Shown here piece after piece: positions 1-64,000 of a stretch of 64,000 nucleotides of DNA (within the stretch, counting starts at the first letter, position 1; every line of letters begins with the position of its first letter). The notes under the pieces are model-generated. The model was not told the origin of the DNA. It saw only the letters and a list, made by a program, of their open reading frames with translations, and did no database searches. This DNA is from an uncultured bacterium (lineage in GTDB: Bacteria; Fidelibacterota; Marinisomatia; Marinisomatales; Marinisomataceae): NCBI GenBank assembly GCA_905182795.1, contig CAJJCZ010000004.1:4506-68505 (forward strand), in the 5' to 3' direction. The position numbers were made by a program, and so were the translations under genes.

Positions 1-1329
1 GCGCTTAAAACAGTCTATTCCAAAATCAATATCTTCAGTTGTAACATTTAAATGCGGTCTAAAACGTATTGAATAATTTCCAGAACCCAATAAAATTGAA
101 CCTTCATCCATAAGAAGCTCTGATAACTTGTCTCTTTGATCGCTTGAAGGCAAATCAAAGGCGCAATACAGCCCCTTTCCTCTTGTATTTGATACAAGGC
201 CAGGATATTTATTTTGAAGCCCTTCAATGCTGTTTAAAAGGTATTGTCCGTTTTTAGCTGCTTGATCTACTAAATTATCTCTTTCAATCAGTTCTAAATA
301 AATAGTTAATCTCACCATATCAACTAAACTTCCACCCCATGTAGAATTAATACGACTTGATTCTTGAAACACATTACCTTCTACTTCATCTACACGAGTG
401 CTGGCAGCAATACCGCAGACCTGTGTTTTCTTACCGAATGAAATAATATCAGGCTTAGCTGACAATCCATCTCCGCAATTACAATCAGACTCACAGTTTC
501 CTGATGAGAAATGTTGATGTGCCCACATCTTTCCCGTAATTCCAATACCGGTTTGTACTTCATCGTAGATAAGCATAATATCATTTTCATTGGCAATCTC
601 TCTCAATGCTTGCATAAACTCGCATCTGAAATGATTGTCTCCACCTTCACCCTGTATAGGCTCTAAAATAATAGAAGAAATATTATCTGGATTTGCAGCA
701 ATTGCTTCTTTGATTTCATGCAATGATTGCTTCTCCAATGCTTGAACATGCTCTAAATTATCTTTTAAAGGGAATGTAATTTTAGGATTACTGACTCTAG
801 GCCAGTCAAATTTTGGAAAGTACATTGTTTTTCTTTTATCTGGAGAATCAGTTAGAGACATGGTATATCCTGTTCGTCCATGAAAACATTGTTTAAAATG
901 AAGAACCTTCTCTCCTTTAGCACTACTTCCTTTAGCTAAATTTTTTCTACGCTTCCAATCAAATGCAACTTTTAAAGCATTTTCAACTGCTAGACCACCA
1001 CCTTCTATAAAAAAAGTATGTGGCAAATAATCTGGTTGAGCTACGCGCTTGAAGGTTTGCATAAATTCTGCCATCTGTTCAGAATAAACATCTGAATTTG
1101 TTGGTTTATTAATTGCAGCAAGACGTAATCGTTCGGATTGCTCTAAAACATAAGGATGATTATATCCAACAGATAAGGATGCAAACATAGAAAATAAATC
1201 TAAATACTCTTTACCACTAACCTTATCAACTAACCAAGATCCATGAGATTTTTCTAAATCGATGATTGGAGACATTCCATCTGCAAGAATACTTTGGGAA
1301 ATTACTTTCCTAATATCCGCTTTATTCAT
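1..1329 (-). CDS. lat: L-lysine 6-transaminase-like class-III PLP aminotransferase (C-terminus lies beyond the window edge)
   Basis: Absent from the ORF track because no stop codon lies in the window. My translation of the minus strand from ATG (1329-1327) is open for 443 codons to position 1: MNKADIRKVISQSILADGMSPIIDLEKSHGSWLVDKVSGKEYLDLFSMFASLSVGYNHP...FHGRTGYTMSLT...ILEPIQGEGGDNHF...IYDEVQTGIGITGKMWAH...FGKKTQVCG...NSTWGG. From memory this pattern matches lysine epsilon-aminotransferase. Confidence 0.7.
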   Translation of the reverse strand, partial: MNKADIRKVISQSILADGMSPIIDLEKSHGSWLVDKVSGKEYLDLFSMFASLSVGYNHPYVLEQSERLRLAAINKPTNSDVYSEQMAEFMQTFKRVAQPDYLPHTFFIEGGGLAVENALKVAFDWKRRKNLAKGSSAKGEKVLHFKQCFHGRTGYTMSLTDSPDKRKTMYFPKFDWPRVSNPKITFPLKDNLEHVQALEKQSLHEIKEAIAANPDNISSIILEPIQGEGGDNHFRCEFMQALREIANENDIMLIYDEVQTGIGITGKMWAHQHFSSGNCESDCNCGDGLSAKPDIISFGKKTQVCGIAASTRVDEVEGNVFQESSRINSTWGGSLVDMVRLTIYLELIERDNLVDQAAKNGQYLLNSIEGLQNKYPGLVSNTRGKGLYCAFDLPSSDQRDKLSELLMDEGSILLGSGNYSIRFRPHLNVTTEDIDFGIDCFKR

Positions 1330-1332
1330 TTA

Positions 1333-2106
1333 TTAACCTTCCTTTTTTTCAGGATTTTGGAATGACCAAAAACCTAGTACAACCACAACAAATAACATCA
1401 TCCAAAACGTTCCGTAGTTATAGTCAGAGGAAGAAAATAGAATTAGATCGTTAAAACGACCAATTAATAGTGAAATACGTCCCATAACTGCAAAACCAAA
1501 CGATGCTCCAAAACTGATCATTAAGAAATAAATTCCTAATCGAGTAAATTTTCCATAAGAACCTGTTTGTTCTTTTGAGAAATAAAAATACATCAATGCA
1601 CTAATTGTACCTATTAAGATAACAATATTATTAAATACGCTATCTCCTGACATACTAAAAAATGGCAAAGAACCGCCAAATATATCTACAGCACTTGCAC
1701 TTATTTGACTCAATACATTAGAGCTCAAATAACCATATGCCTTCAACCCAGCTGCAATCCCTACTGTATAAGCAATACCCCATCTTGCCATCCAACTAAA
1801 CTGCTTAAAAATACTAAGCAACATCATTATACCTAATAATAAAGGGAAGAAATAAAGCACATTAAATTCATGATTAAAATCAACTTCAGCGATAAACGCC
1901 AAAGGGCCATCCTTTGGAAATAGCCTTCCAAATAGATTCGGATAAATTTGTGTCCAATAAAAAGTAGCTGCCCAATAAGCTGCTGAAACACCAACAAAAA
2001 CATGCTCTGCAATCTTATAGAAAGGATTGTCTCTGTATAGATAAGATAAAATACCTAATGTCAAAAATGCTGCAATCCATGCACCGAGAATTGTAGAAAA
2101 TGCCAT
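1333..2106 (-). CDS. polytopic membrane protein (about 7 TM), unknown family; last gene of the MutL-linked module
   Basis: 257 aa with about seven hydrophobic helices by eye (ILGAWIAAFLTLGILSYL ... GTFWMMLFVVVVLGFWSF). Its stop is 3 nt before the lat start and its start is 1 nt after the upstream stop. No family recognised. Confidence 0.6.
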   Translation of the reverse strand: MAFSTILGAWIAAFLTLGILSYLYRDNPFYKIAEHVFVGVSAAYWAATFYWTQIYPNLFGRLFPKDGPLAFIAEVDFNHEFNVLYFFPLLLGIMMLLSIFKQFSWMARWGIAYTVGIAAGLKAYGYLSSNVLSQISASAVDIFGGSLPFFSMSGDSVFNNIVILIGTISALMYFYFSKEQTGSYGKFTRLGIYFLMISFGASFGFAVMGRISLLIGRFNDLILFSSSDYNYGTFWMMLFVVVVLGFWSFQNPEKKEG

Positions 2107-2107
2107 A

Positions 2108-2950
2108 TTAATATTTCCTCTCTCTTCTCTCTGTTATAAAATATGCTAGATTACCTAGAACGATAAATAACACAATTACCAAATGTGCAAATGATTGTGC
2201 AGCCATTCCTTGAATTGCAATCCCTGGCGTACCAATCAATTTTTCATACTCTGCTGCTCCTGGCATTCCAGCGAGAATTCCTCTTACTTGTCCACTCTGA
2301 ACATAAGGCATCACTTCATTTACTTGAATTGATGTTGTTCCAGATGATAGTGGAACACCAGTTGGATCTCCGCCATATTGAACCCATTCAAAAGTACCTG
2401 GATATCCAGCAGAACCAGTAAAAATAAATTGAAAATCTTTTAAATTATTTACACCATCCATCATAGGTATATCTGCAAGCATTGTTCCTTTAGAATCTAC
2501 GGTATAAACCTTACGTAAATCACTAGCAAGTCCTTTGACAATTGCCTCATTTCCCGGTCTAAAACCTAATAATACATAGTCTTCATATTCTACCAACTCA
2601 AATTCTTTGTTAATCTCCTCTAATGCATCAAGGGCCATATATAGGCCATCAGGCCATAAACAAGTAATATATATCTGATGATCTTTACGTAAAAGCTGTC
2701 TCATGACTCCCAATGTCATTGGATGAATCTCAGGTTTAGTACTCGGACCATAATCAAATGACATCAATACTTTTGAATTTGCAGGAATTGCATCAATTGC
2801 ATTATAGACTCTTTCAGTAGTTGGAGTCGTTCTAATCGGTAAATCTATTGGGCGTAAAAGCGGTATAAATACTGCTAAACCAATTAATAGGAAGATAAAT
2901 CTTCTATCGACAGAACCAAATTTTAATATCATATCTTCTAAAAATTTCAT
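2108..2950 (-). CDS. membrane protein with N-terminal TM, ~200-aa soluble domain and C-terminal TM; unknown family
   Basis: 280 aa. TM segments FIFLLIGLAVFIPLL (N-terminal) and FAHLVIVLFIVLGNLAYFI (C-terminal) flank a mixed alpha/beta-looking middle. The start codon shares 1 nt (2950) with the upstream stop. Confidence 0.6.
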   Translation of the reverse strand: MKFLEDMILKFGSVDRRFIFLLIGLAVFIPLLRPIDLPIRTTPTTERVYNAIDAIPANSKVLMSFDYGPSTKPEIHPMTLGVMRQLLRKDHQIYITCLWPDGLYMALDALEEINKEFELVEYEDYVLLGFRPGNEAIVKGLASDLRKVYTVDSKGTMLADIPMMDGVNNLKDFQFIFTGSAGYPGTFEWVQYGGDPTGVPLSSGTTSIQVNEVMPYVQSGQVRGILAGMPGAAEYEKLIGTPGIAIQGMAAQSFAHLVIVLFIVLGNLAYFITERRERKY

Positions 2951-3852
2951 TATTGGTCACCTATATATGATTTTTCTAATCCAAATATATAGCGCAGACT
3001 AGTTACAATAATCCCTAAACCAATACCAATCATAATCGCTCTTGCTCCAGCTAAATTTGGAACTGTATAAATCCATTCTTGTAATGATGGCAAGAAGAAT
3101 ATTGCAGGTTGAGTTGGATTCCAATCCATATTGATACCTAACGCAGTAACACCTAATAAGCCTAAAACAAATGAACCAAAAATAAGTTTACGATCTCTAA
3201 AGTAAGTGCTCATAAAAATTGTCCCAACAAACACCAGTAGATACATTACCATCCAAGGTGTAATTAAGCTACCCACAGGCACTCTACCTAACATAATAAT
3301 AATACCAGCTAATAATAATAATGTAGCTTCAAAATTTCTTGCTCTAAATGCACGATACGAAGCTGAAGCGACATAGAATGCAAGTAATGCAAACATAGTT
3401 GCCGATAAAGGAGTAAAAATACTATCAAACATCCATTTAAATAGGCCGCCTTCCGCAGAAATATGTGCTCCCCATTCAACTGGTATCACAGATTCTGAAG
3501 ATCCAGATACTAAAACAGCTTGCTCAGCTGCCTTTTGGGTAAAGTATACATCTTCACCTACAAAGAAGGCTCCCTTCATGAAGAAACCAATTGTAAAGGC
3601 AAAAAAGAATGATGAGATAGCAACAACACTGTACTGCCATCCTTGCTGTCTTTTTACTACTTTTAAAAATTGTAATTTTAATAGATTTAATGCTCCAAGG
3701 AAAATTGCAAAACTTGCAATAATATCATACCATTGAGTTGCATCGTCATTGATGAACGACTCAACTGACTTGTTATCAATAAACCATCCAAATAAAGTTA
3801 AAGATCCAAAGAATGCAACGATTCCGATTGGGATATATCTTTTTAAAAACAT
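2950..3852 (-). CDS. polytopic membrane protein (about 8 TM), unknown family
   Basis: 300 aa with about eight hydrophobic helices by eye and a charged loop YRAFRARNFE. There is a 1-nt gap to the upstream gene. Confidence 0.6.
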   Translation of the reverse strand: MFLKRYIPIGIVAFFGSLTLFGWFIDNKSVESFINDDATQWYDIIASFAIFLGALNLLKLQFLKVVKRQQGWQYSVVAISSFFFAFTIGFFMKGAFFVGEDVYFTQKAAEQAVLVSGSSESVIPVEWGAHISAEGGLFKWMFDSIFTPLSATMFALLAFYVASASYRAFRARNFEATLLLLAGIIIMLGRVPVGSLITPWMVMYLLVFVGTIFMSTYFRDRKLIFGSFVLGLLGVTALGINMDWNPTQPAIFFLPSLQEWIYTVPNLAGARAIMIGIGLGIIVTSLRYIFGLEKSYIGDQ

Positions 3853-3853
3853 C

Positions 3854-4732
3854 TTATAAACCCAACCATGTTAGAAGATTAAAACTAGTTAATCCTAAGT
3901 CAGATAAAGCGCGTGATAATAAAGCAACTCCAATAAAACTAATCAGCATAAGTTTGACCATATCTTGTGTTTTTACACCAGCAATTAGTTCAGGCTTTCT
4001 TGAAAGATATGCACTTGCTGCAAAATACTCTTCACCCATCAATGTATAGTCACAAGCAGTTACAAAGAAAGGAATTTGCGCTTGAGATGCAGTACCTGCA
4101 ATCTGAATCGCGCCAATACTATTACCAGTTTCTGCAAAAAGTAATGACTCTGCATAAAATTTACCCATATACATACATGCAGCTGGCTTATCTCTTTGCA
4201 TTATTCCATTTACCCCTGCCGCATAAGCAAACTGATCATCTGTAATATAGTGGACCATATCTTCGTTAAACATTTCCGGACGTCCTTGTGTTAAATAAGC
4301 CTCTTTACAAGACTCTCTAGCAGCTTGCATTACAATAGACCTTGCAACAGGAACATCTAAACTTGTTTCGTATTGTGCGGTCATTTGAGCTACATGACCT
4401 AAAATAATTACACCAGCAACAGTTTCAACCTCATTCATATCCATAATACCTGGAACATAAAGAATAGGTCGACCCATTTCAGTAGAACGACCAACAGCTT
4501 CTTCAACTGCTTTTAGTCCTGGAATGGTACGTAAAAAAATTGAATCAGAAGAAATTCGAGCTTGCTTTACTTCGTTTAACATTACCATTATAATGGTAAG
4601 TAAAAGAGCAAACATTACCGCTCTATCTGATTGAAAAATATGAATAGAATCTGGAAGTTGTGTCAAAGCAAAGGTGAATAGGATTATACCTAAGAATCCT
4701 AAAGAATATGTTTGTATTTGATTGTTATTCAT
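3854..4732 (-). CDS. membrane protein with two N-terminal TM, ~190-aa soluble domain and C-terminal TM; unknown family
   Basis: 292 aa. TMs YSLGFLGIILFTFALTQL, AVMFALLLTIIMVML and C-terminal MVKLMLISFIGVALLS flank the domain GRPILYVPGIMDMNEVETVAGVIILGHVA... It overlaps the upstream gene by 8 nt. Confidence 0.6.
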   Translation of the reverse strand: MNNNQIQTYSLGFLGIILFTFALTQLPDSIHIFQSDRAVMFALLLTIIMVMLNEVKQARISSDSIFLRTIPGLKAVEEAVGRSTEMGRPILYVPGIMDMNEVETVAGVIILGHVAQMTAQYETSLDVPVARSIVMQAARESCKEAYLTQGRPEMFNEDMVHYITDDQFAYAAGVNGIMQRDKPAACMYMGKFYAESLLFAETGNSIGAIQIAGTASQAQIPFFVTACDYTLMGEEYFAASAYLSRKPELIAGVKTQDMVKLMLISFIGVALLSRALSDLGLTSFNLLTWLGL

Positions 4733-4997
4733 TTTTGCCTAATCGCTCTAATTCACAAATTAAAAATTCTACACTAGAATGCTGTTCAAATAATTCAGCA
4801 GCCTTATAATAACCATCTGCTTTGACAAATGCACTAATTATTGGCCCAAAAAATACCATCGTCTGGCTTCCAATAAAATTTAGCGGTTTTACCATCTCTA
4901 AAAAAAAGATTGAAGGGGTTATTAATTTTAGCGCTACTATCTTATTAGCAAGCTTTGATAAAAATGCCTTGTCGTCACTAGTTAATATATAACTCAC
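4725..4997 (-). CDS. small (90 aa) hydrophobic/amphipathic protein of the module
   Basis: Overlaps both neighbours (4 nt upstream, 8 nt downstream). Hydrophobic segments LITPSIFFLEMV and TMVFFGPIISAFV. No family recognised. Confidence 0.5.
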   Translation of the reverse strand: MSYILTSDDKAFLSKLANKIVALKLITPSIFFLEMVKPLNFIGSQTMVFFGPIISAFVKADGYYKAAELFEQHSSVEFLICELERLGKNE

Positions 4998-6118
4998 TGC
5001 AATTCAACCATTTCAAGGTTTGCTCTTGGTATAAGAGTATCTACTCCATCTATAGAAATTTCAGCTACTCTTACCATAGTTTCTGACTCCATCTTCTTTA
5101 ATTCTGACGGTAAAGAAGTTACAGTTCCAATTTTTCCAAAATTTGGTGAACGAATTACTCTAACCGTACTACCTTCTTGAATACCTTCTGGCTCTTTAGA
5201 TAAAGAATCTTCTGATTCAGACTCGCTGATCATAGGAATTACAATCTCAGGACGAATTACACCTGCTCTTATTTGTGTTGCACCATTGACTGACGCTTCA
5301 TTTCCATGATTACTTTTTAACAAATCAAATGTAGCATCACTCATTGGAATAGATCCATATCCTTCTGTAATAATTAATGCTGTAGGCAATTGTTCTGTCC
5401 CTGTAATTGCTACGCCTAAATCATATCCTAATACTGCTTTTAAATCATAATAATTAAATCCACCTACCACCACTGCAGCAACATTACAACTCATTGCTTT
5501 TTTATAAGCATCAAGACTTAGAAATGATCCGCCTATTAAAATTTTTCCCGCCATTTCTTTTGTGATTTGATCGGGTGTTAACTCATCGGAAGAACTATTA
5601 GATACCAATACCAACTCTCCTCTTTTTTCACCTGCAATTCCAAAAATACCTTGAATAAATGCTGCATCACACTTTAAGATAATTCCTTCTTTTTCAATTA
5701 CTTCGTCTACCGTACCGCTCACATAGGCATCTACTTCTACTGGTATAGGAACCTCTCTTACTATAACACGTCCTGTGCTTTCAGATATAGACTCAATCGT
5801 TCCATCTACAGGACAATCAACGGAAGATTTAAACATACCAAAGATTCCTGCTGTTTCAGCAATCATATCGCCTTTTTTAATGCTATCGCCTTCTTTGACT
5901 ACTAAACAATCAACTACATCCCTAGGTTCAATATTTAAGATATTATTTACTTTTAACATTTGAATATTACCAGGAAGATTAGTAGAAGCAACGACAGTAT
6001 CAGGAGATAACTTATCGCCTTTCTTTACATGGACTTTACCTTTTAGAGGTAGAATGCGCTCTTTTCTAAAGAGTGTCTTTTTTAATACTTTTAATCCGGG
6101 CGTATAGGAATGTGCCAT
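4994..6118 (-). CDS. soluble 374-aa protein with two barrel-sandwich-hybrid (lipoyl/biotinyl-like) motifs and an SH3/KOW-like C-terminus; unknown family
   Basis: Motifs VHVKKGDKLSPDTVVAST and VVKEGDSIKKGDMIAETAG...VDCPVDGTIESI resemble hybrid-barrel hairpins. The C-terminus is GSTVRVIRSPNFGKIGTVTSL...MVRVAEISIDG. The start directly abuts the stop of the ATPase gene (6118/6119). Confidence 0.55.
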   Translation of the reverse strand: MAHSYTPGLKVLKKTLFRKERILPLKGKVHVKKGDKLSPDTVVASTNLPGNIQMLKVNNILNIEPRDVVDCLVVKEGDSIKKGDMIAETAGIFGMFKSSVDCPVDGTIESISESTGRVIVREVPIPVEVDAYVSGTVDEVIEKEGIILKCDAAFIQGIFGIAGEKRGELVLVSNSSSDELTPDQITKEMAGKILIGGSFLSLDAYKKAMSCNVAAVVVGGFNYYDLKAVLGYDLGVAITGTEQLPTALIITEGYGSIPMSDATFDLLKSNHGNEASVNGATQIRAGVIRPEIVIPMISESESEDSLSKEPEGIQEGSTVRVIRSPNFGKIGTVTSLPSELKKMESETMVRVAEISIDGVDTLIPRANLEMVELQ

Positions 6119-7945
6119 TTAAAATAAATCTCCTTTAGGATATTCATCTACTGCGCTAGACCAATTCAATAAACTATCAATTCTTTTTGATGGATCAGTC
6201 GATAATGTAATTGGTCTATTACGTCCATCAAAAATTAAACCAACTACCCCTCCATATATGATAGAATCAAGCGGTTCTCCTTTTCCGGCACCAACATCTA
6301 CTCCCCTTGATGGCTCTATATGAACCTTTACTTCTTCGTAAGGAACCTCAAGCATTTCAAGTGAACCTTCAATGATTTCAATTGTTTTTGTTGATCCATC
6401 TTTAAATGACATTGTTACATCAGCCATTTTAGATTTGGGCTTTGCTTTTCCAACTGGACTAACACATGTTCCAAGTCTAATTAAACAATCATTATCAAAC
6501 ACCTCTAAGGCAGCTTGACTTGCATCATCTTTTAATTCGTCTTTATCAATATTTGCGAGCACACCTAATTGAGGCATCATAAAAATAGAATCTACCGCTA
6601 ATTGTGTAATACCCTCAGGCATGAAAGCGTCGATAAGCATTCTGGCAGATTGTTGACGACGTGGAGCATGCGATAATACACCACCCGATCCCACCAACAA
6701 ATCTAAATCCATCATATTTACTAAAGATTGACCACTAGAGGACTGCTCAAATGCGTCCGATATAGTACGTTCTGATTGAACTCCTTTAAGACTAGTAGCA
6801 AACGCTTTATGTTGAATAAAAGATAATCTCAATGCCTCTCTAGCAATTGCTTGTTCGATTACTAATTCTTCTAATGATTGCGGCACCGTAGTTGGACGTA
6901 TCATCTTATTACCGATACGATTTGTTAGTTCGCTACGATCAATATCAAAAGGAACCCATCTTAACACATTATCTAATCCTGCTTCAGCTAATACATTACA
7001 AATAGAATAACTCATTCCAAGATTAGCACTTACCGTACGATTAAATTTCTCTTCAAATACAGAAAAAATATCTGTTGTTGCACCGCCGATATCTACTCCT
7101 ACAACAGAAATACCTTCTTTCTTTGCAATCATTTCAATTAAGAAACCTACTGCTCCAGGTGTCGGCATAATAGGAGCGTCAGTCCAAGACATTAGCTTCT
7201 TATATCCAGGTGCCTGCGCCATAACATGTTCCATAAATAAGTCATGAATTTTATCACGTGAAGGCTCCAAATTTTCTCTCTCAAGTACTGGTCTAATATT
7301 ATCAACAATATCTAGATCTGAAATTTCACCGAGCGTTGATTTGATAGACTCTTGTGCCTTATTATTTCCAGCATAAATAATTGGTAGTTTATAATTTTGT
7401 CCTAAACGAGGTCGTGGATTTGCAGCTGCTAAAATTTCAGCTAATTCCATTACATGGGTTGTGGTTCCGCCGTCAGTTCCACCCGATAATAATATCATAT
7501 CAGGTCTTAACTGTCTTATGCGTGTAATTTTTTCATGTGGCAATCTACCATCGTTTGATGCTAAAACATCCATTACAATTGACCCTGCACCTAAAGCAGC
7601 TCTTTCTGCGCTTTCTCCCGACATAGACTTTACCACACCAGCTACCATCATTTGTAATCCACCGCCAGCAGAGCTTGTAGAAATATAGATATCTACTCCT
7701 GACTGCCCATTATCTGGTGTTATAATTTGATCTCCGTCTAAAATAGTTCTTCCAGACAGCTCTTCTACTTCCATCACAGCATTCAATACACCCTTAGTAA
7801 CATCTTCGAAAGGAGCTTCAACGGTTGTAGGGGCTTCACCTCTGAAAGTCAACCTATAGCGATCCTCTTTCCATTCAATTAGAATAGCTTTAGTGGTTGT
7901 ACTTCCACAATCTGTTGCCAATATAGATTTAATTTTTTTACTCAT
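6119..7945 (-). CDS. MutL/GlmL-family (glutamate mutase component L-like) ASKHA ATPase, long 608-aa form
   Basis: ASKHA phosphate/adenosine motifs ATDCGSTTTKAILIE, STSSAGGGLQMMVAG, LLSGGTDGGTTTH, VVGVDIGGATTDIFSV, LLVGSGGVLSHAP. ATGA overlap with cdsA (7942-7945). Confidence 0.75.
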   Translation of the reverse strand: MSKKIKSILATDCGSTTTKAILIEWKEDRYRLTFRGEAPTTVEAPFEDVTKGVLNAVMEVEELSGRTILDGDQIITPDNGQSGVDIYISTSSAGGGLQMMVAGVVKSMSGESAERAALGAGSIVMDVLASNDGRLPHEKITRIRQLRPDMILLSGGTDGGTTTHVMELAEILAAANPRPRLGQNYKLPIIYAGNNKAQESIKSTLGEISDLDIVDNIRPVLERENLEPSRDKIHDLFMEHVMAQAPGYKKLMSWTDAPIMPTPGAVGFLIEMIAKKEGISVVGVDIGGATTDIFSVFEEKFNRTVSANLGMSYSICNVLAEAGLDNVLRWVPFDIDRSELTNRIGNKMIRPTTVPQSLEELVIEQAIAREALRLSFIQHKAFATSLKGVQSERTISDAFEQSSSGQSLVNMMDLDLLVGSGGVLSHAPRRQQSARMLIDAFMPEGITQLAVDSIFMMPQLGVLANIDKDELKDDASQAALEVFDNDCLIRLGTCVSPVGKAKPKSKMADVTMSFKDGSTKTIEIIEGSLEMLEVPYEEVKVHIEPSRGVDVGAGKGEPLDSIIYGGVVGLIFDGRNRPITLSTDPSKRIDSLLNWSSAVDEYPKGDLF

Positions 7946-8589
7946 AAATAATACGCAATAACATAAAACAATGTTACTGGAGTTGTCAATATTAAAGAGT
8001 CTAATCGATCTAACATTCCTCCATGACCCATTAATAGACGAGAAGAATCCTTTATTTTTACTCTACGTTTTAAAGATGACTCAAAAATATCACCAAAAAA
8101 TCCAATAATATTTATAATGATAACAAATAAGCATTTATCTAAAAATGTTAGGTTGAACATAAATTTATCGAATAAGAATATAAATAATATAGTACTGAAT
8201 AATCCTCCGATTAGACCAGCATATGTCTTATTTGGACTCATTGATGGTGCAATTTTTTTACCACCAATCCACTTACCAAAAATATAAGAAAAAGAGTCAT
8301 TTACCGATACGCCTGCAAACAACATTAACGTAAAATAAGAGCCTAATAATGTATCAATATCTCTCAACACCAATAAACAAAAAAGACTTCCTAAGACGTA
8401 AAAAAAACCAAAAACTATCCAAAGTATTTTATTGTCATTTTTTGATTGGAGTAATAGAAATTCTCTGAAGGCAATTAATGCGGCTAGCACTATAAGAGAA
8501 TTAAAGATCCACCCTCCACTCAATACCGCTAGAACAACAAGAGGAAATCCTATTAAACCTATAGCTAATCTTGACTTTAAAGCGCTCAT
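7942..8589 (-). CDS. cdsA: phosphatidate cytidylyltransferase (CDP-diglyceride synthase)
   Basis: Polytopic, with C-terminal signature SLKRRVKIKDSSRLLMGHGGMLDRLDS. At 215 aa it is short for the family. Confidence 0.85.
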   Translation of the reverse strand: MSALKSRLAIGLIGFPLVVLAVLSGGWIFNSLIVLAALIAFREFLLLQSKNDNKILWIVFGFFYVLGSLFCLLVLRDIDTLLGSYFTLMLFAGVSVNDSFSYIFGKWIGGKKIAPSMSPNKTYAGLIGGLFSTILFIFLFDKFMFNLTFLDKCLFVIIINIIGFFGDIFESSLKRRVKIKDSSRLLMGHGGMLDRLDSLILTTPVTLFYVIAYYL

Positions 8590-8615
8590 TAGACCAAACT
8601 AGTCAAAGTTTATAA

Positions 8616-9506
8616 TTATACCAAAAGCTTAATTGTCTTTGGGAGTATTTGTGCAGATACTTTTCTGCTTTTTATTATTTCTCCATCCACATTGAAGTAT
8701 GAGTCCTTTAACGCATCAATAGAAAATGATTTTATCTGACTCATATGGACATATGGTAAGTCGGCATGTTCGCCGGTATAAACTTTCTTAAATATTGAAA
8801 TTAGTTGCAACCTACTCACATCATCTTTTACAATTACCATATCCATCACTTCATCATAAAAACCTCCCGAAGGAGCTATTTTCATGCCTTTCCCTGTATG
8901 AACACTGTTGCATCCAACTATGAAAGCACATGAAATATCAGACGCTTTACCGTCAATAGAAATTTTTGCCTTATAAAGTGTCTTTTCTAATAACTTTATC
9001 ACAGAGGCTATATCATATCGGATTGTACCTAAAAATCTTAATTTATCCGCTAGCACATTACCAAATGAAAACATTCCCCATCCTATAACGCTAACGCTCA
9101 ACCTTACTTCGTTATCAAAAATAGCCTTATTTACATCCATCAATCGAATATTATCAGATAAAGCTCTCTTTATAGCAATATTATAGTCTAGGTAGTCTAT
9201 ATCATGCACGATAGAATTTCCTGATCCAGTAGGAATAATACCAATAGGAAAAAATGAACATAAGTCTGATTGATACAATCCATTCACTACTTCATTAACT
9301 GTGCCGTCTCCACCGAATATTAAGATGCGATTAAATTGATCTGACTTTAATTCTGATACGATTTTTTTTGCATGACCAGCATATTCAGTTTCTAATAATT
9401 GGGGTGTAAATCCATGACTTTCAATAACACCTTTTACTTCATAATATACTTTAAGTGATTTCTTTAAACCACTTACAGGGTTAATGATACATAGAACATT
9501 TTTCAT
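8616..9506 (-). CDS. diacylglycerol-kinase-family lipid kinase (YegS/BmrU type)
   Basis: DAGK catalytic motifs ILIFGGDGTVNEVVNG and IPTGSGNS; 296 aa. Confidence 0.8.
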   Translation of the reverse strand: MKNVLCIINPVSGLKKSLKVYYEVKGVIESHGFTPQLLETEYAGHAKKIVSELKSDQFNRILIFGGDGTVNEVVNGLYQSDLCSFFPIGIIPTGSGNSIVHDIDYLDYNIAIKRALSDNIRLMDVNKAIFDNEVRLSVSVIGWGMFSFGNVLADKLRFLGTIRYDIASVIKLLEKTLYKAKISIDGKASDISCAFIVGCNSVHTGKGMKIAPSGGFYDEVMDMVIVKDDVSRLQLISIFKKVYTGEHADLPYVHMSQIKSFSIDALKDSYFNVDGEIIKSRKVSAQILPKTIKLLV

Positions 9507-9949
9507 TTATGATATTTATTATCACCAAGTCTTATAACTTCAATTCTGACTTTTGTAGTTCCTTGATTTACAAAACCTAATTTTTGCGCTGCTTTATATG
9601 AAAGATCAATAATCCTACCTTTAACAAAAGGTCCTCTATCATTAATCTTCATAGTTAACGATTTCCCATTTTTTAAATTAATTACTCTAACCTTAGTTCC
9701 TAGCGGTAATGTTTTATGTGCAGCACTTATTTTATACATGTTAAAGATTTCACCATTTGCTGTACGTTTTTTATGAAATTTACTCCCGTAATATGATGCA
9801 ATACCTACCTGTACTCGAGGGTGATTTTTTATAGCCTCAATTTGCTTGCGACTCATACCATTAGAATTCACATAGTCACCATAAGCAATACTTGGACCAC
9901 AACTAACGACAAAACACATAATTAAAATAAATATTGTATTAATTTTCAT
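9503..9949 (-). CDS. rlpA: septal ring lytic transglycosylase RlpA-family lipoprotein
   Basis: Lipobox FVVSCG. DPBB domain IASYYGSKFHKKRTANGEIF...AAHKTLPLGTKVRVINLKNGKSLTMKINDRGPF. Confidence 0.85.
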   Translation of the reverse strand: MKINTIFILIMCFVVSCGPSIAYGDYVNSNGMSRKQIEAIKNHPRVQVGIASYYGSKFHKKRTANGEIFNMYKISAAHKTLPLGTKVRVINLKNGKSLTMKINDRGPFVKGRIIDLSYKAAQKLGFVNQGTTKVRIEVIRLGDNKYHK

Positions 9950-11003
9950 TCGACAACTTACTATTAATTTGAGGAACTTGAAATGGATCTATCACTAACT
10001 GACTAGCCATTCCCACCAATGTGGCGCCTTTACCTAATACTGATATCACATCTTCATAAGTTGAGATACCTCCTGTTGCAATAATGGGGATATCAAAATT
10101 AGATGCTACTAACTCAACATTTCTTGATGTCATATCAAATAGCCCTACTCCGCTTAGTCCACCACCATCTTTAGAGAAGGTTTTTTTATCTAATCCTACA
10201 GATTCTGCTGTAATATATTTTGTATTACCTAGATTGATAGCACATCTATCCACACTAACCAGAGTCTCACAAACCTTAAACATATTTTCTTGCGTACTGT
10301 CAGGAGAAACTTTTACAACAATGACATTCAAACAAGATTTTCTCATCTTATCTAACAGCATTCTAAGTCCTTCCATATCATCGCTTAAACATTTTCCATC
10401 TTCTGTATTTGGACAGCTAATATTTAATTCGTAAAAAAACTGATTAAAAGAAGAGTCTTGTACCCTAGAATTAATCATATTAAATACTTCTAAATACTCT
10501 TCTATGCTATTTCCGCCGATACTAATACCTATAGGTCTATTAAATGATAGAAGTTTTCTATTTTCAAAATTATCAATAAAATATTTGACTCCTTTTGTTG
10601 GAAGTCCAAGTGAATTAATTAAACCATACCTCCTATCATACTTAATTTCTTGTATTCTAGGCCTTTGATTGCCCTCTGACGGCCTTTTTAGAACTGTTTT
10701 ATATGTCATTCCACCTAAACCTACTAATTGCCACTGAATCAAGGAACTGATGTCGTCCTTAAAAGATGCAGCTATTAATGGCGAAGGAAAAGATAAATCA
10801 TATAATTTGGTGTCTATACTACTCGGAATTCTAAACTTAAAAAAATATCGCAATGGAGAAATCATCAATAGATGATTTACTGTATCGCCTATTATAATTG
10901 CTCTTTCTAAATCTTTTGGCCAACGAGCAAAAATACCAATCACTACCCTACGAATAGATTTAAAACTTAGCGATAATAATTTTGCTCTTAACCTATTCAA
11001 CAC
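9939..11003 (-). CDS. pyrD: dihydroorotate dehydrogenase-like flavoenzyme (catalytic Cys, N-terminal extension)
   Basis: Motifs LSFPSPLIAASF, GLINSLGLPTKG, ISIGG, ELNISCPNT, VVKVSPD, GGLSG, IIATGGI. The Cys in NISCPN is the class-1-type base. About 60 extra N-terminal residues. Confidence 0.6.
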   Translation of the reverse strand: MLNRLRAKLLSLSFKSIRRVVIGIFARWPKDLERAIIIGDTVNHLLMISPLRYFFKFRIPSSIDTKLYDLSFPSPLIAASFKDDISSLIQWQLVGLGGMTYKTVLKRPSEGNQRPRIQEIKYDRRYGLINSLGLPTKGVKYFIDNFENRKLLSFNRPIGISIGGNSIEEYLEVFNMINSRVQDSSFNQFFYELNISCPNTEDGKCLSDDMEGLRMLLDKMRKSCLNVIVVKVSPDSTQENMFKVCETLVSVDRCAINLGNTKYITAESVGLDKKTFSKDGGGLSGVGLFDMTSRNVELVASNFDIPIIATGGISTYEDVISVLGKGATLVGMASQLVIDPFQVPQINSKLSNEN

Positions 11004-12618
11004 TCAGACTCTCTAATCTTTTTTGGGCCAATTCGCCTTGCTTAGAACTTGGATGTTTATTTACCAACCACTCATAGTAAACAATCGCACTATCTGGATT
11101 TGATAATTCATAATCATAATAATATCCTAAGAAATATGCTGCTATATTAGACGACTCAGTAGAGGAATCTATGTTTAAAATATTTCTATATATTTCAAGG
11201 GATTTATCAGAATTTTTAGACCATAAACTTTCTGCTTCTAGTAACATATCTGACGGCTTATGAGAACTACCTAAGTTCTCATCCTTGATAATAAACTTTG
11301 TAAAATCTGAATCAGGATATGTGCTTAAAATTGAATCTTTATATTGGGTTGCACGACTATCATCTTTCATATGATATATGGAATAAAGTGCAAAGGTTGC
11401 TGATGGAAATACAGAAGAGTCTTGAAAGTTATCTACAATTTCTTGAAAATATTCGATAGAGTCATTGAAATTTCCCAAATCAAAGGCTAACGTCTCGCCT
11501 AATCCATATAAAATATCTGATTTATCTTTACTGCTCTCATCTTTTAGTAATTTATCTAGATCAATCAATTTAGCAACGGCATTACGTTTATTTGAAATTA
11601 GTACCTTATGACTAGAATTTGCATTTTGCTTCATTGCTTCGTTCATAAAGAAACTAGATTTTTCAAAATCTAAATTTGGACTTTCCAGATATAGAGTGGA
11701 AAGAATATAGTAGGCCTCAATTGCAATTTTTGTATTAACATAGTCTTGTGCAATTCTATCTAAACCTTCGATAGAAAAATCTATACGTCCCTGGTTCAAT
11801 TCAATCTTCATTAACTCCAACCTTAAATCGGCTTTTATTGATGAAAAATCATCATCCAATAATAATCTCTCAATCCTACTTTTAGATTGCTCAATCTGCC
11901 CTAGTAAGCGATGTGTCTGAATAATCTTTAAATTAGATTCACGAATTCTATTTATTGAAATGCTATTATTAAGAACTTTCTGATAGCTATCTAATGCTTG
12001 CTCATACATTTGTTTATTGTAAGATAGTTCTGCGATTTGAAAATAAATCTGCTCCCTAGTCAAGCGATCATTACTATTTTCTGCCCCTAGATTTAGAAAA
12101 TAAAATGCATTATCAGAGTCTTCATTATCAAGATAAATTTCTCCCAAAACTAAATAAATACGAGACTTTAGGTCAACAGAATCAGTATTAGAGAGCAAAT
12201 TCTTTAAATCATTAATTGCTGGCTGAGGTTTTAAATCCTTCCACTTACATAATGCTAACCAATACTTTGTCTCATCGATGAAGAATGATTCTTCAGAATC
12301 TTGTAATGCAATAAATGCTTCTTTCGCGCTATCATACTCTCTTCGGAAAAAATGAGACTTTCCTTTTAGTAGCATAGCATCTTCCACGTAATCACTATCG
12401 CTATAATCAGTTAATACCTTATCTGACTTTTCAATAGCCTTGCCATATTCTTGGATTGCTCTTGCTGGCAAAGAGTCTCCAAAGTTCTGTATTCTTACTT
12501 TTTCAGCAATATTATAATGCTCTTCTGCGTTATAAAAAGTATTAAAATATGCGCAAGACTGTAAAAATACTAAAAGACATGAGTATTTTATAATTTTTGA
12601 ATTAAATTCAGGTATCAT
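10993..12618 (-). CDS. TPR-repeat lipoprotein
   Basis: Lipobox VFLQSC, followed by repeated Y/A-rich helical TPR-like units throughout 541 aa. Confidence 0.6.
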   Translation of the reverse strand: MIPEFNSKIIKYSCLLVFLQSCAYFNTFYNAEEHYNIAEKVRIQNFGDSLPARAIQEYGKAIEKSDKVLTDYSDSDYVEDAMLLKGKSHFFRREYDSAKEAFIALQDSEESFFIDETKYWLALCKWKDLKPQPAINDLKNLLSNTDSVDLKSRIYLVLGEIYLDNEDSDNAFYFLNLGAENSNDRLTREQIYFQIAELSYNKQMYEQALDSYQKVLNNSISINRIRESNLKIIQTHRLLGQIEQSKSRIERLLLDDDFSSIKADLRLELMKIELNQGRIDFSIEGLDRIAQDYVNTKIAIEAYYILSTLYLESPNLDFEKSSFFMNEAMKQNANSSHKVLISNKRNAVAKLIDLDKLLKDESSKDKSDILYGLGETLAFDLGNFNDSIEYFQEIVDNFQDSSVFPSATFALYSIYHMKDDSRATQYKDSILSTYPDSDFTKFIIKDENLGSSHKPSDMLLEAESLWSKNSDKSLEIYRNILNIDSSTESSNIAAYFLGYYYDYELSNPDSAIVYYEWLVNKHPSSKQGELAQKRLESLSVE

Positions 12619-12632
12619 AACACAAATTTACA

Positions 12633-12926
12633 ATGAAGCTTGAAGAATTACAGAACATAATTTCTAAAAAAATATCTGACGTTATCAGCGTTGAGTCAAT
12701 TCATATCTATGATTATACTGCTCAGCATGAAAATCATGCTACTTTTGATGGAAATTTCCACCTAAGTATGACATTAGTTAGTCCGGACTTTGAAGGAATG
12801 AGCTTAATTGAAAGACATCAATTAGTCTACAAAGCTGTTGATGAGTATATGCATGGCGAAATTCACGCACTTACTATGAAAACTCATACTCCCGACGAAT
12901 ATAAAAAGACACTAGATAATTCTTAG
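12633..12926 (+). CDS. BolA-family protein
   Basis: 97 aa with the pattern HLSMTLVSPDFEGMSLIERHQLVYKAV...IHALTMKTHTPDE, typical of BolA/IbaG. Confidence 0.8.
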   Translation: MKLEELQNIISKKISDVISVESIHIYDYTAQHENHATFDGNFHLSMTLVSPDFEGMSLIERHQLVYKAVDEYMHGEIHALTMKTHTPDEYKKTLDNS

Positions 12927-13813
12927 TGAAAATCGGCTATCCATGTATGAATTACACGATTGAGTGTAAAGTAAAGACATTTAAACTTGCATCATACTCA
13001 GAAGAACGTGTCATTGATACCGTACAAACCAATCTAAATAATCTAGAAAAAATTCTACATTTTAATAAAGAAAATGATTTGGGATTTTTAAGAATTTCTT
13101 CTGACCTAGTCCCTTTTGCTTCTCATCCCATCATGACATTTAATTGGCAAAATCATTTTAGAGATCAATTTCATGACTTAGGTAAGATTATAAAATCAAA
13201 TGAATTTAGGATAGCCTTTCATCCTGGACAATTTGTTTTAATCAATTCTCCAAAAGAAGAGTTGTTTATGAAGAGCTCTCAAGAATTAACTTATCACGTT
13301 GATATGATTAAACTTTTTGGGCTTGATTCTCATACAAAAATTCAAATTCATGTAGGCGGCGTATATGGCGATAAAGAAACTGCAATTAGTCGATTTATTG
13401 ATCGATATCATAGGCTAAGTAGTGACATCAAAAGACATCTTGTTATAGAAAATGATGAGAAATCATTTGATTTACAAGATTGTTTAAAAATTCATAAAGG
13501 AACTGACGTTCCTATCATTTTCGACAACCTACATCACGACATAAAAAATAATGATGAAGCTTTACTAGATGCGTTGAATCTTTCTAGCAAAACATGGAAA
13601 GCTAAAGACGGTATTCCTATGGTAGATTATTCTACACAACAAGAAAACGCTATAGTTGGAAAACATTGCGATACAATTAACGAGAATCATTTCTCTGGTT
13701 ATATTAAAACAATTAAAGATAAATTTGATTTAGATATTATGCTTGAGATTAAAGATAAAGAATTAAGTGCGCTCAAAGCACAAAAAATCTTTACTCAGCG
13801 TAATTTGGTATAG
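12926..13813 (+). CDS. uvsE: UV damage endonuclease
   Basis: GTG start sharing 1 nt with the bolA-like stop. Motifs IGYPCMN, LRISSDLVPFASHP, IAFHPGQF, IQIHVGG, VIENDE. Confidence 0.8.
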   Translation: MKIGYPCMNYTIECKVKTFKLASYSEERVIDTVQTNLNNLEKILHFNKENDLGFLRISSDLVPFASHPIMTFNWQNHFRDQFHDLGKIIKSNEFRIAFHPGQFVLINSPKEELFMKSSQELTYHVDMIKLFGLDSHTKIQIHVGGVYGDKETAISRFIDRYHRLSSDIKRHLVIENDEKSFDLQDCLKIHKGTDVPIIFDNLHHDIKNNDEALLDALNLSSKTWKAKDGIPMVDYSTQQENAIVGKHCDTINENHFSGYIKTIKDKFDLDIMLEIKDKELSALKAQKIFTQRNLV

Positions 13814-13839
13814 GAAGAATTCCTAAAATAATAATAAAT

Positions 13840-14046
13840 TTATTTTGATAGTGTCCTGTAAATATGAACACAAATGATAGTTACATTTACAAATAGTAAG
13901 CTCATACTTCCTTGTACAATTGCGTAAAACGCCCATGCCAAACAACCCAGCCCATTTATAGCTCTCATTTTCCAGCCATCCCAAAAAAAAGAAAGAATGA
14001 CAAGAGTGGAGCCTATCCAGCCAATTAATTCAATATTTTCAAACAT
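13840..14046 (-). CDS. small 3-TM membrane protein, unknown family
   Basis: 68 aa with three hydrophobic segments (LIGWIGSTLVILSFF, GLGCLAWAFYAIV, LLFVNVTIICVHIY). Its start shares 1 nt with the upstream stop. Confidence 0.45.
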   Translation of the reverse strand: MFENIELIGWIGSTLVILSFFWDGWKMRAINGLGCLAWAFYAIVQGSMSLLFVNVTIICVHIYRTLSK

Positions 14047-14636
14047 TACTTATATTCTCCGGCACTATAATTCGGTGTAGGAGCAATTCCTAGAGTGATT
14101 TCAAATAAATCGCTTTCAAGTGTCGCCGTTTGAGAAGATGGTGATTCAACAATACGTCCTATTTCTTGATTATCTTTACTAACAATCAAAGTTGGAACAT
14201 ATCGAATATCTTTACCTTCTTGCTCTCCATTCGGACTAACTTTATCACGATCTACGGTGATGATTGACACCATAGCTATATCTACACCCATCTCACTTAA
14301 TATCTTCTCCATTCTTGGTACTTCTCTTCTACTATCTCCACACCAAGTTCCGAGAAAAACTTCATAAGAGTATTGACTAGGATTATCGATAGCACTGGTT
14401 AATTCAGTGTCGACTTCATAGCCTTCAGATTCTATTTGATACCATTCGCCAAAAGGATCTTGTTGCAATTCTTCTATTGCAATTGGACCTAAGAGCATTG
14501 GTTTTCCTGTATTAGGATCTTCAAACATCCCCTCCGGGATGTTTGAAGAAAATAAAGATATATAGACTACTCCAATTGCAGCAGCCATTCCTAATATTTG
14601 TAAGGCTTTATTTGTATTGTTTTTCATCAATGTCAT
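14046..14636 (-). CDS. membrane-anchored thioredoxin-fold protein with monothiol WCGDS motif
   Basis: N-terminal TM LQILGMAAAIGVVYISLF. Thioredoxin-like core FLGTWCGDSRREVP...YVPTLIV. Confidence 0.65.
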   Translation of the reverse strand: MTLMKNNTNKALQILGMAAAIGVVYISLFSSNIPEGMFEDPNTGKPMLLGPIAIEELQQDPFGEWYQIESEGYEVDTELTSAIDNPSQYSYEVFLGTWCGDSRREVPRMEKILSEMGVDIAMVSIITVDRDKVSPNGEQEGKDIRYVPTLIVSKDNQEIGRIVESPSSQTATLESDLFEITLGIAPTPNYSAGEYK

Positions 14637-15522
14637 TGTAGTACTTAAATATTAAATAAGTACCTAGTATAGTGCAACATAAAGAAATCACTGAACCCTC
14701 AATACCGAAAGCTCCTCCAGAAATAACATCTGGTACATTTCCTGTATTTTCATGAGCAATCATTTTCCATGAGTCGACACCCATTCCACTGATTTCAAAA
14801 CCAAATAATCCTTGGAAAAAATTCCATCCAAAGTGGAAAAATGTTGGTAGCCATAAGTTTTTAGTAAATGTGTAGCTAATTCCGAGAATAAATCCTGCTG
14901 CAAAGAGTTCTGTCATTGGAACCCATGTACTCCAAACGCTTGGGTTTGAAGAATGCACTAATGCAAAGAAGACTGAAGAACCAGCTAATGCAATCCATCT
15001 ATTGTCTGTTTCATCCATCATGTTTTTTAAAAGATATCCTCTAAAAACAATCTCTTCATTAAATGCAGCAATAAATAACATCATGCTTACCATAAAGACT
15101 TCGGCTTTAAATCCAACTGATCCTGTTACCGTAATAGCGCCTAAAACCCATAAAATAAGGAATATTCCTCCGATAAACAGTAAAGCGCCTCCTAGGCCAG
15201 CTAACATCTCTTTACCGCGATTTTCAACGGATAATCCAATATCCATTAATGGCTCTCTATTGACAACTGCCATCATAAACCAAATTGCAGCAAAACTTGA
15301 TAAAATTCCAAGGGCTGTCATCAGTAGCATCATCGGTGATCCAAAGCTCATTCCTTGCATACTTGCTCCAAATGCTTCAATAGCAGCTGGATCTTCCATA
15401 TTTACTCCACTAGAAATCATTACTGCAACAAATCCAAGGCCTTGTACGATTGCCTGAGCAAAAAACCATACAGGCATAAAAATTATCGCTCTAAGCCATC
15501 CGTTTTTAATTCTTGGTTCCAT
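14608..15522 (-). CDS. CPBP-family intramembrane glutamic endopeptidase (CAAX protease-like)
   Basis: Polytopic. Motifs FNEEIVFRGYL, FALVHS, FFHFGWNF. Confidence 0.8.
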   Translation of the reverse strand: MEPRIKNGWLRAIIFMPVWFFAQAIVQGLGFVAVMISSGVNMEDPAAIEAFGASMQGMSFGSPMMLLMTALGILSSFAAIWFMMAVVNREPLMDIGLSVENRGKEMLAGLGGALLFIGGIFLILWVLGAITVTGSVGFKAEVFMVSMMLFIAAFNEEIVFRGYLLKNMMDETDNRWIALAGSSVFFALVHSSNPSVWSTWVPMTELFAAGFILGISYTFTKNLWLPTFFHFGWNFFQGLFGFEISGMGVDSWKMIAHENTGNVPDVISGGAFGIEGSVISLCCTILGTYLIFKYYNDIDEKQYK

Positions 15523-15611
15523 TTAATATTCCTTTCATTTTATTGATATAAATTTTCAAAATATAATCAAGTTGATATATTATATATACTAATATTTAAG
15601 ACGATTGTTAG

Positions 15612-15806
15612 TTAATTATCCATCAAGAAAATTGATTCTAAATCTTTCTTAAAGAATCGTACAATCTTAATAGTTAAAGGTAGTGATGGGTGAAATTTAC
15701 CCTTCTCAATAGCATTAATTGTTTGCCTACTAACATCAAGACGCTGTCCTAATTCTTGCTGACTTAGCTTTTTTTCTCGACGTAGAATTTTTAAATTATT
15801 CTTCAC
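15612..15806 (-). CDS. XRE-family helix-turn-helix transcriptional regulator (short, YozG-like)
   Basis: 64 aa; LSQQELGQRLDVSRQTINAIEKGKFHPSLPLTIKIVRFF. Confidence 0.8.
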   Translation of the reverse strand: MKNNLKILRREKKLSQQELGQRLDVSRQTINAIEKGKFHPSLPLTIKIVRFFKKDLESIFLMDN

Positions 15807-15822
15807 TTTAATATGTCCTATA

Positions 15823-16326
15823 TCAACTCAAGTGCTTCTTATAAAAAGAAACCTGCCCTGCTAAAGTTCCTATTCCAAAAAATAGAAAATTTAAAGGAAA
15901 GCAAACATCTTGATGTACAACTTCTGCAATCACTCCCGCAAGCGATAAAGAGTGAAATATAATTCCTAAAACTATAAAACAGTATGCTCCAGTAGTCACT
16001 GCAAAATCGTGGAATCTCTTAAACATTTCATCTTGTGCGCGATAAAATTTTATCCAAAAAAATACTCCTATCAGCAAACAAATAATACCTGCGATAGTCA
16101 TTTCAGTTGCAGGAATTGGATCCCCGTAGCTATTTGCTGTTGTTACAAACCCAGCTATTCCCCCTGCTATAAAGAAAAAAATGCTTGATAGGGTATAATT
16201 TTTTTTATCTCCTTTATCCAGAGAAGAAAAATCTAACCATAATCCGTTATGTGTAATTTTTGTCATAATTCTACCTTTATTTATAAGTTGTAATTGTAAA
16301 GCTTGCTTTACTTTTAAGCTAAACAA
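15823..16326 (-). CDS. 4-TM membrane protein paired with the HTH regulator
   Basis: Hydrophobic helices FFFIAGGIAGFV, IAGIICLLIGVFFWI, AYCFIVLGIIFHSL, FLFFGIGTLAG. The real start may be the internal MTKITH. Confidence 0.5.
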   Translation of the reverse strand: MFSLKVKQALQLQLINKGRIMTKITHNGLWLDFSSLDKGDKKNYTLSSIFFFIAGGIAGFVTTANSYGDPIPATEMTIAGIICLLIGVFFWIKFYRAQDEMFKRFHDFAVTTGAYCFIVLGIIFHSLSLAGVIAEVVHQDVCFPLNFLFFGIGTLAGQVSFYKKHLS

Positions 16327-16346
16327 TATTTTTTGGTTATGGTATT

Positions 16347-16377
16347 AAAAAATGAAGGCGCCTCAATCAGACGCCTT
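16347..16377 (-). terminator. rho-independent terminator after the Ig-like lipoprotein pair
   Basis: On the minus strand, the stem AAGGCG/CGCCTT (16355-16360 / 16372-16377) with an 11-nt loop is followed by the T-run complementary to the A-run at 16347-16352. Confidence 0.55.
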
Positions 16378-16394
16378 TGCATTTAGAGGTAGTA

Positions 16395-17117
16395 TTACTC
16401 TGTCGTATATCGTACGCAATGCTTATCAGTAGAAATGGTTCCATACAAGTAATTAGTATCTCCTGCTTTCTTATATTTTATAGAACGCGTATTTGGATTA
16501 TAGTACAGTTCTACAAAATCATATTGGAAGTTATTATTACATGCCATACAGCTACATTCACTTAAACCTTCGCCATCAGCATATTCTACTTTACGCAGTT
16601 TGGTTAAACTGCCATAAACACCGCCCATTGATTTATGATGAGATATATTTTTTACAGCAATATATCCATTTGTAGCTCCATCATGGCCATCATCTATAGA
16701 CTGATTATATATGCTTACAATAATATCTTCTGTTGCGCCTGAATTTCCACTCATCATATAAGTATTATGATCATTAACAATTGCCTTGATGTGGTATTCA
16801 CCATTATCCTCAAGTTCCGTATTCCAAGTATAAGAATAGTTTGCATAAGGAGATGTTAAACTTCTCCAACTAGCAACATTATCATATTCACTAGATGATG
16901 GTCCTTTAACATAAATATCAACCTCTTGTACTTTTTGATCATCTTGAGCTATTATAGAAATTGTCTGGCTACCTTCAACTATTTCATTATGGTCTGGTGA
17001 CATGAATGATACGGTTGGTGGATTCATATCAGCAATTGGTGCTGATTGATTATTTTGCGTTGAACTCTCATCGCAAGAAACAAATAACATTGCAAAAACT
17101 AGAAAGATTCTATTCAC
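16395..17117 (-). CDS. secreted Ig-like-domain lipoprotein (paralog 2) with Cys-rich C-terminal domain
   Basis: The track ORF runs to 17180, but its first 21 codons overlap the upstream gene. The in-frame GTG at 17117 gives MNRIFLVFAMLFVSC (lipobox). Domain PPTVSFMSPDHNEIVEGSQTISIIAQDD...GEYHIKAIVNDH is paralogous to the upstream gene. Confidence 0.6.
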   Translation of the reverse strand: MNRIFLVFAMLFVSCDESSTQNNQSAPIADMNPPTVSFMSPDHNEIVEGSQTISIIAQDDQKVQEVDIYVKGPSSSEYDNVASWRSLTSPYANYSYTWNTELEDNGEYHIKAIVNDHNTYMMSGNSGATEDIIVSIYNQSIDDGHDGATNGYIAVKNISHHKSMGGVYGSLTKLRKVEYADGEGLSECSCMACNNNFQYDFVELYYNPNTRSIKYKKAGDTNYLYGTISTDKHCVRYTTE

Positions 17118-17616
17118 ATCTTCCTCCACAACCGCCACCTGACCATCCACCGCCAGAACCTCCTCCAGTTCCATCGTCAATATGTATGTAATTATATACC
17201 ATAACTCCTACCTCTTTGTTAGTACCAGTATTTCCAGATGTGTGATAACTATCATGATCATTAACAACCACTTTTATAATGTAGTTACCATCATTTTCTA
17301 GTGAGGTATCCCAATCGTAAGAGTAAGAAACTGACTTCGAATCTAAAGTATTATTCCAGCGTTCAATTTCATAAAATTCATCAGATGTTGGACTTGACAT
17401 ATGCAAGGAAACATCATGAATTTTGTTATTATCTTGAGCTGAAATTACAATTGATTGTAATCCACTTATAGTCTGACTATCCAAAGGAGACGATATTGAA
17501 ACCGTTGGTGGGATCATATCAATAATTGGTCCCGATGATTGACTATTTGAAGACATATTATCTTCGCATGAAATTGTAAGTAAAAGAAAAAAGGATAAAA
17601 TATATATATGTTTCAT
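17110..17616 (-). CDS. secreted Ig-like-domain lipoprotein (paralog 1) ending in a Gly/Cys-rich tail
   Basis: Lipobox FFLLLTISC. Domain PPTVSISSPLDSQTISGLQSIVISAQDN...GNYIIKVVVNDH. Tail DDGTGGGSGGGWSGGGCGGRCE. Confidence 0.6.
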   Translation of the reverse strand: MKHIYILSFFLLLTISCEDNMSSNSQSSGPIIDMIPPTVSISSPLDSQTISGLQSIVISAQDNNKIHDVSLHMSSPTSDEFYEIERWNNTLDSKSVSYSYDWDTSLENDGNYIIKVVVNDHDSYHTSGNTGTNKEVGVMVYNYIHIDDGTGGGSGGGWSGGGCGGRCE

Positions 17617-17646
17617 TTTTAACTCCTTATTATTATTTCTGAGAAC

Positions 17647-17695
17647 AATGTAAAGTACACTTTACATATATAAATGTCAAGCACACTTTACATAT
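17647..17695. promoter_or_regulatory. duplicated palindromic operator-like element in a divergent promoter
   Basis: The 23-nt unit AATGTAAAGTACACTTTACATAT (17647-17669) recurs as AATGTCAAGCACACTTTACATAT (17673-17695). Unit 1 contains a perfect 9-bp inverted repeat, ATGTAAAGT-AC-ACTTTACAT (17648-17667). Confidence 0.5.
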
Positions 17696-17749
17696 TTATT
17701 ACTTATTTAAAAAATGCTTAAATTGTTTCACTTAAATAAAAGGAAAAAA

Positions 17750-19147
17750 ATGAAGAACATATATATCTTAGTCATAACCGTTTTATTTCTAAGCGGATGT
17801 AATAACGATTTTCAAGCTGAAGAAATTGAAAATAGATTTAATATCTATATTAGCAAGCTGTCAAATGAAGAAATTGAGCAGAATTTATCTAAAGGCTTAA
17901 AACCGATTGCCATTAAAGATAATATTGATGTAAAAGGATTTGCAAATACTGCTGGATCGCTAGCATTAAAAGACAATCGTCCTTCTAGCAATGCATTCCT
18001 TATTCAACAACTTGTAGATAATGGATATTTTGTTATTGGAAAAACTAATTTATCTGAATGGGCTAACTTCCGCTCTTCTTCATCCACAAGTGGCTGGTCT
18101 AGTATGGGTGGCCAAACAATTAATCCTTATGGTTCAATGCGCACGCCTTGTGGTTCCAGTTCTGGTTCTGGTGTCGTAGTTGCAACTGGATTAATTGATG
18201 TGGCTATCGGAACAGAAACAAATGGATCAGTAAGTTGTCCTTCTTCTGTGAATGGTATTGTAGGAATTAAACCTACTGTAGGCCTTGTTAGTCGATCTGG
18301 TATTATCCCTATCTCTCACACACAAGATACCGCAGGACCAATGGCAAGCTCTGTAAAAAGAGCAGCTGAAATATTAGAAATTATTGCAGGAAAAGATATG
18401 AATGATCCTGCTACGCTGAATATTCCTAAAGACTTCAATTTTAATTTTACATCCAATCTAAATCAAGAGTCCTTGCAAGGAAAAAAGTTTGGATTGCTTG
18501 CAACTGGATCGCATGATGAAGATGGTCAAAAAGCGCTTGAAAAAATAAGAGTATTACTCGAAGATTCTGGTGCTATAGTCGTTGATATTGATGATAAAAG
18601 ACAATATCCTGGAGAAGCAGAATTGTTAGTATTGATGTATGAATTCAAGGAAAATCTTGAAAAATATCTAGCTACTTCAAATTCTCCCCATAAAACTCTT
18701 TCAGAGCTCATTGAATTCAATGATACAAATAAAGAAAAAGTTTTAAAATATTTTGATCAAAGCATTTTTATTGATAGTGATAAAACTAGCTCTCAAAGAG
18801 AAGAATATCTTATTGCATTAGATCAAATAATAGATACCAGAAATGGTATTGACAATCTACTTGAAGAGAATGATGTTGATGCACTTGTTGGCTTATCATG
18901 GAGTCCTGCTTGGGCAATCAACCATGATGGTGGCGATGATGAAGCAATTGAAGCATATAGATTTTGGGTCAATGGTAGTTATGCTGCTATGGCAGGATAT
19001 CCGCATGTTACCGTTCCTCTAGATTATATTGATGGTCTCCCTATTGGAATGTCGTTCATTGGAACAGCATGGTCTGATAAACAGCTAATAGAGTATGCAC
19101 ACTCTTTTGAGCAGTTAAATAATTTTAACCCAACACCAACACTTTAA
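17750..19147 (+). CDS. amidase-signature family amidase, lipoprotein
   Basis: The track ORF starts at 17714. The ATG at 17750 gives MKNIYILVITVLFLSGC (lipobox) after aaaggaaaaaa. Motifs IAIKDNIDVKGF, CGSSSGSGVVVATG, GTETNGS. Confidence 0.8.
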   Translation: MKNIYILVITVLFLSGCNNDFQAEEIENRFNIYISKLSNEEIEQNLSKGLKPIAIKDNIDVKGFANTAGSLALKDNRPSSNAFLIQQLVDNGYFVIGKTNLSEWANFRSSSSTSGWSSMGGQTINPYGSMRTPCGSSSGSGVVVATGLIDVAIGTETNGSVSCPSSVNGIVGIKPTVGLVSRSGIIPISHTQDTAGPMASSVKRAAEILEIIAGKDMNDPATLNIPKDFNFNFTSNLNQESLQGKKFGLLATGSHDEDGQKALEKIRVLLEDSGAIVVDIDDKRQYPGEAELLVLMYEFKENLEKYLATSNSPHKTLSELIEFNDTNKEKVLKYFDQSIFIDSDKTSSQREEYLIALDQIIDTRNGIDNLLEENDVDALVGLSWSPAWAINHDGGDDEAIEAYRFWVNGSYAAMAGYPHVTVPLDYIDGLPIGMSFIGTAWSDKQLIEYAHSFEQLNNFNPTPTL

Positions 19148-19149
19148 TA

Positions 19150-19272
19150 ATGAGCATTTTATTAGAAAAAATCTTGATTGCTATGATTGGCTTTGTGTTA
19201 TTTATGCTAGTATTTATTATTCTAAGAGATTTGATTAAAGCTCTGTTCAAAAAAATTAAAAAATTACTTTAA
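19150..19272 (+). CDS. possible 40-aa single-TM small protein (below the ORF-track size cut-off)
   Basis: ATG lies 2 nt after the amidase stop and TAA lies 3 nt before the next ATG. Sequence MSILLEKILIAMIGFVLFMLVFIILRDLIKALFKKIKKLL has a hydrophobic core and basic tail. It fills the gap exactly. Confidence 0.4.
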   Translation: MSILLEKILIAMIGFVLFMLVFIILRDLIKALFKKIKKLL

Positions 19273-19275
19273 GTA

Positions 19276-20634
19276 ATGAAACCACTAATCAGCCGCCGAA
19301 ATTTTGTTAAAACAACTACAATGGCTGGGGTTGCCGCATCTATAGCGCCAACTATTCTGTTTGGTAGTCCTTCTCAAAGATTACAAGTAGGGATAATTGG
19401 CACAGGATTTCGTGGCCAATGGGTTTCACAGCTTTTGTTAAACCGTCCCGATGTGGATATTCCTGTAATTTGTGATGTTGATGATATTATGATTGAAAGA
19501 GTTTTAAAAATCTTTAAAAAAGCTAATCGTCCTTTGCCAAAAATATACAAAAATGGTCCAGAAGATTTTCGAAACATGGTTGCAAATGAAGATTTAGATG
19601 GAGTATATATTGCTACCCCGTGGGAATGGCACCATTCTATGGCTATTGCCGCCATGAAAAACAATATTCATGTAGGCACAGAGGTTCCAGCAGCTCTTAC
19701 CGTTAAAGAGTGTTGGGATTTGGTCAATATATCTGAAAAAACTGGCAAATTGTGTATGATTATGGAAAACGTAAACTATCGAAGAGATGTTATGGCAGTT
19801 CTCAATATGGTTCGTCAAGGACTGTTTGGTGAACTACTTCACTGTCAAGGCGGATATCAACATGATTTACGGCATGTTAAGCTTAATGACGGTGTTGGTG
19901 CTTACGGTGGTGGTGTAGAATTTGGTGATAAAGGTTTTTCCGAAGCACGATGGAGAACACAACATTCAGTAGATCGTAATGCTGATCTTTATCCTACTCA
20001 CGGATTAGGACCTGTAAGTACTATGTTAGATATCAATCGTGGCAACAGAATGCTCTCTCTCACCTCCACAGCAACCCAGTCCCGTGGACTTCATAAGTAT
20101 ATTGTAGATCTTGGAGGAGAAAAACATCCCAATGCAAAAATAGATTTTAAGTTAGGTGACATAGTTACAACAGTTATTAAGTGTGCCAAAGGACAAACAG
20201 TTGTACTAAGTCATGATACAAACTCACCTAGACCGTATTCTTTAAATTTTCGCGTTCAAGGTACTCAGGGACTGTGGATGAAAGACAACCGTTCTATTTA
20301 TATAGAAGGCACAAGCCCAAGCGAACATCAATGGGAATCAGATGAAGAGTATTTAAAAAAATATGACCACCCTCTTTGGAAAAAATTTGAAGATCAAGCC
20401 GCTGGCTCAGGCCATGGAGGCATGGATTTTTTTATTGTCCGCGCATTTATAGAAGCACTAAAAGGCAACCAAGCACCGGTAATTGATGTCTATGATGCTG
20501 TAAGTATGAGCGTAATAGTTCCTTTGTCAGAAAAATCCATTAGACTAAATAGTAATTCAGTAAAAATTCCTGATTTTACACGAGGAAAATGGAAAACAAA
20601 TTCACCTATTTTTGGTTTAGATGAAAAATATTAA
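19276..20634 (+). CDS. Tat-exported Gfo/Idh/MocA-family NAD-dependent oxidoreductase (GH109-like)
   Basis: Twin-arginine signal SRRNFVKTTTMAGVAASIAP. Rossmann motif VGIIGTGFRG. 452 aa. Confidence 0.7.
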   Translation: MKPLISRRNFVKTTTMAGVAASIAPTILFGSPSQRLQVGIIGTGFRGQWVSQLLLNRPDVDIPVICDVDDIMIERVLKIFKKANRPLPKIYKNGPEDFRNMVANEDLDGVYIATPWEWHHSMAIAAMKNNIHVGTEVPAALTVKECWDLVNISEKTGKLCMIMENVNYRRDVMAVLNMVRQGLFGELLHCQGGYQHDLRHVKLNDGVGAYGGGVEFGDKGFSEARWRTQHSVDRNADLYPTHGLGPVSTMLDINRGNRMLSLTSTATQSRGLHKYIVDLGGEKHPNAKIDFKLGDIVTTVIKCAKGQTVVLSHDTNSPRPYSLNFRVQGTQGLWMKDNRSIYIEGTSPSEHQWESDEEYLKKYDHPLWKKFEDQAAGSGHGGMDFFIVRAFIEALKGNQAPVIDVYDAVSMSVIVPLSEKSIRLNSNSVKIPDFTRGKWKTNSPIFGLDEKY

Positions 20635-20651
20635 TCTCTTTCTTTTAATTT

Positions 20652-20933
20652 TTAATCTATTTTTTTTAAGGCTTCAACTAATTGAAATTCTTTGTCAAAT
20701 CTTTCTTTCATACCACCTTTTTCTTTAAGTAAGATATATCCATAAGATTTTGATCCAATTGCAATTTTATCCCCATAGCGAGTATCATACCAATATTGAT
20801 CACCTTTACTATCAATAATTACTTGGTATCTGCCATTTTGAGATTCTTCTTCATGTTCATCAAATCCCATAATTAACATAACATTAATTGTTAGTAATGC
20901 TCCAATTAATAAACTCTTAATATCTATTTTCAT
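20652..20933 (-). CDS. small secreted/membrane-anchored protein, unknown
   Basis: 93 aa with N-terminal hydrophobic segment LLIGALLTINVMLIMG. No family recognised. Confidence 0.4.
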   Translation of the reverse strand: MKIDIKSLLIGALLTINVMLIMGFDEHEEESQNGRYQVIIDSKGDQYWYDTRYGDKIAIGSKSYGYILLKEKGGMKERFDKEFQLVEALKKID

Positions 20934-21023
20934 ATCTAATTTCCTTTTATTGATTTAATTAAAGTTAAAGGGCTATAAATCGCAAGATTTAACACCTTTT
21001 TTTGCTCTTCTATAGACGAAGTG

Positions 21024-21110
21024 CGGAGAGAGAGGGATTCGAACCCTCGATACAGTTTCCCGTATAACACCTTAGCAGGGTGCCGCTTTCAACCACTCAG
21101 CCACCTCTCC
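21024..21110 (-). tRNA. tRNA-Ser (anticodon GCU)
   Basis: Minus strand GGAGAGGTGGCTGAGTGG...CCCTGCTAAGGTG...long variable arm ATACGGGAAACTGTAT...GAGGGTTCGAATCCCTCTCTCTCCG. The cloverleaf folds by hand; CCA is not encoded. Confidence 0.9.
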
Positions 21111-21137
21111 AAATATGGGGAATTTACACTAAGAATA

Positions 21138-22115
21138 CTATGAACTCGACAAAAAAGATACAAGCCTATCTTTTAGCTTATCTAATCCGACATTACTTAC
21201 AGATGAAATGTCTATATATTCTTCTGAAAAATTCTTCCAACTCTCTAAATTTTCTACCTGATCCATCGTATCGCGCTTTGTACGTACTACCAATTTTGGC
21301 TTATCCATTAACGTATCATTAAAGCTAGATAACTCATTAGACAATTTATCGAAAACATCTTGTGGATTAGGCTCTAAAATATCAATTAAGAATAATAAAA
21401 TTCTATTACGTTCTATATGTCTCAAGAATTGATGACCCAATCCTTTACCTTGGCTAGCACCCTCAATAAGACCTGGAATATCAGCCATTACAAATGATTG
21501 ATACTCTCCATATTTCACAATTCCCAAATGAGGCTGTAAGGTTGTAAATGGGTAGTCCGCAATTTTCGGTGTTGCTGTAGTCATTACAGATAATAAAGTC
21601 GATTTTCCAGCATTAGGCAAACCAACCAAACCTACATCTGCTAAAATTTTTAGCTCTAGCTCAACTTGTAATGATTCTCCAGAAATTCCTTGCTGTGAAA
21701 ATCGAGGAGTTTGTTGCCTGGAAGACTTAAAATTATAATTTCCTCTACCTCCGATACCGCCCAAACAAACTATACGATGTTCGTTTTCTTTAACCATATC
21801 AACAACAACGTCATTGGTATTTAAATCTTTAATAATTGTACCACAAGGCACTTGAATAATAAGATCTTCTCCTGATTTACCTGTGCGCTTATTTGCCCCT
21901 CCAGACTTACCATTTTGAGCTTTATACAGACGACGATATCGAATATCTTGAAGTGTATGTAAGTTGGGATTGGTTAGAAAAATAATGTTACCACCTTTTC
22001 CACCATTGCCGCCACTAGGACCGCCTTTATCTATATATTTTTCTCGATGAAAAGCAACAATGCCTGGTCCGCCGTTTCCAGCTTGCAATCTTATTTTTGC
22101 ATAATCGATAAACAT
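21138..22115 (-). CDS. obg: GTPase Obg/CgtA
   Basis: MFIDYAKIRLQAGNGGPGIVAFHREKYIDKGGPSGGNGGKGGNI; G-motifs GLPNAGKST, DIPGLIEGA. Confidence 0.9.
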   Translation of the reverse strand: MFIDYAKIRLQAGNGGPGIVAFHREKYIDKGGPSGGNGGKGGNIIFLTNPNLHTLQDIRYRRLYKAQNGKSGGANKRTGKSGEDLIIQVPCGTIIKDLNTNDVVVDMVKENEHRIVCLGGIGGRGNYNFKSSRQQTPRFSQQGISGESLQVELELKILADVGLVGLPNAGKSTLLSVMTTATPKIADYPFTTLQPHLGIVKYGEYQSFVMADIPGLIEGASQGKGLGHQFLRHIERNRILLFLIDILEPNPQDVFDKLSNELSSFNDTLMDKPKLVVRTKRDTMDQVENLESWKNFSEEYIDISSVSNVGLDKLKDRLVSFLSSS

Positions 22116-22124
22116 AATAATTCC

Positions 22125-23387
22125 TTAGAAATTGCTAATAATCTCGTCACCAAATTCTGAACATTTTAATAATGTAGCTCCATCCATTAAACGCTCAAAA
22201 TCGTAAGTAACTCTTTTATTATATATAGCAGTTTCTAATGCTCTCTCGATAAGGATAGCTGCTTCTTCCCATCCCATGTGTTGCAACATCATCACACCAG
22301 ACAAAATTACTGAAGATGGATTAACCTTGTCTAATCCAGCATATTTTGGAGCCGTACCATGCGTTGCTTCAAAAATAGCATGCCCAGAGTTATAATTAAT
22401 ATTTGCTCCAGGAGCAATACCGATTCCACCAACAGCAGCTGCTGCAGAATCTGATAAATAATCACCATTTAAATTCATTGTAGCGATGACATCATACTCG
22501 TCCGGTCTTAATAGTATTTGCTGAAGGAATGCATCCGCAATAACATCTTTGATAATAATCTTTCCTTCTAATTCAGCTTTAGATTGAGCAGCGTTAGCGG
22601 CATGCACATCTTGCTCTTCTTTAATTCTATCGTACTGCATCCATGTAAATACTTTATCGCCATAATGTGTTTCAGCGTGTTCATAAGTCCATTTTTTGAA
22701 GTATCCCTCTGTAAACTTCATGATATTACCTTTATGAACTATTGTAACTGATCTTCTATTGTTCTTGATAGCATATTTTAAAGCAGCATCAAATAATCTT
22801 ATTGAACCTTCTTTTGATATGGGTTTAATACCAATAGAACTTGAATCTGGAAATCTAATCTTATGACCTTCTCCCAATTCATTTAATAAACTAATTACCT
22901 GTTTTGCTCCATCAGAATCTTTTGGAAATTCTATTCCACTATATACATCTTCTGTATTCTCTCTAAATAGAACAAAATCAACCCTATTAGGATCTAAAAT
23001 TGCTGCAGGAGCACCTTTAAACCATCTTACAGGACGCACACATGCATATAGATCTAATTCTTTTCTTAAAGCCACATTTAAGGAGCGTATTCCACCACCA
23101 ATAGGAGTGGTAAGCGGACCTTTAATTCCTACATGATGGGATCTAAGGGTGTCTAATGTTTCTGACGGAAGCCATTCTCCTGTTTTATCAAATGCTTTTT
23201 CTCCGCATAAAACTTCCAACCATTCAATTTTTTTTGACCCTTTATAACTATGCTCAACAGCGGCATCAATCACTTTCTTTGCTGCATGCCAAATATCTGG
23301 TCCGATACCATCACCTTCTATAAAAGGAATAATCGGATTATCACTTACAATTAATTTATTATTTTCATATTTTATTTTATCAGCCAT
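22125..23387 (-). CDS. icd: NADP-dependent isocitrate dehydrogenase
   Basis: 420 aa; [39 protein letters not shown]. Confidence 0.9.
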
Positions 23388-23880
23388 TATTCTCTTTCAT
23401 TTTTTTAATCAATATATCTTCAACGCTCTTTGGTACAAACTTGGATAAATCGGTATCATACTTAGCTAATTCTTTAATAATAGTAGAATTCAGATGAAGA
23501 AATTTCTCATTTGATACCATCAAAATAGTAGAAATTTCAGAATTAATACCATGATTTACCATTGCCATTTGGAACTCTAATTCAAAATCACTTACATGTC
23601 TAAGCCCTCTAATAATAGCTACAGCATCATGCTCTTGTGCAAATCTTATAACTAAATTTTTTGGATTAGAATGCACATAAACATTATCAATATTATGAGT
23701 ACATTCTTCTATCATATCCACTCTTTCTTGATGTGAAAATAATGGATCTTTATGCAAATTATCTGAAATACAGATATGAACTTCATCAAAAAGTTTTGCT
23801 GCTCTTTTTGTAATATCGATATGCCCATAATGTAGGGGATCAAAAGTGCCTGGATATATTATTTTCTTCATATTTGCCAA
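23380..23880 (-). CDS. coaD: phosphopantetheine adenylyltransferase
   Basis: [16 protein letters not shown]; 166 aa. Confidence 0.9.
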
Positions 23881-24374
23881 TATAATAGTTGCGTATCCCC
23901 GAATTTAGCCATTTTATAATATCCTGCAAGCGATTCATTTTTACTGCATTCAAGAACAAAAATTCCTCCAGGATTTAGCTTTTTACAAGCCAAATCAATA
24001 AGTATTGGTAGATTTGCTAACCCATATGGAGGATCAGCAAATATGACATCATATTTATTGCATTTCTTAAGGAATCTTAAAGAATCTCTAACCAAAAAAT
24101 TGAAATGATTATAATTAATTGATTCTGCATTTTTTCTAATTTGGCTCATATGCTGCTTATTCATTTCTATAAAAGTTACTGCATCTGCTCCTCTGCTACT
24201 TGCTTCAAAACCAATAATACCTGATCCTGCATATAAATCTAAAAAATCTTTATTTTCAAGAGATCCTAACGTGTCAAAAAGACTTTTTCTAGCAATGGAT
24301 GTAGTTGGTCTATATAAAAAGCGAGAGCTTAGAGTGATGGATTCATTTTTAAATATACCAGATAGTATTTTCAT
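23868..24374 (-). CDS. rsmD: 16S rRNA (guanine966-N2)-methyltransferase
   Basis: RPTTSIARKSLFD, LDLYAGSGIIGFEASSRGA, FADPPY. Confidence 0.85.
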   Translation of the reverse strand: MKILSGIFKNESITLSSRFLYRPTTSIARKSLFDTLGSLENKDFLDLYAGSGIIGFEASSRGADAVTFIEMNKQHMSQIRKNAESINYNHFNFLVRDSLRFLKKCNKYDVIFADPPYGLANLPILIDLACKKLNPGGIFVLECSKNESLAGYYKMAKFGDTQLLYWQI

Positions 24375-25822
24375 ACTTTCAAGACTGTGACATACAAATG
24401 AACTGAATTATCAATTTTATTATATACAATCTTTCTTGAAATCAAATTATCATATTGTCTTATATGTTCAAGAATTTCTATTGATCCATCTAATCCTTCG
24501 CACCTAATAATAACATTATCAGATTTTTTATCAAAAAATAATCCTTCAGAATGTTCAAACTGATTACTATTTCCTTTTTCGACAATAACGGATAGTAAGT
24601 CATATATTGGCATAGAGCTTTGCAATGATGCAACTTTAGAGGATTTAATAGTATATGTACCGCTTATACCATCATTAGAGCCAGTATTAATAGTAATATG
24701 GTTATCAAGAATAATTATACTTTGAATTTTACTTATATTGGCAGAATTAGCAATTACTTGAAATTCATCCATACTTGCATGTGAGCTAGCAAGATATTTA
24801 TCTACTTGGTTGATAGCTGGTTTAACTGCTACAGTCCTAACGGCGGATGTAGTTTCTACAGCTTTGCTGTCTTTAGTATTAATTGAAGTTTCATTATATA
24901 GAAAGTTAAAATCACTTACTCTAATCAAAGCAAGTACTACTAATCCTAAAGTTAGAAATCCTGCAATAGTATTCTTTGCGTATTGGGAGAAATTATAATT
25001 ACTTCCCTTGTCTAGATTGAGTATAGTTTTTCTATATTTTTGATCATCTAAAATTTGCACTCCAAAAGGCTTAATAAAATTTAATATCGGAGTAGAGTCT
25101 TTTATAATTTTTGCAAAAAATTCTACAATCTTAACATCATTAAACATAATATATTTAAGGTTGGGATCTTTAAAATCCTTCTCTTTAAATTTAATCATAT
25201 CAGCCAATCCTATAATTCTTGTAAGTTTCTTATTTTTTCCAGTAAAACTACCTCTATAAAAAGAAAATCCTTTCTTTGAGTAATTAAAAACTGAATATAT
25301 ACGAGATGACTTATTCACAACGTATTGAGTAGATTTAGCGCCTGAAAGAAGAATACTAGACATGGGAACGAGAAACTTGATATCTATTCCAGAATTATTA
25401 AAATTTAGCTTTATCTTCTCTCTTAAATAATGATTCATCTCTACTGTATGAAATATATTTTTTGAAGATTTCTTACTCTCTGATATTGAAAAATAATTTC
25501 TGAATAATTCTTTCCACTTATCTTGCAAGTCACGCTTAATATACTGAGACAGGCTTGATTGATTTTTTTTAGATATAGTATTTAAAGAATGAGATAATAT
25601 TGAGTCATCTATAGCAATAGCTGCATGCTTATTTTCTAAATCTATTTTTTCGCCTAACTCATCAAGCGCTTGTGCAATTACACTGCTTAATAACTTAGAA
25701 TTATTATCTATAGATATAAGATTATGATGAAATTTTATTTTAAGCTTTAGATGTACTGAATCGTTATCAGAGCTTTTTTTAAATACAGAAAGAGTATCGC
25801 TATGTACTATAAAGTATAGCAA
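24371..25822 (-). CDS. hypothetical 483-aa protein with one central TM segment
   Basis: The only clear feature is the TM segment TIAGFLTLGLVVLALIRV near residue 295. K/N/S-rich. No family recognised. Confidence 0.4.
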   Translation of the reverse strand: MLYFIVHSDTLSVFKKSSDNDSVHLKLKIKFHHNLISIDNNSKLLSSVIAQALDELGEKIDLENKHAAIAIDDSILSHSLNTISKKNQSSLSQYIKRDLQDKWKELFRNYFSISESKKSSKNIFHTVEMNHYLREKIKLNFNNSGIDIKFLVPMSSILLSGAKSTQYVVNKSSRIYSVFNYSKKGFSFYRGSFTGKNKKLTRIIGLADMIKFKEKDFKDPNLKYIMFNDVKIVEFFAKIIKDSTPILNFIKPFGVQILDDQKYRKTILNLDKGSNYNFSQYAKNTIAGFLTLGLVVLALIRVSDFNFLYNETSINTKDSKAVETTSAVRTVAVKPAINQVDKYLASSHASMDEFQVIANSANISKIQSIIILDNHITINTGSNDGISGTYTIKSSKVASLQSSMPIYDLLSVIVEKGNSNQFEHSEGLFFDKKSDNVIIRCEGLDGSIEILEHIRQYDNLISRKIVYNKIDNSVHLYVTVLKV

Positions 25823-25826
25823 TCAA

Positions 25827-26624
25827 TTAATTATCCCAACTTCTAGTTCCGTCGATGATATAACCATGACTCCTAGTTTTCAAGGAAAAGAATCCATATC
25901 TATTATCTTTATAAGAACGAATTGGACTTGAGACTCTAACAGAGTTTGCTTCTTCGTTTATATCGATGATATAAGGATCTCCCGTTAAAGGGCATACAAG
26001 TTGAGATTCATCTGGAAGAAATATAAAATTATAAGGACTAGTCTCTTTTCTGAACCTTCTATCAAAGTATGCTATAGTTTCTACACGCTCAAATGATGCT
26101 TCACTAACAACGCTTAAAAATAGTGGGTCTTCACGTACTTCAAAAAGATTTCTTTTTTGAACATATAATGTATCTTCCAATCCAGTATCTTCAGACAGCA
26201 TTACTACTGTGACAGTTGTATCTACAATCGTCTCTTTTGCAACTCTTCTTTGTCCAAATGTTGTATCGTACTCCACATCAAAACCTCTAGGAACATTTAC
26301 AAGAAACTCTTCACCATTCAATTTTACTAACTGATCTCCTAAGAATGTAGAATCTGCCATAACTGAATCTCTGACAGCATTTACAAGATTAACTGCCTTA
26401 AGGCCGTCTTGTTCATATTTTCCGACTAAGATATTATGGAAATTTTCAACATTATATAATGCCTGGATACGAGATCTACTTTCGTTTTTGTACATATCTT
26501 CTTCTTCCCAAATAGTACTAGGAAGATAGATTACAAGAAGAGTAAGTAGGAATACAAAGAAAATAATAATTTCTAAATAATCGTTAAAAAATTTTTGTTT
26601 GACTTTATTCATTTTAGGCTCCAC
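25827..26624 (-). CDS. hypothetical 265-aa N-terminally anchored protein
   Basis: N-terminal TM YLEIIIFFVFLLTLLVIYL. No family recognised. Confidence 0.4.
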   Translation of the reverse strand: MEPKMNKVKQKFFNDYLEIIIFFVFLLTLLVIYLPSTIWEEEDMYKNESRSRIQALYNVENFHNILVGKYEQDGLKAVNLVNAVRDSVMADSTFLGDQLVKLNGEEFLVNVPRGFDVEYDTTFGQRRVAKETIVDTTVTVVMLSEDTGLEDTLYVQKRNLFEVREDPLFLSVVSEASFERVETIAYFDRRFRKETSPYNFIFLPDESQLVCPLTGDPYIIDINEEANSVRVSSPIRSYKDNRYGFFSLKTRSHGYIIDGTRSWDN

Positions 26625-26658
26625 AGAATTTACAATAAATCAAGAACATAGCAAGATA

Positions 26659-27741
26659 TTAATCCTCAAATTTCTCAAATTTAATGTCTTTATCTTTTTC
26701 TATTTGATAATACTCTTTAATAATTCTTTTCTCATCCTTAGATAGACTCTTAGGAACATTTACTTGAATTTTAATAAGTTGATCTCCGCGACTTGTTTTT
26801 CCAAGCTTAGGAAAGCCTTTTCCTTTAATTCTTAAAATTTGACCAGGCTGAAGACCGGAAGGAATTTTTAAACTAGCATGGCCATTGATTGTTGGAATAT
26901 CAATTTTGTCTCCAAAAACAACATGGGAATATCCAACCTTAGCTTGTAAGAGAACATCATTTCCATATCTCGAGAAATGCTCATGTTCTTCCTCTTCAAA
27001 GAATACATATAGATCGCCTGCATTACCATTAATATCTTCATGTCCTTGCGAATCCAGAGTCATATAATTACCGTTCTCTACTCCTACTGGAATTTTAATT
27101 TTTATTGTCTCTTCTTTTTTAATCATACCATTTTTATCTGCACCTGATGGAATCTTATCAACAGTCTTACCATACCCTTGGCACTCAGGACAAACTGACG
27201 CGGATCTCATTTGACCTAAAAATGAATTAGTAACTCGTGTTACCTGACCTAAACCATTACACATTGTACAGTTAGAGAAAGTTGCTCCATCTGCTAACTT
27301 AAGTCTTCTTAATTTGATTTTCTTTTGACCTCCATTGACAATTTCAGCATATGAAACTTCAATCTTGACTTTAACATCGCCACCGCTCCTTGGCTTAGAG
27401 GAAGATCTTCCTCCTGAAAAAAATGATTCAAATGGATTATTTCCTCCAAAAATATCTCCAAATTGATTAAAAATATCATCCATATTCATTGAATTGAATC
27501 CTGATTGCCCTCCACTCATTCCATTGAATGCAGAATGGCCAAACTGGTCATATTTCTGCCTCTTTGAAGCGTCGCTTAATATCGAGTATGCTTCAGCAGC
27601 TTCCTTAAATTTCTTTTCAGCAGCTTCATTGTCAGGGTTTCTATCTGGGTGATATTTCATAGCAATCTTGCGATATGCTCGCTTTATATCTTTTTCAGCA
27701 GAGCTCTTTGATACGCCTAATATGTCGTAAAAGTCTTTCAT
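26659..27741 (-). CDS. dnaJ: molecular chaperone DnaJ (only two CxxCxGxG repeats)
   Basis: J-domain YDILGVSKSSAEKDIKRAYRKIAMKYHPDRNP, a G/F-rich region, then CTMCNGLG and CPECQGYG. Confidence 0.9.
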   Translation of the reverse strand: MKDFYDILGVSKSSAEKDIKRAYRKIAMKYHPDRNPDNEAAEKKFKEAAEAYSILSDASKRQKYDQFGHSAFNGMSGGQSGFNSMNMDDIFNQFGDIFGGNNPFESFFSGGRSSSKPRSGGDVKVKIEVSYAEIVNGGQKKIKLRRLKLADGATFSNCTMCNGLGQVTRVTNSFLGQMRSASVCPECQGYGKTVDKIPSGADKNGMIKKEETIKIKIPVGVENGNYMTLDSQGHEDINGNAGDLYVFFEEEEHEHFSRYGNDVLLQAKVGYSHVVFGDKIDIPTINGHASLKIPSGLQPGQILRIKGKGFPKLGKTSRGDQLIKIQVNVPKSLSKDEKRIIKEYYQIEKDKDIKFEKFED

Positions 27742-28244
27742 TTTTTATTGACCACTACTTTCGCATGCCTAATAATCAGATCTTTATATTTAAAACCCAA
27801 TTCGTACACATCTACTATCTCATCATCTTTTTTATCTTCTAGGCTCGCTGTAGTAAGCGCTTCGTGCAACTCTGGATTGAAAACCTCTCCTGTCTTTCCA
27901 AATTCTTTGATTTCCTTGCTGTTCATTTTTTTTAAGAAATCTTCTCTTATTAGCAACAATGCTTTCTTAGTGTTCTCATCTTTATACGATTCAATTCCTC
28001 TGTTGATATTGTCTAATATAGATAAAAAATCAAGGATAAAGTTTTTACCATCATACTTAAAGAGTGCAGATATCTCAGACTCTTTTCTCTTTCTAAAATT
28101 ATCAAATTCTGCTTTCAACCTAAGCTGTTTATCCTCAAGAGATTTGATAAAATCTTCTAAGTCTTTTTTTGTCATTCTCTTTTTTGGAGGAGCTTTTACG
28201 CCGCTAGCAGAACTATCTGATCCGTTTTTTATTTTTTTATTCAT
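27738..28244 (-). CDS. grpE: nucleotide exchange factor GrpE
   Basis: LRLKAEFDNFRKRKESE...FNPELHEAL...GFKYKDLIIRHAKVVV. Confidence 0.85.
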   Translation of the reverse strand: MNKKIKNGSDSSASGVKAPPKKRMTKKDLEDFIKSLEDKQLRLKAEFDNFRKRKESEISALFKYDGKNFILDFLSILDNINRGIESYKDENTKKALLLIREDFLKKMNSKEIKEFGKTGEVFNPELHEALTTASLEDKKDDEIVDVYELGFKYKDLIIRHAKVVVNKK

Positions 28245-29098
28245 ACTAATATTTTCTTCATTGCTTTATTTGATGCATAAATACCTGTTATCAAACATAG
28301 GCCAATCATCCAGGCCCATAAAAAATTATCAATTTGTACATTCAAATTGAAGTAGGAATTTATTACAATGAAACTATAATTCACTAATAAAAATGCAATA
28401 AATGATCCAATGATAGATTGAAGTATAGATTCAATAAAGAATGGGATTTTAATAAATATATCTGAAGCCCCGTTATATTGTAATATCTCAATAAAATCGC
28501 TTCGATTTGACATTGATAATTTAACTGTATTTGATATCATTTGAATTGAAATAAAGACAATTCCAATAACGGATATTAGAAAAAAGAATATAAATAAATT
28601 AATCTTATCCTCGATACTGTCGATATAGATTCCTCTATATTCTACGCTATCTACAAAATCATAATTTTCTATATCATTAATCAATAACTCTACCTTATTT
28701 AAATCAAAATTATCTTTCTCTAGTGACACTTTTAAGGACATTGGAAGAGGATTGTATCCCAACATATCTACAACATCTTCTCCAAATTCTTCTAAAAAGA
28801 TATCTGCAGATTTTTCTTTATCAATTAATATAGTAGAAGATATAACAGAATTTGACTCTATTTGCTTAATTATGACAGTTGACTGCTCTAAGCTAACATC
28901 GTCATTTAAAAAAATTTCAAAAGTATACTTTGAGCGAAAAAAATCAACCAGACTATCTGTATTAAATCCAACAACAAAGAAAGTTCCAAGAATAGTAAAA
29001 TTAATCAAAATAGTTACTATGCATAAAAAATTAGTCAATTTATTTCTTAAAAAATTCTTTAGTCCTTCCGAGAAGAGAAAAGCAATTTTATCAATCAT
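28241..29098 (-). CDS. ftsX: cell division ABC transporter permease-like FtsX
   Basis: 285 aa, 4 TM with a large first extracytoplasmic loop. Overlaps ftsE by 4 nt. Confidence 0.8.
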   Translation of the reverse strand: MIDKIAFLFSEGLKNFLRNKLTNFLCIVTILINFTILGTFFVVGFNTDSLVDFFRSKYTFEIFLNDDVSLEQSTVIIKQIESNSVISSTILIDKEKSADIFLEEFGEDVVDMLGYNPLPMSLKVSLEKDNFDLNKVELLINDIENYDFVDSVEYRGIYIDSIEDKINLFIFFFLISVIGIVFISIQMISNTVKLSMSNRSDFIEILQYNGASDIFIKIPFFIESILQSIIGSFIAFLLVNYSFIVINSYFNLNVQIDNFLWAWMIGLCLITGIYASNKAMKKILV

Positions 29099-29748
29099 TC
29101 GCTCACCACCCTTCCTTGATCTAACTCTATAATCCTATATGGCTTTTCTGCTATTAATTTGTAATTATGGGTAGCCATTATTACACATGTACCCTCTTTA
29201 TTGATTTGCTCTAGTATTCTTAAAATTCTATGACCTGCTGTTGGATCAAGATTTCCAGTAGGTTCGTCTGCTAGTATTATATCTGGATTCTTTACAATTG
29301 CACGTGCAATACACACTCTCTGCTGTTCTCCTCCCGATAATTGATTAGGAAATTTCTTAGCATAGCGAGATAATTCTGTTAATTCTAATGCCTCATTTAC
29401 GAGGCTAGATATTTTTTTTCTTCCAAAGCCGTTAATATGTAAAGGTAGTGCTATATTCTCATAAACTGTTCTTTGTTTTAATAGTTTATAGTCCTGAAAA
29501 ATAACCCCAATTTTTTTTCTTGTTTTGTAAATATCTTTCTTTTTTATTTTTTTAGACGAATAACCTAATACGTTTACTTTGCCCTTATCTGGAAAGAGAT
29601 CAAAATATAAGAGTTTTAATAGGGTACTTTTTCCGGAGCCTGTAGGACCAACTAGAAAGCAGAATTCATCATCTTGAATATTTAAGTCAATATTATAAAT
29701 TCCAGATTTTGAAGAGTAATTATATGTAATATTTTTAAACTCAACCAT
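29095..29748 (-). CDS. ftsE: cell division ATP-binding protein FtsE
   Basis: [44 protein letters not shown]. Confidence 0.85.
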
Positions 29749-30670
29749 AGAACTGAAGGTAAAGAAATAAGATATATATTAGTATCAATAAAAAGCCTGA
29801 TAATTTATTAAGCCCCTTATAAAAGAAACTTAAAAAAGCTAATAAACATAGTAATCCAACTCCGAAAAATAATTCAAAAGAAACATTGCTGACCTCCAAA
29901 GGACCTATTAAACCTATTACACCTAAAACAAATAATATATTGAAGATATTCGATCCAATGATGTTTCCTAGGGATATACCCACCTCTTTCCTAGAAAGTG
30001 CTGTGATAGTGACAAATAGCTCAGGCAAGGACGTTCCCATAGCAACAACAGTCATACCAATTGCTTTCTCAGAAAATCCAAACTCACGCACTAAAGGCGC
30101 TGCGCCATTTGAAATAAAAAGTTCAGAACCAGCATATAGAACTAAAGATCCAGCAAACAGTCTACCAAATGCCTTCTTCAAACAAACATCTTCCTCATTT
30201 TCCATTTCATTGTTACAAGAAGTGATATTGGGTCTTAAAAAACTAGCAATAATATAAATTATAAACAAAAATAAGAATATTTGAGAGTCACTAGAGCTAA
30301 TCTGATTATCTAATATGACATAGTAAAGAACTCCGCATGCCAACAGATTATACATGAAAGCTGATATTACATTCTTGTATTCGAAATCCATTTTATAAAA
30401 CAATGCAGGTAATCCTAAAGCTAAGCCAATATTAGCGACATTTGATCCTAACACATTACCGATAACAAAATCAGCATGTCCTTCCAAAGAAGAGATAATA
30501 CCAACGACTAACTCGGGAAACGATGTTCCAATAGAAACAACTGTCAGTCCGATTACAAGATCAGAAATCTTTAATTTTTTGGCGACATCTTTTGCGCCAT
30601 CTACTAACCATTCAGAACCATAAAATAACCCTAAAGAACCTATTAAAAGAAAAAATATACTAGACAACAT
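29741..30670 (-). CDS. calcium/sodium antiporter (CaCA family, YrbG-like)
   Basis: Two alpha-repeats, GNVLGSNVANIGLALG and GNIIGSNIFNILFVLG. Confidence 0.85.
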   Translation of the reverse strand: MLSSIFFLLIGSLGLFYGSEWLVDGAKDVAKKLKISDLVIGLTVVSIGTSFPELVVGIISSLEGHADFVIGNVLGSNVANIGLALGLPALFYKMDFEYKNVISAFMYNLLACGVLYYVILDNQISSSDSQIFLFLFIIYIIASFLRPNITSCNNEMENEEDVCLKKAFGRLFAGSLVLYAGSELFISNGAAPLVREFGFSEKAIGMTVVAMGTSLPELFVTITALSRKEVGISLGNIIGSNIFNILFVLGVIGLIGPLEVSNVSFELFFGVGLLCLLAFLSFFYKGLNKLSGFLLILIYILFLYLQFYG

Positions 30671-31251
30671 TAGTACAATCCGTTCTTATTAATATATTTC
30701 CAAACATCTTTTGGTACCATGTATCTAATTGTTTTTCCATCTCTCCAGCGTGCTCTTATATTCGTCGAGGAAATTTCAAATTGAGGAATGTTAGCAAAAT
30801 GTACTTCATCTAATATCCATTGCGGTATATCACTAGGAGTAAATCCCGGTCTAATTGCAACAATAATATTACATAAATTCATTATCTTCTTAGGATCTTT
30901 CCATTTGTGAAACTCTCGCAGAGTATCACTCCCCATAAGGAAATATAAATCTTTTTTTTCTAGATTGCGGTTTTGAGCAAACTCATTAATCGTGTCAATG
31001 GTATAGCTAATATCTCCCTTATTAATTTCAAAATCAGATATTTCAAAATTATCATTACCAACAAGGGCCATATTGAGCATATCTAATCTTTTTCTAGTGG
31101 AAGACATGACCTTTCCCTGTTTGGCGGGCGAGATATTTGCAGGTACGAATATTAATCTTTCGAAGTTTTCAGATTCAATAATAGTCTGAGCAATTAGAAG
31201 ATGTCCAATATGAGGAGGGTCAAAAGTACCACCGAATATACAGGTTTTCAT
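30670..31251 (-). CDS. nadD: nicotinate-nucleotide adenylyltransferase
   Basis: IFGGTFDPPHIGH...ISSTNIR. Confidence 0.85.
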   Translation of the reverse strand: MKTCIFGGTFDPPHIGHLLIAQTIIESENFERLIFVPANISPAKQGKVMSSTRKRLDMLNMALVGNDNFEISDFEINKGDISYTIDTINEFAQNRNLEKKDLYFLMGSDTLREFHKWKDPKKIMNLCNIIVAIRPGFTPSDIPQWILDEVHFANIPQFEISSTNIRARWRDGKTIRYMVPKDVWKYINKNGLY

Positions 31252-31263
31252 AATCTACCTACC

Positions 31264-32007
31264 TTAAGAATTGTTATTTAAAATCTGTGAAGCTTCTTCT
31301 TTGAAGCTATCATTGACTAGCGATTTATCGCTTGCACCTAAACCATCTAAAAACTCTTTAGCCTCTTCTTGCTTATCCAAAAGAACTAAACATCGTATTA
31401 CTTCTAGATTTGCATTTCTATAATATTTTGTATCATAGTAGTCATTAATTACAATCTTATAAGAAACGATTGCTGAATCATAAGCCTTTAGCTTGAAATA
31501 TAACACACCTGTTTCCATGCTCTTTTCAGCTAACCTCAATCTAAGATCTTTAATGAGATTGTCGGCGCCAACAGAATAGTTAGAAGAAGGATAATCATCT
31601 AAGAATTGCTGTATTTCTGTTACAGCTTTCTTACTAGACTCTTGATCGTGATAATAATTTGGAGATAAGGCCATTAAAGTTTCACATATTCTCCATCGAG
31701 TTTTTTCGATATAAGGACTAAATCCCATTCGTGATACTAGTTTTTCATATTCAATTAATGCTAATCCGTAATCTTCATCTAAAAAATAGGACTCTGCTAA
31801 AAAAAATAATGCATCATCTCCTAGGTCGGTATGGGAAGCTCTTTCAACGATAATGTTAAATTGCTGAGCTGCTTTTGGATATTTTTCATCTTCAAAAAAT
31901 TCTAATCCGTCTTCAAATCTGGTTTTGTAGGGAATATTGTCATCAAAAGGATTTGACCAGCCGCAACCAACCATAAAGAAGATAATTGAAAAGAATATAA
32001 ATTTCAT
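31264..32007 (-). CDS. bamD: outer membrane protein assembly factor BamD
   Basis: Lipobox FFMVGCG, followed by TPR-like repeats; 247 aa. Confidence 0.7.
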   Translation of the reverse strand: MKFIFFSIIFFMVGCGWSNPFDDNIPYKTRFEDGLEFFEDEKYPKAAQQFNIIVERASHTDLGDDALFFLAESYFLDEDYGLALIEYEKLVSRMGFSPYIEKTRWRICETLMALSPNYYHDQESSKKAVTEIQQFLDDYPSSNYSVGADNLIKDLRLRLAEKSMETGVLYFKLKAYDSAIVSYKIVINDYYDTKYYRNANLEVIRCLVLLDKQEEAKEFLDGLGASDKSLVNDSFKEEASQILNNNS

Positions 32008-32039
32008 ATTAGCTATTATTTTGATATCTCAGCGCGGGA

Positions 32040-32984
32040 TTAGAAAGAACCGCTTAAAGAGAATCTCACCATATTTGAATGTGGATCAAGTTCTCCACCC
32101 ATGATATAACTCACATCAAACCCAAGAGCGTCTATACGAGCTCCTAAACCTAAAGTTGTATAGCTTAACTCACCGGATGGATCATTTATAAGACCTGCTC
32201 TTAATGCAAAATCTTCTACAAGATAATATTCTAATCCAAGATTAGTTACCATCGATTGATCGTTGATTTCATAGTTTAAATCAAACGCTATATTTGCTTT
32301 ACCTTCAAAAGCCAAATAACCTAAACCTAAGCCAAGCTTAGTAGGTAGTGGGTCTTCTTCCCCGTCTCCAAAGCTAACACCTGGACCTAAATTTGTTAAT
32401 ACAGCACCCATTGTTAGGTTGGGGTTATCCATTGCATTATGCTTAAAATAACCAACATCAACAGCAACACTGCTGCTAGAGGCATCAAGACTGCTTATAA
32501 CAGCAAGTTCTTGGTAAAAATATTTTCCATTTACACCCCAAGATGAATCTTCATCAATCTTTTTAGCATATGATACATTCAATGCATACATATAACTAGA
32601 AAATGAACCTAGTTCAGAACCATTTGCATCTGTGCTAACCTGATCTCCTAGATTTAAATAAGTAAAATGACCACCAATTGAAGAATCTTCTCTGAATGGA
32701 GTAGCGAATGTAATAAAATCATATGCCATATCATCTACTAGGTTTGGTAGATAGCTAGTATGCATAAAAGAAGCTTGAGTATTAGAAAGGTTCGTTAGAC
32801 CGGCTGGATTATAATATGTAGCATAAGCATCGTTTGCTAATCCAATTTGTGCCTCTCCCATACCATTAGCTCTCGCACCTGGATTTATGGATAAAAATAA
32901 TGATCCTGCTTGGCCTTGAGCCATAACAAGCTGTGATAGTAAAATAATTGCTGTGATTAGATTTTTATTTTTCATGATAGACAA
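32040..32984 (-). CDS. PorV/FadL-like outer-membrane beta-barrel protein
   Basis: Signal peptide; GARANGMGEAQIGLANDAYATYYNPAGL; alternating beta-strand pattern; C-terminal SLSGSF. Confidence 0.55.
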   Translation of the reverse strand: MSIMKNKNLITAIILLSQLVMAQGQAGSLFLSINPGARANGMGEAQIGLANDAYATYYNPAGLTNLSNTQASFMHTSYLPNLVDDMAYDFITFATPFREDSSIGGHFTYLNLGDQVSTDANGSELGSFSSYMYALNVSYAKKIDEDSSWGVNGKYFYQELAVISSLDASSSSVAVDVGYFKHNAMDNPNLTMGAVLTNLGPGVSFGDGEEDPLPTKLGLGLGYLAFEGKANIAFDLNYEINDQSMVTNLGLEYYLVEDFALRAGLINDPSGELSYTTLGLGARIDALGFDVSYIMGGELDPHSNMVRFSLSGSF

Positions 32985-32997
32985 AGATAAATAAAAA

Positions 32998-34800
32998 TCA
33001 GTAAAAGAACAAAGGAATATATGTTATAATTAGAACCCCTATTAATCTTATAAAAAAGTAAGGCATTGTAGCCGCATAAATAGTTGGCATATCTTTTTTA
33101 AAACGATAAGATGATAAGAACAAATTCATACCTACTGGCGGTGTAATATAGCCCAATTCTAGGTTAGCGATAAAAATAATTCCTAGATGTATTGGGTCAA
33201 TTCCAAAATGTATCGCCAGAGGAGCAATTAAAGGAACTATAACAATAATAGCTGAAAAAATATCCATAATACATCCAGCAATTAGTAATAAAATATTTAG
33301 AGCCAGTAAAAACATTATAGGAGAGTCGATAGATGTCTTTGCAAACTGTAGGATTTTCATAGGAATTTGAGCATCGACAAGATATCCGGTAAATCCCATA
33401 GCAAATCCGAGAATAATTAATACTCCACCTACTAATGTTGCGCAATCAATAACAATTTTATAAATATCTCTAAATTGTATATCCCTATAGATATAAACTT
33501 CAACAAATAAAACATACCATACTAACAAAGCAGCACATTCTACTAGCGTTGCTATTCCGCTAAATAAACCATAAATAATTAATACTGGTATAGCTATCTC
33601 CCATTTTGCATCAAGAAAAGATTGTGTTAGGTCTTTAATACTAAACTGAACCTTCTTTTGTGTTTTTGGCTTATGATATATCCCATAACAAACAATAATA
33701 AATAACAAAAATAAACCAGGAATAAGACCGCTTTTAAATAATTCAATCGGATTAATACCTGCCGTAACAGAGTAGATAATTACAGGAAGACTCGGTGGAA
33801 ATAATAATCCAAGAGATCCAGCTGTTGTAATTAATCCTAAAGAAAAAATTTCAGAATAGCCATCCTCAATTAATATGGGATATAAAATAGCTCCTAAGGC
33901 TAAAATTGTGACGCCAGATCCACCTGTAAGTGCGGTGAAAAAAGCACATAACAAAACAACAATTAATACCGTTGATCCGGGAAGCCATCCCAATGATGCT
34001 TTAAAAAAGCTTAGAAGTCGCTTAGAAATATTACTTTCAGCAAGTATGTATCCAGCTAATGTAAAAATAGGAATAGCTGCTAATGTAGGAGAAACTACAA
34101 TACGATATGCACTATCACTAATAGTGGACATTAAATCAAAGTTTGTAGCCCATTCAGTAGGTTCTGACAAGAAGAAGAGTATTGAAAGACCAGCTAAAAT
34201 AATAAAAATAGGCAAACCAAATGCTACTAATCCAATAATACCTAAAACCTTAATTGTTAAAAAGATTTCATTAGAAAACGGGAATTGCCAATAATAAAGG
34301 ATTGTGGTCATCAGAAAAGAACCAAAAACTAGGAAGAGACGATAATTCAATCTACTACTGCTTGTCATTATCATATGATACCAGATTAATAACAATCCGA
34401 CTGGAATAATACTTTGAGCAAACCACACCGTTATAAATGGAGCAATAAATTCTGGATATTCTATCCCGATCTGTATCATTTTTAGATAAGAGATAGCAAG
34501 GACAAAAACTACTCCAGCTGAACACATATGAACTAGAAAATGACTAATTCTAAACTCAGAAGACTGATTAAAAACTGGCTCTCTGACAATGGATAAGAGT
34601 CTATTAGATCTTGCAGCTAATACCGCCCCAATAAAAGCAATCCACAGAGTCATGTGTTGTACGATTTCTTGAGAAGCGGGGATTGAAAAAAATCCTACAA
34701 ACCTAGATAGAATTTGAAAAACTGGAAAAGAAACGATTATAGCAAAACATATATAACAAAGAAAATTTTCTGCTTTACTAAGGATATTATTGTTCATCAA
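32998..34800 (-). CDS. TRAP transporter fused small/large permease (DctQ-DctM type)
   Basis: 600 aa polytopic. The N-terminal ~160 aa is DctQ-like and the remainder DctM-like. Overlaps the binding-protein gene by 14 nt. Confidence 0.8.
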   Translation of the reverse strand: MMNNNILSKAENFLCYICFAIIVSFPVFQILSRFVGFFSIPASQEIVQHMTLWIAFIGAVLAARSNRLLSIVREPVFNQSSEFRISHFLVHMCSAGVVFVLAISYLKMIQIGIEYPEFIAPFITVWFAQSIIPVGLLLIWYHMIMTSSSRLNYRLFLVFGSFLMTTILYYWQFPFSNEIFLTIKVLGIIGLVAFGLPIFIILAGLSILFFLSEPTEWATNFDLMSTISDSAYRIVVSPTLAAIPIFTLAGYILAESNISKRLLSFFKASLGWLPGSTVLIVVLLCAFFTALTGGSGVTILALGAILYPILIEDGYSEIFSLGLITTAGSLGLLFPPSLPVIIYSVTAGINPIELFKSGLIPGLFLLFIIVCYGIYHKPKTQKKVQFSIKDLTQSFLDAKWEIAIPVLIIYGLFSGIATLVECAALLVWYVLFVEVYIYRDIQFRDIYKIVIDCATLVGGVLIILGFAMGFTGYLVDAQIPMKILQFAKTSIDSPIMFLLALNILLLIAGCIMDIFSAIIVIVPLIAPLAIHFGIDPIHLGIIFIANLELGYITPPVGMNLFLSSYRFKKDMPTIYAATMPYFFIRLIGVLIITYIPLFFY

Positions 34801-35767
34801 TAGCTGAAGTGACTTTATTGTAAATTTCTTCAGACAAGAATGTATCGATTACATCTGGAGTAATTTCATTTTTGAATGACTCCCAAACTTCCAATTCTTT
34901 ATCATTGGGGGTTTTAACTTTCATACCATACTGTTCCATTGCATCAATGGCTTTAATTTCCATTTCTCTGCCATTCTTTTGATACTTTCTTCCAATATCT
35001 TTCGCTACGATCATCATCGCTTTCTTATGCTCAGGTTTTATTTTTGACCAAACTTTATTGTCGATTATTACAGCTCCGATAAAAGCACCCCACTTCAAAT
35101 CTAACATATTTGGCATTAATGCTGACCACCCAGAGCTAGCAGCTAAAATTGGTACTGTTTGCATTGAATTAATCATGCCGGTTTGTAATCCTGTAAGAAT
35201 ATCAGTTTCTGACATAGGTATAGCATTAAACCCAAATTTTTTAAATAACTCTACTGTAACATAATCGCCCGCTGATGTAAAAATCTTTGAATCTTTCAAG
35301 TCTTGAGGTACTGTAATTTCATCTGAAGAAAACCAATATACCCACCCAATATCTACTAAAAACAATAATTCAAATCCACTATCAGATAATTCATCATGAA
35401 TATCATCAAACATAGCATCTTTGACTCGATCTACTTCATTATAATCTTTGAAACCCATAGGTAATGTAAAGGCCTGAATACTGTCCGTTAAACGTGCTAA
35501 GCCAATTGAAGACATTGCAGATGCTTGAATTTGACCGATACGCATTTTACGAATTGTATCTATCTCTCCACCCACAACACCATTAGGGTAAATACGTAGT
35601 TGTACCTGACCATTTGTCTCTTCTTGCCATCTTTGACCCATCTCTAGGAGAAGATTGTAATACTCTGTTCCTTCGGGAGCTACTGTTGCGAGCTTAATGA
35701 TGATTGGCTTTGAAACTAAAGCTCCAGATAAAAGAACTATTACGATAATATTTTTTAGAAAATTCAT
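34787..35767 (-). CDS. TRAP transporter substrate-binding protein (DctP/TatP type)
   Basis: Signal peptide; 326 aa; IIIKLATVAPEGTEYY...RKMRIGQIQASAMS. Confidence 0.8.
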   Translation of the reverse strand: MNFLKNIIVIVLLSGALVSKPIIIKLATVAPEGTEYYNLLLEMGQRWQEETNGQVQLRIYPNGVVGGEIDTIRKMRIGQIQASAMSSIGLARLTDSIQAFTLPMGFKDYNEVDRVKDAMFDDIHDELSDSGFELLFLVDIGWVYWFSSDEITVPQDLKDSKIFTSAGDYVTVELFKKFGFNAIPMSETDILTGLQTGMINSMQTVPILAASSGWSALMPNMLDLKWGAFIGAVIIDNKVWSKIKPEHKKAMMIVAKDIGRKYQKNGREMEIKAIDAMEQYGMKVKTPNDKELEVWESFKNEITPDVIDTFLSEEIYNKVTSAIDEQ

Positions 35768-35776
35768 TATATAAAT

Positions 35777-36634
35777 CTACATATAAAAAAGTTCATCAAC
35801 CCTAGTTAACAACCACTTTGCTCTTAATTTAGATACCGTATTCGCCTGCTTTAGATCCTTATCTTTGCTAATATCGATTGTCAAAGCCTTGTTAATCAAC
35901 TCTAAAAAATAGGCTTTATCCTGCTTTGAAACAGCAAAGCTCTCGGCCAATGTAACGTATATGCTGATATTGTATCCATTTGCCGCGCGATCAGCTAATT
36001 CAAAATATTCCAATGCTTTTCTTTCAGAATCTTTATCTCCACTTAGATCATTGAGATATACGCTCATCATTGCAGCATACAATGATCCTTTTTCCCAAGA
36101 AGGATTAAGTTTCATGGCATTTTCAAGCAACCATCTAATATTATTTAAATCAATTAAATACTCTGGATCTCCCTGACTAGCCTGTATTGATCCTGCCATC
36201 GAACCGCTAAGCCAATACAAATAAGGAACATCATCAATGTTAAAATCTATATCGGATTTTATCATCATTTTTGATTCAAAGTCATCGTGTCTTAATGATA
36301 GAGCTTTAACCATATATTCCCTCGAAGTGACAAAAAAATCTAACGATTCGCTATAATACTCTCTTGCTGTATAATAATCTGCATACATTAATCTATCTGC
36401 TTTCTCCATGAGAATACCATAAGAATACTGAGTTAAACTCTTAGAAGCACTTAAGTAAACAGCTGGATTAAATGCATTATTTTTAATTTTCTTTTGATGA
36501 GATTTAAATGAAATTGGTATAGCATACTCTGCTATACTAGATCCGAACATTAGATCTTTATTGGATGAGCAAGAATTAAAAAATAAGCCTATAAAAATAG
36601 CTATATATATCTTTCTTGTTGTGAGATTAATCAT
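35777..36634 (-). CDS. TatT-like TPR lipoprotein associated with the TRAP transporter
   Basis: Lipobox FFNSCSS. All-helical repeat protein lying immediately upstream of the DctP-like gene, as in T. pallidum TatT-TatP(T). Assigned mainly from synteny and composition. Confidence 0.55.
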
Positions 36635-37913
36635 AAATTGGAAATGATTTACATAATTTTTTTACTTCGGACTTAACAGAACTAATAATATCTTTATCTT
36701 CACTATTTGTAATAACTCTATCCATTAAATCTACTACTACCCTGACTTCATCTTTACCCATACCTCTAGTAGTTAATGCTGGCGACCCTACTCTAATACC
36801 GCTAGTCACAAATGGACTTTTAGGATCAAAAGGAATCATATTTTTATTTACTGTAATACCAGCTTCATCTAAGGCATGTTCAGCTTGCTTTCCTGATACA
36901 GATTTGTTTTGCAAGTCTAATAACACTAAGTGTGTATCTGTCCCGCCCGATATGAGATTATATCCTCTTCTTAAAAATTCTTCTGAAAAACACTGAGCAT
37001 TACTAAGAACTTGCTGTATATATCCTTTGAAATCGGGAGATAGAGCTTCTTTAAAAGCTACCGCTTTTCCAGCGATAATATGCATTAATGGACCTCCTTG
37101 TATTCCAGGCATTACTGCACTATCTAACAGCTCAGACATCATTTTTGTTCTTCCTGATTTTGGCGCTACAACACCATATGGATTTTTAAAATCTTCACCC
37201 ATCAATATGATACCACCTCTAGGACCTCTTAAAGTTTTATGGGTACTGGTAGAAACAACATGGCAGTGCGGAAATGGCGAAGGATGCATTTCGGCGGCAA
37301 TTAAACCTGAATTATGACAAATATCTCCATGTAAGAAAGCTCCAACCTCATCTGCAATTTCTCTAAATTTTTCAAACTCTACTGTTCTTGGATAAGCACT
37401 AGCTCCACAAATTATTATTTTAGGTTTATGCTCTCGTGCTTTTATCAACAAATCATCAAAATCAATTAAACCATCTTCTTTCTTAACATGAAATGTTACT
37501 GCATTATATAGTTTTCCGGAAAAACTAACCTTAGATCCATGAGTTAAATGTCCACCATGACTTAAGTCAAGCCCCATAATACAGTCTCCTGGGTTAAGCA
37601 TTGCTAAAAAGATACCCATATTAGCAGAAGACCCTGAATGTGGCTGTACATTAGCATATTCGGCTTTAAACAGTATCTTAGCACGATCGATTGCTAGATT
37701 TTCTGCCTCATCAACGTGAACACATCCACCATAATATCTTTTTCCAGGATATCCTTCCGCGTACTTGTTAGTTAAAACAGATCCTGCAGCCTCTAATACT
37801 GCTTTACTTGTAAAATTTTCTGAAGCAATTAATTCAAGAAAATCAGTTTGACGATTGAATTCAGAATTAATTATTGTAAAAATTTCATTGTCTTCATTCT
37901 TTAAATGAGACAT
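36627..37913 (-). CDS. glyA: serine hydroxymethyltransferase
   Basis: [50 protein letters not shown]. Confidence 0.95.
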
Positions 37914-37917
37914 AAAA

Positions 37918-39255
37918 TTACCAGTCGCTTTTTTTCGTAAGAGATTCGCTTACCCAATCATAGCACCTACCCGCTGGAGATACCTCCCCTGTAGCTTGGA
38001 TATCTTTATCAAGCATAAACCAGTCTGCGCGTCCAAACAGAACATCGTTTTCTTCAAGCCATTCTTTTTGCTTAAAATACTTAGAGTTGCCCTTTTTTTG
38101 CGCTTGTTCAAAATAATTATATGCTAATAAAGCTACTGCTTTATCAGAGCGTGAAAAAGTATCACCCCTGCATGCATTCATAGCTTTGTAATATAGGTTG
38201 CCCATATGAGCAAGACTTTCAGCGTTATTTTTAGATACTTTCAATGCTTTGGATGCCCATTCATAGGCGGCATCAAAATTATCTAATTCTATATTGTTGT
38301 CCGAAATCGACATTGCAACTCTATAATTATTACGATCTAAATCAAATAAGTCTTCTAAAACCTCAATAGCTTCATCAAAATCTGAGTTTTCATTATAAGC
38401 ATTACCTAAAATAAGATAAACCATATTATTGGATTCATTATAACTTAAGGTATTTTCTAATGCTTCTATTGCATCGTCAGTATCTCCATTACTCATTAAT
38501 TTCTCTGCATATTCTATGGCATAAGCAGCATTTTCTGGATTGTCTTCAAATCTTGCTTTAAAAATTTCAAGTGGGTCTTCTCCCGAGTCTTCATAGACTC
38601 TAGCTAGTTCAGATTGAATAGAAGAGTTATTTGGATCAAAAGATAAAATTTTCTTTAGAATTGATACCTGATCATCTATTCTTCCCTGTTCTCCATATGC
38701 GGAGGCTAAATCTCGTAATGTATCCGTATCTTCTAAACCAGCATCCAATATTCTCTCATACTCAATTATCATTTCATCCATCTTGCCTTGCTTTTTGAAA
38801 GAAAATGCTAATCTTATCATCAAATCTGTATCGTCTGGTAACTCTTCCAAACCTTGTATTAAAACTTTTTCAGATTCATCAAATTTTCCCAAATACTCTA
38901 ACGCCACTGCCCAGTACTTATAAACCTCATTTGGATTAACCCAATCTGAATCCCATTGATCGCATCGTAAGCTCATCATTTCAGAGTAAGCATTTGCACT
39001 TAACTCCCAATTACTACTTCTGTAATACTCAGCAGAACTACTTGCTAATTGAGGACATCTATCTTCTCTTTCATCTTCGATAGAATATGGATACCAACCA
39101 TCGTTATATATTAGTCTCGTAGCCTCTCTACAGTCTACTACTTTGATTTCGATGTCATTTGTAATTCTTAATTTTTCTCCTCTTTTACATTGCGCATCAA
39201 GAGATGCAGAGAATAAAATGATTAAACCTATTATAGTCCATAAATAATTTCTCAT
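37918..39255 (-). CDS. secreted TPR-repeat protein
   Basis: Signal peptide, followed by multiple TPR units (e.g. [39 protein letters not shown]). Confidence 0.6.
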
Positions 39256-39270
39256 TTTTTCACCTAACTA

Positions 39271-40521
39271 TTATATTTTTCTTCTTTTAACGAACCATAA
39301 ATCTCCAATACTTACCCCAACATTGAATGATTGTACGGTTTCGCTTCCTACATTATGTATATTATCTCTATCTACGAAATTATAGCTAATATCAATTTGG
39401 TTCCTCATTAAACCAAATTCAATACCTACTCCTAAGCCTAAACCAACCTCTTTAACGTTATCAAGATTCTTAACGTCATAATCACTAAATGATAATCCCG
39501 CTCTAAAATGAAGCTTATCTTTTGAGTACGGTTTTGCAAATTTTAGAAATCCAATATTAACCTTACTTTTCCCTTTAATATATCCAGGATAAAGCGAGCT
39601 AGATAGAGCATTTTTTCCATTATTATTCCATGATTGCACTTCTATCTGAGCGTGATATCTTTCAGCAAACTCATAATCAATACCTGCTTTAAAATCGCTT
39701 ATTGATATTTCATTTTTGAATACAGCGTTAGTAGGCATTAATGCCGCAGAAACATTTGGATAGTCCTGTGAATCATGATAATTGTTTGAGTTTAAGTCTA
39801 AGAATGCTTGGTAAGATTCATTCTCTACATCAATATCATTTAATGAGAAATTATAGTTCAAAGATACTGATAATGGCTTCTCCTTAAATGAGAATCGTTT
39901 TGTAGTATAATAAAGCTCTACCAATGAACCTGAAAAATAATCTCTAGATTGTAATAAGTGATTATCTGAATCAATAATTAAATTTTGAGAAGATCTAGAT
40001 GATCCGAATATAACATCTAGGCCTAATCCGATATCATCTGTTTCTGTAAGCTTATAACCTATAGCAAACTGAGCCATGGAAGAACCTCCTCCTGCTCTGC
40101 TAGATCGAGAATACTGCAATGTATCAGAGTCAGCAAATATAAATTCACTAAAAGTACTATCTGTGATAGTTATCTCTCTAGAAAATAATGGCTTAAATGC
40201 CAATCCAAATGAAATTTTCTTTTTAGAGGGAATAATTAATTTTGCTGATGTTAATCCCGAATTTGCAATAGAGCTTGAACCAAATTCGTTGATTTGACCT
40301 TCAAAAGAAGTGCTTAAATATGTGAATGATAAGTTGTGCCATGTTGAAGGATTAGCTAATGAGACATCACCCTTAAAACTAGGTAATAATCCTATAGACC
40401 CAGAACCTAGCGTAGATGCGTCATCATTTTGAGCAAACATTCCATAACCATAGCCATTCATTGTTGATTGACTAAATAGGGTTGTTATAAATAATAATAG
40501 AATAAAACTACGGCTTAACAT
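39271..40521 (-). CDS. outer-membrane beta-barrel protein, unknown family
   Basis: Signal peptide FITTLFSQS. N-terminal motif DASTLGSGSIGLL...LANPSTW resembles PorV/FadL-type barrels. Alternating strand pattern to the end. Confidence 0.5.
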   Translation of the reverse strand: MLSRSFILLLFITTLFSQSTMNGYGYGMFAQNDDASTLGSGSIGLLPSFKGDVSLANPSTWHNLSFTYLSTSFEGQINEFGSSSIANSGLTSAKLIIPSKKKISFGLAFKPLFSREITITDSTFSEFIFADSDTLQYSRSSRAGGGSSMAQFAIGYKLTETDDIGLGLDVIFGSSRSSQNLIIDSDNHLLQSRDYFSGSLVELYYTTKRFSFKEKPLSVSLNYNFSLNDIDVENESYQAFLDLNSNNYHDSQDYPNVSAALMPTNAVFKNEISISDFKAGIDYEFAERYHAQIEVQSWNNNGKNALSSSLYPGYIKGKSKVNIGFLKFAKPYSKDKLHFRAGLSFSDYDVKNLDNVKEVGLGLGVGIEFGLMRNQIDISYNFVDRDNIHNVGSETVQSFNVGVSIGDLWFVKRRKI

Positions 40522-41758
40522 ATAACACCTCTACAGATTCTGTATTGAATCTAACTTTATCAAATGGGCTATTCGCTGGAGCGCTATACAGGATTAAACC
40601 GTGATTCTCAATTAACTCATTTTTATAACCTTGAAGAAAGGATTGAATAGGAATTTCTATCTTTCCATCTTGCATCTTTCTTGATATAATAAAATTTTGA
40701 TCTGAAACATAAGCTGAGTCACTAAGAGATTCATCATCAGATAAAAATGTAGTAAAGTCCCAATTTGCTACAGAATCTGAAAGTGCTGCAACTACAACAT
40801 AGAATTCATCATCTTCATTTAGATTTGATGATTCTACGCTTAGTACAAGATTCGCATTCTTTACTATAGAATTCCTCTCTAATTCATTAATAATATCTAA
40901 ATCATATCGTAAAATTGATCGAGTTCCTGATCCAGAATTAAGTGTAACGTAATTAGAATCATCCTCTTCTATTTCTGGCGGAGAAAAAATACTAAGACCT
41001 TTATCTCCAAAGAAAAGAATTGAAGTATCTATAGTGGTTGTATCGTTTACTGTCGCCTTATACCAGACCCTCATTCTTGGTTGATTATTACTTTCATCAC
41101 TTTCAATTGTAAATAACTCATCTAAACCATCATCCACTTTAAGCATAAAAGTTCTTGCTGGATATGTAAATGCATCAAAATAAAATTCTTTTAACAATTG
41201 AAGATTGTCATCTTTGAATAAAAAGTTTAGTGTATCATACCCTGCGCTATCAGGCTCAATATCAACTAATGGAATTTGATGCAACAATGTAGTATTATTT
41301 TCAAAATCCATATAATTATCTAATGTATAATAACTAGTAGAATCTTCAGAAAAAATACTATCTTCAGTCGCTAAAACTGAGTATAGTGATAAATTTAATG
41401 CTGAATTTATAGTGTCCTGAGTCTGCATATATACCAATGCACTGTCAACCTGTATTGAATCTGCTAATAAATCAAACAAAGCCGTTGGAGGCAATGAACC
41501 TGAAAATAATGTAAGACTAAATAAGGAAAATAGATTTTCTGACCCTTTAACATCTCCAAAGAAAAATTTTGTATTTGAGCCTAGCATTGGACTAGTTTGA
41601 AATATTTTATTTTGATCTAATGGAAGCGTTAATGTATTTATAGTGTAATTAGGATTCTCTATTTCACTATAGATAATAGTTTCTTCTGAGCATGCATTCA
41701 GAAACAAGCATACGATACTTGGAATTAATATCCATTTTAAAGAAAAATGATTGTTCAT
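40508..41758 (-). CDS. large lipoprotein (DUF4270-like by synteny), unknown function
   Basis: Lipobox LFLNACSE; 416 aa. The family guess rests only on my memory that Bacteroidota place a DUF4270 gene next to a short glycogen-synthase-like gene. Confidence 0.35.
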   Translation of the reverse strand: MNNHFSLKWILIPSIVCLFLNACSEETIIYSEIENPNYTINTLTLPLDQNKIFQTSPMLGSNTKFFFGDVKGSENLFSLFSLTLFSGSLPPTALFDLLADSIQVDSALVYMQTQDTINSALNLSLYSVLATEDSIFSEDSTSYYTLDNYMDFENNTTLLHQIPLVDIEPDSAGYDTLNFLFKDDNLQLLKEFYFDAFTYPARTFMLKVDDGLDELFTIESDESNNQPRMRVWYKATVNDTTTIDTSILFFGDKGLSIFSPPEIEEDDSNYVTLNSGSGTRSILRYDLDIINELERNSIVKNANLVLSVESSNLNEDDEFYVVVAALSDSVANWDFTTFLSDDESLSDSAYVSDQNFIISRKMQDGKIEIPIQSFLQGYKNELIENHGLILYSAPANSPFDKVRFNTESVEVLYVKP

Positions 41759-41761
41759 TAT

Positions 41762-42568
41762 TTATATTTTTTTTATTCCCAATTCAATAGCATCTAGTAG
41801 AGGAGAATAATCAGTATCTTCCCCATAATCAAGATCTACAACAGAACAATTCTTAGCGTCTTTAAAAACTTTCATTTTTTTCAACTTAGGAGAAACCTTT
41901 TCAGCGCCATTAACAATAATAGTTTTATCTGCATACAAACATCCGATCTGATTTAAGTTTAATGACTTTAGTGGTGAAAAAGTTTCCTTTTTAAATCCAA
42001 GATTAGCGGGATCAAATACAATATCTTCGTTTAGAGAGCTTGCTATATAAACAGTCTTTATTTTAGCTAGACCTTTATCTTTCTTTGCTAGTATTTTAAT
42101 TAGCATAGGTATTAATGCCGATGTCCATCCACTACAAATAATAACATTAGGATACCAAAATAGATTAGGAAGCATTTTAATTGCTGCTAAACAATAGGCA
42201 GCAAATCTTTTATCATTATCATTTAAAAATCTACCATTTTTTGCCTTATATAGAAGATTGTTTAAATCTCCAAAAATATCTTCTTTCTCTAAGAAATAAA
42301 CTTGTAATCTTGATTTTGGTAAGAAAGCACTTTTAGCTGAACATTCATAATCAATGTCATCAAAATTAAATAGAATCTCTCTTAAACGAATAACCTCTCT
42401 TAGGATATATTTTCTTTCACTAATAAATCCATACTTTGGCATTAGACATCTAACATCGTTTCCTTTTTCCTGTAAACCTAAAGGAACCTTGACTGAAAGA
42501 TCAGATAAAGGTGAAACCGATGCAAACGGGTCCATTTCACTAGTTATATAAAAGAGTTTTTTTGTCAT
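41762..42568 (-). CDS. glycogen/starch-synthase N-terminal-domain-only protein
   Basis: LFYITSEMDPFASVSPLSDLSVKVPLGLQEKGNDVRCLMPKYGFI resembles the GlgA N-terminal domain. At 268 aa it lacks the C-terminal GT1 half. Confidence 0.6.
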   Translation of the reverse strand: MTKKLFYITSEMDPFASVSPLSDLSVKVPLGLQEKGNDVRCLMPKYGFISERKYILREVIRLREILFNFDDIDYECSAKSAFLPKSRLQVYFLEKEDIFGDLNNLLYKAKNGRFLNDNDKRFAAYCLAAIKMLPNLFWYPNVIICSGWTSALIPMLIKILAKKDKGLAKIKTVYIASSLNEDIVFDPANLGFKKETFSPLKSLNLNQIGCLYADKTIIVNGAEKVSPKLKKMKVFKDAKNCSVVDLDYGEDTDYSPLLDAIELGIKKI

Positions 42569-42630
42569 GATAAATGAGTAGCAAGAAATTAACGATAGAC
42601 ATTCAGAATTTCAACTCCCAATAATTATTA

Positions 42631-42876
42631 TTATTTTTGGTTTTTAGATTTAAATCTATGATAGATGATATCGCTTAGGTTTCTGTGTTTAGTTTTTCTC
42701 CCTTTTGTCCTCACTCTCCAAACTTTAAAAGATTTTCTTTTCAAGCTAGATCTCATAATTTTAATTACGTCATCTTGGTTAATTTGAAACTGACTTTCAA
42801 TAGCTTCAAAGGGGGTTCTGTCTTCCCATGCCATTTCAATAATTCTATCTAATTGTTCTATTGTAAATTTTTTCAC
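42631..42876 (-). CDS. TIGR03643/DUF2805-family small protein
   Basis: DRIIEMAWEDRTPFEAIESQF...FKVWRVRTKGRKTKH. Confidence 0.7.
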   Translation of the reverse strand: MKKFTIEQLDRIIEMAWEDRTPFEAIESQFQINQDDVIKIMRSSLKRKSFKVWRVRTKGRKTKHRNLSDIIYHRFKSKNQK

Positions 42877-42921
42877 TCTATTTATAAATTATTTTAAAAG
42901 TTTATTAATTACTTTGAGATA

Positions 42922-44142
42922 TTAATTTTTTGAAAAACTAATCACTAGACCAACCATAATAAAACAAGATAACAAAAATGATCCTCCAGCAGAAATAAAT
43001 GGGATTGGAAGACCTTTTACTGGCATCAAACCTATTGTCATTGCAGAGTTGATAAAGATATGAGATAACAGAATTGATGCCAATCCTATTATAACTAGAC
43101 TACCGAAATAATCAGAAGATCGAAATGCAATATCTAAAAGTGTTTTAATCAATAAAAAACAGAGTGTCATAACACATAAAATTCCTAAGAATCCGAACTC
43201 CTCGGCTATAACAGAGAGAATGAAGTCAGATTCCTGTACTGGTAAAAACTTTAATTGTGTCTGAGAACCTAACCCCCAACCTTTACCAAATAATCCACCA
43301 GATCCAATCGCAGTAATACTTTGAATAATATGATAGGCGGAACCCATAGGATCAAGATCTGGATTTAAAAATGTTAAAATTCTCTGTTTTTGGTATTCAG
43401 CCAGATTGTTCCATAAAAATGGAGTTAGGAGTCCTGTGAAAATATTGGCAAAATATAATATAGACTTTGTTACAATATTTGCATGGAATATGATAAAGAA
43501 AATGAACATTAGGACAGCCCAAATAGTAAAAGTGATGATATTTGATGCTGCTAAAATTGTAACAACTGGCGCTATCATTAAAAAAATCAGAAAGTTACTG
43601 ACTCCTGCCCACAACAACATTGGAAGTAGAGGTGCGCAAATAATAACTGCTGTACCTAAATCGGGTTGATTTAATACTATAAAAGCAGACATTAATGTCA
43701 GCACTGAAGGAATTATAATAATAGAATTATCTTTTACCTTCAATTGATTATTAGATAAGTATTTAGCGATTACGATCACCGTAGCACATTTTAAATATTC
43801 TGCTGGCTGAATATAGAACAAGCCAAAATCAATCCACCTATAAGTATACTCTACTCTCGGTAGAAAGAATGGGATTATGCAAAAAATGAGGGTTCCTATA
43901 AATATCATAGTCGAATTATCATGAATTGTCTTCATCTTTATATTTTGCACAATAATAAAAACTATAGATGAAAAAATAAGGAAAACAGATTGTCTATAAA
44001 AAGAACTGCTAAAACTTAATGGATTATCAGAAATACTATATAAAGTAACTAGACTGAAAGCAGTCAATCCAATGATTATAAAAAATAATCTCCATATAGA
44101 GTCTCTTACGCCTTTTAATATAGAATTATCCATAAATATCAT
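42922..44142 (-). CDS. rodA: peptidoglycan glycosyltransferase RodA (SEDS family)
   Basis: Polytopic 406 aa; QPAEYLK, QSITAIGSGGLFGKGWG, FILSVIAEEFGF. Sits next to mrdA. Confidence 0.85.
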   Translation of the reverse strand: MIFMDNSILKGVRDSIWRLFFIIIGLTAFSLVTLYSISDNPLSFSSSFYRQSVFLIFSSIVFIIVQNIKMKTIHDNSTMIFIGTLIFCIIPFFLPRVEYTYRWIDFGLFYIQPAEYLKCATVIVIAKYLSNNQLKVKDNSIIIIPSVLTLMSAFIVLNQPDLGTAVIICAPLLPMLLWAGVSNFLIFLMIAPVVTILAASNIITFTIWAVLMFIFFIIFHANIVTKSILYFANIFTGLLTPFLWNNLAEYQKQRILTFLNPDLDPMGSAYHIIQSITAIGSGGLFGKGWGLGSQTQLKFLPVQESDFILSVIAEEFGFLGILCVMTLCFLLIKTLLDIAFRSSDYFGSLVIIGLASILLSHIFINSAMTIGLMPVKGLPIPFISAGGSFLLSCFIMVGLVISFSKN

Positions 44143-44144
44143 TT

Positions 44145-45917
44145 CTAATTCCCTGCTAAAGATTTAAAAGAATTGATATAATATGAAACTATATCGCCTG
44201 CAATTGGTGAAGCCACAGCTCCTCCTCCTCCTCCATTCTCAACCATAACAACAATTGAGTATGTAGAGCCTTCAATATCAAAAAATCCTATAAACCATGC
44301 ATGAGGTTCTCCATGAGGATTCTCAGCGGTACTTGTTTTACCAAAGAGCTTCACATCTAAACCTTTCAATCGAGCTCTCCAACCACTGCCTTGATCTGCA
44401 TTGACAACATCAAACATTCCATCCCAAATATGATTCCATGTTTTTTCTGCATATACGATCTTATCATAATAGGATATTTCTTTAGACAAATTTAATCTTA
44501 ATTGAGGTGTTTCTCCTCTGGATGCAATATGATTAATAAATCTTAATGCTTGAACGGGAGTAATTAAAATATCACCCTGACCTAATGTTAAATTTAGCAA
44601 GACACCTCTCTCTGACCAACCCCATCTACCATAATTTCTGATATAAAAATCTTTATCTGGGATTAGCCCATTCTTTTCATTGGGTAAATCAATTTCTGTT
44701 AATTCATTAAATCCAAATTCTTTTGCAGTATCTGTCCAATCTTTTAGGTTGATAAGCTGAACTGTTTCATAAAAATATACATTACAAGATTGTGCAATCG
44801 CTTTATTTAGATCAACAAGGCCATGTCCATTTTCATTCCAACAACGAAACTCATTAGTACTGCCAGGCGGAATGTAAACACCTGTACACAGCAAACTATC
44901 CAATGGATCTACCAAGCTTTTTTCAATTAAATTAATGACAGTTATCAGCTTTAGTTTTGATCCTGCAGGATAAAGACCTGCAATAGATCTATTTAATAAT
45001 GGATTATCTTCATTTTTTAATAGATTATTCCATTCAGAATCTAAGGTTTCTCCCCTATAGATACTCAAATCATATGATGGAGCACTAACCATACTTAATA
45101 TTTCGCCTGTATCAACATTAGATACCAGCACAGATCCCTTCTTTCCTTCTAGAATATTTCTACAGTATCGTTGTAAATTAGCATCAATTGTTAGTGAAAG
45201 ATCTTCCCCTGGAAATGCAGGTATGCTATTATCATTTAATCTTAAAATTTGACGACCGTAGGTATCAACCTCTATATAATCAACTCCTTTGGAAAATCGT
45301 AATTCTTTTTCATATTGTTTTTCAACCCCTTGCCAGCCAATCAACTCACCTGCTCTATAAAGTAATTTTTTATCAAAATTGGGGATAGCATCCCTATCTA
45401 ACTCTCTTAGATATCCTAAAAAATGAGCATCATTTAAAATGGGAGAATATATTCTTTCATCAGACCGACTATATTGAACGCCTGGAAATTCTAATCTCAT
45501 TTCTTCTATTTGAGAAATTTCCTTAAATGTTAGATTTTTAGCAATAGTAGTTGGAAGAAAACGTCCTCTATAAAATTTATTATATTTTCTATTTAATTCT
45601 TCTACACTAACATCGATAATGGATGAAAGTTTTATAAATTCTTCATCTCTATCTTTTAATTCGTATGGAGTCACTGTCAAAATATAAGTTGGATAATTAT
45701 TAACTAATATTTCTCCATGACGATCTAAAATTAATCCTCTCGGAGCATAAGTTGTCAACGCCTTAACACTATTAACTTGAGATTTAGAAAAATGTCTTTC
45801 GTAGTCAATGACTTGTAAATAAAAGTATCTACCAAGAAGAGAAAAAAGAGAAAAACATAATATGAATAACAATGCTCTATAATGAAAAATATCTGCCTTA
45901 TTATCTATTTTAAGCAT
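44145..45917 (-). CDS. mrdA: penicillin-binding protein 2
   Basis: SxxK (GSKLK), SxN (SCN), KTG-like (KTS). N-terminal TM. Lies in the mre context. Confidence 0.85.
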   Translation of the reverse strand: MLKIDNKADIFHYRALLFILCFSLFSLLGRYFYLQVIDYERHFSKSQVNSVKALTTYAPRGLILDRHGEILVNNYPTYILTVTPYELKDRDEEFIKLSSIIDVSVEELNRKYNKFYRGRFLPTTIAKNLTFKEISQIEEMRLEFPGVQYSRSDERIYSPILNDAHFLGYLRELDRDAIPNFDKKLLYRAGELIGWQGVEKQYEKELRFSKGVDYIEVDTYGRQILRLNDNSIPAFPGEDLSLTIDANLQRYCRNILEGKKGSVLVSNVDTGEILSMVSAPSYDLSIYRGETLDSEWNNLLKNEDNPLLNRSIAGLYPAGSKLKLITVINLIEKSLVDPLDSLLCTGVYIPPGSTNEFRCWNENGHGLVDLNKAIAQSCNVYFYETVQLINLKDWTDTAKEFGFNELTEIDLPNEKNGLIPDKDFYIRNYGRWGWSERGVLLNLTLGQGDILITPVQALRFINHIASRGETPQLRLNLSKEISYYDKIVYAEKTWNHIWDGMFDVVNADQGSGWRARLKGLDVKLFGKTSTAENPHGEPHAWFIGFFDIEGSTYSIVVMVENGGGGGAVASPIAGDIVSYYINSFKSLAGN

Positions 45918-46389
45918 CTTCTAACACTAACTGTTTTACTTTAAAAATTCTAGTAATAATAAACCCGACGAATGCAGTATAAAGTGAAACAGAAAACCAA
46001 TTTTTTAAGAAAAATATCATGTCATTAAAAAAGAAAAAATCATATCTAAATAGTGAATATAACCCAGTGCCTATAAACACTAGAACTAGCCAATATAAAT
46101 CGAAATTTCTATGTGCAAAATTAAAACTTACCTGAGAAGCAAGATAACTACATACTGAAAAAATAAGACTGGATAAACCTAAATAAAAGCCATTAAATAG
46201 AACTAAATCAGCAAAGAGTCCAACAAAAAAACCTGTGACTGTTGCTCTAGAAGTATTGTCCATAGATATAGAAGATAAAATAATAAATAATAGTATAATA
46301 TTAGGCTGGAATCCATTTACAGTTAATAGCTCTGCGAAGGTTAGTTGAAATATAATTGAAATCAGAAAGTATATAAGATATACACCCAT
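45910..46389 (-). CDS. mreD: rod shape-determining protein MreD
   Basis: 159 aa polytopic, positioned between mreC and mrdA. Confidence 0.7.
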   Translation of the reverse strand: MGVYLIYFLISIIFQLTFAELLTVNGFQPNIILLFIILSSISMDNTSRATVTGFFVGLFADLVLFNGFYLGLSSLIFSVCSYLASQVSFNFAHRNFDLYWLVLVFIGTGLYSLFRYDFFFFNDMIFFLKNWFSVSLYTAFVGFIITRIFKVKQLVLEDA

Positions 46390-46393
46390 AATC

Positions 46394-47182
46394 TTATCCT
46401 TCCTCTCTAATAATAAATAATTGATTTAAAGTAGATAGATCAGAAAAAAGCTTCATACGGACAATCTTATTTGAACTGTTAGATTTTTTATAGATACTAA
46501 TTACTTCACCTACGGGTAAATTTTCTGAAAAATGTATACTAAGATTTGAAGTTAAAACAATGTCACCAATTTCGACATCTGATGTGGATTGAACTTCTAC
46601 AATTTCACATATATCATTTTTTATCCAGCGCATAATACCTTCAGTCTCAGATGGCATTATTTTCACACTTACTCTGAAATCTACATCGCTTACTAGCTGT
46701 ACACCTGAATGATTATTGGATACAAAAATAATTTTTCCCACTATACCTCGAGATGACAATACTGCATTATTTTTTTTCACACCATCTACAAAACCCCGAT
46801 CTACAAGAACAGATGACATATTAGCATTAACACCTTTAGATAAAATATCCGCTCCAATTAAGTTTAATTCATTGCGTTTTTTAAATTTTAATAAGTCTCT
46901 TAATCTTTCATTCTCAATTTTATTTGAAAATAAAATCTGATTTTCTAGATTAAGTTTTAAATTTTCATAAGATAAAACTTCAAGTTTCTTAGTTAAAAAT
47001 ACCTGGTTATCTAACCAGTTAAAAGGTTGATACACAAAAGAGAATGCATCTAATGTATTCGATCGAATTTTTTGAATTTTTTGATTATTATTACTAAAAA
47101 TGAGAAGAAGTGAAGCGAAAACACAAATAAATAAAATATAGATATCTAAATTTTTTTTGAGAATTAATTCAGTCTTAGCCAT
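46394..47182 (-). CDS. mreC: rod shape-determining protein MreC
   Basis: N-terminal TM, coiled-coil LENQILFSNKIENERLRDLL, then beta domains. Synteny supports the call. Confidence 0.8.
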   Translation of the reverse strand: MAKTELILKKNLDIYILFICVFASLLLIFSNNNQKIQKIRSNTLDAFSFVYQPFNWLDNQVFLTKKLEVLSYENLKLNLENQILFSNKIENERLRDLLKFKKRNELNLIGADILSKGVNANMSSVLVDRGFVDGVKKNNAVLSSRGIVGKIIFVSNNHSGVQLVSDVDFRVSVKIMPSETEGIMRWIKNDICEIVEVQSTSDVEIGDIVLTSNLSIHFSENLPVGEVISIYKKSNSSNKIVRMKLFSDLSTLNQLFIIREEG

Positions 47183-47184
47183 TC

Positions 47185-48225
47185 TTAAAGAAGAACATGC
47201 TTAAATTTTTCTAAATCTTCTATTACCGATCCACATCCTTTAACAATTGCTAAGTGTGGTTCATCGGCAACATTAACAGGTACACCTGTTTTTTCACGTA
47301 AAACTTGATCAAGACCTTTTAATTGAGAAGCTCCTCCACAAAGAACAATTCCCCTATCTATAATGTCTGAAGATAATTCAGCTGGTGTAGCCTCTAATGC
47401 ATCTTTAATTACATCTAAAATTCTTTTTACTGGATCTTTCAAAGCTAGTCTGATTTCATCAGATTTAATGTCTATTGTTTTAGGTATTCCAGATACTAAA
47501 TCTCTTCCTTTGACTAAAATATTTTTAGATCTCGCTCTCATAGCTGAACCAACTGTAATTTTTATCTGCTCTGCTGTTTGTGCCCCAATTTCTAACTTAT
47601 GCTCATTTCTAAACCAATGCTGTATGGCGTCATCCATTTCATCTCCAGCGACTCTAATAGCTTTTTTAGTCACTACACCATTTAGTGATATCACAGCTAC
47701 CTCAGTAGTCCCTCCACCAATATCAACAATAATATTACCTATAGGTTTACTAATATCTAGGCCTATCCCGATTGCCGCAGCAACAGGTTCATCTACCAAA
47801 AATACCTCTCTGGCTGCCTGTTTTTCTCCGGCATCTTTTACAGCTCTTCTTTCTACCTCAGTAACACCAGACGGCACACAAATAACCATTCTTGGTCTAG
47901 TCAAACGATTTAAATTTACTTTTCTAATAAAACCCTGCAACATTTCATCTACGGCAGTAAAGTCAGAAACTACTCCGTCTCTTAATGGGCGAATAGTTTC
48001 AATACCTTCGTGAGTCTTACCCAACATCTGTTTAGCAGTATCACCGACAGCAATAACCTGCCCCGTCTTTGTAGATCTAGCAATAATAGATGGCTCATTA
48101 ACAATAATTCCCTTACCAGCTAACCATATCAAAGTATTAGCCGTTCCAAGATCAATGGCAATGTCACCGCTAACCCAATTGAGGCTATTAGTAAAGTTAT
48201 TTTTAATTTTTTTGAAGAAATTCAT
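47185..48225 (-). CDS. mreB: rod shape-determining protein MreB
   Basis: DIAIDLGTANTLIW, VDIGGGTTEVAVISL, VLCGGASQLKGLD. Confidence 0.95.
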   Translation of the reverse strand: MNFFKKIKNNFTNSLNWVSGDIAIDLGTANTLIWLAGKGIIVNEPSIIARSTKTGQVIAVGDTAKQMLGKTHEGIETIRPLRDGVVSDFTAVDEMLQGFIRKVNLNRLTRPRMVICVPSGVTEVERRAVKDAGEKQAAREVFLVDEPVAAAIGIGLDISKPIGNIIVDIGGGTTEVAVISLNGVVTKKAIRVAGDEMDDAIQHWFRNEHKLEIGAQTAEQIKITVGSAMRARSKNILVKGRDLVSGIPKTIDIKSDEIRLALKDPVKRILDVIKDALEATPAELSSDIIDRGIVLCGGASQLKGLDQVLREKTGVPVNVADEPHLAIVKGCGSVIEDLEKFKHVLL

Positions 48226-48268
48226 AGTCTATAACTTATAAAATATTATTCTCATTCCTTAGTTTTTT

Positions 48269-48793
48269 TTATTTAGTAAGCCCTTCTTTGCTCAAAAGAT
48301 CCGCTTCCGTATTTTTATCTCTCAAAACATGTGAAACCGACCATTTACCTAACATTGAACACAAGTCTAAAGCCTTAGCATGCAGTTTAATCATTCTTTC
48401 ATTTTTTACTTTATAATCGCCATTAACTTGCCTTACAATTAATTCACTATCACAAAAAATTTCTACATCTAATATCTTGTTTTTAATACAAAGCTCAATA
48501 CCTCTGATTAATGCCAAATATTCTGCTTCATTATTGGTGCAATCACCTATATTTTCAGCAAAAGAAAATACTATCTCTTGGCCACTTTTTAACAAACCTC
48601 CAATACCAGCATTATTTCTATCAAGCTGAGATGCTCCATCCGTAAAAAGCTTATAAGACATATCGCTACTACTCACTGAATCTTCGACAGTATTTGGTAG
48701 CTTGACTAAACTATCTATTAAAGCAATCTCCTTATCGGATAACTTGTCCCTAAATCTTTCTAAAATTTTAATTAATTTTTTTTCGTTATTCAT
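48269..48793 (-). CDS. RNase H-fold protein (RNase HI type) with ~50-aa helical N-terminal extension
   Basis: FTDGAS...NNEAEYLALIRGIE...IFCDSELIVRQVNG...NTEADLLSKEG gives the D-E-D-D pattern. Confidence 0.7.
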   Translation of the reverse strand: MNNEKKLIKILERFRDKLSDKEIALIDSLVKLPNTVEDSVSSSDMSYKLFTDGASQLDRNNAGIGGLLKSGQEIVFSFAENIGDCTNNEAEYLALIRGIELCIKNKILDVEIFCDSELIVRQVNGDYKVKNERMIKLHAKALDLCSMLGKWSVSHVLRDKNTEADLLSKEGLTK

Positions 48794-48798
48794 AATAT

Positions 48799-50022
48799 TT
48801 AATACAATAATGGGGTTTTCAGTCTATAATCTCCGAATCCATAGTCATCAATAAAAGTAAATTCTTCTCCAATCTGGAAATAATACCACTTTTCATAATT
48901 ATAGCTACCCTGCATATTCATTGAGCGTGTCATATCATCGGGCTTTCCAAATAAGATATATACCATTCCCATATCTGACTTCCACCCTCCAGAAGTTCCT
49001 CTTGAAAAATTTTCCTCAGTAAAAGCAACTCTACTATAATATTCTTCCATAAGTTCGTTGACTTTTGTTTTAACAATGGGATCTCTTTTTGCCCAAACTG
49101 TTCTAAAAAATTTCTCTTTTTCTGACTGCTTAAGATTTTTTAATTCCTTCTTTTCTTTCGATGTTAAGATATAACTCATCTGAGCTAATGCAGTATCAAT
49201 ATTATCAATTCCATCAAAAAGCATAGTATTCTTTATTTTAAATGAAAACGACTTAGATGAAACGCTATCATTTTGAGTAACTACCACCTTAATCGTTAAA
49301 TCTCTCTTATCAATATCTTTGATGGGGATATTGGCTAAGTGGCTTACTACATCGCCTTCTGAAACCGCATCAATAGAATCTTCCCATTGTACTGTCTTCT
49401 GACTAATAACGCTCATTGTGATATTATATGGCCCTGGATTTAAGACAATGTACTGATTCAGAGATATAATATTGTTATCAGATATCACTCTGTTAGCTAC
49501 AGTAGGAAATTTATTCAAACCAAAACCCCACGAACCTTTTCCTTCTTTTAGAAATATTGGCTCGTATATTTTAAGAGATGTGCTTTTCGACAAATATTTT
49601 AAATTAATTTCTTGTTCTTTCTTACCTGAAAGCTTTACATCTAAATCCTTTAAACTTGATGTAACTGTATAGTTATCGAACGGCAAAACAAACGCTGTTG
49701 TTATTATTTTTTTCTTTATCTTCGATGTAGTGTCACCAAATTTTTTAACAATAATCGTATCTGAAAATAACTGAGAAGATTTCTTCTCATTGTTGTCATT
49801 TAATATAGCAATATTTACTTCATATTTAGCTTCAAAGAGATTGTCTTTTTTGAGAAATTGTAATGCATTACTTGATACTTCTACAAAAGATAAAACCTCT
49901 ATAGAGTCCTTCGCAACTGGACGAATGAAAGAGTTAGTTTTAAACTGATCAATATTTCGATCTAAGCCTTGAGCATATATTATGCTCAACAATATTACAT
50001 AAATGGATATAATTTTTTTCAT
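48799..50022 (-). CDS. GWxTD-domain protein
   Basis: Signal peptide. C-terminal RGTSGGWKSDMGMVYILFGKPD matches the GWxTD motif. Confidence 0.7.
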   Translation of the reverse strand: MKKIISIYVILLSIIYAQGLDRNIDQFKTNSFIRPVAKDSIEVLSFVEVSSNALQFLKKDNLFEAKYEVNIAILNDNNEKKSSQLFSDTIIVKKFGDTTSKIKKKIITTAFVLPFDNYTVTSSLKDLDVKLSGKKEQEINLKYLSKSTSLKIYEPIFLKEGKGSWGFGLNKFPTVANRVISDNNIISLNQYIVLNPGPYNITMSVISQKTVQWEDSIDAVSEGDVVSHLANIPIKDIDKRDLTIKVVVTQNDSVSSKSFSFKIKNTMLFDGIDNIDTALAQMSYILTSKEKKELKNLKQSEKEKFFRTVWAKRDPIVKTKVNELMEEYYSRVAFTEENFSRGTSGGWKSDMGMVYILFGKPDDMTRSMNMQGSYNYEKWYYFQIGEEFTFIDDYGFGDYRLKTPLLY

Positions 50023-51719
50023 AAGTTGAAATTGAACTTAATTAAACCTTTGCTTGTTAGTAACACTAAATATCCATCAATATATTTTATTTGATAAATA
50101 TTTCTCAAAAATGGAAAATCATAATAATTAATAAGCTCTCTTGTATCTATATTAACAACAACTAATCCTCTTACTGTAGACAAGAATAATAACGAATTAT
50201 CTACTACAGCAATATCTGTTACCTTGTAATTAAAGTAAAGACTTGAAGGAATAGCTAAAGTTCGATTCATATAGTCTACAACGCCTAAATCTGTAACTAT
50301 GTATAAATTATCATTTCTAGAAAAAATTCTAGATACCGATCTAGATGCTATATCAATTTGATTTTTTGTCATAGAAGTATCGAAGGTGGCATCTTTCCAG
50401 TTCAAAGTAGAAATACTGTCTTTCTCATTATCGTAACTGAATACGGTATTACTTAAAACAAAAAAAACTTTATCTTCGAAATTTTCTATATCTCCTAAAG
50501 TTAAATTTCTAGAGAAAATAAACTTCTCTACTTTACTACTCATTCTTGCTTTTGAATTTCTATTTATCTGAACAACTCCATTAATAGATCCAGCAAATAT
50601 TGACCCATTCTTATGCTCTAAATGAAGAATTTTACCACGAGGAATACCCTTCTCAAAACCGATAGATCTAAATGAATTCTTTTTTATATTATATACCAAA
50701 ACATAACTATCTAGCCCATACCATATCTCATCATCAACCATAAGACTTGAATAAATATTATCTTTGCTAAAATTCAAATAATGATCAGATAGTATGTTTT
50801 CAAATTTATTACTATCCATGTCAAATTTAGTAATGCCATTAAACGATTTATTTCCAATACCTGAAATCCACAACATATCACTATCAATCATTGAGGTTGG
50901 AACTGCGCATGCGAGACCATAAAATATTGGTGTTATCAACTTATTAAATTCATCTATTTTTAGAATATATCCGTTAGAAAGTGACATCCAATTAATGCCA
51001 TTATTTGATTTATAATAAGATAGATATTTTGAGAAATTTCCCCTGTTATCTGAAGCCCCATTTGATGTTAAGAGCCATGCATCTTCAACAAAATAATCAT
51101 TGAAATCAAAAATATTCCATCTTAATTCTCGAGAAGAAATATCTCCCCATGCAATAGATTGCTCATCTGGCGTAGCATATACTCCCAGCAAAATACCATT
51201 AACGTGGTCTAATTTAAAAAATTTACTATTTGATCGTAACCATACATAATCCTTACTAGATCCAATGTCAATAATCTGAGCTCCAGATTTCAATGAAAGT
51301 AATCTATAGTCTATTTTATTCCAATTACCTTCTCTAGAAAAACTATATTCAATAAAACTATCTCCCACAGACCATAAAATTCCTGTATACTCATCAAAAT
51401 AAATATGCTCAATTGATTGAGACTTTATTCCCTGAGCTTGAGTAATTGGTTTTGCAAATTGCTGCGAAAATTTATTTAATCTTAAAATTCCTGCATCTTC
51501 TGTACCAAAATAAAAATATGAATAATCTTCTGATATAGAATTAACTGCACCTACCTGATTATATTGCTCCCAACTAAAAACATTAAATCTATTATCAACT
51601 TGACCTAATAGAGGCCCAATCAATGATATGAAGAATAACAGATTAAAAATGTTACTATTTTTTGCTTTTGTGTTTGTTGAAGCTATTACGCTTATATCCT
51701 TTTCTGACTTTCGATACAT
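50019..51719 (-). CDS. secreted beta-propeller-like repeat protein (two-component-regulator-propeller-like)
   Basis: Hydrophobic signal NIFNLLFFISLIGPLLGQ. About 40-aa repeats with Y/F-G-T..G patterns (YFYFGTEDAGILRL, ILWSVGDSFIEY, IFAGSINGVVQI). Confidence 0.5.
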   Translation of the reverse strand: MYRKSEKDISVIASTNTKAKNSNIFNLLFFISLIGPLLGQVDNRFNVFSWEQYNQVGAVNSISEDYSYFYFGTEDAGILRLNKFSQQFAKPITQAQGIKSQSIEHIYFDEYTGILWSVGDSFIEYSFSREGNWNKIDYRLLSLKSGAQIIDIGSSKDYVWLRSNSKFFKLDHVNGILLGVYATPDEQSIAWGDISSRELRWNIFDFNDYFVEDAWLLTSNGASDNRGNFSKYLSYYKSNNGINWMSLSNGYILKIDEFNKLITPIFYGLACAVPTSMIDSDMLWISGIGNKSFNGITKFDMDSNKFENILSDHYLNFSKDNIYSSLMVDDEIWYGLDSYVLVYNIKKNSFRSIGFEKGIPRGKILHLEHKNGSIFAGSINGVVQINRNSKARMSSKVEKFIFSRNLTLGDIENFEDKVFFVLSNTVFSYDNEKDSISTLNWKDATFDTSMTKNQIDIASRSVSRIFSRNDNLYIVTDLGVVDYMNRTLAIPSSLYFNYKVTDIAVVDNSLLFLSTVRGLVVVNIDTRELINYYDFPFLRNIYQIKYIDGYLVLLTSKGLIKFNFNL

Positions 51720-52371
51720 GTCCGTTATCTAAATATATGACCACATTTGCAAATTGTTTCACAAAATAATCACTCGTTGAAGATAAAATAATAGTGGTTC
51801 CTAGAATATTATTCATCTTCATTATTTTTTTACGCAGAATCATCTCATTTTTTGGATCTAAATATAGACCATAATCATCTACAATCAATACCCTGGGATC
51901 TTTTTCAACTCCTACCACAATTTTTAACCAATGTTTTTCACCATCTGACAATTTATTAATTGGCATTTTCCAAAGATGTTCTAGGCTAAAGTGTTTAAAA
52001 TGTCGTATGCGAATTTGGTTTATCTTAGCAGAAAACATTCCTTTTAAAAATTGTTCAACTGTCCTGTGACTCTTTAAATATTGGGAAAAATCATTAAACA
52101 TGTCTACATGAATATATTGAATCTCTTTGTGTTTCTTAATGTTTCCAAGAAAATTGGTTTTGAAAGGATTTCCCTGATAAAGAACATCTCCTTTTGACTC
52201 TTTTTGTAATCCTGAAAGGACTTTCATTAGAGATGACTTTCCTGATCCAAAATTACCACATACACCATAAATTAATCCATTGTGGAACTTTAAAGTGTTT
52301 ATCTCTAAAGCCTTTTTTGATCCGAACTTGAGCTTCAGACCGCTAATATCATAAATCTGTTTTAATTCCAT
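51655..52371 (-). CDS. orphan ABC-type ATPase with degenerate catalytic motifs
   Basis: Walker A GNFGSGKSS. Signature LSDGE (versus LSGGQ). Walker B LIVDDY (Asp where the catalytic Glu is expected). No His at the H-loop position (SSTSD). No permease gene is adjacent. Confidence 0.65.
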   Translation of the reverse strand: MELKQIYDISGLKLKFGSKKALEINTLKFHNGLIYGVCGNFGSGKSSLMKVLSGLQKESKGDVLYQGNPFKTNFLGNIKKHKEIQYIHVDMFNDFSQYLKSHRTVEQFLKGMFSAKINQIRIRHFKHFSLEHLWKMPINKLSDGEKHWLKIVVGVEKDPRVLIVDDYGLYLDPKNEMILRKKIMKMNNILGTTIILSSTSDYFVKQFANVVIYLDNGHVSKVRKGYKRNSFNKHKSKK

Positions 52372-52406
52372 CTTTTTTTTCTCCTTAAAAAGACAGGGAA
52401 ACTATT

Positions 52407-53342
52407 CTATAAATCTTCTAAATATTTTTCTGCATCTATTGCGGCCATACAACCAGAACCAGCCGCTGTAATTGCTTGCCTATAGTGACTATCTTGTACA
52501 TCACCACAAGCAAAAATTCCAGCTACATTAGTTAAAGTTGATCCGGGATTGGTAATGATATATCCTTGGTCGTCTAAATCGATAATACCTTTAAACTGAC
52601 CAGTATTTGGCTTATGGCCAATACCGTAGAATACACCTTCGCAATCAAAATTTCTTTCTTTCCCATCAATAGTATCTTTTAATAAGACCCCAGAAACTCC
52701 ATCTTTTTGAGAACCAAAAATGTCAGTTACTACTGCATTTTTAATAATCTCAATTTTTGGATTATCTAACACCCTATCAATCATAATTTTAGATGCACGA
52801 AATTCTTCTCGTCGATGGATAAGTGTTACCTTGCTAGCAAATTTTGTTAAAAAACTTGCTTCTTCCATCGCTGAATCACCTCCACCGACCACTATAATCT
52901 CTTTATCTTTGAAAAAATAACCATCACATGTCGCGCAAGTGCTAACTCCATACCCCATTAACTCTTTTTCCGCCTTCAGACCTAACATTCTTGCAGAGGC
53001 ACCAGTAGAAACAATTACTGATTCAGCAAGATATTCTTCATCTTGAACGTAAACTTTGAATGGAGAGCTAGAGAAATCAACTTTTGAGACATATTTATAA
53101 AAACATTCGGCTCCAAATCTCTGAGCTTGTTTTCGAAAGAGATCCATCATATCTGGACCTAAAACACCGTCAGGAAATCCTGGATAATTTTCTACATCTG
53201 TAGTAATTGTCAATTGACCTCCGGGCTGATTCCCTTCAAAGACAATTGGATTCAAATTAGCACGAGCAGCATAAATCGCAGCTGTTAATCCAGCTGGACC
53301 AGAACCGATAATGATAGTTTTATGAATAGTTTTATCTGTCAT
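52407..53342 (-). CDS. trxB: thioredoxin-disulfide reductase
   Basis: IIIGSGPAGLTAAIYAAR, CATCDG, VVGGGDSAMEEA. Confidence 0.95.
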   Translation of the reverse strand: MTDKTIHKTIIIGSGPAGLTAAIYAARANLNPIVFEGNQPGGQLTITTDVENYPGFPDGVLGPDMMDLFRKQAQRFGAECFYKYVSKVDFSSSPFKVYVQDEEYLAESVIVSTGASARMLGLKAEKELMGYGVSTCATCDGYFFKDKEIIVVGGGDSAMEEASFLTKFASKVTLIHRREEFRASKIMIDRVLDNPKIEIIKNAVVTDIFGSQKDGVSGVLLKDTIDGKERNFDCEGVFYGIGHKPNTGQFKGIIDLDDQGYIITNPGSTLTNVAGIFACGDVQDSHYRQAITAAGSGCMAAIDAEKYLEDL

Positions 53343-53361
53343 TTAAATTAATTGTTTAATA

Positions 53362-53697
53362 TTAACTCTTTTTTATGATTTGGTTAATACTATCAACTAA
53401 TGCCTGCTCAGACTGAAGTCCAACTTCTTGTCTTACAATTTCTCCATTGCTAAAAAACAATAATGTTGGAATGCTGCGAATACCGTATTTTACGGGCACT
53501 TCTTTGACTTCATCGACATTTACCTTACCTACAAGGACGTTATCGCTGAATTCATTAGAAATTTTATCTAAAATGGGTGCTATGGCCTTACATGGACCGC
53601 ACCATTCAGCCCAAAAGTCTACAATTACAAGCTTTTGTGCTTTAATTACAAGCTCTTCAAAGTTTTGATCTGTTATTTTGATAATTTTTTCAGACAT
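53362..53697 (-). CDS. trxA: thioredoxin
   Basis: VDFWAEWCGPCKAIAP...IRSIPTLLFF. Confidence 0.95.
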   Translation of the reverse strand: MSEKIIKITDQNFEELVIKAQKLVIVDFWAEWCGPCKAIAPILDKISNEFSDNVLVGKVNVDEVKEVPVKYGIRSIPTLLFFSNGEIVRQEVGLQSEQALVDSINQIIKKS

Positions 53698-53794
53698 AAG
53701 TTTTCCGAATCATATTAATAATTACCATGGAATTTATAAGAATAATTGAATTTGAGTAACAAAAAAATAAGTTAAATGATTTTTCCGAGAGATA

Positions 53795-55006
53795 TTATCC
53801 GGAAATTTTTAGAAATCTTCTTTTGCCAATCTTAATTATCAAATCTCCACATCCCTTACTGAGAGGATGACTTGGGTCAGAACAAACTTCTCCATCTATT
53901 TTTATAGCATTCTGTGCTATTAGACGCTTGCCTTCTGCCTTACTTTTAATCAAGCTTTCTGATATCAAAACTTCAAGAATAGTCGTATCGTCATATAAGT
54001 CAAATACAGTGATATTATCTGGAATAGACTTCTTAACAAATATTTGATCAAATGCCTGCTCAGCTTTAAGTGCTGTATCCATGTCATAGTAACGCGTAAC
54101 TAAATCTTTGGCTAAATCTCTTTTTATATCTCTTGGATTTATAGAAGTGTCTTTAAGTTGATTTTCTACTGATAAAACTTTTTCTTTGTCGGCAAATACA
54201 GCCAATTTATAGTATTTACAGATCATAGAATCATTAATAGACATTAACTTACCGTACATGTCTTCGGGAGAATCATCCAGCGCAATATAATTATCATATG
54301 ACTTTGACATCTTTTCTATTCCGTCAGTACCTTCCAATAGAGGTAGTGTGATGATAGACTGAGGTTCTTGATCGTACTCTCGCTGTAAGTCTCTACCAAC
54401 TAACAAATTAAATTTTTGATCAGTACCACCTAACTCTACATCAGATTTAATTTCAACAGAATCCATTGCTTGCGCTAAAGGGTATAAGAATTCATGCATT
54501 GAAATAGGAATTTTAGATTCAAAGCGTTTTGTAAAATCATCTCTCTCAATCATGCGAGCAACAGTATACTTACTACTCATTTTTATTACATCAGAAAAGT
54601 TCATTTTATTTAGCCAAGTACTGTTAAATAAGACTTTAAGAGTTTTTACATCAAGTATAACTTTAGATTGTTCGATATATGATTCTGCATTATTTTTTGC
54701 CTCCTCCAAAGTAAGTTGTGGACGTGTCTTGTTACGCTCAGAAGGGTCTCCAATCATTGCTGTGAAATCACCAATTACAAGAATAGCTTGGTGTCCTAGG
54801 TCTTGAAAATCTCTTAGCTTTTGAAGAACAACGCTATGTCCGATATGTAGATCTGGCCTACTCGGGTCGCAGCCTAGTTTTATGACGAGAGGTTTGTTAT
54901 TTTTAATAGAAAATTTTAGCTTATGCCTAAGGTCCTGAAGTGGAATTACCTCTTCTGTCCCTTTGGATATAATTTCTAACTGATCATCTACTGGTAAAAA
55001 TGCCAT
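53795..55006 (-). CDS. tyrS: tyrosine--tRNA ligase
   Basis: HIGH (DLHIGHSV), KMSKS, C-terminal S4-like domain; 403 aa. Confidence 0.9.
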   Translation of the reverse strand: MAFLPVDDQLEIISKGTEEVIPLQDLRHKLKFSIKNNKPLVIKLGCDPSRPDLHIGHSVVLQKLRDFQDLGHQAILVIGDFTAMIGDPSERNKTRPQLTLEEAKNNAESYIEQSKVILDVKTLKVLFNSTWLNKMNFSDVIKMSSKYTVARMIERDDFTKRFESKIPISMHEFLYPLAQAMDSVEIKSDVELGGTDQKFNLLVGRDLQREYDQEPQSIITLPLLEGTDGIEKMSKSYDNYIALDDSPEDMYGKLMSINDSMICKYYKLAVFADKEKVLSVENQLKDTSINPRDIKRDLAKDLVTRYYDMDTALKAEQAFDQIFVKKSIPDNITVFDLYDDTTILEVLISESLIKSKAEGKRLIAQNAIKIDGEVCSDPSHPLSKGCGDLIIKIGKRRFLKISG

Positions 55007-55461
55007 TATTTTTTACTCATTTCTCGTCGGGCTTCTCTGTCTAAATCTCTCATCTTTAAAGCATCTTTTTTCTGATATGTTTTCTTACCTTTGGCTGTAG
55101 CAAATTCAATCTTTGCTATGCCCTCTTTAAAATAAGCTTTTAAGGGGACAATAGTTAATCCTTTTTGGGCTACAACATTCTTTAATCTTATCATCTCTTT
55201 TTTATGAAGAAGTAATTGACGATTTCTTGTCGGAGAATGACCTGAAAATCCTGTATGCGAATATGAGCTAATATGTGCTCCAATTAACCATACTTTTGCA
55301 TCTTTAATTGAAACAAAACTATCCTTTAAATTCAATTTCTTTTCTCTCAAACTTTTAACCTCGCTACCGAGGAGGATCATACCAGCTTCATACCGATCGA
55401 TAATCGTATAGCTATGAAAAGCTTTTCTGTTATTACTAATAATCTCTATATTTTCGCTCAT
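55006..55461 (-). CDS. smpB: SsrA-binding protein
   Basis: NRKAFHSYTIIDRYEAGMILLGSEVKSLR...RNRQLLLHKKE. Confidence 0.9.
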   Translation of the reverse strand: MSENIEIISNNRKAFHSYTIIDRYEAGMILLGSEVKSLREKKLNLKDSFVSIKDAKVWLIGAHISSYSHTGFSGHSPTRNRQLLLHKKEMIRLKNVVAQKGLTIVPLKAYFKEGIAKIEFATAKGKKTYQKKDALKMRDLDREARREMSKK

Positions 55462-55606
55462 AAAAAAAGTTCTATTATTTTAATATTATTTTGTTAAATT
55501 TAAATATTGTTAAATATACAAAGTTTTCAACATTATGTGTATAACAATTGTGTGTTAAGTTTTTTTGTATCATATTTATACCAAAACTTAAAGAGAAAAT
55601 ATAATT

Positions 55607-56095
55607 ATGAGTAGTATTTATAAACGAAAAAGAAATGGGAAAAATGATGGATATGTAATGTATTCGATTTATGCCTACGATCCTTTAAAAAATAAAAAAA
55701 GGTATTTTAATATAACTTTAGGAAAAATTGGTCCTACCCTAACCTGGGATGACTGCTTGAAACAAAAAAAAGAACTTGATCGTGTTTTTGCTATTAAAAA
55801 AGGCGGTAAACGAGAAATGCAGCTAAGTAGCGCTATTAAAACCTATCTAAAGCACAAAATGATACATTTTATAACAAAACCTCCTAAAGCAAGCTCTATG
55901 AAGCTTCAAAACTACCACCTGTATAAGTTTGAAGAGGTTATTGTTCAAAGATATGGATCTGGTATCATGATGAAGCATATCGATAGTAACATATTAGATT
56001 GGTATTTCGATATAAGAGAACAAGAACTCAAGGCTAGTTCAATGATTGTTCATAAGAGAATAATAGATAGTTTTCTAAATTGGATTAAGAATTGA
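55607..56095 (+). pseudogene. truncated tyrosine-recombinase/integrase (arm-binding plus SAM-like N-terminal domains only)
   Basis: IYKRKRNGKNDGYVMYSIYAYDPLKNKKRYF is arm-type, then AIKTYLKHK...YHLYKFEEVIV...ILDWYFDI...HKRIIDSFLNWI is SAM-like. There is no catalytic R..HxxR..Y domain. The TGA stop overlaps the 3' end of tRNA-Gly. Confidence 0.6.
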
Positions 56096-56167
56096 GCGAG
56101 TGACGCGATTCGAACGCGCGACCCCAACCTTGGCAAGGTTGTGCTCTACCAGCTGAGCTACACTCGC
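56095..56167 (-). tRNA. tRNA-Gly (anticodon GCC)
   Basis: Minus strand GCGAGTGTAGCTCAGCTGGTAGAGCACAACCTTGCCAAGGTTGGGGTCGCGCGTTCGAATCGCGTCACTCGCT. The cloverleaf folds by hand; CCA is not encoded. Confidence 0.9.
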
Positions 56168-56192
56168 ATGTGTGGTGCATAATAAAACAAAA

Positions 56193-57308
56193 TTATGGTT
56201 TTTCAAAAGAAAAATCTGCATTACCTGCTATCTTCTCAATCAATGCTGCAACGTCTTTATCGTCCGGAATACCCGGTGATAAAGGTACACTAAAAAATAT
56301 ACTACGATCTCCGTACTTTGCCAAAGATTGACCCAACTCAAATGCTTCTTTTTGATACTTTGTTACCAAAGTAAGTACATTGGGTTCATTGGCATATATT
56401 TCTTCCAATTTTTTTGATGCATCCTTGGCTTGCAATCTTTTTAGGCGGAAATCTATCTCTTGAAGACGACTAAATGGTGCTGAAACGTCTTCTACTGCCT
56501 TATTTAGGTCTTTTATTCTGATATCAAGAATACTTAAATGCTTTCCTTGAATACCAGTAGAATATACTAATGGACCATCTTGAGCTTGTTTACTCCTAGG
56601 TTCAGTTCTTCTGGTAACTCCACTTAGAAAAATATAATCTGCTTTAGGAAATGCATTAGAAAGATCTACTCCATTACTTGAGCTAATATCTATCAATAAA
56701 ACTACAATATCTACCTCTGGCTTTACTATATCAACATACCTATTACCTTCTGATATAAAATTTTTATTGATGATAGATTCATATCTAGTAGCTTCACTTA
56801 GGCCTATAAATCCAATTTTAACACCATCTTCTTCTTTAATGTGATAAGGTTTGAATAATAAACTATTTGTATTCTTGTCATACAAATTTGCTGATAGAAA
56901 ATTTATTGATGAACCTGAGATAATTTCTTTCAGGAAAACTTCTCCTAATTTAAAATCATTTGATCCAATATTTATAACCTCATAACCGATAAGCTCGAGA
57001 GCGCTAACAAAATTTCTAGCTTTATATTTTTTACTATCTACTCTTAAGCCGTCAGGATTAATAACTCCATGTGAAAAGAATGTATTTCCTGCATCGATAA
57101 GAAGAGGTTCTCTACCAGACATCATGTTTTTAAAAAAGAATGCTTTTCTTGCAAGCCCTCCTAATGGAGCCTTTGGACACCCGCAGTCATAATATTCTGC
57201 AAATACATTTGATGTAGCTACAAGAGAAACATTATAAGTTTTTTTACTTGTTTCTTCGTTTTGTGCAAACAAGGCACTGACTAATAATAATATAAATATT
57301 TTCTTCAT
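56193..57308 (-). CDS. secreted 5'-nucleotidase/UshA-like protein with substituted metal-ligand motifs (likely pseudo-phosphatase)
   Basis: Signal peptide. GGLARKAFFFKNM...LLIDAGNTFFS...IGYEVINIGSNDFKLG...KIGFIGL aligns by eye to the calcineurin-like 5'-nucleotidase layout, but the expected Asp/His ligands are absent. Confidence 0.4.
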   Translation of the reverse strand: MKKIFILLLVSALFAQNEETSKKTYNVSLVATSNVFAEYYDCGCPKAPLGGLARKAFFFKNMMSGREPLLIDAGNTFFSHGVINPDGLRVDSKKYKARNFVSALELIGYEVINIGSNDFKLGEVFLKEIISGSSINFLSANLYDKNTNSLLFKPYHIKEEDGVKIGFIGLSEATRYESIINKNFISEGNRYVDIVKPEVDIVVLLIDISSSNGVDLSNAFPKADYIFLSGVTRRTEPRSKQAQDGPLVYSTGIQGKHLSILDIRIKDLNKAVEDVSAPFSRLQEIDFRLKRLQAKDASKKLEEIYANEPNVLTLVTKYQKEAFELGQSLAKYGDRSIFFSVPLSPGIPDDKDVAALIEKIAGNADFSFEKP

Positions 57309-57817
57309 TTTCTCAATTTAGCCCTTTTATCCCTAAGCACAAATGGTAATAAAAACATATAAATACCTGATATACTAACAACAATTAAAAGTATCCCAGT
57401 AGGTAAAAACCATCCAAACTTTACATAATCTGTAAAGAAAGAACCGTCATGTACGGATTCAATAATATCTGATCTTCTATAATTCACTGAGAACACTTCT
57501 GCTGTCTGGCTATCTATTTGTATTTCCCAATGATTGTTTGATCTAATTTTTGCAATTCCCTTATCTGGACGAATATCAATACGATCTATATCATCCCATG
57601 AATTAATCTCTGCCTGAGGTATACTCTTTGCTGCATCCAAATAGCTAATAAGCATTGTAGGTTTATTGGCACTAACTTTTTCTATACTAGGCTGAATCCA
57701 ATTCGATTGTTTTTTCAGCTGTAGCAATACTCCTGTTGTAAAAATTAACATTACAGGAACAATAATAAACGGAGAAATCCAATAATGAATTTGTCTTATT
57801 TTCTTATTTAGCTTCAA
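57305..57817 (-). CDS. PepSY-associated TM-helix protein
   Basis: IRQIHYWISPFIIVPVMLIFTTGVLLQL, a periplasmic PepSY-like middle, and a C-terminal TM. Overlaps the downstream gene by 4 nt. Confidence 0.55.
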   Translation of the reverse strand: MKLNKKIRQIHYWISPFIIVPVMLIFTTGVLLQLKKQSNWIQPSIEKVSANKPTMLISYLDAAKSIPQAEINSWDDIDRIDIRPDKGIAKIRSNNHWEIQIDSQTAEVFSVNYRRSDIIESVHDGSFFTDYVKFGWFLPTGILLIVVSISGIYMFLLPFVLRDKRAKLRK

Positions 57818-57819
57818 AA

Positions 57820-59694
57820 TTATTTTAAAATGCTTTCTAGCTCATCCATCAAGAAGTTCATCTTTCTTGACACGGCTTCAAAAGGTTCAGATGTCGTCAT
57901 ATCTACTCCTGCTAAATTAAGCAGCTCTACAGGATAATCAGAACTACCACTAGATAGGAATGTAATAAAGTCATCAATTCCACCTTGGCCATCATTCTGG
58001 ACTCGTTCAGAAATTTTTTCTCCCGCGGCAAATGATGTCGCATATGCATACATATAATAGTTATAATAAAAATGAGGTATACGTGACCAAGAATATGCTT
58101 CTTCTTCTGTTATTTCCATACTTGGGCCCCAATATCTACTATACATCTCACCAAAACTAGTTGTTAGAAAATCTTCAGTTAAAATCTGGCCATTCTCTGC
58201 TGCTTCATGTATCAGTAATTCAAATTCTGCAAAGCGTGTCTGTCTATAGTATGTCGATCCAATATTTTGAATATAATTTTGGAGTAAAACAGCTTTCTCC
58301 TCATCATTCTCTACATTAGCTAGCAAATAATCCATAAGTAAAGACTCGGTAGTTACTGATGCTACTTCTGCATTGAATGTATCATATCCATAATATGGAT
58401 ATGGCTGATTCTTTTGACTCAAATAAGAATGGTAAGCATGACCTAGTTCATGAGCTAATGTAAAAATATCATCTAAAGTACCAGAAAAATTTAACTTAAT
58501 TCTTGGAGGTAAATCCCAAGTAGAAGACATATATGCACCACTTTCTTTTCCTTGGTTTTCAAATACATCAATTAAATTCTCACTATACATTTTCTCTGTA
58601 AATTTTTGTAATTCTCCGTCGTTAGCTTGCAATAATGGCTGTAAAGCTTCTAATACCATTTGCTGGCCTTCTTCATATGTATACTCTTTCGAAAAATCTG
58701 CGAGAGGAGCATATGTATCAAATGGCTTTATTTTATCTAAACCAAGAAGTTCAGCTTTAAGTTCTGCCCATCTATGCAAAGGTTGAAGATTATTATTTAC
58801 GCTCTTAACTAAATTTTTATAGATATCTGTGGATATTCCAGATCCTTTCATTTTAGCCTCTAGAGTGTTTTCATAGCCTCGTGCTTTAGCATAGAAAATA
58901 TGGCCCTCTACATTCCCTTTCATCAACACTGATGTTGTATTTAATGAATTTTTGAAAGGTACATATAGAGCTTTATACATATCTTCTCTGACTCTTCTAT
59001 CAGTTGACTTACTATATTTACCATACCTACCAGGAGACATCGTCAAATCATTTCCATTCTCGTCTTCAAATGTTCCCCATTTAAAATCTGTAGCTCTCAT
59101 TATATCATAAGCTTCATTAGGGACTCCAGATAGTTTTCCAGCCATCGTTAAAATTCTCTCTTCTTTTTCCGACAATATGTACGATTTAGCAATATACATA
59201 TCCTTAAAATCTTTCTCATAAACTCTTAATTTCGGCTCTCTATTCATAAAATCTTCTAACACGCTATAATCAGACTCGAGCATTTCAGGAGTATAGTATG
59301 CTGTCACTTCTCCTGATTTTATAGCCACATTTCTCACTCTTTGGACCATCTCTTGATATTGCTCATTAGTTAAATCTGCGTTTAGCGAATTTGATGCATA
59401 ATGATATAGTTTTCCAAAATATTGATTAATTTTCTCGCTTAACTTTATTGACTCTAAAAAAGTTTCAGGATTTGAAATCAGCTTACCCTTATAATTTCCC
59501 ATTCCAGGGTAAAGACTTTTAAGTTCTTCTAGATCGCGTTCCCATGCAGCATCTGTTGCATATACGGCTGTTAGATCCCATTTATACTTTGAATCAATTT
59601 CAGATCTTAGAGGTATTTCTAAATTTGATGAGTTATTATTTTCAGCACAAGACATAAGGATGAAAAGATAAAAAATAATTAGTCTAAAATACAT
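57820..59694 (-). CDS. pepF: oligoendopeptidase F (M3B), lipoprotein
   Basis: HELGHAYH zinc motif. The track ORF extends to 59817, but the ATG at 59694 gives MYFRLIIFYLFILMSC (lipobox). Confidence 0.85.
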   Translation of the reverse strand: MYFRLIIFYLFILMSCAENNNSSNLEIPLRSEIDSKYKWDLTAVYATDAAWERDLEELKSLYPGMGNYKGKLISNPETFLESIKLSEKINQYFGKLYHYASNSLNADLTNEQYQEMVQRVRNVAIKSGEVTAYYTPEMLESDYSVLEDFMNREPKLRVYEKDFKDMYIAKSYILSEKEERILTMAGKLSGVPNEAYDIMRATDFKWGTFEDENGNDLTMSPGRYGKYSKSTDRRVREDMYKALYVPFKNSLNTTSVLMKGNVEGHIFYAKARGYENTLEAKMKGSGISTDIYKNLVKSVNNNLQPLHRWAELKAELLGLDKIKPFDTYAPLADFSKEYTYEEGQQMVLEALQPLLQANDGELQKFTEKMYSENLIDVFENQGKESGAYMSSTWDLPPRIKLNFSGTLDDIFTLAHELGHAYHSYLSQKNQPYPYYGYDTFNAEVASVTTESLLMDYLLANVENDEEKAVLLQNYIQNIGSTYYRQTRFAEFELLIHEAAENGQILTEDFLTTSFGEMYSRYWGPSMEITEEEAYSWSRIPHFYYNYYMYAYATSFAAGEKISERVQNDGQGGIDDFITFLSSGSSDYPVELLNLAGVDMTTSEPFEAVSRKMNFLMDELESILK

Positions 59695-59736
59695 AGTAAA
59701 TATTCCTTCTTTGTTAGTTAAGATATAGATTAACAT

Positions 59737-60549
59737 ATTATAACGAAAAAAATTATCAAAGAAAATTATAAAATAGGTATAGCTCTTGGTGGTGGTGCTG
59801 CGCGAGGATATGCACATATTGGTGTACTCAAAGCTATCGATGAATTAAAAATTCCCATTGCTTTTATATCTGGAACTAGTATTGGATCTTTTATAGGAGC
59901 TTTATATGCATCTGGAAATCTTATTCAATTTGAAGAGGAAATCAGGAGTAAAAATAGCTTTATAAGAGATGTTTTGTTTAAGCTAGATCCGATCTATCCA
60001 AAATTGGCAGTAATGAATGGGAATGAAGTAATAAAAGTCTTTAAAAAACTTACCGATATAACCACCTTTGAAGAGCTAAATATTCCTCTCACTACAGTAG
60101 CAACAGATATTGTTAAAAATAAAAAAGTGGAATGCAATTCTGGAGATTTAATTAATGCCATCAAAGCCAGTATTGCTATTCCAGGAGTATTAAGTCCTAC
60201 CTATATAAATAATACACTTTGTGTCGATGGTGGGTTAATAGATCCTGTACCGTTAGAATCTGCGATTAATATGGGCTCAGATTATACTATAGCAGTCAAT
60301 CTTTATGGTTTAAAATCTTCTAAGAAACAAGATGAGAAATATAATATTATTGATATCATTGATCGATCAGCAAAAATTGTTTTAAATAATATTACTCACC
60401 TTAGTTTTAAACTAAATAAACCAGACCTGCTTATTGAACCTCCAATAGATCAATTTAAAGGCTGGGATTTTCATAAAGCAAAAGAACTAATTGATATTGG
60501 CTATGAAGAAGGAAAAAAATCTTTAATAGAAAGTAAGTTATTTATTTAA
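59737..60549 (+). CDS. patatin-like phospholipase (RssA-like) lacking a canonical start codon
   Basis: The frame is open from the stop at 59731-59733. IGIALGGGAARGYAHIGV (oxyanion hole), GTSIG (nucleophile elbow) and VDGGLIDPVP (catalytic Asp) are present. The first ATG/GTG/TTG in frame is TTG at 59974, downstream of the GGG and GTSIG motifs. Only ATT/ATA/ATC codons lie at 59737-59757. Confidence 0.65.
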   Translation: MITKKIIKENYKIGIALGGGAARGYAHIGVLKAIDELKIPIAFISGTSIGSFIGALYASGNLIQFEEEIRSKNSFIRDVLFKLDPIYPKLAVMNGNEVIKVFKKLTDITTFEELNIPLTTVATDIVKNKKVECNSGDLINAIKASIAIPGVLSPTYINNTLCVDGGLIDPVPLESAINMGSDYTIAVNLYGLKSSKKQDEKYNIIDIIDRSAKIVLNNITHLSFKLNKPDLLIEPPIDQFKGWDFHKAKELIDIGYEEGKKSLIESKLFI

Positions 60550-60652
60550 AATATTCTTCAGCGCATCTAAGAAGTAATTAACACAATCTTCCTTGCCTAC
60601 TTAAATGAACAGACTATTAATTTGTTATATTTTTTCTATAGATATAATAGTT

Positions 60653-61267
60653 CTATTCTGATAAAACTTCGCTTCTTTTAGCGATACGAACAGACATTTC
60701 TACTCTCTCAAGCGGATTATCATTTTGATCTTTTGCAACAGCTGCAATTTGATCAATGACGTCTAATCCATCTATAACTTTACCAAATACGGTATAGTTG
60801 TTATCTAAGAAATCTGGATTACCATGACAAACAAAGAATTGGCTTGAAGCACTATCAGGGTCATTGGTTCTTGCCATAGATAGAATTCCTTTTACATGAG
60901 GCGTATCACTGAATTCTTGAGGAATAAGCCAAGTACTTGGATCTTCTTCATTTCCAATACCAAAAAATTTACCTGCTCGACCACCCGTACCATGAGTAGC
61001 TTTATTCTCATTTCTAGAATTAGGATCTCCTCCTTGAATCATAAAGTCTGGAATGACTCTATGGAACGTAGTGCCATCAAAATATCCTTCATTGATTAGC
61101 GTCACAAAACTGTCGACATGCATTGGAGCGATATCAGGATAAAACTCTACCACCATATCTCCATAGTTTGTTGAAATTACTGCTACCTCATTTTCTTTTT
61201 CATAAGTCATAAATAATACCCCTATCACTAATAATGTTAATAATATTAATCCTAATGCTCTATTCAT
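60653..61267 (-). CDS. cyclophilin-type peptidyl-prolyl cis-trans isomerase, membrane-anchored/secreted
   Basis: FHRVIPDFMIQGGDP, SMARTNDPDSASSQFFV. N-terminal hydrophobic segment. Confidence 0.9.
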   Translation of the reverse strand: MNRALGLILLTLLVIGVLFMTYEKENEVAVISTNYGDMVVEFYPDIAPMHVDSFVTLINEGYFDGTTFHRVIPDFMIQGGDPNSRNENKATHGTGGRAGKFFGIGNEEDPSTWLIPQEFSDTPHVKGILSMARTNDPDSASSQFFVCHGNPDFLDNNYTVFGKVIDGLDVIDQIAAVAKDQNDNPLERVEMSVRIAKRSEVLSE

Positions 61268-62451
61268 CGCTTCACCTTTTCAACTTCCATTGTAATTGTT
61301 GGATGTTTTCTTGGTGCAAATATAGCATTTAATACTTCAAATTCTAAATTGAATTTTTCTAATTTTGCTCTTGTAATAACCTGCAATTCTACTGTTTCAT
61401 GAGCAGGAATTTCAATCACATCTATATCCATAAAGAAACTATAATCACTAATGTTCTTTAAAATGAATCTAGCGTCAGAATTATTTTTAATTTCTACGTA
61501 AGCTAAGTCTCTCTTATAGCTTGAATCATCATATTTATATTTAAAAGATTCGATTTCTAAGCTAGCATGAATTAAAGGAATCAACCATTCTTCTCTTCCA
61601 ATTAAACTGTTTTTATGCCAAACAACTGTCTGTCTATCAAATAAAGCTTTTTGGATTGATTTTTGATTTCTTTTTTTAGCAAAAACTAATGTAACTGGTC
61701 TATGGCCTCCGCTAGGAACTTCATACTCCCAATCAATAAATCCATGTATATCTGAGTTTCCCATGATTGTTAGATTATTATCTAGAGCAATCTGAAGAGC
61801 GCCATCAGAAAATTTTCCTCTATTAACCACTTCTATGCCGTGGAGTAGGCCTTTCTTAATCAATTCTTTGTGAATATCCTTTAGCTCCAATAAGCCATAA
61901 GGCTCTTGTCTTCTATATGGATGATTCCAGAAAGTAAAAGCATTTTGCTTTTTTGCTTCTTCAAAAAGTTCAATTGGATCTTCAATGATTAATGCATTAG
62001 CATCTGTAACAAAGATTGCATTACAGTGACCAAGTGGCATGCTTCTTGACAGTTCAATACCATGCACTAATATGAGATCACTTTTAACGGCACTTTCTGC
62101 AATGCTATAAGATCTATTTTTATCTGGGTTGGGTATGTCAGCGCCATTACCAGAATAATTAGGATCTTTATATAAATGATCTGTAATAGCTAAAACATCA
62201 AGCTGTTCTCTGTCAGCTTCTTCTACTCTAATTGTTGGCCATACATCTGCATCTGAAAACACAGTATGTGAATGAAAATCAGATACTAAAGTTAAATGAC
62301 CGTCAATATCAGGAAAATTAATTCCTTTATGAGAAGATAGCTCCTGCGCATTTAAAATTGCACAGCAACTAATAATAAACAATAGGATATTTTTATTACT
62401 CAAGATCTCTCGTGTATTGTTCAACGCCATCAATCTTACCATCAAGGTCAA
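61264..62451 (-). CDS. secreted PHP-domain phosphoesterase (Sb-PDE-like)
   Basis: DFHSHTVFSDADV...LAITDH...HGIE...GNSDIHG. The track start is TTG. The ATGs at 62442 or 62430 are equally plausible and precede the signal NILLFIISCCAILNAQ. Confidence 0.6.
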   Translation of the reverse strand: MTLMVRLMALNNTREILSNKNILLFIISCCAILNAQELSSHKGINFPDIDGHLTLVSDFHSHTVFSDADVWPTIRVEEADREQLDVLAITDHLYKDPNYSGNGADIPNPDKNRSYSIAESAVKSDLILVHGIELSRSMPLGHCNAIFVTDANALIIEDPIELFEEAKKQNAFTFWNHPYRRQEPYGLLELKDIHKELIKKGLLHGIEVVNRGKFSDGALQIALDNNLTIMGNSDIHGFIDWEYEVPSGGHRPVTLVFAKKRNQKSIQKALFDRQTVVWHKNSLIGREEWLIPLIHASLEIESFKYKYDDSSYKRDLAYVEIKNNSDARFILKNISDYSFFMDIDVIEIPAHETVELQVITRAKLEKFNLEFEVLNAIFAPRKHPTITMEVEKVKR

Positions 62452-62577
62452 AGAAGAATAGCCCTACTATATCTTTTGTTAATTTCATTTCTTAATTCTC
62501 TTTTCTTCCCTGATTAATTAAAGTAATACCAAACATTTTAATAAAAAAATCTTAGCATTACACTACTAAATATTAAG

Positions 62578-62650
62578 TGGAGCTGACAGGGATTGAACCT
62601 GCGACCTCATGAATGCCATCCACGCGCTCTACCAACTGAGCTACAGCCCC
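62578..62650 (-). tRNA. tRNA-Ala (anticodon GGC)
   Basis: Minus strand GGGGCTGTAGCTCAGTTGGTAGAGCGCGTGGATGGCATTCATGAGGTCGCAGGTTCAATCCCTGTCAGCTCCA. G3:U70 identity pair is present; CCA is not encoded. Confidence 0.9.
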
Positions 62651-62653
62651 AAA

Positions 62654-63313
62654 TTATTTATGATTTACCTTTTTCCAGTCTTTATCAAACTGATCAATCC
62701 CTTGATCGGTTAAATCATGTTTATACATTTCTTTCAAAATAGATGGTGGGAGTGTTACTATATCAGTACCAGCTATAAAAGCGTTTGTGACATGGTCGGT
62801 AGTTCGAATGGATGCAGCAAGAATTTCCGGCGGATGCCCAATATTACTTCTATCATAGATAGTTCGAATAGATTCTATTAATCCAATACCACTTAAACCA
62901 TTATCTTCGCAACGTCCTATAAAAGGTGATACATACTTTGCACCAGCTTTGGCACATAAAATTGCTTGAGTAGTAGAAAAAATAAGAGTCACATTTACTG
63001 GAATGCCTTTATCCGAAAGAAATTTACATACCTTTAAACCTTCTTCTGTACATGGTACTTTGATAGTGATATTAGAACTGATTGAATAGTATTGTTTTGC
63101 TTGGGATATCATCTCTTCAGCTGTATCAGCAACTACTTCAGCGCTAATACTTGAATCGTCAGAAAATAGTGCTGAAATATCCTTAATAACATCGATAGGA
63201 TCTCTACCTGATTGCATCATTAAGGTTGGATTTGTAGTTACGCCATCAATCATTCCTGTTTCAGAATGCTGACGAATAACTTCTACGTCTGATGTATCAA
63301 GAAAAATCTTCAT
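62654..63313 (-). CDS. tal: transaldolase / fructose-6-phosphate aldolase (short type 3B)
   Basis: MKIFLDTSDVEVIR...GVTTNPTLM...ITIKVP...NVTLIFS...SPFIGR. The track ORF starts 12 codons earlier; the ATG at 63313 matches the family N-terminus. Confidence 0.85.
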   Translation of the reverse strand: MKIFLDTSDVEVIRQHSETGMIDGVTTNPTLMMQSGRDPIDVIKDISALFSDDSSISAEVVADTAEEMISQAKQYYSISSNITIKVPCTEEGLKVCKFLSDKGIPVNVTLIFSTTQAILCAKAGAKYVSPFIGRCEDNGLSGIGLIESIRTIYDRSNIGHPPEILAASIRTTDHVTNAFIAGTDIVTLPPSILKEMYKHDLTDQGIDQFDKDWKKVNHK

Positions 63314-63365
63314 AGTGAGACAATTTAATAAAAAAAATTGTAAATACAATTTTAATGTGATGAAA

Positions 63366-63399
63366 TAAAAAAGGGCTATAAAATTATAGCCCTTTTTTT
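63366..63399. terminator. bidirectional-looking rho-independent terminator
   Basis: Stem GGGCTATA (63373-63380) / TATAGCCC (63385-63392) with a 4-nt loop, flanked by an A-run (63367-63372) and a T-run (63393-63399). It lies 48 nt downstream of the repeat-protein stop on the minus strand. Confidence 0.7.
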
Positions 63400-63446
63400 A
63401 ATCTGATAAGATTGAGATTAAGAAATTATCCGCGAGTTTCGCTGCC

Positions 63447-64000
63447 TTATTCTTCTCCGCCTTTACGTCTACAATTATCTTTCCATGCTTGTTTTATCTC
63501 TTTATAAGAATTCACTGTTAAAATACTACCATCTTCAAAGACAATATCAACAGGGAACACAAGTTCTGGTCTTTTTTTCTCTCCATCATAAGACTCAAAG
63601 AATGCTTTCATTTGCGTAGCTAAGTCTTCTTCATCTGATGCAGTAAGCGTTGATCCATCAGGCATTGTAAAGCTTACAGGAAATACAAAAGAGAAACATC
63701 TCTTGTCATTTTCTTCCCCTCTACATGCTTGAAATGCTTCTTTTAATTCCTCGTCAGAATTTACTGTTAAAATTTCGCCTTCTGCGCCTTCTTCTTCAGG
63801 TTTGAATTGTACTTGAATTGGAAACGTGAATGCTGGTTTTTCTTTAGCTCCAGTCGCTTTAAAATGCGCTTTTAATGTAGTGTGAAACTCTTTACCGTCA
63901 GCTACAGTATAAGATGATCCATCTGAAAATGAGAATGATAGTGGAAATACAAATCTAAAGCATTTTCTTTTTCCATGTCTTTTTCTATCATCACCGGCTC
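63447..64000 (-). CDS. tandem-repeat protein (about 44-aa units), N-terminus beyond the window edge
   Basis: The frame is open from 64000 to the stop at 63447-63449 by my own translation; the track shows only the last 72 aa. Units: KCFRFVFPLSFSFSDGSSYTV..., AFTFPIQVQF...ILTVNSDEELKEAF, CFSFVFPVSFTMPDGSTLTASDEEDL..., ELVFPVDIVFEDGSILTVNSYKEIKQAW. Confidence 0.7.
   Translation of the reverse strand, partial: AGDDRKRHGKRKCFRFVFPLSFSFSDGSSYTVADGKEFHTTLKAHFKATGAKEKPAFTFPIQVQFKPEEEGAEGEILTVNSDEELKEAFQACRGEENDKRCFSFVFPVSFTMPDGSTLTASDEEDLATQMKAFFESYDGEKKRPELVFPVDIVFEDGSILTVNSYKEIKQAWKDNCRRKGGEE

Follow-up and report, generated by a model that had tools for sequence, protein, structure and literature searches.

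Seven genes on the minus strand of the window (the whole stretch of 64,000 nucleotides analysed here), at positions 1333-7945, appear to be how Marinimicrobia (SAR406) encode a widespread but hitherto undescribed system of the cell envelope in which two units, A-B and D-E-F-G, would form an ATP-driven machine, a reading to which we give roughly even weight. We established which genes are present, their topology-level features, how B and D fold, the conservation and synteny of the genes, the paralogy of the cassettes and a lack of known relatives. Pfam, NCBIfam and PADLOC scans gave no characterised transporter or respiratory complex and no match of any module protein to Rnf/Nqr, ABC or defence families, and no characterised match came from PDB profile searches (A, B, E, F, G) or from Foldseek against the PDB (D, B), nor did sequence or profile comparison give any of the seven a relative of solved structure. 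This agrees with the first-pass annotation, which could assign the module to no described system, and we found no paper describing it.

A compact locus that is conserved across phyla

The ORF coordinates bear out the seven genes of the first-pass annotation and all of their junctions (Table 1). A overlaps cdsA by 4 nt and abuts B at 6118/6119; B overlaps C by 4 nt and C overlaps D by 8 nt; D and E are 1 nt apart, E and F share one base, and 1 nt separates F from G. The tight packing and translational coupling claimed earlier are present but genome-wide, so that they do not delimit a module. Coding sequence fills 97% of the window, neighbours on the same strand are separated by a median of 2 nt, and 65% of same-strand junctions are of 5 nt or less, giving seven such junctions in succession a chance of ~0.05 (0.65^7, our arithmetic). 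Packing runs on beyond both ends, into cdsA and into the aminotransferase gene after G. Seven unrelated genes could owe their operon look to such a compact genome, in which cdsA and the aminotransferase gene are packed equally well; the same genes, however, keep their order under ~12 phylum-level labels with ordinary intergenic spacing. It is this retention of the gene set in other phyla, not the junctions, that indicates more than chance, and the synteny refutes a chance association, to which we assign next to no probability.

Table 1. Positions of the genes and domains discussed, in window coordinates
Feature	Position	Strand	Description
A	6119..7945	-	608 aa
A, MutL core	6536-7924		residues 8-470; PF13941
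A, C-terminal extension	6122-6535		~138 aa; outside NCBIfam GlmL-type models (448-459 positions)
B	4994..6118	-	374 aa
C	4725..4997	-	90 aa, GTG start
D	3854..4732	-	292 aa
D, conserved cytoplasmic Rossmann-like domain	3998-4525		~residues 70-245
E	2950..3852	-	300 aa
F	2108..2950	-	280 aa
G	1333..2106	-	257 aa
Class-III aminotransferase gene	1-1329		lysine-6-transaminase-like; begins 3 nt after G

The ATPase A belongs to the MutL family

Pfam places A, a cytoplasmic ASKHA ATPase, in the MutL family (E 7e-124). All five ASKHA motifs quoted for it previously are found in the protein, and its phosphate and adenosine motifs, which point to ATPase competence, are all invariant across homologs, as is C487, with C494 kept in 31 of 32 sequences. 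Identity to homologs of other phyla is 59-78%, with several hundred invariant columns. The label 'MutL/GlmL-type' holds for the Pfam family, but its second half is too specific, since every NCBIfam GlmL-type cut-off is missed (218, 208 and 155 bits with NF040745, NF040744 and TIGR01319, against 475, 600 and 204). Public databases label A 'glutamate mutase L' or 'TIGR01319 family'. A short Hydantoinase_A match was also obtained (23.8 bits, cut-off 22.9), and even profile searches of the PDB detected no sequence relative of A.

Few MutL-family members have been studied, and these are thought to be soluble accessory proteins. GlmL/MutL, accessory to B12-dependent glutamate mutase, and the GlmL-related Or-4 of ornithine degradation align with A over the ~450-residue core, where A keeps all the ASKHA nucleotide-binding motifs. 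A differs from both in scoring below the cut-offs, in its extra C-terminal domain and in being partnered by B and membrane proteins. The reported absence of a mutase or B12-type partner extends well beyond the window, as none recurs beside this ATPase subfamily across 160+ loci.

A is paired with B, a protein of conserved, poorly placed loops

B is a cytoplasmic protein whose beta-rich N-terminal half is a barrel-sandwich hybrid; an alpha/beta domain occupies the middle and a KOW/SH3-like one the C-terminus. The mean column identity of B across phyla is 60%, and its most conserved motifs are the invariant N-terminal peptide YTPGL, LGVAITGxE and NGATQIRAGVIRPE. The AF2 model (pLDDT 81.9) falls below pLDDT 50 at residues 1-8, 236-239 and 283-286, exactly these motifs; conserved segments that the model places poorly are what would be expected of partner-binding loops. 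Foldseek on the model returned per-domain matches only (T. maritima NusG, BesA, RraA and KOW domains) at TM-scores of at most 0.24, and the middle domain weakly resembles the swivelling-fold protein RraA (profile i-E 0.41; Foldseek probability 0.97, E 0.05).

The Pfam and NCBIfam matches of B to RnfC_N (22.5 bits), NqrA_N (17 bits), biotin-lipoyl and KOW are all sub-threshold; TIGR01945 rnfC and PrdC also score weakly, and one B homolog, P0350, barely passes the RnfC_N cut-off (25.7 against 25.6). B could be read from these scores as an RnfC/NqrA-like peripheral subunit, and the system as related to, but highly diverged from, the Rnf/Nqr ion-translocating redox complexes, a reading that we consider very improbable. 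The matches span only the ~45-residue barrel-sandwich hairpin, the window protein stays below cut-off, B has no full-length structural match, and NqrA and RnfC are absent from Foldseek's top 50 PDB matches for it. Among E, F and G there is no match to a membrane family of Rnf/Nqr, we detected neither Fe-S nor flavin-binding domains, and an ATPase is present in place of an NADH or ferredoxin module. The hairpin-only matches and the lack of Rnf/Nqr membrane subunits and cofactor domains largely refute the relationship.

Of the 51 informative B-centred loci, 39 place A next to B; the two are co-duplicated in four loci (L103, L106, L149, L156). They are fused in one locus, L070, seen in one MAG only, where a stop-codon error is possible, and B is solitary among housekeeping genes in at least eight loci. 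The usual companion of the pair is C, a membrane-associated protein consisting of a hydrophobic hairpin with conserved Pro/Glu and a helical tail, which reaches 110-200 aa in other phyla. C matches no Pfam family; iterated HMM searches recovered its family in 37 genome and 34 metagenome loci, always adjoining A-B or D. Outside Marinimicrobia A-B is also accompanied by a two-TM protein that we named c11. The seven-gene set proposed at first is real, but in other phyla the system has this eighth member.

D, E, F and G form a membrane cassette

Hydropathy agrees with the earlier calls of two polytopic proteins (E, G) and two with a soluble domain between TM helices (D, F); the hydrophobicity of the 90-aa protein is only moderate, with KD below 1.6 in every 19-residue window.

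D is a DUF6754 protein (PF20539, E 5e-108) with an N-terminal signal-anchor helix, a TM helix, the cytoplasmic Rossmann-like domain and a C-terminal TM helix, and has 33 invariant columns, many of them polar. No PDB match of its AF2 model (pLDDT 91.8) in Foldseek fell below E 0.01; the matches were generic folds of SIS, Moco-carrier and Rossmann type, and the modelled fold could equally fit an enzyme or a ligand sensor. In D homologs, FN3 or PQQ beta-propeller domains variably precede the TM/Rossmann DUF6754 region on its N-terminal side.

E has a six-TM-helix core, of ~215 aa in most phyla, and in Marinimicrobia bears insertions in both predicted periplasmic loops; in its alignment TM4 holds a conserved motif, ATMFALLAF.VASASYRAFRA, and two insertion sites are variable. 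In two loci (L073, L045) the E homolog has FG-GAP repeats, at residues 279-355 of 592, which would sit in predicted periplasmic loop 1. F consists of an N-terminal TM helix, a predicted periplasmic domain of ~220 aa and a C-terminal TM helix holding the invariant Q252, H256 and N267, with positive residues before TM1 and after TM2. G, with conserved D26, N27, K31, E34, R108, R210 and R217, invariably closes the cassette. None of E, F and G matched Pfam, NCBIfam or, by profile, the PDB.

The ASKHA fold of A, with a conservation that approaches that of cytoskeletal proteins, and the D and E ectodomains, which are of protein-binding or adhesion type without enzyme domains, would also suit an actin-like, polymerising A that C, c11 and D tie to membrane complexes, whose FN3, beta-propeller and FG-GAP ectodomains would act as adhesins or envelope organisers in cell shape, division or surface motility. 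PilN binds PilM by a peptide-in-cleft mode, which the invariant, disordered N-terminal peptide of B may recall. In the PilM-PilN-PilO inner-membrane platform of type IV pili, as with FtsA and MreB-RodZ, a cytoplasmic ASKHA protein is linked to bitopic proteins, and the short conserved partner peptide has its likeness in YTPGL. A belongs, however, to the MutL/hydantoinase branch and not to the actin/PilM branch; to our knowledge polymerisation is not known in that clade, pilus, secretin and pilin genes are not linked in our neighbour survey, and the planktonic, streamlined Marinimicrobia retain the system with almost no ectodomain. We regard such a scaffold as clearly improbable.

The two units are separable, and cassettes are paralogous

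D-E-F-G is a fixed-order cassette, complete in 69 of 79 D-centred genome loci. The phyla, labelled by record titles, include Marinimicrobia, Zixibacteria, Ignavibacteria, WOR-3, Planctomycetota (three families), Fermentibacteria, Eisenbacteria, Riflebacteria, Muiribacteria, Stahlbacteria and others, and the gene set is syntenic in many genomes under those ~12 labels. A lies inside the locus in 29 of the 52 loci having at least 5 kb upstream of D. A-B is found upstream or downstream of the cassette, divergent from it or sometimes elsewhere in the genome (A-B-C-DEFG, c11-C-A-B-DEFG, DEFG-C-A-B and divergent arrangements), and a variable relative arrangement is a classical sign of functional linkage. 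The genes are linked, as first proposed, but as two separable units, A-B(-C) and D-E-F-G, that are not always adjacent and not as a single module. The cultured Schlesneria paludicola has an unrelated 1199-aa membrane protein after C-A, and neither B nor DEFG lies within 10 kb, a case that counts against one machine.

The cassette often occurs as two or three tandem paralogs, up to three beside one A-B. These paralogs are ancient; cassettes at the same position are orthologous, with 55-90% identity across loci, against 30-50% within one locus. Between paralogous cassettes D is the best conserved (50%) and the periplasmic F the least (37% median identity).

The two units lie apart in about half of the informative loci and B can stand alone, which speaks against one machine and would be seen if A-B were a soluble enzyme or chaperone, hydantoinase/oxoprolinase- or reactivase-like, and D-E-F-G a separate transporter or membrane enzyme supplying or consuming the same metabolite. 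The place of A in the MutL branch of the hydantoinase A superfamily, its short Hydantoinase_A match and a class-III aminotransferase gene that recurs after G in 12 Marinimicrobia loci favour this pathway linkage. Yet that gene is linked only in Marinimicrobia, neither hydantoinase B nor a mutase nor any other enzyme recurs as a neighbouring partner of A-B, the membrane-associated C and c11 accompany the pair, cassettes sharing one A-B are best conserved in the cytoplasmic domain of D, and the cross-phylum identity of A is unusual for a peripheral metabolic enzyme. We consider pathway linkage alone doubtful.

Neighbouring genes point weakly to lipids

The sole lead to a substrate is weak and points to membrane-lipid or envelope biogenesis. 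In 15-17 Marinimicrobia-type loci A is abutted by cdsA and a DAG-kinase-like gene, plsX-fabH-fabD-x-fabG comes after G in two classes of Planctomycetota, accA is near solitary B in 11 loci, and in S. paludicola C-A has an LplT/Aas-type fusion directly upstream. Most lineages examined lack the lipid association and have other neighbours (gcvP, a TonB-dependent receptor, acyl-CoA dehydrogenases, a PP-loop ATPase, a peroxiredoxin), and the association is close to what housekeeping clustering might produce.

Analogous machines and a proposed mechanism

The diol and glycerol dehydratase reactivases DdrAB/GdrAB and EutA combine an ASKHA ATPase with a swivelling beta/beta/alpha domain; their ATP-dependent exchange acts on a subunit of Rossmann/flavodoxin-like fold. 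The pairing of A with the weakly RraA-like B, linked to the Rossmann-like D, may be a comparable arrangement and offers a lead. It differs from the reactivases in its membrane-anchored Rossmann-like domain and in having no radical enzymes nearby, and we detected no relationship in sequence to DdrA or EutA. Two further likenesses are functional analogies only: type VII ABC mechanotransmission (MacB, LolCDE, FtsEX), with its cytoplasmic ATPase and TM-flanked periplasmic domains, and ECF transporters, where one energising module serves several paralogous membrane modules, as apparently here. The present system has no ABC ATPase or ABC-type permease, its ATPase fold is ASKHA, and D, E, F and G match no such family. 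We know of no ASKHA ATPase that energises a transporter.

We infer a single ATP-dependent membrane complex, in physical assembly, ATP coupling, direction of action and substrate. Its first unit, the ATPase A with its obligate partner B and C (and c11 in other phyla), would be a cytoplasmic motor or adaptor that binds and hydrolyses ATP. The second, D-E-F-G, would lie in the inner membrane, with the Rossmann-like domain of D facing the cytoplasm and the F domain, joined in other phyla by the FN3, beta-propeller and FG-GAP ectodomains of D and E, facing the periplasm. A-B would dock on the cytoplasmic domain of D, with C and c11 as tethers, and docking and ATP would shift the conformation of D, E, F and G, through their ~16-20 TM helices, and so do work on a substrate outside the cytoplasm, by transport or mechanotransmission. 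The paralogous D-E-F-G cassettes would then be interchangeable specificity modules for one A-B.

Gene set and setting in the window

An ORF check of the window places seven minus-strand genes, A to G, exactly where the first-pass annotation had drawn a seven-gene module of an ATPase and membrane proteins (1333-7945; see the table). The junctions were also as described: a 4-nt overlap of A with cdsA, abutment of A and B, overlaps of 4 nt and 8 nt, a 1-nt gap, one shared base and a 1-nt gap. All five ASKHA motifs reported for A were found. Hydropathy agreed with two polytopic proteins (E and G) and two in which a soluble domain lies between TM helices (D and F), whereas C, which had been called hydrophobic, is only moderately so. 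The tight packing of the genes had been offered as evidence for a module. We reject this argument because spacing is tight throughout the 64-kb window, which is 97% coding: neighbouring genes on the same strand are separated by a median of 2 nt, and 65% of their junctions measure 5 nt or less. The window (1-64000) holds 68 ORF-level genes, nearly all on the minus strand, and the packed run extends upstream into cdsA and downstream into a class-III aminotransferase gene; the junctions therefore neither delimit nor prove a module.

Besides cdsA and the aminotransferase gene, a DAG-kinase-like and an RlpA-like gene are neighbours of the module in the window. Among the loci compared, aminotransferase homologs lie 3' of the module in 12 Marinimicrobia loci and in no other phylum, and the linkage to cdsA and the aminotransferase is confined to Marinimicrobia-type loci. 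No riboswitches or other RNA elements were found in the window or in seven loci. Searches of Pfam, NCBIfam and PADLOC with all seven proteins gave matches limited to MutL (A) and DUF6754 (D). C, E, F and G have no Pfam or NCBIfam match, no ABC_tran or permease family of these two collections matches any of the seven, and no PADLOC-DB defence family reached E <=0.01. All-against-all hhalign detected no paralogy among the seven families, D being unrelated to F and E to G.

Features of the module and its surroundings in the window
Feature	Position	Strand	Description
A	6119-7945	minus	608 aa; MutL-family ASKHA ATPase
B	4994-6118	minus	374 aa; barrel-sandwich/KOW protein
C	4725-4997	minus	90 aa, GTG start; small membrane protein
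D	3854-4732	minus	292 aa; DUF6754 protein
E	2950-3852	minus	300 aa; polytopic
F	2108-2950	minus	280 aa; predicted TM-periplasmic domain-TM
G	1333-2106	minus	257 aa; polytopic
Class-III aminotransferase gene	1-1329	minus	lysine-6-transaminase-like by eye; 3 nt past the G stop; exits the window start
tRNA gene	21024-21110	minus	
tRNA gene	56095-56167	minus	
tRNA gene	62578-62650	minus	

The ATPase A is a MutL-family protein

A is a member of the Pfam MutL family: it matches PF13941 with 414.4 bits (E 7.2e-124; gathering cut-off 27 bits), residues 8-470 aligning to positions 1-441 of the ~450-position model. The label "GlmL-type" given in the first-pass annotation has to be dropped. A scores 218.2 bits against the GlmL equivalog NF040745 (curated cut-off 475), 207.8 bits against Or-4 NF040744 (cut-off 600) and 155.4 bits against the TIGR01319 subfamily (cut-off 204.05), and is thus below all three NCBIfam GlmL-type cut-offs. 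A second mark of a GlmL is a gene beside those of the glutamate mutase subunits GlmS/GlmE (B12-binding, catalytic). Clustering of the other ORFs at 160 homologous loci revealed no recurrent mutase-like neighbour, which bears out the absence of a mutase partner noted from the sequence. With a score below 475 and no mutase subunits beside its gene, A was rejected as a glutamate mutase accessory protein. A HyuA-HyuB hydantoinase/oxoprolinase was likewise rejected: the match to Hydantoinase_A is local, spanning 39 residues (23.8 bits, cut-off 22.9), and no HyuB-like neighbour was found in the window or among the 160 homologous loci.

A has no PDB relative by sequence or family profile. Marinimicrobia A proteins are 59-78% identical to those of other phyla, and the cross-phylum alignment contains hundreds of invariant columns, including every nucleotide-binding motif. 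Beyond the MutL core, A carries a C-terminal extension of ~138 residues with a Cys-x6-Cys motif (DCLIxLGTC; residues 487-494, window 6461-6484). Cys487 is conserved without exception and Cys494 in 31 of 32 homologs; together they may form a metal or redox site. A profile match at this position to a segment of the fumarate reductase Fe-S subunit is at chance level (E 0.89). A bridging Fe-S cluster is unsupported, the second Cys being missing in one sequence and nothing else having been found. The accessible portion of the Planctopirus limnophila essential-gene tables lists under MutL the mismatch-repair protein alone and is uninformative on A.

B and the comparison with Rnf/Nqr

In the AF2 model of B (pLDDT 81.9), a beta-rich N-terminal half leads into an alpha/beta middle domain, and the C-terminus is KOW/SH3-like. 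No PDB relative was found by sequence or family profile. A Foldseek search of the PDB matched single domains only, namely domain II and KOW of T. maritima NusG, BesA, the biotinyl domain of pyruvate carboxylase and RraA, all with TM-scores of 0.24 or less; profiles and Foldseek both make the middle domain weakly RraA-like (swivelling fold). Sub-threshold profile matches include biotin/lipoyl (barrel-sandwich-hybrid) families and KOW. A biotin carrier role was rejected because the alignment shows no conserved Lys at the position of the hairpin. B is 45-66% identical across phyla, with a mean column identity of 60%; cross-phylum identities as high as those of A and B are usual for core machinery only. 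Its three most conserved motifs, the N-terminal YTPGL, LGVAITGxE and NGATQIRAGVIRPE, coincide with AF2 segments at pLDDT <50, which suggests that these loops may become ordered only upon binding of a partner or ligand.

That the module is a diverged Rnf/Nqr complex is very improbable. B stays below the cut-offs of the RnfC/NqrA-type peripheral subunit (RnfC_N, 22.5 against 25.6 bits; NqrA_N, 17 against 25; TIGR01945, 15.7 against 245.95), and neither NqrA nor RnfC is among its top 50 Foldseek PDB matches. C, E, F and G do not match the RnfD/NqrB, RnfA/E/NqrD/E or RnfG/NqrC families. The features that define these complexes were looked for and not found, and we reject the homology.

The membrane cassette D-E-F-G

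D matches DUF6754 (PF20539) over residues 31-272 with 360.5 bits (E 5e-108; cut-off 27 bits). Its other Pfam and NCBIfam matches are weak and IF-2B-type, with none to Rnf/Nqr. In the AF2 model (pLDDT 91.8), a compact alpha/beta domain of Rossmann-like fold (~70-245) is preceded by one or two helices at the N-terminus and followed by a long TM helix at the C-terminus. Foldseek against the PDB gave nothing under E 0.01, the matches being to generic SIS, Moco-carrier and Rossmann-type folds. Of the columns in the D alignment, 33 are invariant, and many of these are polar (R82, T84, E85, E195, E201, Q210, T214, Q219, C227, D228, E234, E235, D257 and K260).

N-terminal to the DUF6754 region, 6 of 78 D homologs carry FN3 domains and 15 carry PQQ/BamB-type beta-propellers; none of the 78 carries an enzyme domain. 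Some E homologs contain FG-GAP repeats, which we assign to a predicted periplasmic loop. From the positions of these domains, the N-terminal part of D and loops 1 and 2 of E are predicted to lie outside the cell and the Rossmann-like domain of D inside. Basic residues precede the first TM helix of F and follow its last, so its ~220-aa domain is predicted to be periplasmic. E, F and G have no PDB relative by family profile, and no fusion of D to E, F, G, A or B occurs among 150 representatives. The first-pass annotation could match the module to no described system, and this holds: by profile, PDB and, for D and B, Foldseek comparison, the partners of A match no characterised transporter or respiratory complex.

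Distribution and synteny

Clustered at 50% identity, DUF6754 has 2002 representatives, of which 698 match with E <=1e-30, and a scan for D with one genome per species gave at least 590 confirmed matches. Synteny was analysed in the best 80 of these at least 590 loci, with groups named from record titles. This set names about 12 groups: Marinimicrobia, Zixibacteria, Ignavibacteria, WOR-3, Fermentibacteria/Aegiribacteria, Eisenbacteria, Riflebacteria, Muiribacteria, Stahlbacteria and Planctomycetota (Planctomycetaceae, Phycisphaerales, Isosphaeraceae); the labels Deltaproteobacteria, Bacillota and Lentisphaeria stand for single MAGs each. At the "uncultured Lentisphaeria bacterium" locus (L006, CAYVVT010000005.1), D is 69% identical to the window D, the order is the Marinimicrobia-type A-B-C-DEFG and cdsA lies ~4 kb upstream of A; the label is probably wrong. 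Exact copies of all seven proteins were found in Candidatus Marinimicrobia (Neomarinimicrobiota/Fidelibacterota) MAGs and on dozens of marine contigs, from Tara Oceans and other sources.

Scanning the locus ORFs with iterated HMMs built from the window proteins showed that the gene set recurs in other genomes, D, E, F and G being complete and in order at 69 of 79 loci. Fifteen loci have two or three tandem D-E-F-G cassettes, and A lies inside the locus at 29 of the 52 having at least 5 kb upstream of D. The order is cdsA-A-B-C-DEFG in Marinimicrobia, (c11-)C-A-B-DEFG in Planctomycetota, Fermentibacteria, Zixibacteria and Ignavibacteria, where c11 is a 2-TM protein, and DEFG-C-A-B in Riflebacteria and Muiribacteria; in some Zixibacteria and Ignavibacteria A-B is divergent. 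In a B-centred scan of metagenome contigs c11-C-A-B-D-E-F-G was again a common order, as it was in two independent gene-called Planctomycete contigs, whose precomputed Pfam labels are limited to MutL and DUF6754. This synteny is the decisive evidence for the module. It refutes chance adjacency of the seven genes, the probability of which we regard as negligible.

Two units and a proposed single energiser

The claim of a single seven-gene module stands as to the conserved gene set but not as to one rigid operon: there are two units, which are not always adjacent. A adjoins B at 39 of 51 informative B-centred loci, and D is present at only 11 of the 23 with at least 6 kb on either side. A-B pairs are tandemly duplicated (c11-A-B-C-A-B) at four loci (L103, L106, L149 and L156). 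One MAG (L070) encodes an A-B fusion of A residues 120-604, a 23-aa linker and B residues 2-372, a single case that may be a stop-codon error. The system is thus modular, consisting of A-B-C[-c11] and one to three D-E-F-G cassettes. We consider it rather unlikely that A-B is a soluble enzyme or chaperone linked by pathway only to a separate membrane system. The varied-order synteny, the one A-B fusion and the conservation pattern of D are indirect evidence that A to G may form a single physical complex.

That conservation pattern comes from the multi-cassette loci. Cassettes at the same position in different genomes are orthologous, with 55-90% identity, whereas those within one locus are just 30-50% identical, and tandem cassettes are on this sequence comparison ancient, specialised paralogs. 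From one paralogous cassette to another, median identity is highest for D (50%) and lowest for the periplasmic F (37%), as would be expected if a single shared A-B docked on D in every cassette and F conferred specificity.

C consists of a membrane hairpin and a helical tail; c11, which has no homolog in the window, combines two TM helices with a soluble domain of ~80 aa. Both travel with A-B in most lineages and at two loci (L025 and L026) adjoin D in the absence of A-B, which makes them plausible adaptors. Clustering of ORFs across the homologous loci found no conserved neighbour beyond c11.

At eight or more loci B stands alone among housekeeping genes (dnaK-grpE, prfA-prmC, accA-era), at several of them followed by a conserved ORF. 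At L097 (9998-13878), and also at L086, L090, L099, L101, L118 and others, all of one lineage, B occurs without A, C or DEFG and is followed by this ORF of ~290-310 aa and then by accA and era; at L097 dnaK-grpE lies upstream of B. The ORF product, with a signal peptide, an N-terminal G-x-R-E-x-G-M-x-G-x-G and an aromatic C-terminus, looks like an outer-membrane beta-barrel. In the cultured Schlesneria paludicola (L161, JH636435.1, 5906-15778), C-A is followed by a gene for an unrelated membrane protein of 1199 aa, which belongs to no Pfam family and has no homolog in the other loci fetched.

Lipid genes and other neighbours

Genes of phospholipid or fatty-acid metabolism neighbour the system in independent lineages and are the sole hint at a substrate. 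In Marinimicrobia cdsA and the DAG-kinase-like gene are immediate neighbours; in Phycisphaerales and Isosphaeraceae plsX-fabH-fabD-x-fabG follow directly 3' of G; accA is near lone B at 11 loci; and a PlsC-like gene is nearby at L088. Directly upstream of C-A in S. paludicola is a gene for a 1196-aa MFS_1, acyltransferase and AMP-binding (acyl-ACP-synthetase) fusion, which resembles an LplT/Aas-like lysophospholipid recycling protein. Since the neighbours in other lineages are unrelated to lipids, we hold a lipid role to be doubtful at best. Lineage-specific neighbours include ExbB-ExbD-TonB and DUF4388 (WOR-3, Fermentibacteria), gcvP, Wzz and others. In WOR-3 G is followed by a DUF4388 protein, four small unknown ORFs and then ExbB-ExbD-ExbD-TonB, and in Fermentibacteria ExbB/ExbD/TonB are also downstream, after a TonB-dependent receptor (loci L042, 12859-17980, and L059, 16153-18894). 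The L042 record, a WOR-3 MAG "chromosome" (CP070705.1), carries an isolated 16S rRNA fragment (3647-4015, minus strand; rRNA positions 39-400), probably an assembly or binning artefact.

Proposed mechanism and its significance

With the packing argument, the rigid operon and the GlmL label corrected, the first-pass description of the module stands, as does its guarded interpretation. The reading we propose, to which we give an even chance, is an ATP-driven envelope machine in which A-B engages the cytoplasmic domain of D to work D-E-F-G. C and c11 would tether A-B at the membrane, A-B would engage D, and D-E-F-G would thereby undergo conformational changes that do work on a substrate in the periplasm or at the surface. 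We infer the steps that go beyond gene content, fold, topology-level features and synteny. The ASKHA fold is of the actin/Hsp70/hydantoinase type and distinct from ABC, AAA+, P-type and rotary ATPases; that A is an actin-like scaffold is improbable. More tentatively, the envelope machine may represent a new class, in which an ASKHA-fold ATPase powers a modular D-E-F-G and paralogous cassettes provide different periplasmic specificities. It might serve diderm phyla by moving or remodelling their membrane lipids or other parts of the envelope.

In function, the closest analogies are to mechanotransmission ABC systems and to ECF transporters, where a single energiser supplies more than one membrane module. 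ABC and type VII systems differ in having an ABC ATPase and a permease, neither of which is among the seven proteins. For the family of A, the nearest mechanistic precedent would be ASKHA ATPases of the reactivase type, whose targets are Rossmann-like subunits. As to DdrA/GdrA/EutA, A gave no PDB sequence match, and the one likeness to a swivelling domain is the weak RraA-like similarity in the middle of B. None of these comparisons makes the module a member of the system compared.

The public names of the seven proteins are "hypothetical protein" or "uncharacterized protein (TIGR01319 family)". JGI calls several B homologs (P0289-P0292, P0298, P0308, P0310 and P0315) "transcription antitermination factor NusG", evidently because of the KOW-like C-terminal domain, and in NCBI the homologs of A appear as "glutamate mutase L", "methylaspartate mutase" or "GlmL-related ornithine degradation protein". 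The NusG and glutamate-mutase names are likely misannotations; that of A would lead metabolic reconstructions to infer B12-dependent glutamate fermentation, even if the proposed mechanism is wrong.

Our literature search found no relevant paper on DUF6754, PF13941, PF20539, TIGR01319 or a link between MutL-type ASKHA ATPases and membranes; DUF6754, a family without assigned function, was not mentioned in the literature searched. Characterised relatives exist for the ATPase superfamily of A alone, and we know of no system that couples an ASKHA ATPase of the MutL/hydantoinase branch to a membrane complex. On these grounds we rate the system as new and its unity as one machine, like its function, as proposed.

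At least several hundred species from little-studied phyla carry the system. Its hosts include Marinimicrobia, Zixibacteria, Ignavibacteria, WOR-3, Planctomycetota and others, diderm phyla that lack model organisms. The presence of A and C in the cultured S. paludicola offers an entry point for experiments. If A-B does power D-E-F-G, this would be a new energising principle for membrane machines, would explain what DUF6754 and four other unnamed families do, and could reveal a step of envelope biogenesis unlike the Proteobacterial paradigm.
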